This document shows, one piece after another, positions 1 through 64,000 of a DNA stretch of 64,000 nt. The stretch comes from Candidatus Melainabacteria bacterium 17Bon1m (lineage in GTDB: Bacteria > Cyanobacteriota > Vampirovibrionia > Obscuribacterales > Obscuribacteraceae). The notes under the pieces are model-generated. The model was given only the letters and a program-made list of their open reading frames with translations, was not told the origin of the DNA and searched no databases. Position numbers and translations under genes: made by a program. Each line of letters begins with the position of its first letter. Position 1 is the first letter of the stretch. The DNA is taken from positions 672,001 to 736,000 of the forward strand of contig JAVLKG010000004.1 of the NCBI GenBank assembly GCA_032128875.1. The letters run 5' to 3'.

Positions 1-20
1 AATGCCGGGATATCATTTTT

Positions 21-1895
21 TTGGTTATTGCACCGCAAAGGGACATCAATTTGGGACTGGGGACCATGATTCATCAAGCCAAGGGGTGGTTCTACTACCT
101 CTTTGGACAGTATGACGCCGCAGTCGACCAATTCTCAGAAGCAATCAAAAATGCGCCGGAAAACGCGAGTTGCTGGAAAGGACGAGGACTTTCGCACTTC
201 AAGGCTCGCAATTTCGACCTTGCACTAAACGATCTCAGCAAATACATCACTCTCGACGACAAGAATTTCAGAGTCTTCATGGCGCGCGCAGACGCTTACG
301 CCGAAAAGGGAGATTACGACCTGGCCATTCAGGACTATTCTCACGCTCTTACGCACAAACCAGACGAGTTTCCCGCCTATCATATTTATTTAGATCGCGG
401 CGCAGCTTACATCATGACTCGTGAATTGGATAAAGCCATTGACGACCTGAATAAAGCTGTTTCTGCAAACGAAAAGTCGATCGAAGCACATCAAAGCCGT
501 GGCATCGCATACCGGCTGAACAATCAGTTAGACAAAGCACTCGCTGATTTCGACAAAGTTCTTTCCATGGACGTCAAATATCATCAGGCGCACTATCAAA
601 AAGGACTTCTCTTCAATGACATGAACGAATTCGAGCGTGCCGTAGAGTCGCTCACCAAGTCCATTTCTCTCAGTCCAAAATTTCTTGTTGCCTATTTCGA
701 GCGTGCAAGTGCCTACGTAAGTTTGTGCCAATACGAAAATGCTGTTTGCGATTACAACGTCTGCGTCGACTCAGACCCAAAATCTGCTGTTCCTTATCAC
801 ATGCGCGGTTTGGCTCATATTCGCATGGGTGAATACGATCTTGCACTTGCTGATCTTGCCAAAGCGCTGACAAGAAAAGAAGGTGATGTTCGCATTCTTA
901 CAGATCGCGGAATGGCCTTTTTCCACAAGAACTATTTCGATCTTGCACTTAAAGATTTCAATCAGGCTTTGTCCATCGATCCCAAGTATTGGAGAGCTTA
1001 TTCGATGCGTGCGATGGTGCATGGCATGGGTTCGCAAAGAGACTATCAAAAAGCTTTGGCAGATTTTGAGACTGCCATTAAATATGCCCCAATGGAAGCT
1101 GAGAATTACAATCGTCGTGGTCTTGTCCTAGACGAAATGGGTGATTTCGAGAATGCAATTTCCAGCTTTGATGCGGCGCTAAAGCTAGACCCTAAAACGT
1201 TTAACGGCTATTACAACAAAGCGCTGACTCTTCATAAAATGGGCGAACTGGAAGAAGCAAAAAAGAATTATGACCGTGCCGTAAAAGTAAATCCGGCACT
1301 AAAGGCGGTGCACTTGCGACGCGGACAGGTTTTGCACGAGCTTGGCAAACCCAAACAAGCGCTCGAAGATTACAACATATGGGCCGCCGAAAACCCTGAT
1401 GACAAGGAAATCTACGTCCTTCGCGGCAACGCTCTAGCTGACTTGAATAAGACCAAAGAAGCATTGAAAGACTACAACAAGGCAATCGACCAAGATAAAT
1501 ACAACGCGGTCGCAAAAATGCAACGTGGGCATTTAAAATTTAAACTTGGAAAGACAGAAGAAGCTCTTTGCGACTTTGAAGATGCAATAAAATTGAACCC
1601 ATGGCTGAAAGGCGCTCACATCGGCAAAGCCCAGGTTTTTGGCACGAGAGGAAACTTAGAAGGCGAAATGCAGGAATTGGGAGAGGCGATTCGACTGGAT
1701 GGTTCTGATCCGAATCCATTTTTGAGACGTGGCCGTTTGCTTGCAAAAACCGGAAAGCACCGCCGCGCAATTTCGGACCTTATGCACGCGCAAGATTTAT
1801 TGCTCGGGCTCGGCCGACGAGAAGAGGCAGCAGAGCTCGCTCCCGAGATTGGAGAATTGCAGAGAACAGAATCGCAGTCTTCGAAAACCGATTGA
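21..1895 (+). CDS. All-TPR repeat protein (many tandem tetratricopeptide repeats)
   Basis: Repeated TPR pattern (A-Y-x-x-R-G...A-x-x-D-F/Y-x-x-A-I/L-x-L-x-P) over nearly the whole 624 aa. Start uncertain: the frame is open from base 3 and could begin outside the window; alternatives are TTG 51 and ATG 66. Confidence 0.9.
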   Translation: MVIAPQRDINLGLGTMIHQAKGWFYYLFGQYDAAVDQFSEAIKNAPENASCWKGRGLSHFKARNFDLALNDLSKYITLDDKNFRVFMARADAYAEKGDYDLAIQDYSHALTHKPDEFPAYHIYLDRGAAYIMTRELDKAIDDLNKAVSANEKSIEAHQSRGIAYRLNNQLDKALADFDKVLSMDVKYHQAHYQKGLLFNDMNEFERAVESLTKSISLSPKFLVAYFERASAYVSLCQYENAVCDYNVCVDSDPKSAVPYHMRGLAHIRMGEYDLALADLAKALTRKEGDVRILTDRGMAFFHKNYFDLALKDFNQALSIDPKYWRAYSMRAMVHGMGSQRDYQKALADFETAIKYAPMEAENYNRRGLVLDEMGDFENAISSFDAALKLDPKTFNGYYNKALTLHKMGELEEAKKNYDRAVKVNPALKAVHLRRGQVLHELGKPKQALEDYNIWAAENPDDKEIYVLRGNALADLNKTKEALKDYNKAIDQDKYNAVAKMQRGHLKFKLGKTEEALCDFEDAIKLNPWLKGAHIGKAQVFGTRGNLEGEMQELGEAIRLDGSDPNPFLRRGRLLAKTGKHRRAISDLMHAQDLLLGLGRREEAAELAPEIGELQRTESQSSKTD

Positions 1896-1945
1896 CCTAT
1901 ACAAAAGCCATTAATCGCGTTCAAACCAATTTGCAAATTAAAATG

Positions 1946-1983
1946 CAAAACAAAGAGCGGATCGATTTACCCAATCCGCTCTG
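1946..1983 (-). terminator. Intrinsic terminator between convergent genes
   Basis: Inverted repeat AGAGCGGAT (1954-1962)/ATCCGCTCT (1974-1982), followed on the minus strand by TTGTTTT, about 30 nt past the stop of 2015..2425. Confidence 0.65.
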
Positions 1984-2014
1984 TAAATTTGTTGAATACG
2001 CAGGAGAAACTTCT

Positions 2015-2425
2015 CTACATAATTCTGCAAAGTTCAAACAAGAAGAGTGCGAAAACTGAGCCTGTGATGAATGTTGCGACCACAATCATCCAAACCAAAT
2101 GCGCTTGTCTTGGAGTAAAACTTTTCACAACTCCAATTCTGGAAGCAATGAAATACAAAAGTGAAATCAGAAGAAAAAATACAAACCAGGGTCTTAAGGT
2201 GATGCCGTGAGGCATGAATGCGGACGATGCGAGCAACACCGCAGCCAACGGGAAGCTGATAACCGATACGTAGTCTGATCCCCGCAGGCGAGAGCTGTCT
2301 GAATTGCTGGCTGCACGAATGTGCTTAAACGCCGAAGCCAGGTTGCCCCAAAATGAGGCTCTCAAGTGCTTAGGATCTGTTGCTGCGCCGCCGCCCTCAG
2401 GCGCCGTCGTTGGTTCATCAGACAC
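2015..2425 (-). CDS. Small membrane protein, about 3 TM segments, unknown function
   Basis: Three hydrophobic stretches; AGAGGAGG SD-like sequence upstream of the GTG start; followed by a terminator. Confidence 0.75.
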   Translation of the reverse strand: MSDEPTTAPEGGGAATDPKHLRASFWGNLASAFKHIRAASNSDSSRLRGSDYVSVISFPLAAVLLASSAFMPHGITLRPWFVFFLLISLLYFIASRIGVVKSFTPRQAHLVWMIVVATFITGSVFALFLFELCRIM

Positions 2426-2534
2426 GGAAAATCCTCCTCTAATGGGTGTAGATATTATTCCCAGAAGATGGAAACAATCGCGCCTTGACAGTTTTGACCG
2501 ATAAAATCGATGACGTTCTTTATATAAGTTTTGC

Positions 2535-4010
2535 TCAGCGCTTTTTCAAAAGCCTGACTAGCGTCACTATCAGACTGAAAAATGCAGCGAGAAAGCCGCC
2601 GACAACACCAGCAGCGACACCTGTCTGCCAGTCCTTTTCCAGTTTTGCAGGCTGGTTCACGCCTTCTTTCGAAAGTGCCTCTCTGAAAGTCACTTCATTT
2701 TCCTGGCTCGATTTTAGCGCTCGGATTGCTTGCTCCGGACTCAATCGACCACGTTTTACAAGATTGTGGCAGCGCTCTGCCTGTCGTCGCAGTTCATCAT
2801 TAATCAAGCCGGATTCAACCAGGAAGGTGGCGCTTCTGTGACTGTCTTGCAGCATTACCTGGTACGCTGCCACCAAATTATCTTGGTCCAGAAGATCCGC
2901 AGCGCTAAGAAGATCAATTAGCCTGCCGCCGGGACGATTATGCTTGCTTGGCGGCGGTGTACGCTTTTCTCTTATCGTGGCTTTATCAGCATGAATAACG
3001 TGTCGAGTGCGCATATCACGCCTGTCGCGTTTTTCGTTTTCATTAGCATCTGAAGCATTTGTTTGCTGCCGCGATTCCGAATCCGAAGTTTGTGATTCGC
3101 TATCTGAAACTTGCGATTCCATTGCCGGACTTACATCTGCCTTCTCATCCACTTCGTCACGCGATATTGCGCTTCTAGATAATTCCTCGAGTGCGTTAGC
3201 TATTTCTTCTTGTGCTACCTGGTCCTCATTTTCGACTTGCTCTTCTTGTGCGCGCGGAGTGCTCAACACTTTTGGCTCTGAGTGCCGTTTTTTGTGAGCG
3301 GCAGGCGATTCTCTCAAACTGACGTCCGACTCAAAATCGAAATCCAACTCTTCAATTGTTTTCAATGCGGGCTGATTTGTTCTATCACCAGCCTTCAGCC
3401 AGAGCGTAAAGGCTTCCTTCAGCTCTGTGATCGCTTCTTCATTAGATAACTTGCCGTTGGTCACTTTCTCTTGAATCGCACTTATGGCGGGGAAGAAATC
3501 AGGCGAAAGTGCGCCCTGAAAGACCAACGTGCTGCCCAAGGGAGTCCCATACTCAAAGCTTGTCTTGAGTGCGTCATCAATTTGTTCTTGGCTGACCAAA
3601 TTAGAATCGACCAAGAGGTCGGCTAGGTTGTTCTTCCCTTTTCCGTATTTAGGTCTGAAATTCAGCACCTCAAGCGCTTCTTTAACTGTGCAATTTGTTT
3701 TCTCGATGCGAGAAAGTGCTTTCAAGGCAGATTCTAGGGGGACTTCTCCATCCCTAATAAGCGATTGCAGATCGAGTGCGGCGTGCAAAAGCTTTTCTGT
3801 GACACAGCCTGACGTGATAAGAACGCGACCAATGGGAGTATTTAGACGTTTTGAGACCTGAATAGCTTCCGTAATCTCGGCAGACGAGACTACCCTGGCG
3901 GCAACCAGCATGTCTCCTACGCGAACCATTCTGTTGTCTTTCGGCACGGCTGACCTATGTTTGGCATGGCCTGGCAGCGGATTGGCTATAGCAGCCAGGC
4001 TGCAGATCAT
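2535..4010 (-). CDS. Protein with three MshEN-like helical repeats, an acidic linker and a C-terminal TM anchor
   Basis: Repeats RVGDMLVAARVVS...PIGRVLITSGCVT..LL.AAL.LQ, NNLADLLVDSNLVS...PLGSTLVFQG and GRLIDLLSAADLLD...FLVESGLIN resemble the MshEN RLGxxLxxxGL/I pattern. C-terminal GVAAGVVGGFLAAFFSLIVTLVRLLKKR. True start probably GTG 3947 or ATG 3929. Confidence 0.7.
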   Translation of the reverse strand: MICSLAAIANPLPGHAKHRSAVPKDNRMVRVGDMLVAARVVSSAEITEAIQVSKRLNTPIGRVLITSGCVTEKLLHAALDLQSLIRDGEVPLESALKALSRIEKTNCTVKEALEVLNFRPKYGKGKNNLADLLVDSNLVSQEQIDDALKTSFEYGTPLGSTLVFQGALSPDFFPAISAIQEKVTNGKLSNEEAITELKEAFTLWLKAGDRTNQPALKTIEELDFDFESDVSLRESPAAHKKRHSEPKVLSTPRAQEEQVENEDQVAQEEIANALEELSRSAISRDEVDEKADVSPAMESQVSDSESQTSDSESRQQTNASDANENEKRDRRDMRTRHVIHADKATIREKRTPPPSKHNRPGGRLIDLLSAADLLDQDNLVAAYQVMLQDSHRSATFLVESGLINDELRRQAERCHNLVKRGRLSPEQAIRALKSSQENEVTFREALSKEGVNQPAKLEKDWQTGVAAGVVGGFLAAFFSLIVTLVRLLKKR

Positions 4011-4245
4011 ATCAGTTTTACATCGAACGTATTGATCATTTGCTACCTTACATGAGGGCTGTCAAGGATGCACCATTCTGGCACCAAATGCGGTACTGAA
4101 GTCGATGGCAAACACAGGAAGAGCCGCACGACGCTTATCGAATTCTAATTTCATATTTCGAGCACCTTTCGCAGACTTTGCTGGATGTCATGAGAATTTG
4201 TGCTAATCTAACCGACCAAGCGAAAATCATGGAGTCCCCTCTCAC

Positions 4246-5460
4246 ATGTCATCATCAGGTCAAACTGACAGCGTTTCACACCCTTTTGAAATTTCCAAAC
4301 AAATACTTGCAGATGCCGGTGCCCTCAAGCGTTTCGTTGACGCAAATCTTCTGGCCTTTGTCCGATGTGATGTAAGCGGCCGATATTGGGAAGTGAATCA
4401 AGCGATGGTAGATTTGCTTGGTTACTCAAAGGAAGAACTTGAGTCTGGTGCGGTTAAGTGGAACGACATCACGCCGCAAGAACACTCATTTGTCGACCTG
4501 GGCGCTGTCGCAGAGCTGGCGAAGAATGGTAAAGCCGGTCCATTCCAGAAGGAATTGCTGCACAAGGATGGCAGCAAAGTTCCTGTGGTAGTCGGCGTCG
4601 TCACACTGCCTGAATCAACGGACCAGGTGTTGGCTTATCTAATCGGACTTCAACCAAAGACACTGTACGAGTACCGTCAACTTTTACAAGAAGCGCATTT
4701 CCAGCTGCTTGCCGAAAATATTCCACAGCTCGTTAATGTCTGCGATCCGGAAGGTCGCATCATCTATAGCAACAAACGTTTTGTAGATTACACAGGCTTG
4801 AAGAATAACGAAGAAGAGCCACTGATTTGGAACTCCTGTGTGCATCCCGCGGACGTTCAACTCATGAAAGACCTTGGTGAAAAGTGCAGGAATGATCGAT
4901 CGATTTTTGAATGCGAAGCACGGCTGAGAGCTAAAGACGGCTCATACCGTTGGCATCTAATTCTCTCTGTACCGATTTTCAACCCCGACGGCGCAATTCG
5001 CGAGTGGTTCGGCACCTCCACTGACATCGACGACAAAAAGCGCCAACAAGACGAAATTAGGGAAAGTGAACTGCGCTTTCGCATGCTGGCGGATGCAATT
5101 CCTCAGATTGTCTGGTCTGCCGATGCGAGCGGCAATTTCACTTTCTTCAATCACCGATGGACCGAATTCACCGGTCTTTCAGTTGAGCAAAGCTTGAATG
5201 ATGCATGGACCTTGCTTATTCATCCCGACGATCTGCCTATTTACCTGTCTGAATGGAATAAGGCTCTGTCGTCCGGCGACAGTTATGAAGTGGAGTTTCG
5301 TCTGAAACGGGCAATTGGCGTCGGTAAAGTCTCTGGCAACCCCTATCGGTGGCACTTGGGGCGCGCCGTGGCGCTGAGATCAAGAACAGGCTCGATTGTT
5401 GAGTGGTTCGGAACCTGGACGGAGATAGAACCGCAAAAGCGCCGCAGCGCTGGAAAGTGA
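4246..5460 (+). CDS. Stand-alone PAS/PAC sensor protein (three PAS domains, no output domain)
   Basis: VNQAMVDLLGYSKEEL...KDGSKVPV; FQLLAENIPQLV...VHPAD...DGSYRWHL...WFGTSTDID; FRMLADAIPQIVW...IHPDD...YRWHLGRA...WFGTWTEIE. The stop follows immediately. GGAG SD-like sequence upstream. Confidence 0.9.
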   Translation: MSSSGQTDSVSHPFEISKQILADAGALKRFVDANLLAFVRCDVSGRYWEVNQAMVDLLGYSKEELESGAVKWNDITPQEHSFVDLGAVAELAKNGKAGPFQKELLHKDGSKVPVVVGVVTLPESTDQVLAYLIGLQPKTLYEYRQLLQEAHFQLLAENIPQLVNVCDPEGRIIYSNKRFVDYTGLKNNEEEPLIWNSCVHPADVQLMKDLGEKCRNDRSIFECEARLRAKDGSYRWHLILSVPIFNPDGAIREWFGTSTDIDDKKRQQDEIRESELRFRMLADAIPQIVWSADASGNFTFFNHRWTEFTGLSVEQSLNDAWTLLIHPDDLPIYLSEWNKALSSGDSYEVEFRLKRAIGVGKVSGNPYRWHLGRAVALRSRTGSIVEWFGTWTEIEPQKRRSAGK

Positions 5461-5740
5461 TTCCAACCAATTGTTATCTGACGTTTGTTTCTTGTTTAAC
5501 CCTTGAACACTAGGCTGAAAAGCGCCAATTTATTGGGTTTACAACAACTTGTACCGAACCTGTTTAGGTTTATATATTAATAGTGTCGGGAACAACTATG
5601 ACGGCGCTTGTCCGTAGCCTATAAGAGAGTAATGTTTATCGGCGTATTCCGCTCCGGAAACACAAAGCTCTTGGGCAATTCCGCGATAAAGCGCTTTTGG
5701 TACGTCGGTTTTTGGCTTACTAGCCAGTCAGGGTGAAGGG

Positions 5741-8700
5741 ATGTCGTCTATCAGCAAAGAACTTGCTGAGTTGCTCGTGGATAACGGCTTGCTTTCTGAC
5801 GCAGATTTGGAGCAAGTCGAACAAGAGAAGGAAAAAACCGGCGAACCACTCCGAATTATTCTCGAGCGCCTGAACTTGGCGACGGAGAAACAACTCAAGA
5901 ATACGCTCGAACTGCAGTACGGCGTAAATTACTTGGCTTTGCACACAATCAGTCCGGAGCTTCCGGTTGTCGACCTCTTGCCCGCCGATGTCATAAGCGA
6001 GCATGGTGTTGTACCGATTCATATCGACGGCAATCGTCTGACTGTTGCCATGGTTAATCCCGATAATTCGGCAGCCATGAAGGCGATCAAAGCCAACGTT
6101 AGTATGGATATCAAACCGCTGGTTTGCTTTGAAGACGATTTCAAGATTTTCCTCGATCAAATCGAGAAAATGCGTCACATGCCGGACAGACCGGTCGCGC
6201 CGGTGGACGACAGTGAATTTGGTGTCGAGACAGCATCTGACTCTGGTGTTGCCGATGATACCACCGGCGAAGCATTCGAAGAATTGCCTGCAGAAGAATT
6301 CGCCACTGAAGAAGCACCAGCAGAGCAAACGCAAGAAGCTGATGAGGCGCCCACGGTAATCCATGAAGCTGCAGACGCGGTTGATTTCCAAAAGGCAGAA
6401 GAAGAGTTCGCTGCTACTGAATACTCAAATGATGAAGTAACCGCCGACGAAGTCACCAGTGATACTGTTACGGCGGCGCCATCATTGACGTCCGGAACCT
6501 ATTCAGCTCAATACGACACTGGATCACTCGATGCAATCGCTACGCCTTCCGTTCCGACCGAGGAGCTGAATAGTGCTCCTTCTGATAGTTTTGACCGCAG
6601 TCTATTAGATTCAATCCCCAGTCCGAGTTTCGACGCCAGCGCGTTGGATTCAATTCCGACCCCAAAAGCCGAAGCAAGCGAACCACCAGAAAAGCCCACG
6701 CAGTCCGGTGGCATGTCCGCCTTCCTGAAGGGAGGCAATGCGCCGAAAAAGGCGGCAAGTGAACCCACTCAAGAAAGATCGGGTGGTCTTTCAGCCCTTC
6801 GTGGCATGATGGGCGGCAAAAAAGGTGGAAAGAAGAACGAACCGGCTCCGCGCCAGGCCGCACCTCCACCCCCTCCGCCTCCGCCGCCACCGCCCCCGCC
6901 CCCAGCGGCTTCGGACAGTGACGACACTGCTGGTGGTGCGGAAGAGCCGCAAGGCAAATCCGGACTTCTGAGCAGCAAATTAGGTAGTGCGGCACACCAT
7001 CTTTCCGCCGCAAAAAAATTCCTCAAGGAAAAGCGCACGGATTCTCAGCCGATTGCAACTCCGGAGCAAAAAGAAGAAGAAGCTGTTCCTGAGTGGATGA
7101 ATCAAATCGACGAAAACACACCTATAGGTGTGGACGCCGCTGCCGAGCCAACCAGCGAACGGCAAGAAGATGCTGCAGAGCAAGTGCGGTCGCTTTCTGC
7201 TGAAGAACAAGCCGTCAACGACTATTATGCAGAATTTGGATTTGATCCAACGGCAGAAGAATCGCAGGCTGAGGTGGCAAGTGATGAAGCGCCTGAAGCC
7301 ACAAGTGAGACAAGTGCCGAGGTTGAAGCAAGTGAGAATATAGAATCCTCAGAAGTACCTGCGACAGCACCAGACTACGAGATCCCGCCGATGGATCCTG
7401 GCGCTGCAAACTTCATGTCTTGGTCGTCAGAACAAGCTGAATCCGAAGAGCAAGCAGTCAACGATGCATTGGCAGAAGCTTCCGAAGCCTTGGCAGCATC
7501 GACCGCCGCCGTCGAAGAAGCACTTGCTGATGCAGAAGAAGCATGGGAAGAAGCATCTGCCGCTGCAGATGAAGCAGTTGCGGCGGGGGACATCTCCTCC
7601 GATGAATTGCCCGCATTCGTCCAGAATACTGCAGAGCAAGAACAGCCTGCCGAGGAAGCATCGGTGGAAGCTGAAACACCCTCAGACGATTCGCCTCAAG
7701 AAATTGCACAAGAAAAAGCCGCAGTAGAAGAAATCTCTGCTGAAGAATTTGCACTTGAAGAATCAGCACCGGAAGTTCAGGAAGCGCTTTCTCAAGAAGA
7801 ACCATCGGTAGAAGAAATCGCAGCATCCGAAGAATCTGTTCCAACAGCAGCAGAATTAGAAGCAGAAGCAGCTCCAGAAGACACTGCGGCGCTGCTTGAT
7901 GAAATGTCTGCGCTGGCCGATACATTGGCAGATACCGACATACCAGAAGCTCCAGCTCACGAAGAAGTAGCTTCAGAATTAGCTGCTGCGCCTGTCGCTG
8001 AAACGTCCGAGATGCCAGATGACTCCGAGTTTGCGGAAAGCGCAGATTGGGGCGATGCTGCGGCTGAAGAAAGCATTGCCGCCGTTGCGGAAACACCAGA
8101 AGCACCTGTTGCTGAAGCAACCGACGAGCAACCTCTTGTTACGCCTGCCGCTTCGGAAGCGCAACCCGTCGCTGCGGTTGATGATGAATTCAATCTGGAC
8201 GACAGCGAATTCCTGTCCGGTGTTGAAGAGCTCCAAGCAATGGCAGAGCTGTCATTCAACGATCAGACAGGGGAAAAATCAGCAGAAGCCGATGAGTTTG
8301 ACGGAATAACTGACTGGGGAGAGGAAGCACCCGCCGTCGAAAACCTGATGTCCAGTCTCTCTTCTGCAGCAGGTGAGGATAAACCCGCGGAAGAGGCAAG
8401 AGATGCTGGCGAAGCCCCTCCATTTTTACAAGAAGAACTCTTGGTAGAGATGGATGTTATTACAGAAGGACAAATTCCTTCTATAAGAAGAGAACTTTTA
8501 ACGACCGGTCAGAGCTTGAGTGTTGTCTTGGAACGCATGGGCATTGCCGGCGAAATGGAATTGTCCGATGCTTTCGATATGCAATTCGGTGCCGGATATA
8601 TCTCGCTTGCATCGATGTCTATCGACGCTGAAGTATTGAATTTGCTACCCGCAAAGGTTGTTGAACAGAGAAGAGTTCTTCCTGTCGGTAAATCGGGCAA

Positions 8701-11212
8701 TCGCGTGACTGTTGTTATGGTCAACCCCGACGATCTTGCAGCCATGAACGACATCAAGTTCAGGCTAAAAGGCATGGAAATCAAGAAAGCCGTTTGTCTT
8801 GAGGACGACTTTGAGCATTTCTTGCGTACACACCTAGTCCAGTCAAACGGTGAACCGCATTTCGAAACTGCTGCGCCAACACTTCCAGCTGAAACTGTCC
8901 CAGTGAATGGGGCAGCACCGGCCGAGTCGATTGCGGAAGCACCACCTGCAGTGCAAGAGAATATTGAACTCACCCCGGTGGTTGAGGAAACTGCCGAACC
9001 TTCATTTGATGCAGTTCAACAATCGGAAGTTGAACCAGTCACCGCACCAGTCGCCACGACACCTGAAGCAACAGCTGCTGAGGTTCAAGCTGAACCAACT
9101 CCAGCTCCGGCACAGCCTGCTGCTGCTGCTGCTGCTGCTCCTGTTCCTGTTCCTGTTCCAGCACCAGAACCTGCCTCGCCTGCACCGGCACCGGCTCCGG
9201 CTCCAGCTCCAGAACCTCCCTCGCCTGCACCAGCTCCGGCTCCGTCTCCAGCACAAGCTCCTGCTGTTCCTTTTACTCAAGCCCCAGTTCCGACAGCAGC
9301 ACCTCCTACTCCTACTGTCGCGCCTGCGGCTGCGCAAGCCGCACCAACGCCAGCTCTCGCTGTGCCACCATCTCCCGCACCGGTCATTAATCCAGCCGCA
9401 ATTCCTTCTGTTGCGCCCGCGGTCACTACGACGCCCGCAGCACCAGTTGCACCGGCAGCGCCAAGTGCACCAGCTTCAACGTCTGCGCCGGTTCCGCCAG
9501 CGGTCCCACCGGTTCCAGGGATCGCCGCGTTGGCAAAACCACCGCTACCACAGACAGCTGGTGTACCACCTGTAATCAAACCAGCATCAGTCCCCGGAGC
9601 AACTCCTGTTCCGGCGAGGCCATTGCTGCAACCTACACTCCATGAGATCCCCGCGCACAAACCAGTCGCACCTACTCCGAGTACTCCGGCTCCCGCAGCC
9701 CCGACGGCGCAGACACCCTCTGCACCTCCGGCTTTGCCACCAGGTGTCGTTCCGCCAAAACCAATTTCTCCGCAACAAATTCCAAATCTAGCAAACCAAC
9801 CGCGCGTGAATTTACAGGCTCCCGCGCCAGGAGCAATAGCACCAACACCTCCAGCTCCTGCACCTGCGACTTCGACGCCAGCTCCTCAAGTTCAGCCGGG
9901 TCAAGTTCCAGGACAAGCACCACGAGTTCAACCGCCTGGTTTAGTTGCACCGCCCCCACCACAACCACCTGCACCTCCGGCACCTCCGGCACCGCCCGCA
10001 CCGGCACCATCAACTCCAACCATTCCGCCACAGGTTGCCCCGCCGCAGCCAGCTGTAATGCAGCCACTACCAAAAGTTCCACCACAACCGACTCCACCTG
10101 CAACTTCTCCAATGGCACCAACTCCGGCAGCACCTGCTCAGGTAGCTCCAACGCCGACGGCACCTGCACCAGCTCCGACTGTACCGGCTCCAGCATCTCC
10201 GGCTGCAGTCCCGACTCCTGCTCCATCCCCTACCGCACCTGCTCCAGCACCGGTGACAGCAGCTCCGGCACCACAGCTACAGGCAGCACCAGCTCCGCCT
10301 GCGCCGCCAGCTCCAACTCCTGCGTCACCGCAACCGGCTGTATTAGCGCCATTGCCTCAAGTTCCTGTTCAACCAGCACCACCGACAACCACCGCAACTC
10401 CAGTTGTTGCAGCACCTGCAATTCCGCCGCAAGCAGTTCCGCAAGCACCGGTACAACCTGCAGCAAGTGCGTCCGGTGCAAACCCTGCCGTTCCTCCACC
10501 ATCGGCGCCAGGAGCTCCAGGTGCGCCGATGCCTATGCCACGCATAAATCCCAATCAGATACCAGGTGTACGTGCTCAGCAACAGTCCTCTGGCTCAATC
10601 CCAGTTTTACAGCCGCCTCAACCTCCAGCTCCAGCAATTTCAGCGACACCAACAGCTCCAACACCTTCAGCACCTCCTGTAGCGCCTGCACCACAGGCAG
10701 TGCAGCCTGCTGTCACATTACCGCAGCCGTCCGCACCAGCTGCAATACCACCTGCTACTCCAGCGGCTCCTGTTACTCCAGCAGTTCCAGCTGCTCCAAC
10801 ACCTACAGCAGCTCCAGCCGCTCCAGCCGCACCTGCTGCGCCACCAACACCTCCCGGACCACCACCGCTGGATCCAAATCTGCTCTCGCTAGCCAGAGAC
10901 ATAATCAACAAAGCCGCAGACAATGGCTTTTCCGATGTGCACATCGAGCCTCAAGCTGCTGAACTCGAATTGCGCTATTGGTATGACGGAGCGTTAATCG
11001 AATCGACAAAGCTAGAAAAGCATATTCACGGCGAGCTGCTTCGTTGCTACAAATCCATCGCCGGTCTGTCTACCGAAGAAACAAAAAAACCGCAAGACAA
11101 ACGGTTGAAGTGGACTGATACTGGTGCAGAACTCGACATTCGTATCACAACAATTCCGTCGGAACACGGCGAAATGGTCGCCGTGTCAATAAAATTCGAC
11201 GACGAAGAATAA
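5741..11212 (+). CDS. Giant PilB/GspE-like protein: two MshEN/T2SSE_N modules, acidic and Pro/Ala-rich linkers, C-terminal PilB N2-like domain, no ATPase domain
   Basis: Modules at about 5741-6170 and 8420-8830 (LLP..V.....V.P....GNR.TV.MVNP...VC.EDDF). The C-terminus SDVHIEP...RYWYDG...IAGL...PQDKR...DIRITTIPSEHGEMV matches the PilB/GspE second N-terminal domain. No Walker A/B motif before the stop. Confidence 0.8.
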   Translation: MSSISKELAELLVDNGLLSDADLEQVEQEKEKTGEPLRIILERLNLATEKQLKNTLELQYGVNYLALHTISPELPVVDLLPADVISEHGVVPIHIDGNRLTVAMVNPDNSAAMKAIKANVSMDIKPLVCFEDDFKIFLDQIEKMRHMPDRPVAPVDDSEFGVETASDSGVADDTTGEAFEELPAEEFATEEAPAEQTQEADEAPTVIHEAADAVDFQKAEEEFAATEYSNDEVTADEVTSDTVTAAPSLTSGTYSAQYDTGSLDAIATPSVPTEELNSAPSDSFDRSLLDSIPSPSFDASALDSIPTPKAEASEPPEKPTQSGGMSAFLKGGNAPKKAASEPTQERSGGLSALRGMMGGKKGGKKNEPAPRQAAPPPPPPPPPPPPPPAASDSDDTAGGAEEPQGKSGLLSSKLGSAAHHLSAAKKFLKEKRTDSQPIATPEQKEEEAVPEWMNQIDENTPIGVDAAAEPTSERQEDAAEQVRSLSAEEQAVNDYYAEFGFDPTAEESQAEVASDEAPEATSETSAEVEASENIESSEVPATAPDYEIPPMDPGAANFMSWSSEQAESEEQAVNDALAEASEALAASTAAVEEALADAEEAWEEASAAADEAVAAGDISSDELPAFVQNTAEQEQPAEEASVEAETPSDDSPQEIAQEKAAVEEISAEEFALEESAPEVQEALSQEEPSVEEIAASEESVPTAAELEAEAAPEDTAALLDEMSALADTLADTDIPEAPAHEEVASELAAAPVAETSEMPDDSEFAESADWGDAAAEESIAAVAETPEAPVAEATDEQPLVTPAASEAQPVAAVDDEFNLDDSEFLSGVEELQAMAELSFNDQTGEKSAEADEFDGITDWGEEAPAVENLMSSLSSAAGEDKPAEEARDAGEAPPFLQEELLVEMDVITEGQIPSIRRELLTTGQSLSVVLERMGIAGEMELSDAFDMQFGAGYISLASMSIDAEVLNLLPAKVVEQRRVLPVGKSGNRVTVVMVNPDDLAAMNDIKFRLKGMEIKKAVCLEDDFEHFLRTHLVQSNGEPHFETAAPTLPAETVPVNGAAPAESIAEAPPAVQENIELTPVVEETAEPSFDAVQQSEVEPVTAPVATTPEATAAEVQAEPTPAPAQPAAAAAAAPVPVPVPAPEPASPAPAPAPAPAPEPPSPAPAPAPSPAQAPAVPFTQAPVPTAAPPTPTVAPAAAQAAPTPALAVPPSPAPVINPAAIPSVAPAVTTTPAAPVAPAAPSAPASTSAPVPPAVPPVPGIAALAKPPLPQTAGVPPVIKPASVPGATPVPARPLLQPTLHEIPAHKPVAPTPSTPAPAAPTAQTPSAPPALPPGVVPPKPISPQQIPNLANQPRVNLQAPAPGAIAPTPPAPAPATSTPAPQVQPGQVPGQAPRVQPPGLVAPPPPQPPAPPAPPAPPAPAPSTPTIPPQVAPPQPAVMQPLPKVPPQPTPPATSPMAPTPAAPAQVAPTPTAPAPAPTVPAPASPAAVPTPAPSPTAPAPAPVTAAPAPQLQAAPAPPAPPAPTPASPQPAVLAPLPQVPVQPAPPTTTATPVVAAPAIPPQAVPQAPVQPAASASGANPAVPPPSAPGAPGAPMPMPRINPNQIPGVRAQQQSSGSIPVLQPPQPPAPAISATPTAPTPSAPPVAPAPQAVQPAVTLPQPSAPAAIPPATPAAPVTPAVPAAPTPTAAPAAPAAPAAPPTPPGPPPLDPNLLSLARDIINKAADNGFSDVHIEPQAAELELRYWYDGALIESTKLEKHIHGELLRCYKSIAGLSTEETKKPQDKRLKWTDTGAELDIRITTIPSEHGEMVAVSIKFDDEE
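9110..10870 (+). repeat. In-frame low-complexity Pro/Ala/Thr/Gln coding repeats within 5741..11212
   Basis: (GCT)n poly-Ala followed by (CCTGTT)3 near 9119-9157; tandem near-duplicate PEPASPAPAPAPAP/PEPPSPAPAPAPSP; recurring PQPAV..PLP.VP.QP.PP. Confidence 0.75.
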
Positions 11213-11261
11213 GACGAATCGAACGTGCGAAATGAAAATTTGAACGAGCGAGGCTAAGGTC

Positions 11262-12224
11262 TTAAAGCAAACTCGGTGCGATCATCTGCAATTCGCGTTT
11301 CATTTCGAGAATGTTTTGAAATCTTCTTTCTGGATCTTTTTCCAAAGCGGTCATTACACAATTGTTCAAAACTGCCGGAAAGTCCTTTTGCGTGCAGACT
11401 TGATGCAAAGGTTTGGGCTTTTCTTGTATATGCTTCATGCCGAGTTGTTTTGCATCTGTCGCAGAAAATGGAGCGTGTCCGGTTAGTGCTTTGAATAGGA
11501 CGCATCCAAGTGAATAAATGTCGGATCGTGCATCGACTCGTTTTCCTTGCAAAAGCTCAGGGCTGGGGAATCCGCACCGACGAAACAATCCCGGAGTATC
11601 ATTTGTGTTGTGAACATGCTCGCCCACACGCACACTTTCGTAGAAATCAATCAGCTTTACGCTCACTTCGTTCTTGCTGGGAAAGTTGACCATTATATGA
11701 TTCGGCTTCACAGCCAAATGAACGTATTCCTGTTTGTGGGCGGCATTTAGAGCATCGCACACACGGCTCATTGCGGTTATGATCTCCGCCATTTCAATTT
11801 CTTCTCGCCGCAAAAGCGCATCTAGCGACGAGCCTTCGCAGTATTCACCGACCTGAAAAGGTGCATTGCCAGGCAATAAACCGACGTCGAAAATATTGGC
11901 TATCGCCTCGTCGTTGACTTGGCTAATGATTTTCGCTTCGTAGTTGAATTTCTCGACAAAATCAGCCAACCCTCTCAAATTGGGAAGCAGAATCTTCATC
12001 ACAACAGTTCGATCGAAAAGCTTGTGATGTGCCTTGTATACTGCACTTTTGCCGCCCTTGATGGGACCGGCAACAAGATCATAGCCATTGCCTACAGTGG
12101 TATTGATCTGTGGCAACGTATCATCAACAACAGCCTGGTCTACTTCAACTAAGAATGCGCCGTCTTTAGGACAGGTCACACCAGTTGTTTGCGTTGATGC
12201 CTGGCAATTTGGACACCACTTCAC
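11262..12224 (-). CDS. Hanks-type Ser/Thr kinase homolog, probable pseudokinase, with an N-terminal Cys-rich knuckle
   Basis: Kinase subdomains are recognisable (VVMKIL, F..EAKIISQV, DARSDIYSLGCVLF..LTG.APF, EKDPERRF). The catalytic loop reads HLAVKPNH and DFG reads DFY. Start taken as GTG 12224 (MKWCPNC) because AGGAGA lies 6 nt upstream; the ORF track starts at 12251. Confidence 0.85.
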   Translation of the reverse strand: MKWCPNCQASTQTTGVTCPKDGAFLVEVDQAVVDDTLPQINTTVGNGYDLVAGPIKGGKSAVYKAHHKLFDRTVVMKILLPNLRGLADFVEKFNYEAKIISQVNDEAIANIFDVGLLPGNAPFQVGEYCEGSSLDALLRREEIEMAEIITAMSRVCDALNAAHKQEYVHLAVKPNHIMVNFPSKNEVSVKLIDFYESVRVGEHVHNTNDTPGLFRRCGFPSPELLQGKRVDARSDIYSLGCVLFKALTGHAPFSATDAKQLGMKHIQEKPKPLHQVCTQKDFPAVLNNCVMTALEKDPERRFQNILEMKRELQMIAPSLL

Positions 12225-12268
12225 TGGATCTCTCCTCTGGGACTTTCGCAATCGTTAAGCCAAGTTGG

Positions 12269-12323
12269 CAGGAGAGCCGATACTCTCCTGATGAAAACCT
12301 TCAGGGATAAAATCCCAGGAAGG
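12269..12323 (-). terminator. Two adjacent hairpins between the caspase-TPR gene and the pseudokinase; possible terminator or attenuator
   Basis: Minus strand: CCTTCCTGGGATTTTATCCCTGAAGG-TTTT, then CAGGAGAG-TATCGG-CTCTCCTG (perfect 8-bp stem). Confidence 0.4.
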
Positions 12324-12413
12324 CCAGATAAAAGGCTCACTTTCTGTTTTTAGCCCACAGAATGATGCTCAGTAACACCTTAAGGCGTTCGGTTCAGATA
12401 AATTGAGAAAATT

Positions 12414-14186
12414 TCACTGAGAAAGCTCCGACAGGCGGCGTTTTGCCGCCGGCAAGCGGGAGTCGGTTTGAGTTGCAGACTCTATGAACTTTGAAAGCTC
12501 GGTCTTGGCGCCAGACTTATCGCCGAGCTTCTCCAGAGCGCGGCTCAACCCAAAATGACCTTCAGGGTCAGCGGGGTTAATGTTGGTCGCCTCACGGTAA
12601 GCATCTGCCGCACCTTTCAAATCTCCATCACTAAGCAAGGTGGAGCCGAGATTAATGCGAGCAGATGAAAGCTTCGGATTGAGGGTTACTGCCTTCCTGG
12701 CGTGTTCGATTGCCTGCGGCAAAGCGTTTGCACGGAAAAGCGCGACGCTGATCGAGTTGTGCAAATCTGCACTCTCTGGATAGAGCGTAAGCGCTTCTTG
12801 CAAATATCTGATGGAGCCTGTATTGTCGCCAGTTTTAGAAGAAGCCTCCGACATCGCGAGGAGAATATCCTTATCTCGTGGATTGAGGCGATAAGCGAGG
12901 TTCATCACATTCATGTACTCGTCTGGCTTATTGAGCTTTCTCAATGCGCGTGCATAGTTGTATGCAAAGAGTGAATCATGGGGGTTTGCTTTCAATGCGC
13001 GATTGAACATTTCCGCAGCTTCTTCCCAGTTGCCTTTGTAGCCGAGCACTGTGCCGTAATCGCTGAGAACATCAGCATATGTCGGATCTATCTTCAGCGC
13101 TTCCTTATACTCTGCAATCGCATCGTCCATCTTGTTGTTCACTACAAAAGTGTTGGCTTTTATGTAATGCGCCTCGGCTGATAGAAATGCATTAACGCCG
13201 GATGGAATACCAGAAACTTGCTCTGACTGCGGAACACCAAGCACCAAATCATTTCCTGTCCAGTTCGATTTAAGAACAGGCGATTGCTTCTTGCCACCTT
13301 TGCTGTAGTGCGCGGTCTTAAACTCGGTCATTTCCTTTGCTTTCGCAAATGCTTCATTGAGCGGAACAAGACCGTTTTTCGCGCGCAGACACTCAATCAG
13401 GCTCGAGGAAAAATCGTCACCATACGTTTCCTCATTCGGACGACTGGAAGACAGAATAATGTTTCCCTTGCCCATAACCACTTTATCGAGATCGATGTTA
13501 AAGCCGTGGAAGAGCGCTTTTGCACCAGACTCTAAGCTCGCTGCACCGGAATATTTTGATTCCAAAACGAGCACAACTCTATCTGTTTTGACATTCTTCT
13601 TAAGCGTGCTCATCAAGTCTTGCATCGAAAAGCAAGTTCCATAGACATTGGTCAGAGCCGCATCATATGCCGCAAGGAATGTCCCGCCTTCAATCATCGG
13701 AAAGGCTTCGGTAGCCATGAATACGACTACCAAATCGTCCGGTCCAGCTAATTGCCCTAACCACTTATTACCGAGGGTGTTCAAAACATTTGCACGGGTA
13801 GCGCTTGTGTTGACCAATAAGCGCACATGTTCTTTGTCGAAGCGCCCGCCATTTGGATCGATGAGATATTTATAGAAGTTGTGGGCAGCCTTATCCATGA
13901 CGAGATCATCGGCAACCAAGCGCTTTTCGGCGAAGTTGGATATCCCTACGACTACCGCCCACTTCTGTTTTACAGGACGATTTGTTGCCGAGTTGGGATT
14001 GATATCTTGCATCTGGGTAAATTGAATACCCTGCCCAGGCCCTTCAGGGACCGGCATGGATGTTGTATCCGCAGATATCGCAGCAATTGGGAAAGTGAAT
14101 GCAAGCGTCGCCAGTGCCATCAATGACGCCAATGAAACTCTGCTACGTGCCTTGATCTCTTTCGCGTTTTTGTACAAAGCGGTCAT
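12414..14186 (-). CDS. Secreted caspase-fold (peptidase C14-like) domain plus C-terminal TPRs; catalytic dyad lost
   Basis: N-terminal signal-like segment; KWAVVVGISNF, VRLLVN..ATRANV, PDDLVVVF, DRVVLVL..YSG and GNIILSSS match the caspase-like fold. The His-Gly site reads ATEA and the DAC site reads ESK. Several TPRs follow. Confidence 0.8.
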   Translation of the reverse strand: MTALYKNAKEIKARSRVSLASLMALATLAFTFPIAAISADTTSMPVPEGPGQGIQFTQMQDINPNSATNRPVKQKWAVVVGISNFAEKRLVADDLVMDKAAHNFYKYLIDPNGGRFDKEHVRLLVNTSATRANVLNTLGNKWLGQLAGPDDLVVVFMATEAFPMIEGGTFLAAYDAALTNVYGTCFSMQDLMSTLKKNVKTDRVVLVLESKYSGAASLESGAKALFHGFNIDLDKVVMGKGNIILSSSRPNEETYGDDFSSSLIECLRAKNGLVPLNEAFAKAKEMTEFKTAHYSKGGKKQSPVLKSNWTGNDLVLGVPQSEQVSGIPSGVNAFLSAEAHYIKANTFVVNNKMDDAIAEYKEALKIDPTYADVLSDYGTVLGYKGNWEEAAEMFNRALKANPHDSLFAYNYARALRKLNKPDEYMNVMNLAYRLNPRDKDILLAMSEASSKTGDNTGSIRYLQEALTLYPESADLHNSISVALFRANALPQAIEHARKAVTLNPKLSSARINLGSTLLSDGDLKGAADAYREATNINPADPEGHFGLSRALEKLGDKSGAKTELSKFIESATQTDSRLPAAKRRLSELSQ

Positions 14187-14240
14187 GAATTACATCCTTT
14201 TATATTGATCGAATTAGACAATCAAAACCGAGACAGCCGT

Positions 14241-15872
14241 CTATTTATGCGCAAGTGCGATGTCTACGGCGAGCATTCCAGCATCAAGACAGACAAGTCT
14301 CGTCACGTTGGTCTTATTCTGGGCGATTGTGGTTGATTCTGCGACGTCGGCAGAAATGATATTAGGCGCTTCAGAATCGAATGAAAGCTTCATTCGCGTA
14401 GGCACTATGTCCTTCGCACCAGTCTCGCCGATATACGCAACTTCAATGCGATCGTTGGTGAACCTCTGCGTGTCTACCTTTTGCTTTGAGAAAACCAGGC
14501 TTAGTTTTTCGATGCCTGGCGTGTTGTCGAATGCCAACCAACCTTCATAAGGAAGCGGATAGTCCACATCAGCTCTCAATATATGGTTTGCCTTTTCCTG
14601 AGGCGGATAGAGCACAGCTTTGCCGCCGCTCGATCCTTGCTTAAGAACAACATACGCATATCCGTCTACTTCTGGAATTACGTGAAAACGAATCTGGTCG
14701 CCTGATTTGAACGCTGTCCGGCTGTTGCAGCGAAATCTCTTGCCGCCGCGTTGCAGTTCGATCCAATAAGCAATGCCGTTGCTTGCTTCGGTTTCTCCAA
14801 CAGCATCAATTGGCGACGACATTGCTATTTGTTCTTGCGGTTTAGCATGATTTCTGTCTTTGTCTTTGCTGGCAATTTGAATGTCGGCAAACTGTGGATT
14901 GTCTTTGTTGGACGCGACTGTATTGGGGGCGCTCATCGCCAGAACCGAATCGGGCAAAGCAGTCACGTTTTTATCAACCCAACTGAGAACATAGCTGACA
15001 ATTTTGTCGTTGAACTGATCGCTTTCGAAGAGCAAGTGTTCAGAACTACCACTAAGTACAAACTGACTGTTGGGCGTTCCAAGAGCTTTTTTGAGAGCAA
15101 AGGTTCCAGCCGGTAAAACAAGATTGTCCTTGCCACCTTGCACGAAGAGAACTGGTGACTTATTCACCAAATGAGCCATGTTTTCGTTTTCACCCATGAA
15201 GTTCTTAAACTGAATCAATTCGTTTGGCGAAAACTCCATTCGAGCCAGCGGGTCGTTTTTCCACTGCTGTCTTAACTTTTCGTCGGTGGTGGCGCGTTTA
15301 ACAACCATCTTGCCTACATTAATGTTGGCATCAAAACCTCGGAAGATTGCGTTCAAACCAATGTGCAATTCGCTGTCTGAGCCCTGATAGCGGTCGCCCG
15401 ATGGGACAGAACAAATCAGACCCGCGACCTTGTCCTGGTTGAGAGCTGCCGCATGAAGTGCGAAAGCCCCACCCATTGACTCACCAGCAAGAATAATCGG
15501 CAGATCCGGATACTTAGTCTTAATCGCCGTCAAGATTGCGTTGCAGTCATTGAGTGCACCTTTCAGGTCAACCTTCTGATACTGCTTGTATTTTTGCCAT
15601 TCGCCAAAACCACGCACATCCATGGCGTAAGTGATGATGCCCTCTTTGGCGAGACGTTTGCCAAAACCTTCATAATTGCCTTTATGCAATCCCAAGCCGT
15701 GAATGCAGAGCATTACTGCTCTTGGAGTTACGTCGGGATCTGCCCAGCTCGAAACAGGAACGTTGACGGAAGGCTGGGAGGCAGAATTCTTAGAGGCTGC
15801 CATAGCTATCGTGTCGGGCAGCGCCAACCCACAAAGGAGTGTAAATGCCAGGCAAGTTGCAATGTGCTTCAT
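14241..15872 (-). CDS. Secreted alpha/beta hydrolase (lysophospholipase/monoglyceride lipase-like) fused to a C-terminal DUF4384 domain
   Basis: Signal peptide; LCIHGLG, DVRGFG, nucleophile elbow GESMGG, QGGKDNLV, EHLL. C-terminal FKSGDQIRFHV.PEVDGYAYVV..GSSG...LYP...FDNTPGIEKLSLVFS is DUF4384-like. Confidence 0.85.
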   Translation of the reverse strand: MKHIATCLAFTLLCGLALPDTIAMAASKNSASQPSVNVPVSSWADPDVTPRAVMLCIHGLGLHKGNYEGFGKRLAKEGIITYAMDVRGFGEWQKYKQYQKVDLKGALNDCNAILTAIKTKYPDLPIILAGESMGGAFALHAAALNQDKVAGLICSVPSGDRYQGSDSELHIGLNAIFRGFDANINVGKMVVKRATTDEKLRQQWKNDPLARMEFSPNELIQFKNFMGENENMAHLVNKSPVLFVQGGKDNLVLPAGTFALKKALGTPNSQFVLSGSSEHLLFESDQFNDKIVSYVLSWVDKNVTALPDSVLAMSAPNTVASNKDNPQFADIQIASKDKDRNHAKPQEQIAMSSPIDAVGETEASNGIAYWIELQRGGKRFRCNSRTAFKSGDQIRFHVIPEVDGYAYVVLKQGSSGGKAVLYPPQEKANHILRADVDYPLPYEGWLAFDNTPGIEKLSLVFSKQKVDTQRFTNDRIEVAYIGETGAKDIVPTRMKLSFDSEAPNIISADVAESTTIAQNKTNVTRLVCLDAGMLAVDIALAHK

Positions 15873-15956
15873 CAGTGCTCCGGAATAAGTGATTGTATGG
15901 TCAATCCTGAGGTCTTCTTACCTTCAGATATCTTCCTTACGCGATCCCGGAAAAAA

Positions 15957-16622
15957 TTAGGGGGAACGCTTGAAAGCAGGTATATCGTGCATTGTAGAGC
16001 GCATCCGTCCAGAAACGCGACCCATTACGCATGTTTTTAAATATTCCGCTTCATCAAGGCGACCCATTGCAAGAAGGAGCGCCGCATAGTTTTCAAGAAC
16101 GTTGATTACATCGGGATGTTCGGCACTAAGCTTAATGGTACGAACATCAAGAGCACGCTTGTATAGAGGCTCCGCATCATCGTATAAATTCTGCGTGTGA
16201 TAAAGCATCGCGAGATTTACCGCTATGGTAGCCACATCAAGATGATCCTTGCCGAGAATTCTTTCGTAGATGTTGAGAATCTTAGTGCAAATAGGCACCG
16301 CCTCACGGTATCGGCTTTGCTCGTAGTAGAGACCGGCAAGGTCATTCATTGCATTGGCGACTTCCAGATTGCCTGGTCCGAACTGTTCTGTTTTTAACGT
16401 GATAACTTGTTCGAGCACCTGCTGGGCCTCGGAGAATTTATGCTGGTTGGAAAGTGACTCCCCCAGCTTCGAAAGCATCTGGCAACGACGCTGATCCTTT
16501 GCAGGAAAAGCGGTTTCCGCAATTTGAGCGGCATGGCGATAAGACGCCTCAGCCTGCGCAAAATTTCCCTGCGCCAAGCACTTTTCGGCTTCTTGCCTGG
16601 CTCTATCGAAATCCTGACTCAT
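15957..16622 (-). CDS. TPR protein (kinesin-light-chain-like repeats)
   Basis: VANAMNDLAGLYYEQSRYREA...ILGKDHLDVATIAVNLAMLY..Q..YDDAEPLYKRAL. Start set at ATG 16622; the ORF track extends to 16664. Confidence 0.85.
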   Translation of the reverse strand: MSQDFDRARQEAEKCLAQGNFAQAEASYRHAAQIAETAFPAKDQRRCQMLSKLGESLSNQHKFSEAQQVLEQVITLKTEQFGPGNLEVANAMNDLAGLYYEQSRYREAVPICTKILNIYERILGKDHLDVATIAVNLAMLYHTQNLYDDAEPLYKRALDVRTIKLSAEHPDVINVLENYAALLLAMGRLDEAEYLKTCVMGRVSGRMRSTMHDIPAFKRSP

Positions 16623-16760
16623 TGGGTTTATGCCCCCACCTGCATGTACCCTGGCTAAAGCCATCGGCTTCAGCGCACTATTCTATTGTGTTTTGCCCAG
16701 TGAGTCGCCGGTTGCACCTCCAGCTTTCAAAAAATCCATTGCAAATTTCGAAAGTTCTGG

Positions 16761-16780
16761 TACCGTATTTATGTACGGTA
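16761..16780. promoter_or_regulatory. Perfect 7-bp inverted repeat in the divergent promoter region of lhr; possible operator
   Basis: TACCGTA-TTTATG-TACGGTA. Confidence 0.3.
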
Positions 16781-16909
16781 GTCGATTCGAATGCAGGTCA
16801 ATTGGAGGCTCCGCCAGATTCGGTGGGTCTTTGGATGGCTTTGCATAAATTTTGCTTGTAAATCGGCTTACCTAGCGGGAAATCACCTCAACACCTACAA
16901 TGAACGCCT

Positions 16910-19900
16910 ATGGATGTTTCGACGGTAAACTCTCCAGAGCCTCGCTGCGAGGCACTTGATTGGGCACACCCTCTGGTATCAGAGTGGTTTTGCTCCCGCT
17001 TCGGCACACCGACAGAACCACAGATAGCCGGCTGGCCACATATTCTTGCCGGCGAGACAACCCTGATTGCAGCTCCAACAGGTTCGGGAAAAACACTTGC
17101 AGCATTTCTCGTCTGCATAGACAAACTTGTTCGAAAAGCGCTTTCGGGCAATCTTTCAAATAGCACCGAAGTAGTCTACATCTCTCCACTCAAAGCGTTG
17201 AGCAATGACGTGGAGAAAAACCTCCAGAAGCCGCTAAAAGAAATTTTTGATCTGGCAATGGAGAAAAATCTCCTCATGCCGGAAATCAGAACCATGGTGA
17301 GGACGGGAGACACACTCGCGATTGAACGCCGCACAATGTTGAAGCGTCCACCGCACATTCTGGTTACGACACCAGAATCGCTGTACATCATGGTAACGGC
17401 GGAAAAAAGCAGGGCGATTCTACGCGACGTTGAGACAGTTATCGTCGACGAAATTCACGCGCTCGCTGATGACAAACGTGGCGTGCACATGTCGCTTTCG
17501 CTTGAGCGTCTTGAAGCACTGACCTGGAAAAGCCCGAACCGAATTGGACTTTCTGCAACACAAAAGCCAATAGAAATAACTGCTCAATTTCTCTCCGGCA
17601 ACGGTCGGCCGATGCCGCACATAGTAAATGTCGGTCACAAACGCCAGCTCGACATCGCCGTAGAAACTCCCGATTCGCCATTAGGCGCAGTTTGCTCCAA
17701 CGAACTTTGGGACGAAATCTATCAGAAGCTTTTTGGGCTGATCAAAACGCACACATCAACTCTTATTTTTGCCAACACGAGAAAGTTAGCGGAGCGTATT
17801 GCCCACGACTTAGGTGAGATGCTTGCGGAGGACGTCGGCGAAGAAGAAGCCAACAGTCTCATTGTTGCGCACCACGGCAGCCTATCACGCGAACTTCGAC
17901 TGGAAGCAGAAAGACGGCTCAAAGCCGGCGAGCTTAAAGCCCTGGTTGCGACCGCTTCACTTGAATTAGGGATAGATGTCGGTGCAATTGATCTGGTTTG
18001 CCAAATAGGTTCGCCTCGCAATATTGCTGTGGCACTACAACGCATTGGACGCGCCGGTCACTGGCGGGGTGCAATTCCTAAAGGCAGACTGTTTGCTACA
18101 ACCAGGGACGATTTGCTAGAGTGCGCTTCTCTCATCAAATCAATCAATGAGGGTGATCTCGACCGGCTGATCATTCCGAAAAATTCCATTGATGTTCTGT
18201 GCCAGCAATTAATCGCTGCCTGCTCGACACAAGATTGGAAAGAAGACGAGCTGTTCGAATTGGTAAAGCGTGCTTATCCATTTCGCGATTTAGAAAGAAG
18301 CGAATTTGACGATGTTGTGGAAATGCTTTCCACTGGGCTTTCAGACGTACGAGCTAGGTATGGTGCCTTTTTACAACGCGACCGGGTCAACGGAATAATA
18401 AAAGCGAGACGCGGCAGTCTACTCGCTTCGGTCACAAATGCAGGTGCCATTCCAGAGACGGGCATGTTTACTGTGCTGACTGAACCGGAAGGTTTAATGG
18501 TCGGTACTCTAGATGAAGACTTCGCTGTCGAAAGCTCTGCCGGCGATGTTATGTTGCTTGGCACGACATCTTGGATGATCACCAAGATTGAAGGTAAAGG
18601 CGGCAAGGTCTGGGTGGTAGATGCGAACGGAGCCCCGCCGACTGTACCTTTCTGGCGCGGAGAAGCACCAGGAAGAACCAAAGAACTCTCCGATCAGTTA
18701 TCTGGACTTCGAGAAGAAATTAGCAGGCGTGCCTTATCAACGAGCGAAGATGACGACACACCGCCTAGCTCGAAGAAAGCGGAAAAATGGTTGGTGGACG
18801 CTTGCGGCTTGAGCCGTGATGCTGCCTCGCAAGCGGTTTCCTATGTGCTTGAAGGACAAGCATTATTAGGAGGTGTTCCATCGAAAAAGCTAATTATTGC
18901 CGAGCGCTTCTTTGATGAGGCTGGCGGCATGCAATTGGTAATTCATGCACCTTTTGGCAGTCGCATCAACAAAGCGTGGGGAATGGCTCTCACAAAAAAA
19001 TTCTGTCGCAACTTCGACTTGGAGCTTCAAGCTCAAGCTACCGAAAACGGCATTAACATAGCACTTTCAGAAAGGCACAGTTTCCCGCTTGAAGATGTTT
19101 TCCAATTTCTGAGTCTGGAGACAGTAGTAGGCGTATTAGAACAAGCAATTCTTCAGTCGCCATTATTCGCCACGCGTTTTCGCTGGGCGGCGAACAGATC
19201 GCTCGCACTTCTTCGCTTCCAGGGCGGCAAGAAAGTCCCTCCGCAAATTCAACGAATGCGCGCAGAAGATCTGCTCACAGCAGTCTTTCCGAAAGCTGCT
19301 GCGTGTCAGGACAATATTTCCGGCGAAATTGAAATTCCCAATCACCCTCTAATCAAGGAAACCATGAAAGATGCCTTGACCGAAGCGCTTGATTTAGAAG
19401 GGTTTATCGAGCTCTTAACAAGTTTGAAAAACGGAGAGATCGCCACACATGCAATTGACACGCCGGCGCCATCCGTTTTTTCTCACGAAATTTTGAATGC
19501 CAATCCATATGCATATCTTGACGATGCCCCTCTGGAAGAAAGGCGTGCACGCGCAGTCGAATTGAGGCGGGTTTTGCCCGACTCTATTGCATCCACAACT
19601 GGACGCCTAGATGAATATGCGATTTGCCAGGTAAGGATGGAAGCCTGGCCAGACGTAAGAAATCATGACGACTTGCACGATTTCCTTTACACAGTAATTG
19701 GTGCACCACCTCATCTGGCATTGGTTGTTAGAGAGAGTGGCTTGACAGCATGGAGTATTCACTTCCGGGAGTTGATGAAGCAAAGAAGAGCCGGGGTAGC
19801 TACTTTTGCTGGCAATGACTATTGGGTTGCAACCGAGCGCAAAGCAGCCTTTCTCAAAATATTTCCAACGGCAACTTTCGAGGAAGAGCTTCCTGATATT

Positions 19901-21409
19901 CAAGAGAAAGAACTCACCCAAGAAGATGCTATCGACTTCATGGTGAAAGGCTGGATGAATTATCTCGGTCCGGTAACCGCAGCGGCAATCGCCGATTTGC
20001 TTGCTGTGCCGCAATTCGACATCGACTTATCTCTCCTTCGAATAGAATCCCAAGGTTCAATACTGCGTGGAAAGTTTACCGGTTTAGAAGAAGAGTGGTG
20101 CGATCGTCGCTTACTGGCACGCATTCATCGCCTGACTGTTGACGGACTACGCCGTCAAATAAGACCAGTCACCAAAGAAGAATTCATGCTCTTCCTGGCG
20201 AGATGGCAGCATGTCGCACCCGGAACCCAATTGGTCGGCGTTCGTGGACTGCAGCAAGTACTCAGTCAATTACAAGGCTTTGAACTTCCGGCAAATGCTT
20301 GGGAATCCCAAATTTTGTCTAAGCGCGTCAGGAAATATGCTCCTGAAGATTTAGATCAATTATGTATGACTGGTTTTATCGGTTGGGGAAGAATTTCTCC
20401 GCACCCAGCCACGGTAGCAGCTGTAATTCCGCAGCCCAAGCGCTTCTCTTTCAAGCGATATGGCATGCCGATTGCTCGAAATATCAAGCTCAACAGTGAA
20501 GTTACAGAAAAGCAAGGACAGAATCAGGTTGAGTCAAAACCAGTAGAAGCGACAAAGGTTAAAACCGTCGTCATGCTCTCCAGCACAGATCCAAGCATCC
20601 GAGAAGCCGGCGGCAGGCGTGTTATACCCAGCAGCGTTTCACCTATGACTTTCTTCGTTAGACAAGAGTGCGACTGGATTTCTTACTGTAGACGTTCGGC
20701 AGAAGACATCGATCAATATTGTTTGACCAGCAATGCTCGGTTAGTAGTCAAACATCTTAGTGAGCGCGGCGCCTTATTTTTCAACGATCTCACAAGATTT
20801 ACGGGATTGCTTAAGGCAGAAGTTGAAGCTGCATTGTGGGAACTAGTTGCCGCTGGACTTGCCACCGCGGACGGTTTTGACAATTTGCGTGCACTAATAG
20901 ATCCAAAACGCCGAAGTGGACAAGGCAGCGCCAGAGATTTACGACCGAGAAACGCTACTGGACGCTGGTCTGTGCTTGGCGAACTTACTGGTGACGATGA
21001 AAGAGACGCCATCGAGAGCGCTTGCATGACATTGCTGAATCGCTACGGAGTTCTTTTCAAAGACTTACTTACTCGCGAGACAACAGCACCTACATGGCGC
21101 GAAATGCTCACAGTCCTGCGACGAATGGAAGCTCGCGGAGAATTGCGCGGCGGAAGATTTGTAGCAGGTTTTTCCGGCGAGCAATATGCACTTCCGGCAG
21201 CTCTGGAATCATTAAGAGCCAATCGAGATCAATCAACAGATGTGCTGAAATCTATCGAAGTATCGTCAGTTGATCCACTGAATCTGCGAGGCATCATTCT
21301 GCCCGGTGAAAAGGTGCCGGCTATTTCAGGGCGTTTCGTCAACCTTGGCGATGATACAACGCCTTCTTTTGTGCGCGAAGAAGTCGAAACGGAGTACATC
21401 GTTTCGTAG
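16910..21409 (+). CDS. lhr: Lhr-family ATP-dependent SF2 helicase, long form with C-terminal extension
   Basis: APTGSGKT, YISPLKALSND, TTPESL, DEIH, GLSAT, HHGSLS, ATASLELGIDVG, QRIGRAGH; Lhr-typical PFW.GE, IHAPFG.RINKAWG and RGG.FVAGFSGEQYA. Confidence 0.92.
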   Translation: MDVSTVNSPEPRCEALDWAHPLVSEWFCSRFGTPTEPQIAGWPHILAGETTLIAAPTGSGKTLAAFLVCIDKLVRKALSGNLSNSTEVVYISPLKALSNDVEKNLQKPLKEIFDLAMEKNLLMPEIRTMVRTGDTLAIERRTMLKRPPHILVTTPESLYIMVTAEKSRAILRDVETVIVDEIHALADDKRGVHMSLSLERLEALTWKSPNRIGLSATQKPIEITAQFLSGNGRPMPHIVNVGHKRQLDIAVETPDSPLGAVCSNELWDEIYQKLFGLIKTHTSTLIFANTRKLAERIAHDLGEMLAEDVGEEEANSLIVAHHGSLSRELRLEAERRLKAGELKALVATASLELGIDVGAIDLVCQIGSPRNIAVALQRIGRAGHWRGAIPKGRLFATTRDDLLECASLIKSINEGDLDRLIIPKNSIDVLCQQLIAACSTQDWKEDELFELVKRAYPFRDLERSEFDDVVEMLSTGLSDVRARYGAFLQRDRVNGIIKARRGSLLASVTNAGAIPETGMFTVLTEPEGLMVGTLDEDFAVESSAGDVMLLGTTSWMITKIEGKGGKVWVVDANGAPPTVPFWRGEAPGRTKELSDQLSGLREEISRRALSTSEDDDTPPSSKKAEKWLVDACGLSRDAASQAVSYVLEGQALLGGVPSKKLIIAERFFDEAGGMQLVIHAPFGSRINKAWGMALTKKFCRNFDLELQAQATENGINIALSERHSFPLEDVFQFLSLETVVGVLEQAILQSPLFATRFRWAANRSLALLRFQGGKKVPPQIQRMRAEDLLTAVFPKAAACQDNISGEIEIPNHPLIKETMKDALTEALDLEGFIELLTSLKNGEIATHAIDTPAPSVFSHEILNANPYAYLDDAPLEERRARAVELRRVLPDSIASTTGRLDEYAICQVRMEAWPDVRNHDDLHDFLYTVIGAPPHLALVVRESGLTAWSIHFRELMKQRRAGVATFAGNDYWVATERKAAFLKIFPTATFEEELPDIQEKELTQEDAIDFMVKGWMNYLGPVTAAAIADLLAVPQFDIDLSLLRIESQGSILRGKFTGLEEEWCDRRLLARIHRLTVDGLRRQIRPVTKEEFMLFLARWQHVAPGTQLVGVRGLQQVLSQLQGFELPANAWESQILSKRVRKYAPEDLDQLCMTGFIGWGRISPHPATVAAVIPQPKRFSFKRYGMPIARNIKLNSEVTEKQGQNQVESKPVEATKVKTVVMLSSTDPSIREAGGRRVIPSSVSPMTFFVRQECDWISYCRRSAEDIDQYCLTSNARLVVKHLSERGALFFNDLTRFTGLLKAEVEAALWELVAAGLATADGFDNLRALIDPKRRSGQGSARDLRPRNATGRWSVLGELTGDDERDAIESACMTLLNRYGVLFKDLLTRETTAPTWREMLTVLRRMEARGELRGGRFVAGFSGEQYALPAALESLRANRDQSTDVLKSIEVSSVDPLNLRGIILPGEKVPAISGRFVNLGDDTTPSFVREEVETEYIVS

Positions 21410-21427
21410 CTGCGGTCTTAGTAAAAA

Positions 21428-21961
21428 CTACTTCTTGGCGTGTACGCGTTCGTGTTCGCTGCGAATCTTTCCATACACCATCCAGCTTGGATCGCTGGCA
21501 ACGGTCAGATTTACTTTGTAGTCTTTCGGTACCTTCAGCGCATTTTCCGCGTCATGAGCAACCTTCTCCGATTCGACATAGAAGAGAAACTTGCGAACTC
21601 CATTGTGTGTTTGCACCGCTACAAATTTACCGCTGTCTTTCTGCGCAATCAGCTGATTGAGCTGGTCTTCGACCTCATTGGCTTTTGCGGTTTCGTCCTT
21701 TTCCGGACGGCCGTCTCTAGTTGGATGCAAGAAGTCGATTGCATAAACTGCTCTGAACTGATATTTCGGATCGCCAGGTTTGACTGCCATATTTATACGA
21801 ACAAAAATTGGCTTTCCATTAGCTTCTCCGCGACCAACCGTCCACGACTCGGTTGGATTATTTGCACCAATTGAAGAGAGAGGAAAAGAGATAACTGTCG
21901 CCGCACAGACGGCAGAGAAAATCAGATGTCTAATAAGACCATTTGTTTTTTGCATGTGCAT
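21428..21961 (-). CDS. DUF695-like protein with N-terminal signal peptide
   Basis: W...G...GKPIFVRIN...GRP...E......EDQL...FVAVQTHNGVRKFLFYV...DPSW..Y pattern; hydrophobic N-terminus. Confidence 0.7.
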   Translation of the reverse strand: MHMQKTNGLIRHLIFSAVCAATVISFPLSSIGANNPTESWTVGRGEANGKPIFVRINMAVKPGDPKYQFRAVYAIDFLHPTRDGRPEKDETAKANEVEDQLNQLIAQKDSGKFVAVQTHNGVRKFLFYVESEKVAHDAENALKVPKDYKVNLTVASDPSWMVYGKIRSEHERVHAKK

Positions 21962-21988
21962 TGAATCAATTCCCTGTAAGTTCGATAG

Positions 21989-22501
21989 TTATATCAGTTC
22001 TCTTGGTTTCTGAATAATATATAGCCCTGCACAGAAGATTATGACTGCACCAATGACAACGATATAAAAGTGAGGCCCAAAGCCAGTTTGAATAACACAT
22101 TCCTTAGGATTTGAAGGGTCGTAATAGGCTGTAATAGTTGAGCCCAAAGGATGCTCTCTTTTAATGTCGTCATCTTTTGGCCCTAGGGGATCAATTGTCC
22201 AAGTGTAATTTACGCCGGCATAAGTGACACCATTGACGGTGAATTCAAATGCAATCTTCGGACGTCCGAAATAGTCAGGAAGAAATATTTTTGTAAGCAA
22301 TTCATCGATGGCATCGTATTTTGCACCGGCTTCAATGGCGGATTTGAATGTCACCACCTGCGCATCAACAGGCGTCCAAGTTCTACTGCTGTGAGCCTGT
22401 TGTACATATACAAACTGGCTCACCATGAGATAAACTGCGGTCATCATGATCAGTCCACCTAGCAGTGGTCCCCAATCACGAAACAAGTATCTGAAAAACA
22501 A
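21989..22501 (-). CDS. DUF3592-like membrane protein
   Basis: N-terminal TM, S..WTPVDAQV, FTVNGVTY.G, GSTITAYYDPSNPKECVI, C-terminal TM. Confidence 0.75.
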   Translation of the reverse strand: MFFRYLFRDWGPLLGGLIMMTAVYLMVSQFVYVQQAHSSRTWTPVDAQVVTFKSAIEAGAKYDAIDELLTKIFLPDYFGRPKIAFEFTVNGVTYAGVNYTWTIDPLGPKDDDIKREHPLGSTITAYYDPSNPKECVIQTGFGPHFYIVVIGAVIIFCAGLYIIQKPRELI

Positions 22502-22572
22502 AATTTTGCTCCACGCCCTATGTTAAGCCGCAAGAATCGCAGCTACAGTCAGATTGATCCAGTAAAACAAAT

Positions 22573-23505
22573 TTAGATCGTTCGAGCCGGGAATTCAAGC
22601 CAGATGCTAGATGGCTGTTGCATCATATATCCGCGGTAGTGACGCTCCCAGTTGTGCATGAAATCTTCTTCGGCCATTTCTTTTACGACAGATGAAGGTA
22701 GCTGCATGTCTATCTGCTTTCGCCGACCATCAGTTCGATACATCACTCTGGCGATGCGATTGTTCTGAGAATAATATGCAGCAATTGTGGTCCACGAATT
22801 TCTGATATACGCTTCTAACTTGATGTGAAATTCATCATTGTTGGTTGTCGATTCGTTAATCAAAACCCTGCAACAATCAGCCAGTTGAACCACAGCACCA
22901 ATCGCGTCGCTCAGCTCCTCGGGCTCAAAGATTGCGTTATCTTTGTCTTTGTCTATGTCTTCGATTTCCGGCTCAGCTTGCGCAAGTATTTCTGCGGCTG
23001 CTTTCTTCGTTATTTCCTCTCGGTCGAAAATGATCTTCGGAGCCGGAGCTTCTTCATCAAATGCAGTAGCGGATTCAGCAAAGACGACCTTCGGCATCCT
23101 TACTGCCTCAAGATCGCTTCTTGATTCCCTTCTTGAAAATGAATCCTTCGAATCTTGCGAGTCTCTCGAATGCTTGGCCATAAAGTTGGCGCGATAGACA
23201 TCCTGCTCTTCTTGAGTCGGCAAATAAATTGATGTGCCGGGCTGAATGTATGGTGCGCGAGAACTACCTTCTCCCGTCATTTTGACCATCGTCCTGTTAA
23301 TCGTGACGAGCAGACCGACGAATCTGATATCTCCAAGACTTTTTTCGGCGATCTTTTCCAATGTGTCGCCCGCAAGTACAAAATAACGAGCGCGATTCAG
23401 CCCGTGACTATTTCTCGAAGATGTTTTGCGCTGAGCCCAACCGGTCAGTTTTTGTAGCGCGCCCATATGCAAGCCGAATCGGCCGCTTCCGTTAGTCGAT
23501 GACAT
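22573..23505 (-). CDS. LysM-like domain protein
   Basis: YFVLAGDTLEKIAEKSLGD......L..IN...IQPGTSIYLP; no signal peptide; uncharacterised C-terminal domain. Confidence 0.65.
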   Translation of the reverse strand: MSSTNGSGRFGLHMGALQKLTGWAQRKTSSRNSHGLNRARYFVLAGDTLEKIAEKSLGDIRFVGLLVTINRTMVKMTGEGSSRAPYIQPGTSIYLPTQEEQDVYRANFMAKHSRDSQDSKDSFSRRESRSDLEAVRMPKVVFAESATAFDEEAPAPKIIFDREEITKKAAAEILAQAEPEIEDIDKDKDNAIFEPEELSDAIGAVVQLADCCRVLINESTTNNDEFHIKLEAYIRNSWTTIAAYYSQNNRIARVMYRTDGRRKQIDMQLPSSVVKEMAEEDFMHNWERHYRGYMMQQPSSIWLEFPARTI

Positions 23506-23865
23506 GCTGAGGTCCTTGCCGCAAATATATACGCCCTTGTCAAGAAGATATCAGAGCTAGATTATTTTCCAAGTACCAGTTTTCTAATCAAAGACCAAAC
23601 CAGCGCGTCTTTTCGGCGCCTAACTCAAGGTAGTCAAAGCCCCCAGAACGGCTCAGAATCAAGTTTTCAATGCATAAAAGTCAGGTCACACCCGCTTAAA
23701 GCCGCTCGGGACGACCAGCGCCGGGGTGGGGATCTTCCCATCTCAATTTCGAAGGTCAGCCGAAATCTGTCCGGAATTCAAGACAGCTATAGACGGTTTC
23801 CTGGGTTCACAATTAATACCGCCCAAAGTTCATGAAGGACAATCGTTTTACGAAAGTGCAGTTTT

Positions 23866-24357
23866 TTAAGGCAAGTCGATAACGATGATGGGATGCGCGC
23901 TTAACTGGTCGATAGCGATTTCACCGACGCTGTAATGCACTACCTCACCGCCATGCTTGTAGGAGACATTCTCTCGATCCTGCTTAAACTCCTCCAGTGT
24001 GCTCTTTGCCGTTTGCGGGTCGAGTTTTTTAAGCAGTGAAACAGCGTAAAGCCGCCCAGCTGGAGAGGCATTGTGCGTAAGCCAGATAACATCGGACTTT
24101 ACGCCAACTCCTGCCTTGGCTGCCTCCTCGAAAGCCTTTCTCAAGTCGCTTTTCGGGGCATTCGCCGGCACTCTGGAGTCTTCAACCAGCTTGGCAGACT
24201 TCAAAGTCTCCAGAAAAGCAGGCAGTTTTACGGCCGACTCTTCTGCAGCGGGTGTTTGCGGAGTTTGGCTGGTTTCTTCGGCACAAACGCCATTACTTAA
24301 TCCAGACAATAGTAGAAAGCTAATAATTAGTGCGTTACTTGCGGGTTTCATGGGCAT
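23866..24357 (-). CDS. Secreted hypothetical protein
   Basis: Signal-like N-terminus ending VCA-EE, followed by a helical domain; no family recognised. Confidence 0.65.
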   Translation of the reverse strand: MPMKPASNALIISFLLLSGLSNGVCAEETSQTPQTPAAEESAVKLPAFLETLKSAKLVEDSRVPANAPKSDLRKAFEEAAKAGVGVKSDVIWLTHNASPAGRLYAVSLLKKLDPQTAKSTLEEFKQDRENVSYKHGGEVVHYSVGEIAIDQLSAHPIIVIDLP

Positions 24358-24519
24358 ATCCAGTTTGTGGACCTTTTGCGTGATTCAATTTAGCACGCTG
24401 CCGCTGGGACACGTATCCAATCTAACCTCTAAGATTGGGCGGTTTCTGCTATCTGCATAGCTACTATTGATGAGAGCAGAGGGCACACCCTCGCTATTAA
24501 AAACTCAACCCTAACCTTC

Positions 24520-25992
24520 GTGAACACAACCTGGGACCAATACAAAGATGCTGCCGAAGCGGCAGCGGCACGTGGCGACTTCGCCACTGCCGAGTCTCTC
24601 TGGACTCAACTTTTGGCCGCAGCCGACCAAGCGGGCCACCATGACGCCCGTTTCGCTCTCGGTCTCGACAGTCTAGGCAAAGTGTACGCTGCTCAAAAAC
24701 GTTTTCCCCAGGCAGAAGCGGCATACGCCAAAGGCATTCAAGTCAAAGAAGCTTTATTCGGTCGCACCAGCATTGAAGTAGCGAAAACCTGCAATTTTCT
24801 AGCGGCCCTTTGTTACGAACAAAACAAATTTGAAAAGACTGAAGCGCTTGGTACCCGAGCGCTTTCGATCTATCAGTCACTGCTCGGCAATGAGCACCCG
24901 GCCGTTGCCACTATGGCCAACAACCTGGCTCGATTGCGTCAAAAAATCGCGCGTCCTGCCACTCCAGCTCCAACTCCTGTCGCTGCCGCGGTTGTCCAAC
25001 CACAGCCAGCCTACTCACAACAAGTCACTCAGGCTCCTGCTCCTGTTGCAGTCGCAGCGCCTCCAGCGCCGCCGCCTCAGACGCAACCAATCCAAGCTCA
25101 GCCAGCGGCTTATGCTCAACAAATAGCGTACGGTCAGTCGCAAACGTCCAACAACAGCCCGCCGCAAGTAGCATATGCGCAGTCGCAAACTTCCGCAAAC
25201 AATCCGCAGCAATCAGCGTATCAGCAGGCACAGAGTGGTAATTATGCACAGCCACAGAACAATGGCGCTGCATATCAGACACCACCACAGAGCACAGCCT
25301 ATTCACCCTCGACAGCGGTCAGCCCGCAAACTCAATCTCAACAAATTCCGGTCGCTCAGTCCGGGCAGTTACCGGGAGTGCAGCACCAGTATCATCAACA
25401 GCAGCAACCGCAAAACCAGCAGCAAATGCAGTCGCAACAGCAGCAACCACCACAACATCAGCAACAGCCACAACATCAGCCGCAATCAGTTCCGCAACCG
25501 GTTCATCAATCGGTTCAACAATCGGTTCCACAACCGGCACTTGCTCAAGCAGTTTCAGCTCCGATGCAACAGGCACCACCGGCAGTTCAACAGCAACCGG
25601 CGCCGCCACCACCTCCTGCTCCTGCACAGCCTGTTTATTCAGCACCACCACAACATTATCAACAACCCGCTCAACCGGTCTATCAGGCACCACCGGTCCA
25701 GCAGCCTGTGTACACGGCACCACCGGTTCAGCAGCATGTTCCCCTGCCACCGCAGCAGCCTGCCGTCGCAGCCCCGCCCCCACCTGATGCTGCACCACCA
25801 CCGGCGCCTAAGCCTCCAACGCCGTCTCAAGCACGCGCAATCGAAGAAAGAAAGGCAAAGCAAGCCGAGCAAGTTTGCGAAGTGTGCGGACGCTTCTATA
25901 GCGGTCCTGGCTGCATGCAATGCACACAATCATTGACTCCGATTGACTTCGGATTTGATTCGCTCAATCCCAAACGAAAAGACCAGCGCTAG
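24520..25992 (+). CDS. TPR protein with a long Gln/Pro-rich linker and a C-terminal four-Cys zinc-finger-like motif
   Basis: N-terminal TPRs (LDSLGKVYAAQKRFPQAE; EHPAVATMANNLA); Q/P-rich middle; CEVC...CMQC near the C-terminus. Confidence 0.8.
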   Translation: MNTTWDQYKDAAEAAAARGDFATAESLWTQLLAAADQAGHHDARFALGLDSLGKVYAAQKRFPQAEAAYAKGIQVKEALFGRTSIEVAKTCNFLAALCYEQNKFEKTEALGTRALSIYQSLLGNEHPAVATMANNLARLRQKIARPATPAPTPVAAAVVQPQPAYSQQVTQAPAPVAVAAPPAPPPQTQPIQAQPAAYAQQIAYGQSQTSNNSPPQVAYAQSQTSANNPQQSAYQQAQSGNYAQPQNNGAAYQTPPQSTAYSPSTAVSPQTQSQQIPVAQSGQLPGVQHQYHQQQQPQNQQQMQSQQQQPPQHQQQPQHQPQSVPQPVHQSVQQSVPQPALAQAVSAPMQQAPPAVQQQPAPPPPPAPAQPVYSAPPQHYQQPAQPVYQAPPVQQPVYTAPPVQQHVPLPPQQPAVAAPPPPDAAPPPAPKPPTPSQARAIEERKAKQAEQVCEVCGRFYSGPGCMQCTQSLTPIDFGFDSLNPKRKDQR

Positions 25993-26633
25993 GATCTAAA
26001 AGCGTCTTCTATAGCAGCTCTTGCAGCCAGCTCGCCCTTCAATGTGTCGAGCAATTGCAATTCTCTTTTAAGCCGTGCCGATGTATCGCAAAGCTCCAGC
26101 AGGTCCTGGCGATCATCTGAAGAATTGAAAAACAGCGATGCTACCCAGAACGAAAGCAATACGGGGTCTGTCGGTAGATCATCAGGAATGATATTTTCTT
26201 TGTGGGTAAGCTTGTTAGCAAGTCTTACGACGTCTCTCAAGGTCTTATCGACTCGATCACCTATTGCAAGTGTGTCAGCGTCAGGTCTAGAGTCATCAAG
26301 CCATTCAACTTTACCGACCAGATACGGAAGCTGTCTTACAATCTCTACTATGCGAAACCGCTGTAGCCCAACGGTCATGATGTTCATACGCCCGTCTTTG
26401 AGTTTTACAACTTCACCAATTTCGGCCGCACAGCCTATGTTCACCGATTTAGAGATTGTCGGATTCCAAAGCAAGACCCCAAACTTTCTATCGCCCTCGA
26501 GCACAGTGTTAATCATCAACCTGTAGCGATCTTCAAATATATGGAGAGGCAGAGGTCGTCCCGGGAACAACACAACGTCCGGCAACGGGAAAAGTGGCAA
26601 CTCGCAAACGGAAACTGATGAGGGTGAAGACAT
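25989..26633 (-). CDS. Stand-alone Lon protease N-terminal (substrate-binding) domain protein
   Basis: LPLFPLPDVVLFPGRPLPLHIFEDRYRLMI...DGRMNIMTVGLQRFRI...RQDLLE..DT.ARL; no AAA+ or protease domain. Confidence 0.9.
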   Translation of the reverse strand: MSSPSSVSVCELPLFPLPDVVLFPGRPLPLHIFEDRYRLMINTVLEGDRKFGVLLWNPTISKSVNIGCAAEIGEVVKLKDGRMNIMTVGLQRFRIVEIVRQLPYLVGKVEWLDDSRPDADTLAIGDRVDKTLRDVVRLANKLTHKENIIPDDLPTDPVLLSFWVASLFFNSSDDRQDLLELCDTSARLKRELQLLDTLKGELAARAAIEDAFRS

Positions 26634-26712
26634 TAGGCGCTACTTTACGATAAGACCTTGCGGTCAGGTTATTCCACTTCTTCTATCCTACTCCGCAACG
26701 ACAGATATTGCT

Positions 26713-28716
26713 CTATCGAGCAATCGATTCATTTGCCTCCTTCGATGAGCTGACGGCGTTCAGAAGGTATTTTTGTACGAACATTACCGTTGAGTAAAAC
26801 TGATAGTCGCTGTTCTTTTTCTTTGCAAATCCATGCCCTTCATCTTTAGCAGATAAATACCAAACAGGCACGCCACTCTTTTTAGTGGCATCTACAATTT
26901 GCCGGGCCTCGCTTGCCGGCACACGTGGATCGTTTTCTCCCTGGACCACGAATAGGGGCTTGCTGATTTTGTCCACCTTTTTGAGCGGTGCAATACTTTC
27001 TAGAAATTCGCGCATTTTTGCATCGCGCTCATCTCCGTATTCCACTCTTCTGAGATCGCGGCGATATTCTTGAGTGTGCTCTAAAAAAGTTACCAGGTTA
27101 GACATACCGACAACATCAACCGCGCAAGTTATACGCTCTGGATAAAACGTTGATATCGCCAACGTCATATGACCACCGTAGCTTCCGCCAGTGACCATAA
27201 GACGCTTAGAATCAAGGTCTTTGCGATTAGAAATCCAGTCAAAAAGCGCATCGATGTCTTTATATGAGTCGACACGATTAAAGCCGTTGTCCAGCTTCAA
27301 GAACGTTTTGCCATAGCCAGCCGAACCGCGGACGTTGGGGAAAATTAGAGCTACACCTAACTCGCTCAAGTAATAATTTAGACGACCTAGATATCCTGGG
27401 CGGGACTGACCTTCGGGTCCACCATGTATAACGACAATGACAGGACGCGGTCCAGTGAATTTGGCATCCGGCTTGTAATAAAAACCCGAAATGTCCTTGC
27501 CGTCGAAGCTTTTCCATTTGATCAGTTCAGGCTCTGAAAATTTCTCTGCTGCCACTAGGCCGGTTTCGCATTCCGTCCAACGTTCGACCTTATTTGATTT
27601 CACATCCAAAGAGAAGATGTCGTTTGGCATACGGGCGCTCTGAACTTGGAATGCCAGATCGCGACCATTTCTATGCCAGTCCAGACCATGCACTTCACCA
27701 AGCGGTATGTCTTTTGGTGCCCAATATTTTCCACTGGCAGTATCCATCAAATAGAGCTTGCTAAAGCCGTCTTCGTTGACCACAAAGGCGATCATTTTGC
27801 CATCGTAAGACAGGTCAAATTCTTGAACATCCCACTTAATATCGCTCGTCAAAGGTTTCAACTTTTTGGTAGCAAGATCAAGATAACTCAATGTCATAAA
27901 TTCTGAGCCACTGTCTGTGGTGACATACAGTCCCTTTCCATCCGGGGCAAAACGAATGGACTGATAGCTCGTCTGCTCGCCGGGTTTTCTCTCGGTCAAT
28001 GCCGTCATCTTCCCAGTGGCTACATCTGCCAGCCAAAGATAACTTTCATTGATCGAAACTTCTTCGTTCACTGCAACAGTCTTTCCGTCATACGAAACAT
28101 CACTTACCGAAAAGCCTTCGCCCTTCACCTGCGCCAGGAGACGATCTGTTTTTGGATCTCTAGGATCTACGATATAGATATCGTTGTTTTTTCCATCTCT
28201 GCGACTAGAGTTATATACAATCACTCTGCCATCTTTTGAAAAACGACCGCTTGTATTTCTCGACTTTCCATCTGTGATCAAAGCAACGTCACGCGTAGCA
28301 AGATCGTATTTATAGAATTGGAAAAATTCGTCACCACCTTTATCTTTGGTGAAAACGAAATAGTCTCCATCGACCGGCTGGTAGGCGCCACCGGAAACTC
28401 TATCCGGAAAAAACGTGAGCTGAGTGCGCGCGCCCATGGGCGTCTTTACGACATGCACTTGCTGGGTGTCGCCAAATCTCGTGTTGATGAGCATCTCTCT
28501 TTTCTTTGGATGCCAACTCGCAACAAATGCATTTCTGAAATTGGTATAGCGCTCGCATCCGGACACTATATTCAGTGGCACGGGAGGAACCCCCTCGATG
28601 ATCAGGTTGTCCGGACCTGGCAAAAATTCATCCTTAGCCGCAACAGCCGAAAAGCCTCCAATCAAAAGAGAAAGCGCAATTGACAGAACCAGTGATTTTT
28701 TCGCATTGAAGAGCAT
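26713..28716 (-). CDS. Secreted S9-family (prolyl oligopeptidase/acylaminoacyl peptidase-like) serine peptidase
   Basis: Signal peptide, beta-propeller region, IHGGPE, NVRGSAGYG, GGSYGG nucleophile, QGENDPRVP, DEGHGF. Confidence 0.93.
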   Translation of the reverse strand: MLFNAKKSLVLSIALSLLIGGFSAVAAKDEFLPGPDNLIIEGVPPVPLNIVSGCERYTNFRNAFVASWHPKKREMLINTRFGDTQQVHVVKTPMGARTQLTFFPDRVSGGAYQPVDGDYFVFTKDKGGDEFFQFYKYDLATRDVALITDGKSRNTSGRFSKDGRVIVYNSSRRDGKNNDIYIVDPRDPKTDRLLAQVKGEGFSVSDVSYDGKTVAVNEEVSINESYLWLADVATGKMTALTERKPGEQTSYQSIRFAPDGKGLYVTTDSGSEFMTLSYLDLATKKLKPLTSDIKWDVQEFDLSYDGKMIAFVVNEDGFSKLYLMDTASGKYWAPKDIPLGEVHGLDWHRNGRDLAFQVQSARMPNDIFSLDVKSNKVERWTECETGLVAAEKFSEPELIKWKSFDGKDISGFYYKPDAKFTGPRPVIVVIHGGPEGQSRPGYLGRLNYYLSELGVALIFPNVRGSAGYGKTFLKLDNGFNRVDSYKDIDALFDWISNRKDLDSKRLMVTGGSYGGHMTLAISTFYPERITCAVDVVGMSNLVTFLEHTQEYRRDLRRVEYGDERDAKMREFLESIAPLKKVDKISKPLFVVQGENDPRVPASEARQIVDATKKSGVPVWYLSAKDEGHGFAKKKNSDYQFYSTVMFVQKYLLNAVSSSKEANESIAR

Positions 28717-28741
28717 TTTTCTTCCTCTTTTGGTGATGAAA

Positions 28742-30103
28742 CTAAGTTTCGATTCGCGTGCCTTTTTTCAAAAGTTTTTCACTGAAGAATGACAGCAGTC
28801 CGGCAAGAATAAGTGAAGCAGCCATTGTATAAAGCCCATAGTGAAAACTGCCGGTAGATTGCTTGATGGCGCCAACAATGTATGGTCCGACAAAGCCGCC
28901 GAGATTTCCCGTGGAATTGACAAAACCAATACCGGCAGCCTTGATTCGAGCAGGCAAAAGAGAAGTACCGAGAGACCAGAAAGGACCTACGGTGCCCCAA
29001 ATACCGAAGGCAGTGATACTGAGTGTGACAAGGGACAACCAAGGATTGTCGATCAAACTCGTAAGAACAAATCCTGCCGCCGCAATAAACGCAGATGTGG
29101 CCACATGCAGCCGCCGCTCACCAGTGCGCTCGGCACTTTTGGCGATGAAGATCATGCCAACGGCCTGAAAAATTGCCGGCAAAACAGTAACTAACGCAGT
29201 TTGACCATCACTCAGTCCACCAAAACCTTTGATGATTTTGGGCAGCCAGAGCTGAAATCCGTACATGCCGAGCGTCAATGAAAAATAGAGAAGTGAAAGT
29301 AAAACCAACGAGCCTGTTGTTTCGCTGTTGAAAAGTTTTACCGAGTCTTTCGATGCGGCAGCCTTTAAGCGATCTTTTTCCACTTCGGCTTTTAGCCAAA
29401 TTTTTTCCTCATCGGTCAACCACTTCGCATTCTCCGGCTTATCGGTCAAGAAAAATAGCGTGATGATGCCCATCAATACAGATGGAAAACCCGTGATTAA
29501 AAACAACCACTTCCAGCCCGGCAATCCCATGATGCCACCCATCTCGAGAATCTTCGATGAAATGAGTCCGCCAAGGACACCAGCCGCCGGTATCGCCGCC
29601 ATGAATTTTGCGACCGCAACGCCTCTCTGTCTTTCAGGAAACCAATAAGTAAGATAAAGAATCATTCCTGGGAAAAAGCCTGCTTCGGCTGCGCCAAGAA
29701 AGAAGCGAAGCACATAAAAGGAGTGAATAGAATTCGCCAGAGCAAGCGCCATTGTTATCGCACCCCAGACGACCATAATTACGGAAATCCACTTGCGAGC
29801 GCCGAGTTTCTCCATAGCCAGATTGCCCGGAGCTCCGAAAAGAAAATAACCAATGAAGAAAATCGCCAAACCGAATCCAAAAGCTTCATCGGTCATTTTC
29901 AAGTCTGTGTACATCTGCAATCCGGCAAACGACACATTGATTCGATCAAGGTAGGAAAGAATGTAGAGCGAAAACATGTACGGAATGAGGCGATTAGTCA
30001 CCTTCTTCAACGTCTTTTCGCCGGCGGCATCGGCAGGAGAATTCTGCGGAAGCTCGCTTCTGATATCGCTCGTTATGTTATCGGCATTCATTCGTTGCCG
30101 CAA
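28742..30103 (-). CDS. MFS transporter, anion:cation symporter family (organic-acid permease-like)
   Basis: YLDRINVSFA, GARKWI, RFFLGAAEAGFFPG...YWFP, GWKWLF..TG.P, AAGIGFVNS.GNLGGFVGPY. Confidence 0.92.
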   Translation of the reverse strand: MRQRMNADNITSDIRSELPQNSPADAAGEKTLKKVTNRLIPYMFSLYILSYLDRINVSFAGLQMYTDLKMTDEAFGFGLAIFFIGYFLFGAPGNLAMEKLGARKWISVIMVVWGAITMALALANSIHSFYVLRFFLGAAEAGFFPGMILYLTYWFPERQRGVAVAKFMAAIPAAGVLGGLISSKILEMGGIMGLPGWKWLFLITGFPSVLMGIITLFFLTDKPENAKWLTDEEKIWLKAEVEKDRLKAAASKDSVKLFNSETTGSLVLLSLLYFSLTLGMYGFQLWLPKIIKGFGGLSDGQTALVTVLPAIFQAVGMIFIAKSAERTGERRLHVATSAFIAAAGFVLTSLIDNPWLSLVTLSITAFGIWGTVGPFWSLGTSLLPARIKAAGIGFVNSTGNLGGFVGPYIVGAIKQSTGSFHYGLYTMAASLILAGLLSFFSEKLLKKGTRIET

Positions 30104-30117
30104 ACTCTCTTTATGAA

Positions 30118-31515
30118 TTATGGAAATCCAAAAACAGCGCCGCCCGGCACGCCACCCATGCCGTAACCACCCATACCGTAACCGCCCATCGGCATACCAT
30201 ATCCGCCGCCGTACATTCCGCCGGACATCATGCTGGTGCCGACCATAGAGCCAACCTCACCGAGAGCTTTCGCCAAGCCACGAAAGAATGGATGACCGTG
30301 ATTCTTTTGCGTGCTGTTCGATGCTTGAGTCTGCTGATTATAGGCCGGTTGCTGTGCGTATTGACTGCTGTAGCCCTGAGATTGAGTATACGAAGGTTGG
30401 CTCTGCCCGTAGGCTTGCGGCTGCTGTTGCTGCGGGCGATAACTGGCCGAATAGTTTTGCGCCGGAGCTGGTGCGCTATCGTCTTCAAACTCGCGCTGAA
30501 GGTCGGAATTGTAATTGTTGTGTCTTGCGTAAGCAGTCTGTGGAGCCTGCTGTTGCCGATACTGTTGTTGTTGATACTGCTGCTGTTGCTGCGGGTTTTG
30601 GACAAGGGGCGCAATATTCAATTCTTGATCGCCTGCAGCTTGACCTGCTTGCTGTTTGTGCAAGAGCTCAACTGCGCTCATCAGCATATTTACTTGCTCA
30701 GGAATCGATGCGTGAATGTCGGTCGGATCCGTAGGAAACATCGCCTTTTCGAGCGGACGCAATCTTTCAATCATCGGTTTTTGCGGAAAAGCTTGACCTT
30801 CAATCTGCGTCTCCAACCAGGCAACTTTCTGTTCGATACTTCCGTTTCTTGGCTCGGTTTGATAGAACGCCGAATTTTGACTGCCGTTGAATTTCTTGTC
30901 CGCGTACTGAGCAATTCTGTCGACACGGTCAGCAAGATCTTCATTCGAGTGTGTTTTGCCGAACGCTTTGAGTTCTAGCTGGTCCAACCTATGCTTAATC
31001 GGCTCGCCTTTATAAGGTTTTCCAAGAAGCACGGTCTCAAGCTCAGTTACCCGCGGGTAATCAGTGCCGCTTGCGGTGTCGGAATCATCCGCTTGCCCAC
31101 CGGCATTCGAACCGTCATTTGACTGAGCCTGGCTGGTCTGATTGTTTTGCCCACCTTGCCCAGGCGACTGAGACTGTCCGGAATCATCGCTCTTTTGAGC
31201 GGGCACGGCATTAACAAGTTGCTGAAGGCGGCTCTGGTCATCACCGGTGCGCGCTTCGCCAAAGACCATCTTCTCTAGCCTTGTCAATCTATCTTCCGTT
31301 GTGTCCTGAGGATAGGTGTGCTCAAAAAAGCGAGTTTCGAGCGCATTTAAATCAGGCGAACCACCTGCCATGGAGGCAGGTGCGAATGCGAGAAAGGCAA
31401 AGGTAACTACAGCAAGCATCATCCAGACGAAATCGGATGCCCGAAATTCGGCGGCACGGCTATACGGACTCGATTTGCCACCCGCGAGGGCGGCGAGCAA
31501 ACGCGCGGTCTTCAT
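30118..31515 (-). CDS. Secreted protein with LE...RL..LE helical repeats, a Gln-rich linker and a Gly/Met/Tyr-rich tail
   Basis: Signal-like segment ending PASMA; repeats LETRFF...DRLTRLEKMVFG, LETVLLG...HRLDQLELKAFG and LETQIEG...ERLRPLEKAMFP. Confidence 0.7.
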   Translation of the reverse strand: MKTARLLAALAGGKSSPYSRAAEFRASDFVWMMLAVVTFAFLAFAPASMAGGSPDLNALETRFFEHTYPQDTTEDRLTRLEKMVFGEARTGDDQSRLQQLVNAVPAQKSDDSGQSQSPGQGGQNNQTSQAQSNDGSNAGGQADDSDTASGTDYPRVTELETVLLGKPYKGEPIKHRLDQLELKAFGKTHSNEDLADRVDRIAQYADKKFNGSQNSAFYQTEPRNGSIEQKVAWLETQIEGQAFPQKPMIERLRPLEKAMFPTDPTDIHASIPEQVNMLMSAVELLHKQQAGQAAGDQELNIAPLVQNPQQQQQYQQQQYRQQQAPQTAYARHNNYNSDLQREFEDDSAPAPAQNYSASYRPQQQQPQAYGQSQPSYTQSQGYSSQYAQQPAYNQQTQASNSTQKNHGHPFFRGLAKALGEVGSMVGTSMMSGGMYGGGYGMPMGGYGMGGYGMGGVPGGAVFGFP

Positions 31516-31663
31516 CGCACAGATTATAGCCGCACCAAAAAAGCATAATCAAATAAGCATTAGAAGAACTCATAAGGATGGTCAAGCAGTAAAAGTACAT
31601 GAGCACTCGTATAGAATTGAAATCGGGGTCTTTTATCAAAAGCGCTAAGAAAAGCCTGGTGGC

Positions 31664-33424
31664 ATGGATATCGACAATCTAGATTGGGGACCGGATGAGG
31701 TCCAGGTCTTGATCGCGGATGCGGATAAAGCCGTAGCCGCGCAACGCTATGCCGATGCTGAACAGCTTTTAACCAGGGCTATTGGACTACTGGAAACTCC
31801 GCAGGGCTCGCTCGACCCTGACATGGCTAATTGCCTACAAAAATTGAGCGAAGTTTATTGCGCTCTTGATGACTTCGAAAGGGCTGCGCCCGTTTTCGAG
31901 AAGTTACTGCACCTTGGCGAAAAGATGCTGGGCAGACATGACCCTGACATGATCGTCATCTCCTACAGGCTAGCCACTGCCTATGAGCTTCTCGGTCGCT
32001 CTGACGAAGCCGGTCAAATGTACGCTCGCGCTGTTCAAAATGCAGAAGACGGTTTGGGCACCGGCGATCCACTCACAAAACGATTCCGCGATGGCTATGC
32101 CGGATGGCTGGAAAGACGTGCCAGACCTACAGCAGGCGAACGCATCGACTTTGCCCAGCAGGCCGGTTATGGCGGCGCCGATGGATTCCGCAAGCGCGAT
32201 AACTTCAAGGCAACCAAAGAACTCGAACTCGAATTGGATGCAATGCCCGACGAGTCCGGGGCTGGTGGACCAAAAACTCGCGCCACCTTCAAAGTCCGTA
32301 TGCTCAAGACTTTGGGGCGCTGGGGTCATATCATCATCCCCGCGATTTGTTCGCTCTTGTTATTAGTCGGCGCCTCTTTGTGGATGCAAACGCTGGTCAA
32401 GAACAGCGCGACAAAAGGAGTTAAGTCGGACGCGGAAGTCTATGGGCGAGTCGGAACAACATACACTTCACTCGATAAGACAGTCAGCGTCTCAATTTTG
32501 AACGACAAAGAAGTGAAGATGAATATCAACGGCGCTGAAGCAAAAGTGCCTTACGTGCTCATCACCAACGGCTTGCTAGATGCTCAAAAGGTGATTGAAG
32601 GTTATTTCGTACCTCGCGAGAAGTGGTATCAATTCGTCGACGACCAGCTTGTTGCGCAAGACGGCGGCAAGCTCTACGCCAAAACTGCCGTAGAGTGGCG
32701 CGTCATCGATGGCATGATGCGCATCGTTGATTTTGCGCAAAACTACTTCAAGCTCAAGGGCACGTATCCTTCCAATGCCGAGCGTTGGAAAACTCAACTG
32801 GTTTCGAAATGGGTAAACCCAATCACCGGGCGAGCAGAGCCCATTATTCTTCAATCGGTCTCGCTCGACGTCGGCCTCTCGTACATTTTCGGCGGCGCTG
32901 ACACTCAGAAGAAAGTGCTCGATTTCCTCGGAACAGGCGCCACCTGGGTCGATGAAACCAAAGCAGACAAGTGCTCGATTAAGTGCCTAACTACATTCGG
33001 CACAGAGAAATCGGTAGATGGCTTCAGATCTCGCGATTTCTATATTCATGGATTCGACCGCGATGCGCAGGTCTTACCCGGCGCCACGCCGAAAGAGCAC
33101 ACAGTAATTTATCTGGATAATGGCGAAGACAAATTCACTCAAAAGTCGCAAGCAGCCTTGAAAGATAAAGCTTCCGGCGAAAGGTTGATGCCTCACCGCC
33201 TCTATCTAGTCCGCATGAAAAACGAAGGTGATCCCTTCCTCGTCAAGGACGCCGGCTACTTCCTTGTTGGTGGACTAGCAGCGTTTTTCTTCGTTCTTTG
33301 GGCGTTGATCGACGTTCCAAGCCGTCTGAAACGGGAAGGTTCGAAGATTCGCCTGCTGGAAGTTTTGACCGTTACTTTCCTCTTACTTGTTCTAGTTCGC
33401 TATGTCATGAAATTGCTTGCTTAG
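31664..33424 (+). CDS. Membrane protein with N-terminal TPRs, one TM, a large extracytoplasmic domain and two C-terminal TMs
   Basis: TPRs in about the first 150 aa; TM IIIPAICSLLLLVGASLWM; two C-terminal hydrophobic helices. Confidence 0.75.
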   Translation: MDIDNLDWGPDEVQVLIADADKAVAAQRYADAEQLLTRAIGLLETPQGSLDPDMANCLQKLSEVYCALDDFERAAPVFEKLLHLGEKMLGRHDPDMIVISYRLATAYELLGRSDEAGQMYARAVQNAEDGLGTGDPLTKRFRDGYAGWLERRARPTAGERIDFAQQAGYGGADGFRKRDNFKATKELELELDAMPDESGAGGPKTRATFKVRMLKTLGRWGHIIIPAICSLLLLVGASLWMQTLVKNSATKGVKSDAEVYGRVGTTYTSLDKTVSVSILNDKEVKMNINGAEAKVPYVLITNGLLDAQKVIEGYFVPREKWYQFVDDQLVAQDGGKLYAKTAVEWRVIDGMMRIVDFAQNYFKLKGTYPSNAERWKTQLVSKWVNPITGRAEPIILQSVSLDVGLSYIFGGADTQKKVLDFLGTGATWVDETKADKCSIKCLTTFGTEKSVDGFRSRDFYIHGFDRDAQVLPGATPKEHTVIYLDNGEDKFTQKSQAALKDKASGERLMPHRLYLVRMKNEGDPFLVKDAGYFLVGGLAAFFFVLWALIDVPSRLKREGSKIRLLEVLTVTFLLLVLVRYVMKLLA

Positions 33425-33565
33425 AAATCTTTTCATTTTGGGCAACCAGGACAGTTTCAGCAGAATGTCATGGCGTTAATTTCACGCTAGTCCGTCGCGG
33501 CTAAAATTTGGCTATTAGTCGACCCAGGTCGGCTGAACAATTATCAACAGCCAACCAACACAGCC

Positions 33566-34243
33566 ATGCAAGAAAAACAAACACAAGCTGCACACCCAAA
33601 TCCAAAAGACCGCAATCGATCAATCATCTGGGCGCGATTTGCCGCTGATTCTGCCGAGTGGGTGATTCTCTCGCTGCGAGCAACGGACATCGTCTCTGAT
33701 GGCAACGCTCAGAAGCTTGTCTCGATAGCTGTGCTGGGACACTGTGGCAAGGTTCTTTTGGAGACTCTCATCAAAACCAGCGAATTCTCTGCGCGAGAGG
33801 CAATCGAAGGCCACGGCATCGACTACGCAGTGCTGATGAAGGCTCAAAAATATGAGGATGCGGTCGCGGAAATCAAACGATTGATCGAGCGCAAGCAAGT
33901 ATTTTGTTGGGATGCCATCGAAACTCGTCAGCTCCTCAGTCAGGTGGCTGCCGCCAACAAAGCTGACGTATTGAGTATTCCTCTTATAAGCGTAAATGAA
34001 GAGTACGGACGATTTATAGGCAAGTTGAAACCAGGCACATCAAGTTACGAATCGCCTGAATTGAAGCCAGAAAAGAGCGCCGTAGAAACGGCTAAAAACG
34101 TGCTTGCCACCATTATGCAAATGGCAGGCAGCAATCAAAATCTTGATAGCGCCAGCGCCTCACCGATGGGTTGGACAGGGGAATTCTATCGTCCAAAAAC
34201 TTCGCCGGCAGAGAAGATCAAAGGTCTTTTCGGCATCGATTAG
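33566..34243 (+). CDS. DEDDh (DnaQ-like) 3'-5' exonuclease-fold protein lacking catalytic acidic residues
   Basis: WVILSLRATD...LVSIAVL...GKVLLETLIK......EAIEGHGI....L.KA..Y........LI..KQVFCWDA follows the DnaQ-like pattern (xVILDTETTG...IxEIAxx...GxVLLxTLVKP...EAxxIHGI...YNAxFD), with the catalytic positions substituted. Confidence 0.65.
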   Translation: MQEKQTQAAHPNPKDRNRSIIWARFAADSAEWVILSLRATDIVSDGNAQKLVSIAVLGHCGKVLLETLIKTSEFSAREAIEGHGIDYAVLMKAQKYEDAVAEIKRLIERKQVFCWDAIETRQLLSQVAAANKADVLSIPLISVNEEYGRFIGKLKPGTSSYESPELKPEKSAVETAKNVLATIMQMAGSNQNLDSASASPMGWTGEFYRPKTSPAEKIKGLFGID

Positions 34244-34258
34244 GTAATTAAACAAAGA

Positions 34259-35707
34259 GTGACTGCCAACATCAAAGAGCGTGCCAAAAGGAACTCCTAC
34301 GACGCAGTAGTGATCGGTTCTGGCATAAACGGTCTATCAGCCGCAATCACTCTGGCAGCGACTGGCATGTCTGTACTTATTTTGGAAGCGCAGTCAACCA
34401 TCGGGGGTGCCTGCCGCACCCTGCCTCTGACATTACCGGGCTTCAAACACGACATTTGCTCTTCCATACATCCCCTGGCAATCGGCTCTCCCTTCTTTCG
34501 AACACTGCCCTTAGAAAAATATGGGCTCAAATGGATACACGCCGATTTTCCTTTCGCGCATCCGTTTGAAGATGGAGCAGCAGTCATATTTCATCGCTCC
34601 ATAGAAAAAACTGCCGCGCATTTGGAAGAAGACTCTGCAGCATATAGAAAACTCTTTAACAGCTTGAATCCTGACTGGGACGAGCTCTCGTCCGCACTTT
34701 TAAAACCGCCGCAAATGCTGAAATATCCTTTTGGGCTCGCCCATTTCGGCATGAAAGCACTAATGTCCGCACGGACACTTGTAGAACGGAAGTTCAAAGG
34801 ACGAAAAGCTCGAGCACTGTTTTGCGGCGTAGCAGCGCACAGTGCACTGCGCCTGGAAGATCCAGCATCTGCGTCTGTCGGTCTCGTTCTTTCAGTTGCC
34901 GGTCACGTAGTCGGTTGGCCTTTTCCTGAAGGTGGTGCACAAAGTTTGACAGATGCACTCGTTGCGTATTTCCTATCGCTTGGCGGTGAAATCATCAGCG
35001 AATGCAATGTCGAGTCACTCGACGAGCTTCCGCCATCCAAGCTGGTTTTGTGTGACATCACGCCGCGACAATTGCTCAAGATTGCCGGTGATAAATTACC
35101 TCAATCCTATAGAGCTCAACTTACACGCTTTACCTATGGACCCGGTTCTTTCAAAGTCGATTGGGCCCTCGATTCGCCTGTGCCCTGGAAAAATGAAGCA
35201 GTGGGCAATGCTGGAACAGTCCATATAGGCGGGACAATGGAAGAAATTGCCAGCGCCGAAGCGGCCGTTGTTAGAGGCGAGCATCCTGAGCGTCCATATA
35301 TTCTTCTTGCCCAGACCAGTCTCTTCGACTCAACAAGAGCACCAGACAATAAACATACGCTCTGGGGCTACTGCCATGTTCCTAACGGCTCAACCTTCGA
35401 TATGACAGAACGCATCGAAGACCAGATTGAGCGTGTGGCGCCGGGTTTTCGCAAGACAATTCTCCAGCGAAATGCATTGTCGCCAATGGCAATGGAAGAG
35501 AAAAATGCCAATCATATCGGTGGTGATATCAATGGTGGTGCACTCAATCTCGGTCAGCTCTTCACGAGACCGAGCATTCGTGCGATACCATATTCGACAC
35601 CAGTTCCAGGACTGTATTTATGTTCTTCATCAACGCCTCCCGGTGGCGGAGTGCACGGGATGCCCGGTTGGTATGCGGCACAATGCGCGCTGCACAATTG
35701 GCGCTGA
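34259..35707 (+). CDS. Phytoene dehydrogenase-related FAD-dependent oxidoreductase (COG1233-like)
   Basis: DAVVIGSGINGL dinucleotide-binding motif, HDICSSIHP, GLYLCSSSTPPGGGVHGMPG. Confidence 0.9.
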   Translation: MTANIKERAKRNSYDAVVIGSGINGLSAAITLAATGMSVLILEAQSTIGGACRTLPLTLPGFKHDICSSIHPLAIGSPFFRTLPLEKYGLKWIHADFPFAHPFEDGAAVIFHRSIEKTAAHLEEDSAAYRKLFNSLNPDWDELSSALLKPPQMLKYPFGLAHFGMKALMSARTLVERKFKGRKARALFCGVAAHSALRLEDPASASVGLVLSVAGHVVGWPFPEGGAQSLTDALVAYFLSLGGEIISECNVESLDELPPSKLVLCDITPRQLLKIAGDKLPQSYRAQLTRFTYGPGSFKVDWALDSPVPWKNEAVGNAGTVHIGGTMEEIASAEAAVVRGEHPERPYILLAQTSLFDSTRAPDNKHTLWGYCHVPNGSTFDMTERIEDQIERVAPGFRKTILQRNALSPMAMEEKNANHIGGDINGGALNLGQLFTRPSIRAIPYSTPVPGLYLCSSSTPPGGGVHGMPGWYAAQCALHNWR

Positions 35708-35783
35708 TCAATAAGAGCGCGTTTCGCCATTAAGAAGCGCGTTGCATGATTGTCACCGATCAAGGCGGCTCGCCGCGTTTTTC

Positions 35784-37124
35784 CTAGAGTTTTCTGAAAA
35801 CAACTCGACGGTTTAGCTGTCTACCCATTGCAGTGGAGTTGTCGGCAACTGGTTTTGTATATCCAAATCCGGTTGGTTTCAAGCGTCCAGAAGCGATGCC
35901 GATATTGACCAGATAAGACTTCACAGAGTTTGCTCGTCTTTGAGACAACTTCATGTTGTAGTCCATACCGCCTATGATATCGGTGTGACCTTCGACACCC
36001 AGGCGAAGCTTCGGATGTTGTTCTAAGTAAACAGCCAGCTTGTTCAAGATTGGCTTAGACACTGCGCGAATGTTCGACTTATCGAAGTCGAAGAGAATAG
36101 CCCTTGTCGTCGCCTCGCCAGTATCTTCAAGTGATTTGATGATGCGACGCGCTTCTGCATTCGGGTCGACACTTTCATCTTTAATCAACCCTTCCAGCTT
36201 TGGATGCCTGAGTTGAACCAAATTCCAGAGGAAAGGTCCTTGTCCTCTCACCATCAGTGGAAAGCGTGGATTGTCTAGAATCCAGTATTGCCAGTTGTTG
36301 TCGGTTTGGGCATGAATGGTGCGTACTGAAACCAAATGATCGTTGATGAAAAGATCTGCAGGTTCGACATTCAGAGCGCGAATGGTGTGAGCAAGAGGAA
36401 AAACTTCGCGATTATATTTCAGTGGTGTGTCCGGTCCGTCGAGCTCGAAGTCGCTAATTTCGCCACGTTTTAATGAATTGAATACGGCATCCGAAACACG
36501 CAAAATATTTGTATATCCAACAAGCGTGCAATTCTGATGCTCGGGATAAAAAAGACTGACGCGGCGCGACGTTTTGACGTCGTTCATCTCGGTTGCGCGC
36601 GAACCCTCACCTTTGGCGGGCGGTGTCATATGCCATCTAAAGCTGTATCCTGACGCATCGTTGAACTCGACATCAGCTACAAAGGCGTAATCACCAATTC
36701 GTTGCCAGCGAGTATCTACGCCTTGGACAATCGGAAAAACGACGCGCAAGTCTTTGAACATGGTCAACTTGTCGGTCAAATCTCTCTTTGCCGCCGGAGT
36801 GCTCGGAACCGACTTAGTCGGTTGCTTTGCAGGAAGAGCAGTCGGAATTGACGCTGCTTGTGCCGATGGTTGAGTCTGCGCGGGTAAAGTTTGAGTCGGT
36901 TGCGTGGCAGGGCTCGCTGCAGGCATGGTCGGTGGAACACCAGCATTGCTCTGAGCCGGTTGTCCGGGAGTCGGCGCATACTGCGGCGCTGGCTGCGGTG
37001 TAGCAGTGGGTGTCTGGACAGGTGCTCCAATTGACTGCGCCAAGGTTGGCAAGCTCAGGACCAACAATATATAGAGGGCAATGGGCGCAATAAAGCCAAA
37101 GGGAAACAACCGGGTCGCCTTCAA
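35784..37124 (-). CDS. OmpA-family protein (signal peptide, Pro-rich linker, unknown domain, OmpA-like C-terminal domain)
   Basis: ILFDFDKS.I...VEGHTD..G..DYNMKLSQRRANSV..YL...GFG.TKPVADNSTA.GRQLNRRV. Confidence 0.9.
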   Translation of the reverse strand: MKATRLFPFGFIAPIALYILLVLSLPTLAQSIGAPVQTPTATPQPAPQYAPTPGQPAQSNAGVPPTMPAASPATQPTQTLPAQTQPSAQAASIPTALPAKQPTKSVPSTPAAKRDLTDKLTMFKDLRVVFPIVQGVDTRWQRIGDYAFVADVEFNDASGYSFRWHMTPPAKGEGSRATEMNDVKTSRRVSLFYPEHQNCTLVGYTNILRVSDAVFNSLKRGEISDFELDGPDTPLKYNREVFPLAHTIRALNVEPADLFINDHLVSVRTIHAQTDNNWQYWILDNPRFPLMVRGQGPFLWNLVQLRHPKLEGLIKDESVDPNAEARRIIKSLEDTGEATTRAILFDFDKSNIRAVSKPILNKLAVYLEQHPKLRLGVEGHTDIIGGMDYNMKLSQRRANSVKSYLVNIGIASGRLKPTGFGYTKPVADNSTAMGRQLNRRVVFRKL

Positions 37125-37401
37125 ATCAAACTCCTCAGAATGCGTTCGAACAGTGCTGAGGCTGATTATTTCAGATAGAGAAGGCTTAGACCGCCTAGGT
37201 TAGTTATCTATAGCCAGTTGCTTTGGATTGCTTTACAACATCACGCGGGAAAAACAATGCGAATTGGTTGGGCAGAGAGATGTTACCAATAAAATCTAGG
37301 CGCCCGTGAGGCTCTTGCAATTTAATCTTGTCAGGCGAAACTGCGTCGGGGCTCATGTGTATCAGCAGATAGACCGAGAGGCTAGTAGAGGAGGAAGGGT
37401 C

Positions 37402-38178
37402 ATGAACGCTAAAGAAAACAAAGTACTGGTGCTGGCAGCAATAGCAGTCATCATGCTGGGACAGCCGGCATACGCTAGAGGCGGATTCGGCGGAGGTTTT
37501 GGGGGCGGCTTTGGCGGTGGCTTCAGCGGCTCTCATGGATTTGGCGGAATGGGTGTTCATGGTTTTAACGGTGGCTTTTCGCCTTCAACACATGGCGAAG
37601 GACATTCTGATTTTGGTGACGGCGGTAGACCAACCGCCAATCAAGGGAATCACCCAGAAAATCCAAATCATCGAAACAATCCAGACAACAATGGAAACCA
37701 TACGAACAACGGTGGCAATGAGAATAACAGCGGCAACAACAGTGGTGATCACAATAACGACAATGACAACAACACCAATGTCACCAACAACTTCAATGGC
37801 AATCACGGATGGGCATCCAATCATCCTTATGAAGCAGCCGGCGCAGCCGATTATGCCTGGAACCATCACTACCCCTACGGCGGCTACGGAGCCTATCCAT
37901 ACGGCTATTATGGCGGCGTCGGAGTTGGAGTTGACTTTCCTCTAGTGATCGATAACACCACGACTATGCAACAGCCAGCACAACAAAACAATCAACTGGC
38001 ACAACAAGCAATGATGCACGAACGCGCACGAATATTTGCCCAAGAATTGGTTGGAGCGCTCAATCAACGTGCACCGCAAATGGTGCCAAATACAAATCTG
38101 AGTAGCGGAAATCTGAACAGCAGCAATTTGAGCAGTGTCAATCGGAACGCCAGATCAGCCAGCGCGGTTCAACAATAA
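37402..38178 (+). CDS. Secreted Gly/Asn/Tyr-rich low-complexity protein
   Basis: GGAGG SD upstream of ATG 37402; signal peptide ending PAYA-RGG; (GGF)n, N-rich and YPYGGY segments. The ORF track starts at 37306. Confidence 0.75.
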   Translation: MNAKENKVLVLAAIAVIMLGQPAYARGGFGGGFGGGFGGGFSGSHGFGGMGVHGFNGGFSPSTHGEGHSDFGDGGRPTANQGNHPENPNHRNNPDNNGNHTNNGGNENNSGNNSGDHNNDNDNNTNVTNNFNGNHGWASNHPYEAAGAADYAWNHHYPYGGYGAYPYGYYGGVGVGVDFPLVIDNTTTMQQPAQQNNQLAQQAMMHERARIFAQELVGALNQRAPQMVPNTNLSSGNLNSSNLSSVNRNARSASAVQQ

Positions 38179-38194
38179 CGAAGTTCTGAATTGA

Positions 38195-38362
38195 CTACCA
38201 GGTGTTCTGGTCAGACAGATACGAACTCTTCAGAGCCTGATAGGCAATGTATCCGTAGACGAGAAACAGAATGATGAAGCCGACTGCGTAAAACTTGAAG
38301 CTAAACCTCAAGAGCGGTCTGACTAGAAAGTCAATCAAAAGTATGCCAGTACTGGCGCCCAT
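38195..38362 (-). CDS. Candidate 55-aa membrane protein or 3' fragment of a decayed membrane-protein gene
   Basis: Hand translation: MGASTGILLIDFLVRPLLRFSFKFYAVGFIILFLVYGYIAYQALKSSYLSDQNTW*. Below the ORF-track cutoff; clear TM segment; no good SD. Confidence 0.35.
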   Translation of the reverse strand: MGASTGILLIDFLVRPLLRFSFKFYAVGFIILFLVYGYIAYQALKSSYLSDQNTW

Positions 38363-38839
38363 AGAAAGGACCCCAAAGCGGGAGAGAGATTTATTCGACG
38401 ATTAACCGATCGCAAATGATAACTGAGCACCGCATATGACGTCACAAGATCAAAGATAAAATCTTTTGCTTGACATCAGTTAATGTGAAAAGGAATGACT
38501 CGAATCACTTACCTGTTAATGGTTTACAGTATTTTCCATATAGCGCAGCGCGCACCACATCAGGTGACTGGTTGACGGCTTTGCAACCAATTCCACTCGA
38601 TTTTGACCCAAAAGAAGGCAAGAACACCTGGCATTATCACTCGGTTTTCGACTATTGAAAAACTGGACTTATTGCCAGCGCTAAATTAGGCTGCAGTCCT
38701 CAGTCCGGATTTAATAAAGCTGGTAACGCCTAGCTGGCTAGACTTTCGACCTATGGAGTGAGTTCTACCAGGTGTTATCTGCACATGAAAACCGACTCGT
38801 CCGTTCAATGTATATGCTTCAGCGAAAGTCCCTTTGCCA

Positions 38840-40909
38840 TTACAAAGCTTGCAGCTTCTTCAACTGTGGCGCCATTGCTTGAAGTTTCTGAAGATCGCTA
38901 GGCGTCCATAAATCAGCACTTACAGTCAAATGGCTCAAATTCTTCATTGCAGCGAGATTGCTCATGGACTTAGGTGATATCGAAGTACCTTCTACGCACA
39001 TGACTGAAAGCAAAGGTAATTGCCTCAGATATTCCGTTGATTTGTCAGTGATTCTCTTATTTCTGCGAAGTCCGATCATCACCAACTTCTTGGAGTGAGC
39101 AAACATGCGCACATCGTCATCAGTAAGGTCCATTTGGTCTCCACCAAAGGAATTCAGATAAATACTCTTACTGATGTCAGGAATCAGAGATTTGCCGCCA
39201 GAAATTCCGTTTAGTCCAATTGTCGCAAAATTTGGATAGAGCTTTAGTTGCCGAACACCAGCTGCCGTACACTTCGTGTCAATCAATTCCAGGTTTATTA
39301 GGCTTGGGCAATCTTTGAGACATCTCAAACCAACGTCGCTTACAGCAGTATCGAAAACGTTGAGATAGTTGAGCGCTTTCCAGTGCGCACAGTAGACGAG
39401 AGCAGCGTCAAATTCCACGTCAGGATTGAAGTTGATACTATCCTTTGATCTTTGCAAATGAATGTAGCCGAGGTCGTATTCGCCAAATGGTTTGAGCAAA
39501 TTTGGGTACTTTCTAAGCGTTTCTTGTTTGACGCTTAAGCGAATTTCCGAGGTCATAGGAATTTCTACTGTTCCAGTAGCGGGCCGACTTAAAACCAACT
39601 GTCCTGCAGAATCTAAGTAGGTCAACAATCCAATAGAAAATGTCTCCGGGAATGTGAAAATTCTCGTAGTAAGCGGACCAATCTTTCCAGTCTTCTGGAA
39701 ATACTGACCATTTGCCAAAAGATCGATATCTTTATCAACAGGTTTGTTTTCTACAAAGGAATCAATTGCAGGTTTGACGGCAATTTGCTCGGGTTCTTTC
39801 TTCAAAAGAAAACCACACACTCCGCCAACTAGAAGACAGAAAATTCCTGTGAAAACCGTGATTATCCAAGATATTGGTTTCGCTTTTGCAGGCGCCAATC
39901 TGGCTATTTGCGGCATTGTCTTGGCAATCGTAAGACTTCCAGTTTGCTCACTTGTCGAGCGCTGAAGAACAGAAAGGTCCTCAGCAAGATCGAGTAGATT
40001 TTGATATCTATGATCCGGATCTTTCGCCAGTGTTTTCGCGACGATAGCTTCCAACATCTCCGGAAACTCTCTGCCCATCGAGCCTTCCTTGAGACTTGAT
40101 GGCTGTTCTGTTTGATGTTTCATCATCAAATTTAGAGCACTTTCACCATGAAAAGGAGGTGCGCCTGTGAGCACTTCGTACATCACACAACCTAGTGAAT
40201 AAATGTCTGTCCTATGATCAATTTTTACGCCCAGGCATTGCTCAGGGCTCATGTAGAGTGGTGTTCCGAATATTTCTCCGGTTCGCGTCAGATTTACTGA
40301 TTCACCACCTTCAGTGTCGGTAAGTTTTGCAATTCCAAAGTCGACGATCTTAGGCACATAGGGTTCGTTGCTACCACCGGATTTGTCCAGCATGATGTTT
40401 CCGGGCTTGATATCTCGGTGCACGATGCCCTCGCTATGGGCATAGGCGAGCGCAAAACATATCGGAATGAAAATGCGAAGGATTTCATCCAGCGGTAAAG
40501 TACCGACTCTCTTTGCGTATTCAGAAAGATTTTCCCCCTCAATCAAGTCCATGATGTAGAAGGGTTGATGAGTAGGAAGAATGCCGAAATCATGAGCTCT
40601 TACCAAATTGGTATGGTTGAGCTTCATCGCCGCTTGAGCTTCTTTTTGGAAGCGACGAATAGCAACGTCGGGATAACACTGCCCCGAAAGGGTCTTCAAA
40701 GCGAACAATTGGTGCGCGTAAATCTGCTCGACCTTGTAGACGGATCCCATACCGCCATGCCCAAGCAACTGAACAACTTTGTATCTATCAGCAATTATTT
40801 CTCCAGTCTGGAGAACAGCACTGCCGGCTTCACCAGTGGCAGGGCCAGTAAACACAGTGGGATGAATATCCCTAGCTTGATCGGCTGGTGTTTGATTTCC
40901 CGAGTCCAT
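38840..40909 (-). CDS. Ser/Thr protein kinase with TM and C-terminal leucine-rich-repeat-like domain
   Basis: GHGGMGSVY, ALK, HRDIKPGN, DFG and GTPLYMSPE are intact; TM WIITVFTGIFCLLVGGVCGFLL; LxxLxL..T.V/I.D.. repeats. Confidence 0.92.
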   Translation of the reverse strand: MDSGNQTPADQARDIHPTVFTGPATGEAGSAVLQTGEIIADRYKVVQLLGHGGMGSVYKVEQIYAHQLFALKTLSGQCYPDVAIRRFQKEAQAAMKLNHTNLVRAHDFGILPTHQPFYIMDLIEGENLSEYAKRVGTLPLDEILRIFIPICFALAYAHSEGIVHRDIKPGNIMLDKSGGSNEPYVPKIVDFGIAKLTDTEGGESVNLTRTGEIFGTPLYMSPEQCLGVKIDHRTDIYSLGCVMYEVLTGAPPFHGESALNLMMKHQTEQPSSLKEGSMGREFPEMLEAIVAKTLAKDPDHRYQNLLDLAEDLSVLQRSTSEQTGSLTIAKTMPQIARLAPAKAKPISWIITVFTGIFCLLVGGVCGFLLKKEPEQIAVKPAIDSFVENKPVDKDIDLLANGQYFQKTGKIGPLTTRIFTFPETFSIGLLTYLDSAGQLVLSRPATGTVEIPMTSEIRLSVKQETLRKYPNLLKPFGEYDLGYIHLQRSKDSINFNPDVEFDAALVYCAHWKALNYLNVFDTAVSDVGLRCLKDCPSLINLELIDTKCTAAGVRQLKLYPNFATIGLNGISGGKSLIPDISKSIYLNSFGGDQMDLTDDDVRMFAHSKKLVMIGLRRNKRITDKSTEYLRQLPLLSVMCVEGTSISPKSMSNLAAMKNLSHLTVSADLWTPSDLQKLQAMAPQLKKLQAL

Positions 40910-41069
40910 AGACTTTGCGAGGCTTATAGAATCCGCTACAAGGATGCCGTAGGAAGAATGCCTTCTTATTCAATATATGTACCATTCCTGCCACTTTCTA
41001 AGCCAAAGAAATGGCTGGAAAGTTGGTACTACCGCCACATTTGAAAACCATCCGGGCAATATTCGTCAG

Positions 41070-42263
41070 TTACCGAGGATTTGCAAACCCAGCACTCTTC
41101 AGCCTCTGTGTCTGTTTAACCAACCAATTTTCAACAATGTCCGCTGTGCGGGCAGAGTATTGTCCCTTTTCGAAGATCAAATGTTCTGCATCATCAAGCA
41201 ACACATAATTTTTGTAGGGTGTCTTGAGAGCTTTGAAAAGTCGCTCAGTACCGTCGGCTTTTGAGAGTTTGTCCTTTCCACCCTGCAACATCAAGACTGG
41301 CGCACTGTCGATGCGAGCAGCCATCTCATCGCTCTGATTCATAAATGCAGCAAACTGCGCCATCTGCTTCGGTGTCATTTCGAGCTTCGCTCTCGGGTCT
41401 TTGCGCCAATTCTCTTGCAGCTGTTTGTCACTCGTCGCTTTTTCGACTACTTTGTCACCGACATTGAATTTCGAATTTGGTAGCACCATCCGCAATGCCA
41501 CTTCCATTGCTGTTTTCTTGCCGCCATAAAAATCCGCACCAGGTACAGAGGCAATCAAACCAGAAACGCACTCAGGAAACAGCGCCGTTGCCTGAAGCGC
41601 AATAGCGCCTCCCATCGATTCACCAAGCAAGAACACAGGGACACCAGGATTCATTGTCCTAACCCAGTAAATAGAGCTTCGGAGATCCAACATTGTTTGG
41701 TAAAAATCGAGCTTCTTGTCCTCCGAAGAATCACCTATCCAACTGCCGAATCCTCTTACATCAATCGCATAAGTCGAGATGCCACGATTTGCCATCTCCT
41801 GCGCAAAACCGGCAAAAGATTCCTTATGCAATCCAAAGCCGTGGATAGAAACAATCGCGGCAATGGGTTCTTTAGTCTTGGCTGGCCAGGAAGTAAATGA
41901 TGTTTCGAATGACGGCGGCTTAATTACGACAGCTTCGGGCGATGAAGCACCAGGCTGTGGAGAAACGGGCAAAGCAGGAGACGTCGAAGCTGGAGGGGTG
42001 GAGACATGAGGGCTTGAAACAGCAGAACTGGAAACGGGAGGCGGGGAAACGCGAGGAATTGCTACAGGCTGAGATACCCTTGGTTGCGCGCCAGGCTCAC
42101 CATGCTTGATTTGCTTAATTTGAAAGTCGGAATGTCCGAGTGGAATCGGCTTTGCTGCCGGCTTTGAATACACCTCACTCGTGCTAGAAGTGGCCAACAG
42201 AAAGAAAGCCGCAAATACTTGCGACATTTGATTTTGATTCGGAACCTTCTTTTTTATTGGCAT
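41070..42263 (-). CDS. Secreted alpha/beta hydrolase (lysophospholipase-like), paralog of 14241..15872 without DUF4384
   Basis: SIHGFGLH, DVRGFG, GESMGG, QGGKDKL, EHLIFE; Pro/Ser-rich N-terminal linker. Confidence 0.88.
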   Translation of the reverse strand: MPIKKKVPNQNQMSQVFAAFFLLATSSTSEVYSKPAAKPIPLGHSDFQIKQIKHGEPGAQPRVSQPVAIPRVSPPPVSSSAVSSPHVSTPPASTSPALPVSPQPGASSPEAVVIKPPSFETSFTSWPAKTKEPIAAIVSIHGFGLHKESFAGFAQEMANRGISTYAIDVRGFGSWIGDSSEDKKLDFYQTMLDLRSSIYWVRTMNPGVPVFLLGESMGGAIALQATALFPECVSGLIASVPGADFYGGKKTAMEVALRMVLPNSKFNVGDKVVEKATSDKQLQENWRKDPRAKLEMTPKQMAQFAAFMNQSDEMAARIDSAPVLMLQGGKDKLSKADGTERLFKALKTPYKNYVLLDDAEHLIFEKGQYSARTADIVENWLVKQTQRLKSAGFANPR

Positions 42264-42331
42264 AGTAAGAACTACTCGATACTAATTAGGTTATATCAAG
42301 AGACTCACCGACAGGCTCTTCATGCAACTTT

Positions 42332-44482
42332 CTACAGGTCTTTTCGCCAATCCCAGTCGGTAAGGCCATTCTTAGAATCGCGCTTCTGTGTCTTAACTTG
42401 CAAATTAGGAAGCTCACTGACGAGTTTTCTAACCTCTTCAGCCGGCCAATTCTCTTTGCTTATACTTAAGACCTTAAGATTCGGCATCTGCTTCAATGTT
42501 TCTTTCAAAGCAGGCGTAACGCCAGTTGCTGACACATTCAAAACAATCAGATTCTTGAATTGCTTAATGCTCGCATTGGTTATCTTGGGATTCAAATCAA
42601 CAGTCAGATAGCGTAAATTGTTGATTTTTGACAACTGAGCCATATCTGCATCGTTTAGATCGCCCCCAGCAAGATTGAGTATTAATAAGCGTTTGCTGGT
42701 CGTCAATTGAGGTATCAGTGTTCTTGCGCCGCTGACATTCTTTAATCCGAGATAGGTAAACTCCGGGAAATTTTTTAAAGAACGTACGGACGCAGATGTA
42801 ATTTTGGTATCGGATACATCTATGGAATCAAGCTTGGGAAGGTCTTTTATGAAGGCCATACCTTTGTCAGTCGCAGGTGTTCCGAAAATGAAGATCTCTT
42901 TCAGACCTTTGATTTCACCAGCATGCACGAGACTGGTATCGAAAACAAAATTGAAGTCTTCCAGTTTTTCTGACAAATCATTCGTAATATGCAGATGATT
43001 TAGATCTGCGGATTGAAAACCTTTGAGCAGATGAGGGTATGTGTAAAGCCTGCTAGAAGGTACTTGCAGATACGTTTCAGCTTGGAGCGGCACGCGAATG
43101 GCGCCTTGAGCCGCGACCGGCTCAGAGACTTTGATGGAGGAATGTGTGTATTTGAACATCCCAATGTCGAACGACTTCGGAAATTTATAAATCTTTGAGG
43201 GATCGCTGGTAGCATTCTCGACAATTAAGTAGCGCGAGTGTCCAACGTTTAGTGCTTCCTCGTAATTGAGTTTGGAGCTCTCAGAGATTTGGACCGGAGC
43301 CGGCTTTGCGTCTACAGAAGGTTTTTGCTTTGTTCCGCTCAACGAACCTAGTGCAATACCTGCGATCAGGCATCCGAAGCAGGCAGCCGCAATAAAATAC
43401 GGCGTCTTGCCCTTCTTCTCGCTGACATGAGGAGCTGCACTCATGGACAAAACCGGAATGTCTTTTACGGTTCGGCTATGTGCATTGGTGCTAATTCTGG
43501 CGGTCCCCGCCTCTGCTAATTCTTGTTTGAAATTTGCTAAGTCCAGTGCCAGGTCCTGAAAGCTTTGATACCTACTGTTTGGATCCTTGGTCAACGCTTT
43601 TGCAACAATCGCCTCCAGAGCGCTAGGAAATTCTCTGCCCATGGACGCTTCTCTCATGCTGGCCGGCATGGTCGTTTGGTGTTTCATCATCAGATTGAGG
43701 GCCGTGTCACCATGAAATGGAGGCGCACCAGTGAGTGTTTCGTACATGACACAACCGAGCGAATAAATGTCGGAGCGGTGATCGACTTTCACACCAGTGC
43801 ACTGCTCAGGGCTCATGTAGAGCGGAGTTCCAAACACCTCTCCTGTACGCGTAAGTGTCATGGAGTGTGCATCTTCATTCTCAGACATCTTCGCGATGCC
43901 AAAGTCCACCACTTTCGGGGTGTAGCCACTGGGATCTTTCTGATTGATCGCAAGCATGATATTTCCTGGCTTAATGTCGCGGTGGATCACCCCCTGCTCG
44001 TGTGCGTAATTAAGTCCAAAACAAATTGGGATGAAGATATTCAGTACTTCTGCGATTGAAAGAGTGCCAACAATTCGGGCATACTGCGACAAATTCTGCC
44101 CTTCAACAAGATCCATAACGAAGAAAGGCTGCTGGTTTTCGAGCACACCAAAATCATGTGCCTTTACTAAATTGGGATGATTCAGTTTGCTGGCGGCTTG
44201 AGCTTCTTTGTGAAAACGACGCATCGCAACGTCAGTGAAAGCTTGCCCGTGCAAAGTCTTCAGGGCGAACATCTGCCGCAGAAAAATCTGCTCGACTTTG
44301 TAAACGGCACCCATGCCGCCATGTCCAATCACAGACACGACTTTATATCGATCACTGATTACCTGCCCAATCTTGAGCAGCTCGTTCTTCGCAGAAGCAG
44401 CCCCTGATTCCGTTATGAGTGTCTTAGGCAAATCGACTCTGGGTAGACCATGCCTGGGAGTTTGTGAACCGGAGGTATCCAT
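42332..44482 (-). CDS. Ser/Thr protein kinase with TM and C-terminal leucine-rich-repeat-like domain
   Basis: GHGGMGAVY, HRDIKPGN, DFG, GTPLYMSPE; TM YFIAAACFGCLIAGIALG; LRR-like C-terminus. Confidence 0.92.
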   Translation of the reverse strand: MDTSGSQTPRHGLPRVDLPKTLITESGAASAKNELLKIGQVISDRYKVVSVIGHGGMGAVYKVEQIFLRQMFALKTLHGQAFTDVAMRRFHKEAQAASKLNHPNLVKAHDFGVLENQQPFFVMDLVEGQNLSQYARIVGTLSIAEVLNIFIPICFGLNYAHEQGVIHRDIKPGNIMLAINQKDPSGYTPKVVDFGIAKMSENEDAHSMTLTRTGEVFGTPLYMSPEQCTGVKVDHRSDIYSLGCVMYETLTGAPPFHGDTALNLMMKHQTTMPASMREASMGREFPSALEAIVAKALTKDPNSRYQSFQDLALDLANFKQELAEAGTARISTNAHSRTVKDIPVLSMSAAPHVSEKKGKTPYFIAAACFGCLIAGIALGSLSGTKQKPSVDAKPAPVQISESSKLNYEEALNVGHSRYLIVENATSDPSKIYKFPKSFDIGMFKYTHSSIKVSEPVAAQGAIRVPLQAETYLQVPSSRLYTYPHLLKGFQSADLNHLHITNDLSEKLEDFNFVFDTSLVHAGEIKGLKEIFIFGTPATDKGMAFIKDLPKLDSIDVSDTKITSASVRSLKNFPEFTYLGLKNVSGARTLIPQLTTSKRLLILNLAGGDLNDADMAQLSKINNLRYLTVDLNPKITNASIKQFKNLIVLNVSATGVTPALKETLKQMPNLKVLSISKENWPAEEVRKLVSELPNLQVKTQKRDSKNGLTDWDWRKDL

Positions 44483-44810
44483 AACGTCTTTTCTAGGAAG
44501 CTGAAATATGCACTCTTTAAGAGACTATAGCTCTTTCTGAACAAAGTTGAGATCACGATCACGCGGTAAAATTGGACAAAAATTTGCAAATATAGCCCCC
44601 TGAAGTATTCCCAGGATTTTCTTGCGAATCCCGGGTTGAATATATGTCGAATATCAATGTCATATAAAGTCAATATCGCGCCTGTATGCTTTCGCAATCC
44701 GCCAACCAAAAGTTCCATCAAACAGAAAACAATTAGTGACACCACAGGTAGTTAACTCCAATGTGCCATCACTAATGGTGCACACTTTTCCTTTTTAATT
44801 AGCTACAATA

Positions 44811-45347
44811 GTGAGTATGGAACTTAATCGCGCCACAGAAATTGCCACTACTCTAATGAGCATTCACGGTCTTTCAGACTGGATGTTTCGACTCAACAAG
44901 AGCAAGCGTTGCCTTGGTGTTTGCAAGGCTGGAGAGCGAACAATCGAACTTTCCACCGCTTATGTTTTTCAAAATTCAGAAGAGCATGTCCGCGACACGA
45001 TACTGCATGAAATAGCCCATGCACTAGTTGGAATTCGGCACGGACACGACAATGTCTGGAAAGAAATGTGCTTACTCCTCGGATGCCAGCCAAAAGCGTG
45101 CGACAACACCGCGGTGTTGCCGGAAGGAGCGTGGCAAGCGCGCTGCCCTTCCTGCCTTACGTCATTCACCAGACATAGGCGTCCTGAGCAAATTGCTGGA
45201 ATGTACTGCCGCAAGTGTGGTCCCGAACGCGGCAAATTGCTATTTAAGAACTTGCGCAAAGGTGCGTTCAAACAAGTTGATCCGGTGCGCACTTCCAATC
45301 TCAAACAGCCACGCCAACTAACGCTTCCGCTTGGAGCAGCGTTTTAA
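44811..45347 (+). CDS. SprT-like zinc metalloprotease with zinc ribbon
   Basis: RDTILHEIAHAL...GHD.VWK; CPSC...CRKC. Start may be ATG 44817. Confidence 0.88.
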   Translation: MSMELNRATEIATTLMSIHGLSDWMFRLNKSKRCLGVCKAGERTIELSTAYVFQNSEEHVRDTILHEIAHALVGIRHGHDNVWKEMCLLLGCQPKACDNTAVLPEGAWQARCPSCLTSFTRHRRPEQIAGMYCRKCGPERGKLLFKNLRKGAFKQVDPVRTSNLKQPRQLTLPLGAAF

Positions 45348-45390
45348 AAACTACATTTATGGCTTGTCGTATTTCCAAAATTGCGGTTTT

Positions 45391-47574
45391 CTAGAAAGTT
45401 CGTCTTTCCATAAAACACATCTGGGAATTGATGCCTGCTTCGTGTACAGGAGCTCGCATGTAGGTTCCGTCCGGCAACATAATGCGAGCCTTTACGGTAT
45501 CGCAAAGATAAGCATTCAGAACTTCGTCACGCAAATAACGCGAGTGCTTCTTATCTTCAATAGGGACAAGAACCTCAACACGGCGATCGAGATTTCGCGG
45601 CATCAAATCTGCGCTGCCGAAATAAATCTCTTCGTCACCGCCATTGCGGAAATAATAGATGCGGCTGTGCTCGAGGAAGCGACCGACAATACTGACGACG
45701 CGAATGTTTTCACTTACGCCTTGGATGCCGGGCTTGAGACAGCAAACACCGCGAACGATCAAATCAATCTGCACACCAGCCTGGGAAGCTTCATACAAAA
45801 GCTTGATGATGCGCTCATCGACGAGTGCGTTGGTTTTGAAAATCAAATGGCCAGCTTTGCCATTTCTATGATTTTCGATCTCACGCCTGATCATACTTTC
45901 CATTCGATCACGCAAATTGATTGGAGCAACAATTAGTTTGCGATAGTCTTTTTTGCGTGAGTAACCAGTCAAATAATTGAACAAGTCAGCGACATCGGCA
46001 CCCAACTCTTCGTCCGCCGTGAGCAGCCCGAAATCAGTGTATAAGTGCGCAGTAACCGGGTTGTAGTTGCCTGTTCCAAAGTGAACATAACGCTTAATCC
46101 GATCGCCTTCTTTACGAACGACCAGTGCGACCTTCGCATGAACTTTCAGTCCGAGCAACCCATAAACAACGTGGACGCCCTGACGTTCCATCGCCTTTGC
46201 CCACTCGATGTTACTCTTTTCGTCAAATCGCGCTTTCAGTTCTACAAGAACCGCCACCTGTTTTCCACGCTCAGGAGCTCGAATCAACGCATCTACGATA
46301 GGTGAATTATTGCCCACACGATAGAGCGTCATCTTCATCGCTTGTACGTTCGGGTCGCGTACAGACTGCGTCAAGAAGTTGACCACAGGCTGAAACGAAT
46401 CATACGGGTGATGAACCAGAACATCACGACGCTTGAGCACACTGAACAAGTCTTCATCCTGCGAATCAGGATTAAGGGCTTGAGGAATCGCCGGCAAGAA
46501 AGATTGATATTTGAGATCGGGACGATCAAGAACGCATATGTATTTGAGCATGCTCAAAGGAAGGCGTCCTTCCACCCAGTAAATGTCGACGGGCTCGATT
46601 TCCAGATTGTCGACCAGAATTTCCAGTACCCGGTTCGGAATTCCCGGGTTGACTTCCAGACGGACAACATCGCCAAATCGTCTTTGGCGAATTCCTTCTT
46701 CTGTTGTTTCGAGCAGATCTCCTGCTTCCCATTCTTGAATTTCCATCTCAGCGTCTCTAGTGACGTGAAATGGGTGCGATTCCACGACTTCCATGCCTGG
46801 GAAAAGGAAGTCCAAATGAGCGCTGATGAGCTCATCCAACCAGATAAAAGTCTGTGTTTTGCTGGTCTGGAAATTTCGTCTCGACAGCGGTGAAGAAGGA
46901 TCGTCGACACGAATCAGTTGAGGCAAGCTGTCCGGCACTTTGACTCTGGCAAATCTCTCTTCACCCAGATTGTCTTTGATAAGGACGGCGAGATTGAGAC
47001 TGAGGTTGGAAATGTGCGGAAATGGGTGTCCGGGGTCATAACCAAGCGGCGTCAAAATCGGGAAGATATTCTGGTGAAAGTACTCACGTATCTTAGATTT
47101 CTGGTTTTCGTTGAGCTCGTTGTACTGAAGAATGCTGACACCGGCATCAAGCAATGCCGGAGTAAGCTCATTCTTGTAATAGCGGTGAGCCCGCTGCAAA
47201 AGTGCGGCGACTTCGAACCTGATCGTTTTGAGCTGGTCACTGGGTGTAAGCCCATCGATACCGACTGCCGCATTCCCAGCTTCAACCTGTCTCTTGAGAC
47301 CTGCCACCCGGACCATGAAAAACTCATCCAGGTTCGAACCAACAATTGAAAGGAACCTGACTCGCTCCAGGAGGGGGTTGGTCGGATCCTTAGCCTCCTC
47401 GAGGACCCTCGCCTGAAAGGAAAGCAGACTCAACTCCCGATTTACATACAGCTTGGGATCGTCAAGCGACGGCAGGGGGTTGGTATAGTCGATTTCTGGA
47501 AAGGACCCGGTCGACAGCGAGGTGGACGGCGTCGGCTCGACATCGTTCTTATTTTGCAGGTTTTCTGTAGTCAT
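45391..47574 (-). CDS. ppk1: Polyphosphate kinase 1
   Basis: NRELSLLSFQARVL, SNLDEFFMVRVAGL, HPFPHISNLSLN, HHPYDSF, VELKARFDE, KVHAK, GTGNYN, GRFLEHSR, SADLMPRNLDRRVE. Confidence 0.97.
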   Translation of the reverse strand: MTTENLQNKNDVEPTPSTSLSTGSFPEIDYTNPLPSLDDPKLYVNRELSLLSFQARVLEEAKDPTNPLLERVRFLSIVGSNLDEFFMVRVAGLKRQVEAGNAAVGIDGLTPSDQLKTIRFEVAALLQRAHRYYKNELTPALLDAGVSILQYNELNENQKSKIREYFHQNIFPILTPLGYDPGHPFPHISNLSLNLAVLIKDNLGEERFARVKVPDSLPQLIRVDDPSSPLSRRNFQTSKTQTFIWLDELISAHLDFLFPGMEVVESHPFHVTRDAEMEIQEWEAGDLLETTEEGIRQRRFGDVVRLEVNPGIPNRVLEILVDNLEIEPVDIYWVEGRLPLSMLKYICVLDRPDLKYQSFLPAIPQALNPDSQDEDLFSVLKRRDVLVHHPYDSFQPVVNFLTQSVRDPNVQAMKMTLYRVGNNSPIVDALIRAPERGKQVAVLVELKARFDEKSNIEWAKAMERQGVHVVYGLLGLKVHAKVALVVRKEGDRIKRYVHFGTGNYNPVTAHLYTDFGLLTADEELGADVADLFNYLTGYSRKKDYRKLIVAPINLRDRMESMIRREIENHRNGKAGHLIFKTNALVDERIIKLLYEASQAGVQIDLIVRGVCCLKPGIQGVSENIRVVSIVGRFLEHSRIYYFRNGGDEEIYFGSADLMPRNLDRRVEVLVPIEDKKHSRYLRDEVLNAYLCDTVKARIMLPDGTYMRAPVHEAGINSQMCFMERRTF

Positions 47575-47684
47575 TCCTAAATTGTACGGGATCTACGGCT
47601 GGACCCGGATTATTTCGTCTTGACTATTCTTAGCAAAGTGCCGTTCTAGCACCCGGAAACCTGGTGCCGCTTTACAATGGAATT

Positions 47685-47833
47685 AGCCCAGGGCTCCTTT
47701 CTACGTACGGTTTAGCGTTTGTACCGGTGGAAAGTTCGAAAACAAACCTGAGAATGTAGACAACCAAAGATTGAGAGGACTAAGAGTCCTCTAATCGCCC
47801 GGCTTCGCTCCTTGAAGCCGGGTTTGTCTTTGG
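47685..47833 (+). ncRNA. Candidate small RNA, or a pair of back-to-back terminators
   Basis: TACAAT at 47673-47678; hairpin GATTGAGAGGACT/AGTCCTCTAATC (47769-47796); hairpin CCCGGCTTC-GCTCCTT-GAAGCCGGG (47798-47822) followed by TTTGTCTTT on the plus strand, where no plus-strand CDS lies upstream. Confidence 0.35.
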
Positions 47834-47870
47834 AAGTTGCTGGAAGCCCATTCTGCAGCGTCACTGGAGC

Positions 47871-48554
47871 CTATTGCTCCGAAATTTCGTACTGAAAAGC
47901 ACCACCTTGTCCGGAATTCGGAATAGCTTTAACCAAAGCACGAGCGCGACTGCGAGTTTTTTCGATGATACGAGCGTTAGGTAGATCGGTCGACTCAACC
48001 TTGGCAATTGCAGCATCTAAAGAGCGTCCTCCTTCGACGTGCCGCTCGATCAGACGCGGGCGGACGGTCTCAATTGAGGCATCTAAAAACCATGAATCGT
48101 CCAGTAATTCAACTATTTCCCGCCATTTGTCCTGGTCGAGAAGCAGATAATTTCCCTCAGTCACAATCACTTTGACATCGGGATCGATTCGCAAGGCATG
48201 GGGTATCGAGCCGTCAATTGAGCGATCAAAAGCTGGGGCGAACAAAGTTTGGGGAGGGGTGATGCGGACTTTCTTCAGGAGTTCGATAAATCCAACTGGA
48301 TCGAAGGTATCCGGAATTCCTTTGAGTGAACGCAATCCGAGAAGATCCAGAGACTCGTTCGGCAGATGATATCCATCCATTGGAACAATCTGAGCCCTCT
48401 GCCCAACCGGCAGCACTTGATTGAGCGCATCGACTAATCCCCCTGAAAGGGTAGATTTGCCCGCACCAGGAAATCCGACAATCCCAACCACGAATCTATT
48501 ATCAGCAGGTACTCGGGACAACCCGGCCAATACACGCTTTGTCAGCTGCTCCAA
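47871..48554 (-). CDS. P-loop nucleoside/nucleotide kinase family protein (YggC/FrcK, pantothenate/uridine kinase-like)
   Basis: VGIVGFPGAGKST, PMDGYH, KGIPDTFD, APAFDRSI, VTEGNYLLL, RLIERH. Confidence 0.88.
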   Translation of the reverse strand: MEQLTKRVLAGLSRVPADNRFVVGIVGFPGAGKSTLSGGLVDALNQVLPVGQRAQIVPMDGYHLPNESLDLLGLRSLKGIPDTFDPVGFIELLKKVRITPPQTLFAPAFDRSIDGSIPHALRIDPDVKVIVTEGNYLLLDQDKWREIVELLDDSWFLDASIETVRPRLIERHVEGGRSLDAAIAKVESTDLPNARIIEKTRSRARALVKAIPNSGQGGAFQYEISEQ

Positions 48555-48724
48555 ATCATTTTCTCCTGTGTCTGATTGCGGACTAAAGTGCGAAAAGTGG
48601 TATACACAAATTATGGCGGTTTCCCTGAGCTCGTTTGAATTCGAAAGACAACTCGAGACGGTTGGCTTTTTGCGCTTACGCGTTTGAGGGTACGGTATTT
48701 AAAGCACCTTGAGGTAACTCAACA

Positions 48725-50869
48725 GTGAATGCCCCAGAGGAAAATACTGGGCAAGAGGTTCTTGGATCTATAGGCTTGTTGGTTGATCGTCTCAACCAGC
48801 AGGTGCTAGGAACCGTTTGGCTGGCTGATAATACCAAAGCAATCACATGCGCGCATCTCGTCGTCCCTTATGCAAGCTTTCCGGAAGTTCTGCAAGTAAA
48901 CTTCCCGGCCACAGGAATCACATGTGGTGTCAAAGAAATGGAATTCCATCCGGACTTCGACCGATGGATGGCAAAACGTTTTGCAGGTCAGTCTCAGTTA
49001 ATTCCTGCGTTCGAACTTATCGCGCAGGCGCAGAATGTCGCCGCAATCAAACTCGTAAGTTCGCTCAAACCGCTCGAGCGCGATGCTCTTCCTCGTCTGA
49101 GTGCCGCTCTCGTCCTGCCACCACCACAGGGAGAAACAGTCGTCTCCGGTCAAGCCGGAAGACTGGAATTGACTTCTGTTTTGCAAACACTGGTCAACGC
49201 GAGAAATTTCGGCACCTTGGTTTTGCTGGATGATCGCAATCGCATTGTCGCTCGTCTTTTCCTGGAAGATGGAAAAATGACGCATGCTCAATTTCGTAAT
49301 TCAAAAAACGAAGAAGCGATTTACCGTCTTATCACCTCCTCTGATTTTGAAAAATTCCAGTTCTACTTTACTCCGCAGACTCAGACGGAGGCTCAGTGGT
49401 GCACTTTTCCGCCAATCGAAAAAAACACTACTTTCCTTTTAATGGAAGCATATCGGCGCATGGAAGAGCTCAACCAGATGGTCGAGCAAGCCGGCGGATT
49501 AGACATGGTGGCTGTTAGACGAGCAGAAAACATCAACTTCGACTTACTGCCGGAAGATTGGCGACCGCTTTCTGCTTACGTATGGAATTGCGTCAATCCG
49601 GAAATGTCGCTCGGCTGTCTCACTCGCTCCCTGAGCCTCGATGCGTACAGCGTAATTGGTGCGTTGCAAGTGCTTTGTGGAAGTGGGCAAATTGCCCTTG
49701 AAAAAAGACAACCCGCTACTGCTGGTTCAACCCTTCCTCTGGAAATGGCTACTGATACTCATCTGGCTGCCGGCGATGACCTGTATGCACTGGGAATAGA
49801 TCCGCGCACCAATCTGCCGGTGATAATGCGTGGCTTCGTTGTCGAAGAATTTTGGCAAGGATTTGACCAGCATCAGGTGTCGTCAATCTCGCTGCCACTA
49901 GAGTTGGCAGGTGCACCGCTAGTGAAAGACGGAGCCGTGGTGGGAATTCACTGCGGTCCTCTAGTTCAGGAATTCGGGCATTATGGCGAAGGCTTCGAAC
50001 CTCAACTTTTGGTATCTGTTCAAGCCGCTCAAACATGCTTGGGACTGAACACACCACAAACAATCGCGCACTCAGGATCATATCCTCCGGTAAAGGACAG
50101 CGCGGTGACGGCCAATGTTGGTCAGAACACCGGCGAGCATACAGTTGAAACCGATAGGTTCGCCACATCTACATCAGGAAGTCATACCGCTATAAATGCC
50201 CGAGAACGAATGGAAACACGCGAAATCAATGCGCCCATGCAAGCGTTCACTTCGTTATTCGGCACTATCAAAGGTGCAGTTGATGGATTCAAGAAAGTTC
50301 CGCCACCACCACCCGGACAATTCTTACAAGCGCAATTGTTGAGACAAGCAATCTCCTCAAATAAATTCAGCAAAGTCGCCGACAACACTGAATTTCAAAA
50401 TGGCGACATGGTGCGCTTTGAAGTCAAAGCATTCGAAGACTGTTTTATTTACGTCTTGGTCAAGTCGGCTTCGGCAACTCAACCGCCTCGCTTAGTCTAT
50501 CCGTACAGCCAGCAAGATGACGTCTCTATCAGTAAAGGCTCAGCAGTGACGATTCCCGAAAGAAGTGCTCCCCGCGCGGGACAAGGCAAGCAATCCCTAT
50601 CAGGAGTGATGATCCCCGGGGTTCAAGGGATAGAAGAAGTCTATCTTCTGGCGTCGCGCCATTCGCTTTACGAAGTATTCAACACCGCAAATATAGAACA
50701 GATCGTCACCGACAATTTGTCGGGGGTTTGCGCAGAAGTGAATCATGGGCTCGCAATTACTCGCCCAGCAGGAGCCATTTTCCATGGTGTTGTGAGCGAA
50801 ACACAAATATTTGATCCGATGGAAAAAATCAACGTCCTAGTGCTTAGACTTTCACATCAAAGACCGTAA
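48725..50869 (+). CDS. Multidomain protein: split degenerate trypsin-like fold, inserted DUF4388 (PatA-N-like) domain, C-terminal DUF4384
   Basis: GTVWL....AITCAHLV...FHPDF...NVAAIKL; SG.....LTSVLQTL..AR.FGTL.L......ARLFLEDGKMTHA...EEAIYRL...LLMEAYRRMEE; ELAGAPLVKDGAVVGIH; FQNGDMVRFEV....DCFIYVL...LVYP...GIEEVYLLAS. Confidence 0.72.
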   Translation: MNAPEENTGQEVLGSIGLLVDRLNQQVLGTVWLADNTKAITCAHLVVPYASFPEVLQVNFPATGITCGVKEMEFHPDFDRWMAKRFAGQSQLIPAFELIAQAQNVAAIKLVSSLKPLERDALPRLSAALVLPPPQGETVVSGQAGRLELTSVLQTLVNARNFGTLVLLDDRNRIVARLFLEDGKMTHAQFRNSKNEEAIYRLITSSDFEKFQFYFTPQTQTEAQWCTFPPIEKNTTFLLMEAYRRMEELNQMVEQAGGLDMVAVRRAENINFDLLPEDWRPLSAYVWNCVNPEMSLGCLTRSLSLDAYSVIGALQVLCGSGQIALEKRQPATAGSTLPLEMATDTHLAAGDDLYALGIDPRTNLPVIMRGFVVEEFWQGFDQHQVSSISLPLELAGAPLVKDGAVVGIHCGPLVQEFGHYGEGFEPQLLVSVQAAQTCLGLNTPQTIAHSGSYPPVKDSAVTANVGQNTGEHTVETDRFATSTSGSHTAINARERMETREINAPMQAFTSLFGTIKGAVDGFKKVPPPPPGQFLQAQLLRQAISSNKFSKVADNTEFQNGDMVRFEVKAFEDCFIYVLVKSASATQPPRLVYPYSQQDDVSISKGSAVTIPERSAPRAGQGKQSLSGVMIPGVQGIEEVYLLASRHSLYEVFNTANIEQIVTDNLSGVCAEVNHGLAITRPAGAIFHGVVSETQIFDPMEKINVLVLRLSHQRP

Positions 50870-51654
50870 GTAAGGATTGCATTTCTCATAGCGCCCTCTG
50901 CCATTCGCAATGCCTTCTTGCTGAGAGGCTTCGAAGTTTTGGCGCTATTTGACCTTGTCGAAGTGCCGGTACCTTTCGAGGTCGGCGAAACGTTGGCGTC
51001 TTTTGATGTTGCAGAGCCTGTTCTTTCTACTCTTCCCTTGCCGCCAGTTCGCGAACGTTTTTTACTGCGACGCTTCCTGCGCGTGGTGCCTTCGCGCCAA
51101 TTTTCGCGATTTTTCAAAGTTTCACGAACAATCGATTTGAGTTCACCAAGATCCATTGAGAAAGTAAGCGTTTCCCACAAAACACGTCTGCGACTCGTCC
51201 ATAATCCGGCAGAAAGTTTTCTCGCTTGCAAGATGCTCATCGCCTCTTCTTTCCATAGCAATTGGCAAATGGCAAATGGATCAACTTGCGGATTCAATCG
51301 GGGAGCCCAAATCTCGTCAACATATGGAACACCATTGCGTATTCCAGCGACCATAAGCCCCCACCAAGGAGGCACAATTTTCATTGCTTGCTCAACGTGA
51401 TGTTCGTCGGCAACCAACGTCAATTTATCAAAAACCTTATTGTAGGCGTCTTGTTGTGATTGAAGGCGATTGAGATTATCTTCGGCACTTTTTATCTCAT
51501 AGCCATGCAGATAACCATTGACCACAGCTACGTCAATGCGAAATTTACCTTCAAAGATGCCCAACTCGTCAATTACCCGAGTGCTCGGATCGGCAGCGCA
51601 AATACGCTTCATCTCAACTTCATGCAAAATTTTTCGTATGTCGGCGTCGTGCAT
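50857..51654 (-). CDS. sce7726-family protein (PD-(D/E)XK nuclease-like) with a basic C-terminal tail
   Basis: D.DIR..L...VIDELG....RIDVAVVNGYLHGYEIKS..DNL.RL..Q...YNKVFD...VPPWWGL...QLLWKEE. Start set at ATG 51654; the ORF track starts at 51696. Confidence 0.8.
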   Translation of the reverse strand: MHDADIRKILHEVEMKRICAADPSTRVIDELGIFEGKFRIDVAVVNGYLHGYEIKSAEDNLNRLQSQQDAYNKVFDKLTLVADEHHVEQAMKIVPPWWGLMVAGIRNGVPYVDEIWAPRLNPQVDPFAICQLLWKEEAMSILQARKLSAGLWTSRRRVLWETLTFSMDLGELKSIVRETLKNRENWREGTTRRKRRSKKRSRTGGKGRVERTGSATSKDANVSPTSKGTGTSTRSNSAKTSKPLSKKALRMAEGAMRNAILTYGL

Positions 51655-52037
51655 GATTGTTTTTCGAATGCCACCAAATAAGGTGTATTTTAGCAAAGAA
51701 AAAAACAGTCGAAGACTGAAAAGGAGAAGTAATCTTCCAGCCGCAAAATTACGCTAATTTTTCCTGGCTCGGTCACTTTACAAGCAGCATCAAGATAGCT
51801 AAATACAGCAAATTTCTCTAACTTCACTATATCCATAATATATGCACCAGAAAATCTGACTTCGGTGGCCGGCGTGTGCTTCGGGGGTCGCTCTCGCGCA
51901 GAAAGGCAAAAATCAATGAAATCTCGGCCGGAGATTCCCGTCTGGCTGCGCGCAAAATCAGTGGAAAGACCACTGGCGCGGGTATAGCAGTCGTAGGTGC
52001 CAACAAAAACCGAAATGGTCGAAAAATTCCAGCCAAA

Positions 52038-54158
52038 ATGAAAGAGGAAGAGACGACAGACAAAGACTCGCCGGTCGAAATTGACCAGGAGAATTTAGGC
52101 AGCGATACAGAACGAACAGTTGGTATCGAGACGACTGGCGCACTCGAACTCAAACCAGGTCAAATAGTTGCAGGACGCTTTAAGGTCTTGGAAGAAATTG
52201 GACGTGGTGGCATGGGCGTTGTCTATAAAGTAGATCAATTCGCATTATCCAGACTGCTGGCCTTAAAGACGATGGATGCCACCGACATTACTGATTCGAC
52301 CTGGCGCCGATTTCAGCAAGAAGCGAGAGCAACTAGTCTGCTGGATCATCCCAATCTGATCAGCGTCCACGATTTTGGATTGATTGACGACAAGCATCCA
52401 TATTTTGTTATGGACCTTGTTGAAGGCACCACCTTAGCAAAACGAATAGAGCAGGCCGGACCTCTTTCAGTGCAGGAAGCGCTGCCCCTCATGATCCAGG
52501 TGTGCTTCGGGCTCGCTCATGCGCATGATGTCGGAATTATCCATCGCGACATAAAACCGTCCAACATCATGCTCTGCAAAACAGAAATGGGCACTGCCAA
52601 TACCACGGTCAAAATAGTAGATTTCGGTATTGCAAAATTACACACTAACGAAGCGGCGGAGACACAAGGTTTAACCCGAACGGGAGAAATCTTCGGTAGT
52701 CCTTTGTATATGAGTCCAGAGCAATGCCTCGGTCTGCCGGTCGATCACAGGAGCGATATCTACGCTTTCGGTTGTGTTTTCTTCGAGACTCTGACAGGTG
52801 TTCCACCCTTCCAGGGGAATACAGCACTGTCTACGATGATGAAGCATCAAACTGAAACACCAGCAACACTGAAAGAGGTCACTTTAGGAAAGGAATTCCC
52901 GGAAGCGATCGAAAAGCTCATCTCCAGGCTACTCTCCAAAGACCCAGGCCAACGCTATCAATCTCTAAAAGCAGTAGCAAGAGATCTGAGTTTGCTTCAG
53001 CAAGGTGTATCGGCGCAGACATTTGCCGGTGTTTCACAAGCCGAGCAAAAGACAGGATTAGCCAGAACAATCCCGGTCTATTACCTTGTTATCGCGAGTT
53101 TGGCGTCCGCACTACTCTCAGGATTTTTCTTCTGGACTTTGAGAGGAAACATAGATGCGGAAGTATACAGCGGGCAAGGGAGAGCCAAAGAGTTTATGCC
53201 GCCGGTGCATGTTCCGGAAGTGGTCGACACGCGCCGAGATCCGGCTTTTACTTCCATTGAAACAATCAACGGAGTGCGTTGCCGAAAGTTCGACTTGCCG
53301 CGTGGGTTTGGCAAATACTCGATAATCGGCAGCGGTTCTGACCATGAGATCAGCGGACCATTCTATGTGCCTCTGGCGCAGGAAATTATTCTAAAAATCA
53401 AAGATCTAGTGAATGTAGCGAGTCCAAGTTTCTTCGCTAGATTTAGATCCGACGATGTTTCCATGATCGACATATCGAACAACCTCAACGTATCCGACAC
53501 CACTTTCGAACATCTCAGCAATCTCAAAACTCTGAGATATATCTACGCGACAAATATTGATATAACAAACAAAGTAATCGACGAATTCAACAGAATGCCC
53601 CATCTCAAGGCGGTCTACATTGACGGCACACAGATAAGGCAAAACGGACTCGTAGACTATAAGTATTTGAGAAATTGTGAAGAGCTGGGAATTGGACGTG
53701 TTGGTCCAGTCTACAAAGTGCTGAAAAAACTTCAGGGTTCTCCGGCTGTTCAGGTTTTGAGTTTGGACGATAGCGAGCTCACAGATGAACAACTTAAGAT
53801 TGTTGCCACGCTGCCAAATCTGTGGCACTTAAATATCGAACACAATCGAAAGATTACTAATCAAGGCTTCAAAAATCTTCTGCCTCTCAAAAAGCTGAGG
53901 TTGCTCTATATTGCCGGCAGTAACATCACTCCCGAAATCATCCCTGAAATAAAGAAAATGCCAAGTTTGAAAACCCTTCTGGTTTATCCGGACCGCTGGA
54001 GCAGCAAGGATAGTAAGAGGCTTAAGTCTGAGTACGATGTAAACATGCAGGTGGATGAGAATGACTGGAAGTTATACAGCGGGCAGAAACAACACGTAGA
54101 AGTAGATATGGACGACGTAAAGCGTCTATACGACAAAAACCCAATTAAGAAGAAATAG
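52038..54158 (+). CDS. Ser/Thr protein kinase with TM and C-terminal leucine-rich-repeat-like domain
   Basis: GRGGMGVVY, HRDIKPSN, DFG, GSPLYMSPE; TM YYLVIASLASALLSGFFFW; LRR-like C-terminus. Start set at ATG 52038 by comparison with the paralogs; the ORF track starts at 51876. Confidence 0.92.
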   Translation: MKEEETTDKDSPVEIDQENLGSDTERTVGIETTGALELKPGQIVAGRFKVLEEIGRGGMGVVYKVDQFALSRLLALKTMDATDITDSTWRRFQQEARATSLLDHPNLISVHDFGLIDDKHPYFVMDLVEGTTLAKRIEQAGPLSVQEALPLMIQVCFGLAHAHDVGIIHRDIKPSNIMLCKTEMGTANTTVKIVDFGIAKLHTNEAAETQGLTRTGEIFGSPLYMSPEQCLGLPVDHRSDIYAFGCVFFETLTGVPPFQGNTALSTMMKHQTETPATLKEVTLGKEFPEAIEKLISRLLSKDPGQRYQSLKAVARDLSLLQQGVSAQTFAGVSQAEQKTGLARTIPVYYLVIASLASALLSGFFFWTLRGNIDAEVYSGQGRAKEFMPPVHVPEVVDTRRDPAFTSIETINGVRCRKFDLPRGFGKYSIIGSGSDHEISGPFYVPLAQEIILKIKDLVNVASPSFFARFRSDDVSMIDISNNLNVSDTTFEHLSNLKTLRYIYATNIDITNKVIDEFNRMPHLKAVYIDGTQIRQNGLVDYKYLRNCEELGIGRVGPVYKVLKKLQGSPAVQVLSLDDSELTDEQLKIVATLPNLWHLNIEHNRKITNQGFKNLLPLKKLRLLYIAGSNITPEIIPEIKKMPSLKTLLVYPDRWSSKDSKRLKSEYDVNMQVDENDWKLYSGQKQHVEVDMDDVKRLYDKNPIKKK

Positions 54159-54257
54159 TTCGCTAATCAGATACAAAGTACACTTGTCATCAACGGAATG
54201 ACAAGTGCTCGTTTTTGGTACTATACCTCCTTTGCGGGATGCGGGAGGCCGGTTTCC

Positions 54258-55868
54258 ATGAAGCGGGTTCAATTCGAACAGTTGAGCAAGTTTGCCAAAT
54301 CAATTTTGCTCGCTTACACAGTTGTATTTTTTGCACCATTCGCGGTGCAAGCAGAAGATTCTTTGGCAAGACCTGTAACGCATATTGCCGACAACAGAGA
54401 ACCGGTTATCGAGCATCCCGACCAATCTACACAGGCCAGCGAAAAGTTAGCGGCTTTGGAAAAGAAGTTCAAAAAGAAGCCGAACATACTTGTCTTTCTC
54501 ATGGACGACGTCGGCTGGGGAGATCCGGGCTGCTATGGTGGCGGTCTGGCATCAGGAGCTCCCACGGAGAATATCGATCGCCTGGCACGTGAAGGCTTGC
54601 GACTAACATCTTGTTACGCACAACCATCATGCTCACCGACCCGCGCCACCATCATGACGGGCAGGCTGCCTATGCGTCATGGAATTCTCAGACCACCAAT
54701 GTACGGAGAGCCCGGCGGACTGCAAGGTGAAGTAACTCTTGCTCAAGTCCTATCCAAAGCAGGCTACACAACCCAAGCTGTCGGCAAATGGCACATGGGT
54801 GAAAACAGAGAGTCACAACCTCAAAATGTCGGTTTCGACGATTTCTACGGTTTTCTTGGTGTCTCGGATGTTTACACAGAATGGCGCGATCCTTACTTCT
54901 ACCCGGAGATTGTGAGCAGCCCAGCAAGAACAAAAATTGTCGAAAACTCTGCCTTCAATAAATGCCTGGTCCGCTCGAAAAAGGGTGGAGAATTGGAAAA
55001 CGTCGAAGAAATCACGATTCCAGTTTGCTCAACGCTCGACGAAAAATGGGCTAACTATTCAGTCGATTTTCTAAAACAACAAGCCAAGTCGGACAAGCCT
55101 TTCTTCCTTTATCACTGCACCCGTGGCTGCCATTTCGACAACTATCCAAATGAGAAATTCAAAGGCAAGTCTCCCGCTCGCCATCCTTTTAAGGATGTTC
55201 TCGTAGAAATAGATGATGTGCTTGGCCGCTTGGTAAAAACGCTGGAAGAAACCGGACAACTCGATAACACGCTGATTTTTGTCACATCAGACAACGGACC
55301 GGAAATGGAAACATGGCCGGACGCAGGCTATACGCCATTCCGTGGTGCCAAGGGCAACACATGGGAAGGCGGAATGCGAGTACCCGGCATCGCTTACTGG
55401 CGCGGTGTCATCACACCTGGTCGCACATCAGATGGACTATTTGACCTATCCGATATCTTCACGACGAGCTGCTCACTTGCAGGGGTCCCGAATGATATTC
55501 CGAAGGATCGTTATATAGATGGTGTCGATCAAACGTCATTTTTGATTTCCCCTAACGGTGATTCGAATCGAAAGTTTGAATACTATTGGCTGATGAAAAC
55601 CCTCTCGGCCGTTCGCATCGGCGAGTTCAAATTCTTTAGAGCCGCATCGACAACAGCCGCAGATGACGTTCAAAATGTTGGAGGGTTTTCCGGAGTTGCC
55701 GAAACCTATTCATATGGCAAGATGTTCAATCTTTATCTTGATCCCAAAGAAACTCACAGCTACTTGATAAGAAAACTTGTCTACAACGAAGTTTTCCAGA
55801 ACGCTCTTAGGAAACACGCAGACACATTCAAGAAATATCCGCCCAAGATTTCAGTTTCGGTGGAATAA
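54258..55868 (+). CDS. Secreted arylsulfatase (formylglycine-dependent, AslA-like)
   Basis: KPNILVFLMDDVGWGD, CSPTR (CxPxR), GKWHMG, TSDNGP, GAKGNTWEGGMRVP; GGGAGG SD before ATG 54258; signal peptide ending VQA. Confidence 0.93.
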   Translation: MKRVQFEQLSKFAKSILLAYTVVFFAPFAVQAEDSLARPVTHIADNREPVIEHPDQSTQASEKLAALEKKFKKKPNILVFLMDDVGWGDPGCYGGGLASGAPTENIDRLAREGLRLTSCYAQPSCSPTRATIMTGRLPMRHGILRPPMYGEPGGLQGEVTLAQVLSKAGYTTQAVGKWHMGENRESQPQNVGFDDFYGFLGVSDVYTEWRDPYFYPEIVSSPARTKIVENSAFNKCLVRSKKGGELENVEEITIPVCSTLDEKWANYSVDFLKQQAKSDKPFFLYHCTRGCHFDNYPNEKFKGKSPARHPFKDVLVEIDDVLGRLVKTLEETGQLDNTLIFVTSDNGPEMETWPDAGYTPFRGAKGNTWEGGMRVPGIAYWRGVITPGRTSDGLFDLSDIFTTSCSLAGVPNDIPKDRYIDGVDQTSFLISPNGDSNRKFEYYWLMKTLSAVRIGEFKFFRAASTTAADDVQNVGGFSGVAETYSYGKMFNLYLDPKETHSYLIRKLVYNEVFQNALRKHADTFKKYPPKISVSVE

Positions 55869-55873
55869 AATTC

Positions 55874-57739
55874 GTGCTGCCGAAATGTGTGACTGAGGTG
55901 AAACGGTGGGCGTTTTTTTCAATTCGCCCTAGTTTTATCTGCATAATTTGTCTGTTGTGCCTGATTGGGCTCTATATTTTGGCGCCGCTAAATGCGTTTG
56001 CACAAAACACACAACAAAACCAGCAGGAGCCGATTCCGTTAAGGGGTTTGGATCCTGCTCCTGCCACAACTCAAACAAGTCCGCCTGTGGTGCCGTCACA
56101 AACACCCGGTTATTCCGTAGCTCCGGGACAACCTGTGATGAATCGCGACCCCAACAATATTTCACCGGACAAACCTGGCGACAAGAAGGAAGATCTTCCC
56201 CTCAAAACGCCTCTCGATGAAATTCGCTTTCGCTCGATTGAAAGCAGCGGGACAATATTTGTCGATCCGGAAAAAATTGCGGTGAAAGCGCCCGTGCTCA
56301 GCGCGCTGATAACCCTCAATTCCAAGATGTCACCCTATCAATTAGAAGCTGGCACCGCACGCGAGATGGGACTAAAAGAGACACTCTTAACCGCGCTCGG
56401 AAATAACCTGGACATAAAAATTGTCAGTTCCGAAACAGGCGAGCGGAAATGGCAATACTTCAGCAATTTGGCAAACTTCCTGCCTAGCCTGGAGAACTCG
56501 ATTACATTTCAAGGACTGAAAGGATCGATCGCAAACCCCGCCGGCGTTGCTCTTCCTTTGACAAATCCATTTTTGACCCTGCAGTCCGGATTTACTCAAC
56601 CCATTTTCACTGGTGGACGACTTCTCTACACTGCGCTGCAAACAAAACATCAGTACAAAGCATCTCAGTTTGCATTGAAGGGAAGCACTAATGATGTGCT
56701 CCTTCAAGCCACTGATCTTTACTATAAGCTCCTCGAAGAAGAAGTTTTGCTGCAGATTCGCATCAAGGCTCTGGAAGTATCCGATGGCTTGGTTGAACTC
56801 AACCAAGACCTTTATGAAGGCGGCGTCGTCACGAAGCTCGATGTTTTACAGGCTAGAACACAAAGGTCTAAAGATCGTCAGCAGCTGATCAATCAACAGG
56901 TAGACAGGCGAAAAGCTGCTGTAAATCTGGCAACTTCTTTGAATATGAATACCAACATGGACTTGAGCGCCGCCGACCGCATGGTGTCGAAAACACGTTT
57001 GGTTGATGATACTGTCGAAATCGGAGATTTGTTGCGCGTGGCCGTGGACAACAGACCCGAATTGAAAATGTTTGACGAATTACGCATAGCAGCAAAAGAC
57101 GCAATCAAAGTTGCACGCGCATCTCTTCTCCCGCAAGTGAATTTCACGGGTGCCGTACTCGGTACAGGCAGTAAGGTTTCGCAAGGGGCAGAGAGTTCTT
57201 CAATCTTCACCAGCGTTCTTTCGGGTGGCGGGGTCGCGGCGCCAATTTCCGGTTCATCGATCCCACTTTCTGGCGGCGGGCAAGAAGGTGCCAAACAGTT
57301 TGTCACTAAAGCACTTTTCTTTCTTGGCGTTGAAGTAAGCCTGCCTCTCAAAGGGCTTGGTCTAACAGATGTAGCCAACATTCAAGCCGCTCGCTATCAA
57401 GCACGGCGCGTGCAAAACGAATTTTCTCGAGCGCTCACCAAGGTCTATCAGGAAGTAAGAAACAGCTATTTGGATTGCATGGACGCCGAAAATCTGATCA
57501 AAGAAACCACCGATCAAGTCAACTCATCAGAAGAGCAATTATCGGTTGCCGAATACAGGCTGCGAAATGGCGTAGGCACAAATCTCGATGTCATCAATGC
57601 CCAACGCGATTACACAAACGCGCTCGTCGATAAGGCAAAGGCGATCATCAAGTTCAACACTGCCGAAGCAAAACTTCTGCACGCCACCGGTCGAATTACA
57701 GTCGATACGCTCACAAGCGCGACACCGATGAGGAGATAG
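55874..57739 (+). CDS. TolC-family outer-membrane efflux protein
   Basis: ALGNNLDI, Y..G....LDVLQA, NRPEL, G.GTNLDVINAQ..Y; first gene of the OMF-RND-MFP trio. Start could be GTG 55898. Confidence 0.88.
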   Translation: MLPKCVTEVKRWAFFSIRPSFICIICLLCLIGLYILAPLNAFAQNTQQNQQEPIPLRGLDPAPATTQTSPPVVPSQTPGYSVAPGQPVMNRDPNNISPDKPGDKKEDLPLKTPLDEIRFRSIESSGTIFVDPEKIAVKAPVLSALITLNSKMSPYQLEAGTAREMGLKETLLTALGNNLDIKIVSSETGERKWQYFSNLANFLPSLENSITFQGLKGSIANPAGVALPLTNPFLTLQSGFTQPIFTGGRLLYTALQTKHQYKASQFALKGSTNDVLLQATDLYYKLLEEEVLLQIRIKALEVSDGLVELNQDLYEGGVVTKLDVLQARTQRSKDRQQLINQQVDRRKAAVNLATSLNMNTNMDLSAADRMVSKTRLVDDTVEIGDLLRVAVDNRPELKMFDELRIAAKDAIKVARASLLPQVNFTGAVLGTGSKVSQGAESSSIFTSVLSGGGVAAPISGSSIPLSGGGQEGAKQFVTKALFFLGVEVSLPLKGLGLTDVANIQAARYQARRVQNEFSRALTKVYQEVRNSYLDCMDAENLIKETTDQVNSSEEQLSVAEYRLRNGVGTNLDVINAQRDYTNALVDKAKAIIKFNTAEAKLLHATGRITVDTLTSATPMRR

Positions 57740-57744
57740 CCTGC

Positions 57745-60700
57745 ATGTGGATCGTCCAACTAGCGCTAAAACAACCTCACACGTTTATCGTGATGGCGCT
57801 GCTCATTTTCCTATTCGGTTTTATCTCAGTAAAGCAGATGCCGGTCGACATTTTTCCGAACATCGACGAGCCGATTGTGAGCTGCGTGTGGACTTACACT
57901 GGCATGCAGCCCGATGATATCGAGAACTTGCTGACGACTGTAACTGAGCGCGCTCTAACATCCACTGTCAAAGATATCCAACACATGGAATCGATGTCGC
58001 TGAGCGGGATGAGCATCATCAAGATCTTCTTGCACCAGGGTGGAAACATCGCTGAGGCTGTGGCGCAGGTAGCGTCGACTGGCAACGCAATTATGAAACA
58101 ATTGCCGCCAAATATCACGCCACCGCTGGTAACTCAGTCGTCCGCGACTGATGTTCCGGTACTTCAGCTAGTTGTTGGCAGTAAAAAACTAGGAGAAGCA
58201 GAGCTTTTCGACTGCGCCAATTCATTTATACGTATTCAACTTGCAGTTGTGCAAGGAGCCACCATTCCCTATCCCAACGGTGGCAAATACCGGCAAGTTA
58301 TGATCGACCTCAATCCGGACTCGCTGGCCGGCTACGGACTGACGCCTTACGATATCGTCCAGGCTGTTAACAAACAAAGCATCATTGCCCCCTCGGGCAC
58401 AGCCAAGATGGGAAGCATCGAGTACATCGTTTCCCTCAATAACATGCCAAAGCTTATTGACACACTCAATGACATACCGTTAAAACACGTCAAGGGTGCG
58501 ACGGTTTATCTGAAAGATGTGGCATTTGTCCACGACGGCTTTCAGCCGCAGCTGAATATTGTTAATTTGAACAACAGCCGCGCCGTCATTATGAGCATTT
58601 TGAAAAACGGCAATGCCTCGACCCTTGCTGTCGTCAATCAGGTCAAAGGATTGATGAATCAGATAAGGGCATCTGTTCCCAAATCTGTAACCGTAGATAT
58701 CCTGACCGACCAATCAAAATTCGTGGTTGAGTGCGTCAAAGAAGTCTTCCAAGAAGCAATTACAGCAGCAAGTCTGACGGCGATCCTTATGCTGGCTATT
58801 TTGGGCAGCTGGCGCAGTACGTTGATTGTTATTACATCTATCCCTCTTTCGATATTTGTCTCCATCATCTGCCTCCACATTACCGGCAATACAATCAATT
58901 CCATGACACTGGGCGGACTGGCTCTCGCAGTCGGTATGCTGGTTGACGACGCCACCGTTGAAATCGAAAACGTACACCGCCAGATGGATATGGGCAAGAA
59001 AATAGAACAAGCTATTTTGGACGGGGCACAGGAAGTCGCGCTGCCGGCGATGGTTTCAACCGTTTCTATCTGCATTGTATTTTTGCCTGTATTCCTCTTG
59101 CCCGAACCAGCGAAATCGTTGTTTGTGCCGCTGGGCATGGCTGTTTCCTTTGCCATGCTTGCATCCTACGGTTTGTCGAGAACAATCGTTCCTCTAATGT
59201 CAAAGGCGTTATTCAAATCAGAAGAACATGCCGCCGGAGAGAAGAAAGAGGAGTCGCACAGTTTCTTCGGAAAAATCCACAAATTTATCGATACCAACTT
59301 CGATAGGTTGCGCGATATCTATCACGGTTTCCTCGGAACCGCACTGGACCACAGAGGGATAGTCATCCTCGGATTTATCGGCTTCTACGCTCTTTCCTTC
59401 TGCCTGCTGCCGCTCATAGGCAGAGAGTTCTTCCCGACAATCGATGCTGGTCAAATCCGCTTGCACGTCAATGCACCACCAGGTACGCGCGTTGAAGTCA
59501 CAGAGAGAATTTTCCGTGGGGTAGAAAACCAAATCAGAAAAATCATTCCTGCCGACGAAATCGTCGTTATGACGGACAATATCGGCATGGCTGTCAGCGC
59601 TGTCAACTACGCATTTTCGGACTCTCAAACCATCAGTGAAGCAGATGGAGAAATTCTCTTGACCTTGACTGAAGAACGAAAGCATCCGACTGTTTACTAT
59701 CAACGAAAAATCCGCGAAATGATGACGCGAGATTTCCCGCAGTGCGACTACTATTTCCAACCTGCCGACATCATCACCCAAATTTTGAACGCCGGTCTGC
59801 CTTCGCCAATCGATATTAAAATTGTCGGTTTCAATAAAGAGAAGAATTTTGAGATCGCAAAACAAATCAAGCGCAAAGTGGAAAACGTTGAGGGCGCGGT
59901 TGATGTTTGCTTGCACCAAGTGATGAACGCGCCAAGGTTTTTCTTTGAAGTAGATAGAACCCGCGCGAATCAGCTAGGACTCAACCAGAAGGACATCTCT
60001 AACTCTCTGCTAGTTTCCCTAAGTTCGAGCTTTCAGGTTGCGCCTAACTTTTGGCTTAATCGCAACAACGGTGTTTCCTACAACCTGGCTGCACAAACTC
60101 CGCAATACAGAATTAGTAGCATCGGCGACTTGTTTAATACACCAGTGGCAACCAGCCAGTCCAACTACGGACAAGACACAGCTCAGTTGCTTTCCAACGT
60201 AGCCAAGCCGGTCAGACAGTTCACCCCCGCTGTCGTCAACCACTACAACGTTGCGCCCGTATACGACGTGTACGCCGCCTGCCAGGGAAAAGATCTAGGT
60301 TCTGTCAGCGATGACATTCAAAAGATCGTCGATGGTTTCCAAAAAGAATTGCCGCGCGGAACGCGGGTTGTCGTCGCCGGACAAGTGCTCAGCATGAAGC
60401 TCGCATTTTACTGGCTGCTTATTGGTCTTGCAGGAGCGCTCGTACTTGTCTATTTACTGCTGGTTGTGAACTACCAGTCATGGTCAGATCCGCTGATTAT
60501 CTTGATGGCGGTTCCGGGTGCACTATCTGGCATTCTATGGAGTCTGTACGTGACGCAAACAAATTTCAGCGTCCCCGCGCTGATGGGGACAATCATGACC
60601 ATAGGTGTCGCCTCAGCAAATAGTATTTTGATGGTCACCTTCTGTAATGAGCAATTGCGGGAGGGCAAGACCGCCAGAGAAGCAGCGCATACTGCTGGTC

Positions 60701-60930
60701 ATCAGCGTTTTCGCCCGGTAAGCATGACGGCTCTGGCAATGATTATTGGGATGATACCAATGGCTTCGAGCGCTGGACAAAACGCACCGATTGGACGTGC
60801 CGTGATCGGCGGCCTCACAATCGCCACTTTCTCAACATTGTTTTTTGTACCGCTGATCTTTTCTCACTTGAGACAGAACAGCAAATTGAATTGGCCGCCA
60901 AAACATCCAGAGCAAACAACGGAAAGTTAG
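57745..60930 (+). CDS. RND efflux permease (AcrB/AcrD/AcrF family)
   Basis: MPVDIFPNID.P, INSMTLGGLALAVGMLVDDATVEIEN, ANSILMV, RFRPVSMTALAMIIGMIP; 1061 aa. Confidence 0.95.
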   Translation: MWIVQLALKQPHTFIVMALLIFLFGFISVKQMPVDIFPNIDEPIVSCVWTYTGMQPDDIENLLTTVTERALTSTVKDIQHMESMSLSGMSIIKIFLHQGGNIAEAVAQVASTGNAIMKQLPPNITPPLVTQSSATDVPVLQLVVGSKKLGEAELFDCANSFIRIQLAVVQGATIPYPNGGKYRQVMIDLNPDSLAGYGLTPYDIVQAVNKQSIIAPSGTAKMGSIEYIVSLNNMPKLIDTLNDIPLKHVKGATVYLKDVAFVHDGFQPQLNIVNLNNSRAVIMSILKNGNASTLAVVNQVKGLMNQIRASVPKSVTVDILTDQSKFVVECVKEVFQEAITAASLTAILMLAILGSWRSTLIVITSIPLSIFVSIICLHITGNTINSMTLGGLALAVGMLVDDATVEIENVHRQMDMGKKIEQAILDGAQEVALPAMVSTVSICIVFLPVFLLPEPAKSLFVPLGMAVSFAMLASYGLSRTIVPLMSKALFKSEEHAAGEKKEESHSFFGKIHKFIDTNFDRLRDIYHGFLGTALDHRGIVILGFIGFYALSFCLLPLIGREFFPTIDAGQIRLHVNAPPGTRVEVTERIFRGVENQIRKIIPADEIVVMTDNIGMAVSAVNYAFSDSQTISEADGEILLTLTEERKHPTVYYQRKIREMMTRDFPQCDYYFQPADIITQILNAGLPSPIDIKIVGFNKEKNFEIAKQIKRKVENVEGAVDVCLHQVMNAPRFFFEVDRTRANQLGLNQKDISNSLLVSLSSSFQVAPNFWLNRNNGVSYNLAAQTPQYRISSIGDLFNTPVATSQSNYGQDTAQLLSNVAKPVRQFTPAVVNHYNVAPVYDVYAACQGKDLGSVSDDIQKIVDGFQKELPRGTRVVVAGQVLSMKLAFYWLLIGLAGALVLVYLLLVVNYQSWSDPLIILMAVPGALSGILWSLYVTQTNFSVPALMGTIMTIGVASANSILMVTFCNEQLREGKTAREAAHTAGHQRFRPVSMTALAMIIGMIPMASSAGQNAPIGRAVIGGLTIATFSTLFFVPLIFSHLRQNSKLNWPPKHPEQTTES

Positions 60931-62280
60931 ATGATGCACACCACAAGACAGAGAAATAGAAACTCTCGCAAGCCGCACGGCAAGATGAATTTGGTCGTGA
61001 TCCTCATAATTGTCGCCGCGGTTTTTGCGGGACTTTTCCTGATTGGCTTTCTTCCTCGAATGGAGAACAAAAAGGATCTCAAAAAAACTCACGAGGTTAC
61101 TGTCGGTAGCGTTCCTATCGTGCAAACCGTCATCGCAAAACGAGCACCATTGAAAGAGGAGGGAAATCTCCCGGGCAATATCAGCGCGATACAATATGTC
61201 ACCATCAACGCCCGAGTGGACGGTTACCTCAAAAGCAGATTGGTCGACATAGGCGATTGGGTAAAACGTGGACAGTTGCTTGCCGAAATCGATACGCCCA
61301 CAATCGACCAGGAGCTTAACCAAGCAAAAGCAGATCTAGCGGAAAGCGAGTCGCAGCTTGAAAGCGCAAAGGCAAAACTCAAGGAAGCAATTGCACAAGA
61401 TGTAGCGGCGAAAGCAAACATTCTAAAGTCGCAGGCCAACGAAGAATTTGCGCACATAACTTCCGACCGCTGGATCGCGATGGCAACCAAGGGTGCTGTC
61501 AGCCTTCAGAGTCGTGATGAGAGAGTGCGACAGTACAAAGATGCGGTCGCACAACTGCAAGTTTCCATTGCACAAGAGAAAGCCAGCCAAGCTGCAGTTA
61601 ATTCTGCGGAAGCCGAAGTTGGTGTTTCGAAATCGTTGGTTGCAGCAAAGACGGCTAGCGTTGCTCGAATCGCAGCGCAACAGAATTTCAAAAGAGTGGT
61701 GGCACCATTTGATGGCGTAATCACATTGAGAAAAGTCGATCCCGGTTCGCTGATCAGCTCGGGAAGCCAAATGCCGACGCTAGAACTCTTTCAACTGGCA
61801 AAGATCGATACGCTGAGAATCTACGTAAACGTGCCTCAAACTTTTGCGAGATTTTTATTGTCCGGGCAGAAAGCTGAAGTATTCGTGCCTGAGATGCCTG
61901 ACAAGATTTTTGAAGGAACAGTCACCAACATTGCAGGCGCCCTCGACCCTTCAACCAGAACTCGTCAAACAGAAGTGCGCATAGACAATAAGAACCACGA
62001 GCTATTGCCCGGCATGTACGCGCAGGTGCGGGTCACCGTCAAACGCGATGAAGAATGGATTACTGTTCCTGGCACAGCGTTGGTTCCGAAAGGCGACGGC
62101 ACTTATGTCGCCGTGGTCAAAGATGACTGCGTACACTTCAACAAAATTGAAATCGGTAGAGACTTCGGTGACTCCGTAGAAGTAAAACGCGGTCTTGCTG
62201 GAGGCGAAACTGTCATCGTCAGCCCACCTATAGATTTAATCGATGGAGAGAAAGTGAAGCCATCCCCGCTTGCTGATTAA
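60931..62280 (+). CDS. RND periplasmic adaptor (membrane fusion protein)
   Basis: N-terminal TM, ARVDGYL....VDIGD.VK.GQLLAEID.P, coiled coil, VAPFDGVIT.R.V..G, LDP.TRT, LLPGMY. Confidence 0.93.
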   Translation: MMHTTRQRNRNSRKPHGKMNLVVILIIVAAVFAGLFLIGFLPRMENKKDLKKTHEVTVGSVPIVQTVIAKRAPLKEEGNLPGNISAIQYVTINARVDGYLKSRLVDIGDWVKRGQLLAEIDTPTIDQELNQAKADLAESESQLESAKAKLKEAIAQDVAAKANILKSQANEEFAHITSDRWIAMATKGAVSLQSRDERVRQYKDAVAQLQVSIAQEKASQAAVNSAEAEVGVSKSLVAAKTASVARIAAQQNFKRVVAPFDGVITLRKVDPGSLISSGSQMPTLELFQLAKIDTLRIYVNVPQTFARFLLSGQKAEVFVPEMPDKIFEGTVTNIAGALDPSTRTRQTEVRIDNKNHELLPGMYAQVRVTVKRDEEWITVPGTALVPKGDGTYVAVVKDDCVHFNKIEIGRDFGDSVEVKRGLAGGETVIVSPPIDLIDGEKVKPSPLAD

Positions 62281-62284
62281 AGCA

Positions 62285-62476
62285 CTAAGCAGATTTTTCG
62301 TTCAAACGCTCCATCACCCACATTCGGACCATGGTTCCAACTGGCAGTCCGAGCTTATTTGCCTCTTCATATAGGCGATCCATAATCTCAGGTTCGATGC
62401 GGAACTGCACTAAGGCCTCTTTGTTCACGCGAATGGTAGCCTCTTTCCTAATTTTCTCAATTCTTTTTTTGTCCAT
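62285..62476 (-). CDS. CopG/ribbon-helix-helix-type antitoxin (BrnA-like position)
   Basis: LVQFRIEPEIMDRLYEEANKLGLPVGTMVRMWVMERL; lies directly downstream of the BrnT-like remnant. Start ATG 62476 or 62485; the ORF track starts at 62533. Confidence 0.75.
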   Translation of the reverse strand: MDKKRIEKIRKEATIRVNKEALVQFRIEPEIMDRLYEEANKLGLPVGTMVRMWVMERLNEKSA

Positions 62477-62486
62477 CAACTTCATC

Positions 62487-62622
62487 TCAGCGGTAATGTT
62501 TCGTTGCATCCATTCCATTAAAGACGTGTTCATCCGGTCAGATTGCGGCTATCAAGCACCTGGTCTACTTCTTCTTGCGTCACTCTGTGTTTGCTAAGGT
62601 TCCCCTCATCGAAAGTGATCAT
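62487..62622 (-). pseudogene. BrnT-like toxin pseudogene (internal deletion plus frameshift)
   Basis: Frame 1 reads MITFDEGNLSKHRVTQEEVDQVLDSRNLTG*; the shifted frame continues DEHVFNGMDATKHYR*. These resemble the N- and C-termini of BrnT-like toxins with the central strands missing. GGGAG SD upstream. Confidence 0.7.
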
Positions 62623-62647
62623 TGCTGGAAAAGCTCCCGCGTATGCG

Positions 62648-62676
62648 ATTGTATTACAAAACAAGACAAACGTCAA
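62648..62676 (-). promoter_or_regulatory. Sigma70-type promoter of the TA locus with an overlapping palindrome
   Basis: TTGACG-17 nt-TACAAT on the minus strand; TTGTA-A-TACAA palindrome overlaps the -10 box. Confidence 0.65.
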
Positions 62677-62745
62677 TTTGGCGAAAACTTTGCTTTGGCT
62701 AAATTTTCCGCTTGCTCTCAAGTTTGAGCTGTAATTATGTATACG

Positions 62746-62785
62746 AAATTGAAAGCAAAAAGTTCAAACCTTTTGCTTTCAATTT
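62746..62785 (-). terminator. Perfect 15-bp inverted repeat downstream of the response regulator; probable terminator
   Basis: AAATTGAAAGCAAAA-N10-TTTTGCTTTCAATTT, about 30 nt past the stop at 62817. Confidence 0.55.
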
Positions 62786-62816
62786 TAAAGAATGCTCGAA
62801 TCGAGCAAAGAATCAG

Positions 62817-63551
62817 TTATGTAGTTTCTTTTGAGTCTGCAGCTTCGTCAGCTTGGGCACTTGCTTCGTTCGCAACCCCAGGCTTCTCAAATTTATAACC
62901 AACTCTGTGGAGAGTCTTGATGAGAGATTCTTCTCCATCGTTGTCGATTTTGCTTCTTAGCTTAGTGATGTGAACGCGCACCGTATCTGGTGACGCCTCG
63001 GAATAGTTAGACCAGACTTTATCGAGGATGGTATCGGCGCTAAAAACCTTGCCGGGGTTGCGCATGAAAAATTCGAGCAATGCATATTCGCGCGGCATCA
63101 AAGTCAGCTGCTTATCGCCCTTTGTCACAACATGGCTGACAGAGTCTAGTTCTAAATCTCCGATTTTGATAACGTTGGTTTTGATCTCACGAGATCGTCG
63201 CATTAGCGCGCGCAACCTTGCGCTTAACTCGCGCATGTGAAAAGGTTTGGTCACGTAATCGTCCGCGCCTGAATCCAAACCCTCTTCTTTGTTGGCTATC
63301 TCTTTCTTTCCTGTAAGCATCAAGACAACACCAGCACCACCATTGGCTCTGTATTCCTTGCACACCTCGAGACCTGTCATTCCCGGCACCTGCCAGTCGA
63401 GAATGAGCACGTCATACTGGTTTGCTTTCAGCCTTTCCATCGCCGCCGGTCCATTAGCGACATGGTCTACGGCATAGCTTTCGCCCGTTAGCCAGTCATC
63501 AATGACTCTTGCCAACCTGACATCATCTTCAACAATTAGTACTTTTGGCAT
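62817..63551 (-). CDS. OmpR/PhoB-family response regulator
   Basis: VLIVEDD, LILDWQVPG, MLTG, GADDYVTKPF, winged helix with REYALLEFF...VRVHITKLRSKI...IKTLHRVGY. Confidence 0.95.
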   Translation of the reverse strand: MPKVLIVEDDVRLARVIDDWLTGESYAVDHVANGPAAMERLKANQYDVLILDWQVPGMTGLEVCKEYRANGGAGVVLMLTGKKEIANKEEGLDSGADDYVTKPFHMRELSARLRALMRRSREIKTNVIKIGDLELDSVSHVVTKGDKQLTLMPREYALLEFFMRNPGKVFSADTILDKVWSNYSEASPDTVRVHITKLRSKIDNDGEESLIKTLHRVGYKFEKPGVANEASAQADEAADSKETT

Positions 63552-63781
63552 CTTGGAAAGCTAAAGCAAACACGAAAGCGTGGAGACTATAAGTGGCACC
63601 GGTTTCCCCATTTTACCTGTATTTACACCTCTCTATCCGTCGTCCTATATTTTTCTGGTCAAACCCCAGCATAATGGACATCCGCAGCCTCAGGATCTAA
63701 AGTAGTCGCTGGGGTCTCGTCACGTTCTTTTGTTCCTTTCCGCTCTCGACTAGTCTCGACATCGAGGAAGCATTTTCAGCA

Positions 63782-64000
63782 GTGCGCTTGAACATAAAAC
63801 AAAAAGGATTGATCATCGTCGCAATCCCTCTAGTTTTAGAGGCGGCTTTCGTTTTGCTTCTCTATCTCATGCTAGAAGATGCGGAAAACAAAGTCAGCAA
63901 GGAGACAAAGTCGCGACTTGTTCTTCAAGAAGTGAATAACATCTCCAAAAACATCTTTGACTCCGCAAGCCACCTTGTCACTTGGAACTTTACCCACAGA
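63782..64000 (+). CDS. 5' part of a membrane protein, probably a sensor histidine kinase (runs off the window)
   Basis: Hand translation from GTG 63782: MRLNIKQKGLIIVAIPLVLEAAFVLLLYLMLEDAENKVSKETKSRLVLQEVNNISKNIFDSASHLVTWNFTHR... A TM is followed by a helical sensor-like segment; GAGG SD upstream; divergent from the OmpR-type gene. The kinase domain is not visible. Confidence 0.6.
   Translation, partial: MRLNIKQKGLIIVAIPLVLEAAFVLLLYLMLEDAENKVSKETKSRLVLQEVNNISKNIFDSASHLVTWNFTHR

Follow-up and report, generated by a model that had tools for sequence, protein, structure and literature searches.

PilB-type ATPases are usually regarded as motors that cannot be divided, with N1 and N2 as engine parts. 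The reference for the protein described here is PilB, as known from G. metallireducens (PDB codes 5TSG/5TSH) and as encoded in the same genome (G000:C1:1128049-1130112). N1/MshEN and N2 of PilB are homologous to those of the present protein, and the motifs SD.H.EP, YK, PQD, R.(S/T).P and GE are common to both. In contrast to PilB, however, the present protein has no RecA-like C-terminal domain (CTD), no zinc-binding part and no phosphate-binding arginine finger, while it has two N1 modules and approximately 1400 linker residues, and its gene lies outside the pil operon. Several N-terminal GSPII/MshEN domains in one chain, as found here, are also present in Thermus thermophilus PilF, according to the accessible part of PMC11731258. 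Nevertheless, PilF (PDB chain 6F8L_G, 913 aa, core match at chain residues 334-888) retains its ATPase core without any long disordered spacers, whereas the present protein lacks both MshEN motif matches (regular expression, no positive control).

MshEN domains also occur outside of ATPases, fused to REC, HD-GYP, CheA, cyclases or kinases; in the accessible part of the corresponding study (Wang et al. 2016, PMC5013675), these fusions are given as c-di-GMP receptors and no N2 domain retained without an ATPase is described. Possible functional analogues are the non-enzymatic proteins acting on the extension motor, namely phage Tip, Aqs1 and PilZ-FimX (accessible part of PMC11656802), and likewise Acinetobacter CpiA (accessible part of 10.1101/2020.09.28.317149). 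Unlike the present protein, these inhibitors and cofactors of PilB are not PilB homologues. Adaptors or regulators derived from the motor itself are not mentioned in the accessible part of the PilB-cofactor review (PMC11656802), and a full-text literature search returned none.

Here we describe a variant of the PilB-type architecture in which the heads are retained without the motor, in the Obscuribacteraceae, which are non-photosynthetic cyanobacterial relatives. In this one bacterial family, N1 and N2 persist without the engine in genes of their own that are under selection. Two lineages of such genes exist: one lies inside the pil operon, and the other, referred to as the orphan clade and including the gene studied here, elsewhere. 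The result is a natural dissection of the capacities that N1 and N2 have on their own. Given that the organisms are uncultured, its value lies in testable hypotheses, not in a demonstrated function.

Architecture and residue changes

The gene consists of one intact open reading frame with an ATG start, encoding 1823 aa (Table 1). All coordinates, unless another contig is named, are those of the window, i.e. the whole stretch of 64,000 nucleotides that was analysed. From the N- to the C-terminus, the protein comprises an N1/MshEN module, an acidic Ala/Glu region, a second N1, a Pro/Ala region and N2, which is followed directly by the stop codon. The Pfam profile MshEN (PF05157) matches with an E-value of 2.4e-34 in two stretches (5918-6175 and 8585-8833), and T2SSE (PF00437) matches with profile positions 11-109 of 370 only (residues 1717-1815, 10889-11188), ending 8 residues before the C-terminus. 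With the NCBIfam models, the scores stayed below the curated whole-protein thresholds: 163.5 bits for PilB TIGR02538, against a cut-off of 675.65, and 87.3 bits for TIGR02533, against 630.25. Profile matching found no RecA-like C-terminal ATPase domain (Walker A and B, Asp and His boxes) in the gene or beside it, and there is no room for such a domain 3' of the stop codon, as the convergent kinase gene leaves only 50 nt. A loose Walker-A regular expression had a single match, at residue 400, within a disordered spacer, and the same expression found the true P-loop of the cognate PilB at residue 337. The modular architecture without an ATPase and the lack of Walker motifs, both claimed in an earlier note on this DNA, are therefore confirmed by the translation, the Pfam matches and the location of this sole match; the spacers, which the note had put at about 750 and 680 aa, were computed at 747 and 655 aa. 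Approximately 1400 of the 1823 residues are disordered linker, and the protein is probably a docking scaffold rather than an engine.

Table 1 Features of the locus, its direct neighbours and the pilB-adjacent short forms
Feature	Position	Strand	Basis
Whole gene, ATPase-less PilB derivative (stop codon 11210-11212)	5741..11212	+	ORF list, translation, 5 further full-length orthologues
N1a, first PilB-type N1/MshEN module (residues 1-150)	5741..6190	+	MshEN best stretch, residues 60-145
Spacer 1, 747 aa, acidic, Ala/Glu/Ser-rich, mostly disordered, with conserved short motifs	6191..8431	+	Composition, alignment, AlphaFold2
Conserved linear motifs of spacer 1, whole span	6509..7123	+	Invariant blocks, 6-orthologue alignment
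Motif QYDTGSLD..ATP	6509-6547	+	6-orthologue alignment
Motif SG.LSALRGMMGGKKGGKKNEP	6779-6844	+	6-orthologue alignment
Poly-Pro tract	6863-6904	+	6-orthologue alignment
Motif LL.SKLGSAAH....AKKF.KEKR	6965-7048	+	6-orthologue alignment
Motif PEWMNQIDE.TP	7085-7123	+	6-orthologue alignment
Motif DPGA..FM.WS, then predicted ~65-residue Ala/Glu-rich helix (residues ~553-619)	7394..7591	+	Alignment, AlphaFold2
N1b, second PilB-type N1/MshEN module (residues 898-1045)	8432..8875	+	MshEN stretch 8585-8833
Spacer 2, 655 aa, Pro/Ala/Val/Thr-rich	8876..10840	+	Composition, tandem repeats
N2 domain (residues 1701-1823), terminates the protein; conserved core of the clade	10841..11209	+	T2SSE positions 11-109, AlphaFold2, Foldseek
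Upstream neighbour, 404-aa PAS-domain protein, 280-nt gap	4246..5460	+	Pfam PAS_3/PAS
Convergent downstream neighbour, Ser/Thr protein kinase, 50 nt past the stop	11262..12251	-	Pfam Pkinase, ORF list
pilB-adjacent short forms, N1 + spacer + N2	G000:C1:1130260-1132758 (~748 aa); G015 (781 aa); G018 (410 aa)		

The two N1 modules are 48.6% (N1a) and 46.9% (N1b) identical to N1 of the PilB encoded in the same genome, and in an alignment of six orthologues 72-82% and 52-64% of their columns, respectively, are invariant. In a careful tree N1a and N1b did not group, and a constraint joining them was not rejected (p-AU 0.16). The N2 domain, in which 80-87% of the columns are invariant, is 34% identical to the cognate PilB. 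Its AlphaFold2 model (pLDDT 91.1) was matched by Foldseek to the N2 domains of EpsE, PilB and PilF (PDB codes 1P9W, 5ZFR and 5IT5) with a TM of 0.81 and an rmsd of 1.4-1.9 Å. In the ESM Atlas, N2 matched generic "T2SSE domain" clusters of 113-130 aa with scores of 0.90-0.91, which serve as leads only.

With regard to the conserved residues of N2, the earlier note had pointed to changed arginines in RxDG and VxRIL, and both positions proved to be substituted in all 20 orphan-clade proteins. The arginine of RxDG (R229 in PilB) is replaced by W, L, F, M or V. That of VxR (R298 in PilB) corresponds, by mapped numbering, to R286 of G. metallireducens PilB, the phosphate-binding arginine finger; this position is occupied by serine in the 1823-aa protein, by serine in 19 and alanine in one of the 20 orphans, and by arginine in 10/10 PilBs. 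The equivalent of the R271 arginine finger is still arginine in the 1823-aa protein and is kept in 18/20 orphans, so that the pair of arginine fingers of PilB/GspE ATPases (R271 and R286) is incomplete. The equivalents of Q267, K253, P288 and E293 are invariant throughout the 20 orphans. Five residues that are invariant in the ten PilBs of the family (R229, R251, R264, G269 and R298) are replaced in every orphan, and a sixth PilB-invariant residue, R263, is changed in 18 of the 20.

Spacer 1 is highly acidic (A 19, E 17, S 10, P 9 and D 8%; net charge -155) and shows many indels among the orthologues. AlphaFold2 gave no globular domain for residues 240-620 (mean pLDDT 55.6), and predicted a single long helix at model residues 314-380 (pLDDT 70-85). 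The conserved short motifs of this spacer, together with the predicted helix of about 65 residues, fit the role of scaffold that had been proposed for the protein. Spacer 2 (P 33 and A 25%) lifts the local GC content to 0.60-0.62 and comprises short tandem repeats, which are in frame; one independent assembly has a 6-nt in-frame indel at 10621.

Conservation, selection and distribution

In the same genus, five further full-length orthologues (1703-1916 aa) were found, as well as one cut at a contig end. The six full-length copies of the genus and the cut one share a single stop position at the N2 boundary. Over 9261-11500, assemblies made independently in two other studies differ from this sequence at 0-2 places, with the protein ending at the same residue, and the indels between independent assemblies, which affect both spacers, are in frame and of 6 nt each. 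Selection on the three folded domains is strongly purifying, with dN/dS of 0-0.04 at dS of about 0.3, a clean estimate that comes from one pair only, since dS is saturated in most orthologue pairs. In this closest pair (vs G011), dN and dS are 0 and 0.36 for N1a, 0.012 and 0.30 for N1b, and 0.007 and 0.295 for N2; for the two spacers, the dN/dS values are 0.055/0.30 and 0.139/0.50. Three runs labelled as RNA-Seq contain the whole stretch; as the gene-bearing contigs of two of them are 35 kb and 66 kb long, these contigs may stem from DNA carry-over. Gaps in the cover of the gene in runs X6 and X8 carry no weight.

A pseudogene, a pilB paralogue recently cut short by a nonsense mutation, or an artefact of low-complexity assembly could be suspected, as a Pro/Ala region with short tandem repeats is hard to assemble and the repeat at 9109-9260 was skipped by the tools used for contig comparison. 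However, the end point is identical in the six full-length copies of the genus and in all other clade members inspected, the convergent kinase gene starts 50 nt past the stop codon, the folded domains are strongly purified by selection rather than drifting neutrally, and the independent assemblies are concordant, with indels that keep the frame. Truncation is ruled out by the orthologues, and the chance of any such explanation is negligible. As the earlier note had held, the gene has been retained and does not encode a broken motor.

The orphan clade of ATPase-less PilB derivatives was found in at least 15 of the 37 sampled genera of Obscuribacteraceae (Melainabacteria). The sample comprised 81 genomes for N2, and 5 for PilM and PilC. 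Orphan-type N2 matches above the PilB score band were obtained in 38 of the 81 family genomes, representing 13 genera, and two weaker N2 matches were confirmed through their architecture. In the N2 tree, the 1823-aa protein falls among the other orphans with a support of 100/99; the pilB-adjacent short forms (96/94) and the PilBs branch separately from them, and the protein nests inside the PilB radiation of the family. Nine of the eleven clade loci inspected encode N1, a spacer of approximately 230-1340 aa and a C-terminal N2, one encodes N2 only and one is cut by a contig end; a CTD was found in none of the eleven. The architecture noted earlier thus recurs in relatives, both in the orthologues of the genus and in these nine loci, with a single N1 outside the genus: within the orphan clade, paired N1 modules are found in this genus only. 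The C-terminal position of N2 is constant in the clade, and the N1 modules and disordered spacers are variable. Spacers range from none, in N2-only reading frames of 130-198 aa, to about 1340 aa; given this hypervariable length, the suggestion that the protein acts as a ruler was rejected. Of the 31 matches with E <= 1e-30 obtained from a library of 1.84 billion representatives, 29 terminate no more than 18 residues past N2. A word-indexed search with residues 1690-1823 returned three proteins of 1647-1807 aa, unnamed or "hypothetical", a result that is uninformative on distribution, probably because of the Pro-rich start of the query.

The second ATPase-less lineage is encoded directly upstream of pilB-pilT-pilC in three genomes (G000, G015 and G018). 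These pilB-adjacent short forms likewise consist of N1, a spacer and N2 followed by a stop at the same boundary, and their R286-equivalent is changed as well, to W in 3/3. They differ from the orphans in forming a separate clade and in having a Lys/Glu/Ala-rich spacer and a single N1; unlike the orphans, they keep R229, R251 and G269 as PilB does. Tandem full-length pilB genes were found in G058 and G079, among the matches listed by a class-wide PF00437 search. An evolutionary series can be drawn that starts with tandem full-length pilB genes, passes through head-only genes and ends with N2-only genes. For annotation, it should be kept in mind that proteins matching "T2SSE" may not be ATPases.

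Possible functions and genomic context

We favour, with a probability of roughly one half, the reading that the protein is a functional, non-enzymatic descendant of PilB that serves as an N2-centred multivalent adaptor or tether. It would have arisen from the type IVa extension ATPase PilB by keeping both head domains, N2 and N1/MshEN, the latter here twice, and by losing the RecA-like motor. N2, aided by the N1 modules, would dock on at least one partner via surfaces inherited from PilB, while the long linkers, with the short motifs conserved in them and their single long helix, may hold or concentrate other factors. Such an adaptor would not hydrolyse ATP and would probably not sense c-di-GMP. 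Its client is likely not confined to the PilB motor, since one genus (g82) keeps the orphan while genes for type IVa pili were not found there. A more far-reaching version, which is possible but tentative, is an autonomous family of heads without an engine in the Obscuribacteraceae, in which N2 would be a free-standing docking module independent of the type IVa pilus; Tad-type ATPases or some assembly other than a pilus may be what it serves. In that case the giant form, with its two N1 modules, would be a disordered scaffold, bivalent and studded with motifs, of a membrane-proximal hub or condensate. Against the adaptor favoured here speaks the pilB-adjacent sister lineage in the pil operon, which indicates that heads of this kind can work with PilB.

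The protein may instead be a regulator of type IVa pili directed at PilB, either through N1 modules that compete for platform partners or through an N2 that caps the CTD of a PilB protomer and disturbs the hexamer, thereby acting as a dominant negative or as a reservoir by which the extension of pili would be tuned. Its origin from the family's own PilB, evident from identities of 47-49% in N1 and 34% in N2 to the cognate PilB and from its nested position in the PilB radiation, is in line with this. The same holds for the structure of the motor, in which N2 of one PilB chain packs on the next CTD, burying approximately 1,600 Å2 (accessible part of PMC5424180), and for N1, which is thought to contact platform proteins (accessible part of PMC11656802). 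The R271-equivalent kept in 18/20 orphans and the sister lineage directly upstream of pilB-pilT-pilC in three genomes point in the same direction. However, no pil gene was a neighbour at any of the 12 orphan loci inspected, and the residues invariant in PilB are replaced in the orphans, five of them in 20/20 and R263 in 18/20. In genus g82, moreover, the orphan is intact in 2/2 genomes and under purifying selection (identity of 84% in N1 and 90% in N2, with dS saturated), although neither genome yielded PilB, PilT, PilM or PilC; these are metagenome-assembled genomes, 92-93% complete, and one missed contig could remove all these genes, as they span about 12 kb in G000. Conversely, PilB is present and the orphan absent in 6/6 genomes of genus g22. 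A complex prediction of the orphan N2 with residues 186-600 of the cognate PilB, run without controls, scored 0.00 and counts neither way. The tie to type IVa pili is weaker than first assumed; the proposals of the earlier note that the protein docks on pilus or type II secretion parts, or is a dominant negative of PilB, have lost ground accordingly, and we consider a PilB-directed regulator rather unlikely.

If PilB ancestry were reflected only in the fold, the protein could be a head for another secretion ATPase of the Tad/CpaF type, or have an unrelated role as a polar hub or condensate scaffold. Tad/CpaF-type systems occur in all these genomes, and g82 yielded only two PilB-superfamily ATPases, both of about 540 aa and both adjoining paired T2SSF genes. 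One comparable ATPase/T2SSF locus is present in G000, on contig C5; its label as Tad-like, however, reflects gene order and two Pfam families only. Acidic and Pro/Ala-rich linkers resemble those of some hub proteins, and here spacer 1 is extremely acidic (-155) and spacer 2 Pro/Ala-rich. Nonetheless, no orphan adjoins a Tad locus among the loci inspected, and no known hub-protein domain (LysM, FimV C-terminal motif, PopZ) was found in the 1823-aa protein by Pfam at E <= 1, so that this alternative appears unlikely. A c-di-GMP receptor, in which the pair of MshEN modules would bind this second messenger and relay the signal to partners, is highly improbable. MshEN is a widespread c-di-GMP-binding domain, also fused to non-ATPase domains (accessible part of PMC5013675), and the Pfam match is strong (E 2.4e-34). 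However, the motif described there (two 24-residue RLGxx(L/V/I)(L/V/I)xxG(L/V/I)(L/V/I)xxxxLxxxLxxQ units, in strict and relaxed forms) was found in 0 of 36 modules, including N1a, N1b, other orphans, short forms and family PilBs, with a regular expression run without a positive control. The NCBIfam motif model NF053729 gave 26.6 bits against a cut-off of 38, and N1a reads ELA and PLR where the motif has its Arg and Gly. The earlier description of the RLG signatures as degenerate holds in so far as the motif is absent here, but this is not peculiar to the protein, as the canonical PilBs of the family fail the same expression (no positive control).

For the adaptor favoured here, no conserved neighbour across genera points to a pathway. 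Within the genus, reading frames with the same C-terminal ends as the PAS neighbour lie upstream of 5/5 orthologues whose contigs extend there, and the convergent kinase, judged on ORF ends, is present at 6/6 orthologous loci. In other genera the neighbours vary, with an FKBP gene upstream at four loci, a convergent TPR gene at four and a HAD hydrolase gene at three, and a sigma-70 gene adjoins the N2-only forms. A small secreted protein is encoded near orphans at three loci, and a homologue of it is found in the window at 23878-24228.

An intact PilB derivative without a motor

A single uninterrupted frame, 1823 codons long and opening with ATG, was found to encode, in order, N1a, spacer 1, N1b, spacer 2 and N2, where N1 is the PilB-type MshEN module and N2 the second head domain of PilB and GspE. 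The Pfam MshEN model matched twice (E 2.4e-34), and the T2SSE match covers only profile positions 11-109 of 370 (residues 1717-1815), with the stop codon 8 residues further on. No space is left for the RecA-like C-terminal ATPase domain (CTD), as only 50 nt separate the stop from a convergent gene for a Ser/Thr kinase. The NCBIfam PilB and GspE models scored 163.5 and 87.3 bits, against cut-offs of 675.65 and 630.25. A Walker-A regular expression, which found the P-loop of the cognate PilB at residue 337, gave a single match, inside a disordered spacer. For the C-terminal 123 residues, AlphaFold2 (16 aligned relatives) gave a model of pLDDT 91.1 that resembles N2 of EpsE, PilB and PilF (TM 0.81, rmsd 1.4-1.9 Å), and the same chains were recovered by sequence profile. 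The profile scan agrees with the earlier note, which had proposed two N1 modules, a terminal N2 and no ATPase.

Coordinates of the gene and of related features
Feature	Location	Strand	Remark
1823-aa gene	window 5741-11212	+	
MshEN match	window 5918-6175		whole-genome profile search
MshEN match	window 8585-8833		whole-genome profile search
Partial T2SSE match	window 10889-11188		whole-genome profile search
Lhr-type helicase gene	window 16910-21409	+	1499 aa
Gene for small secreted protein homologue	window 23878-24228	-	
pilB, pilT, pilC, PilM-type gene	source genome (G000), contig C1	all on one strand	PilB 687 aa, full T2SSE match 2-370
Short ATPase-less PilB-head gene	G000:C1:1130260-1132758	-	outside the window; ~748 aa from likely start
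Tandem full-length pilB	L041 (G058:C6) 4172-8388		
Tandem full-length pilB	L042 (G079:C21) 4096-8543		
N2-only ORF	L029:8596-8988		G018, 130 aa
N2-only ORF	L052:1891-2487		G160, 198 aa

The source assembly comprises 7.55 Mb in 35 contigs. With N2 as the query, an orthologue was found in 9 of the 12 other genomes of the genus (79-98% identity); the three genomes with no match are 79-86% complete. Five further full-length copies (1916, 1760, 1807, 1842 and 1703 aa), and one more broken by a contig end, all terminate at the same ...SIKF(D/E)(D/E)E stop, with no continuation into an ATPase. As judged by printed ORF ends, the orthologous loci also have in common a PAS-type gene upstream and the kinase gene in convergent orientation. 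Contigs from public runs of two other studies span window 9261-11500 with 0-2 differences. Relative to the window, the independent assemblies of environmental runs X8 and X6 carry deletions at 6872 and 10621, which are in frame because each is 6 nt long and represent natural length polymorphism of both spacers. The common stop and the agreeing assemblies rule out an assembly artefact or a fresh truncation.

Across the six full-length proteins of the genus, 72-82% of alignment columns are invariant in N1a, 52-64% in N1b and 80-87% in N2; most spacer blocks have many gaps and <30% invariant columns. The source genome and G011 form the only unsaturated pair, for which the Nei-Gojobori method gave dN and dS of 0 and 0.36 (N1a), 0.012 and 0.30 (N1b), 0.007 and 0.295 (N2), 0.055 and 0.30 (spacer 1), and 0.139 and 0.50 (spacer 2); in the remaining pairs dS is >1.4 or undefined and the ratios are bounds only. 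The three folded domains are constrained in this pair, in line with the earlier note's inference that the protein is retained. These results show that the protein is an intact, selected, motor-less PilB derivative.

Orphan and pilB-adjacent head proteins

The source genome also encodes a short ATPase-less PilB head directly upstream of pilB-pilT-pilC (loci L004 and L010). It comprises N1, a Lys/Glu/Ala-rich spacer of ~480 aa and N2, and stops at the same boundary as the 1823-aa protein. The spacer resembles a charged single helix or coiled coil. We refer to such pilB-adjacent proteins as short forms and to ATPase-less derivatives encoded away from pil genes as orphans. Short forms precede pilB in two further genomes of the family, G015 (781 aa) and G018 (410 aa). 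G058 and G079 differ at this position, where a tandem pair of full-length pilB genes precedes pilT-pilC; G014 and G017 have a single pilB there. The tandem genes suggest, but do not prove, that the head-only gene derived from a duplicated pilB.

In a maximum-likelihood tree of N2 domains, to which long-branch warnings apply, the long proteins of the genus, a 1285-aa N1-spacer-N2 protein (G017) and the N2-only ORF of G018 formed one clade (support 100/99) and the short forms a separate one (96/94). Both fall inside the unresolved PilB radiation of the family, relative to PilB from another order.

Of 81 family genomes searched with the orphan-N2 profile, 38, from 13 genera, had matches that scored above the PilB band (E <= 3.3e-34), in open frames of 147 to 1933 aa. 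Eleven orphan loci were fetched and scored with custom N1, N2 and CTD profiles: nine encode N1, a spacer of ~230-1340 aa and N2 at the extreme C-terminus, one encodes N2 only (198-aa ORF), one is broken by a contig end, and none matched the CTD profile. Two of the nine (G143 and G167) come from matches inside the PilB band and raise the orphan count to 40 genomes (of 81) and 15 genera (of 37). As none of these nine other-genus proteins has a second N1, the doubled N1 was seen only in the present genus. N1a and N1b, which may have arisen by internal duplication, did not group in a careful tree, and enforced grouping was not rejected (p-AU 0.16). The two tabulated N2-only ORFs both lie downstream of a sigma-70 factor gene, and similar short N2 frames were found in G169, G093 and G181; N2 alone can therefore be the entire protein. 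N2 is the constant part of the family-wide orphan clade.

Searched against 1.84 billion representatives, the profile matched 15,439 proteins at E <= 0.001 and 31 at E <= 1e-30. Of the latter, 29 end <=18 residues past N2 (104 to 1459 aa, the short ones possibly fragments), and the remaining two have a full ATPase, accompanied by either an additional N2 or a second, fused ATPase. In other unusual combinations in the library, N2 is doubled, either with no ATPase (P0040, P0037) or alongside a biotin-lipoyl-like domain (P0046); an additional N2 precedes a receiver-fused full ATPase (P0033); or two complete T2SSE ATPases share ~1000 aa (P0036, P0042, P0044).

Residue changes and linker features

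The arginine-finger passages of PMC5424180 describe R271 of G. metallireducens PilB (Gm) as contacting the Asp-box glutamate and R286 as contacting the nucleotide phosphates. These family arginine fingers correspond to R283 and R298 of the cognate PilB (numbering mapped as chain index minus 20).

N2 residues in 10 family PilBs, 3 short forms and 20 distinct orphans (cognate PilB numbering)
Position	PilBs	Short forms	Orphans
R298 (Gm R286)	R 10/10	W 3/3	S 19, A 1
R283 (Gm R271)	R 10/10	R 2, L 1	R 18/20
R229	R 10/10	R 3/3	replaced 20/20
R251	R 10/10	R 3/3	replaced 20/20
R264	R 10/10	R 2, M 1	replaced 20/20
G269	G 10/10	G 3/3	replaced 20/20
R263	R 10/10	R 2, Q 1	replaced 18/20
K253	invariant 10/10	K 1, R 2	invariant 20/20
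Q267, P288	invariant 10/10	kept 3/3	invariant 20/20
E293	invariant 10/10	E 2, D 1	invariant 20/20

The loss of R298 in orphans, with K253, Q267, P288 and E293 fixed, indicates that the nucleotide-contacting residue has gone with the motor and that the N2 core set is retained. The change of the RxDG arginine (R229) that had been read from the single sequence holds throughout the orphans.

A regular-expression search of 36 N1 modules, run without a positive control, gave no match to the 24-residue c-di-GMP motif in either the strict or the relaxed form set out by Wang et al. (PMC5013675), and the NCBIfam model of the motif stayed under its cut-off on the 1823-aa protein. As canonical family PilBs are among these modules, the loss is a lineage trait; the degenerate MshEN signatures noted earlier are not peculiar to this protein. 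It probably does not sense c-di-GMP.

The acidic and Pro/Ala-rich linkers described in the earlier note measure 747 and 655 aa. Spacer 1 is composed of Ala/Glu/Ser/Pro/Asp, with a net charge of -155. Spacer 2 (33% Pro, 25% Ala) contains short in-frame tandem repeats, and local GC reaches 0.60-0.62 over it. Six blocks of spacer 1 are invariant across all six orthologues: QYDTGSLD..ATP with LD.IP.P repeats; SG.LSALRGMMGGKKGGKKNEP followed by a poly-Pro tract; LL.SKLGSAAH....AKKF.KEKR; PEWMNQIDE.TP; DPGA..FM.WS; and an Ala/Glu-rich stretch of ~49 residues. AlphaFold2 predicted no globular domain in residues 240-620, a largely low-confidence chain (mean pLDDT 55.6) with helices at ~472-498 and ~503-514 and a long one at ~553-619 (pLDDT 70-85). 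The linkers thus carry features and are not blank sequence.

Spacers of other-genus orphans have a different common motif, ..K(K/N)HLQSLFGDDDD.., in which a run of acidic residues follows a basic-hydrophobic stretch (L048, L050, L055, L053 and L059; genera g23, g20, g86 and g82), and a second, LLE(D/E)VVE.ELG, directly before N2. Both may be partner-binding peptides.

Relation to type IVa pili and possible role

The orphan proved less closely tied to type IVa pili than had been expected. In a scan of neighbouring genes, neither the studied locus nor any of 11 other orphan loci had an adjoining pil gene, and the PilB-bearing genus g22 gave no orphan match in any of six genomes. The orphan is present in genus g82 (G140, 93% complete; G158, 92%), where no full-length PilB-type, PilT-type or PilM_2 match and no PilC-type match was found. 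Each g82 genome has two Tad-like loci, with an ATPase of ~540 aa adjoining paired T2SSF genes, and its T2SSF genes are only Tad-style. The g82 orphans (744 and 528 aa) are intact and share 84% identity in N1 and 90% in N2 at saturated synonymous sites, and 52% over the alignable part of the spacer. The type IVa pilus genes of the source genome all lie within ~12 kb, so one missed contig could strip them from a MAG, but both g82 MAGs would have to miss them. This genus may have lost type IVa pili yet kept the orphan.

Docking on pilus or T2SS parts, as envisaged in the earlier note, accords with the ancestry of the protein and with its sister lineage in the pil operon, but not with the 12 orphan loci devoid of pil neighbours, nor with g82. 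A regulator of type IVa pili, a reading that persists because of that ancestry and sister lineage, is therefore unlikely, all the more as g22 has PilB and no orphan match. A role with Tad-type ATPases, or as an unrelated hub, has a similarly low probability. We favour a non-catalytic adaptor or tether, in which the folded ends would dock on partners and the motif-bearing linkers would recruit or concentrate other factors. Its client is probably not the PilB motor alone.

In its treatment of cofactors, a review of PilB (PMC11656802) names PilZ-FimX, c-di-GMP and phage peptides and no head-only PilB paralogue. Full-text searches of openly accessible papers for head-only PilB proteins turned up experimental truncations and unrelated uses only. 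The orphan-bearing organisms are uncultured and offer no functional handle.

In g23, g20 and g82 the gene immediately upstream of the orphan encodes a small secreted protein marked by a conserved ..ERCHYSV(A/S)DI.. motif; its homologue in the window (31-37% identity) is encoded ~12.7 kb from the studied gene. The Lhr-type helicase (DEAD, Helicase_C, WH_Lhr, DEAD_assoc, WH3/WH4_Lhr) is seemingly ordinary; its neighbours are several TPR proteins and a DUF4384-domain hydrolase.
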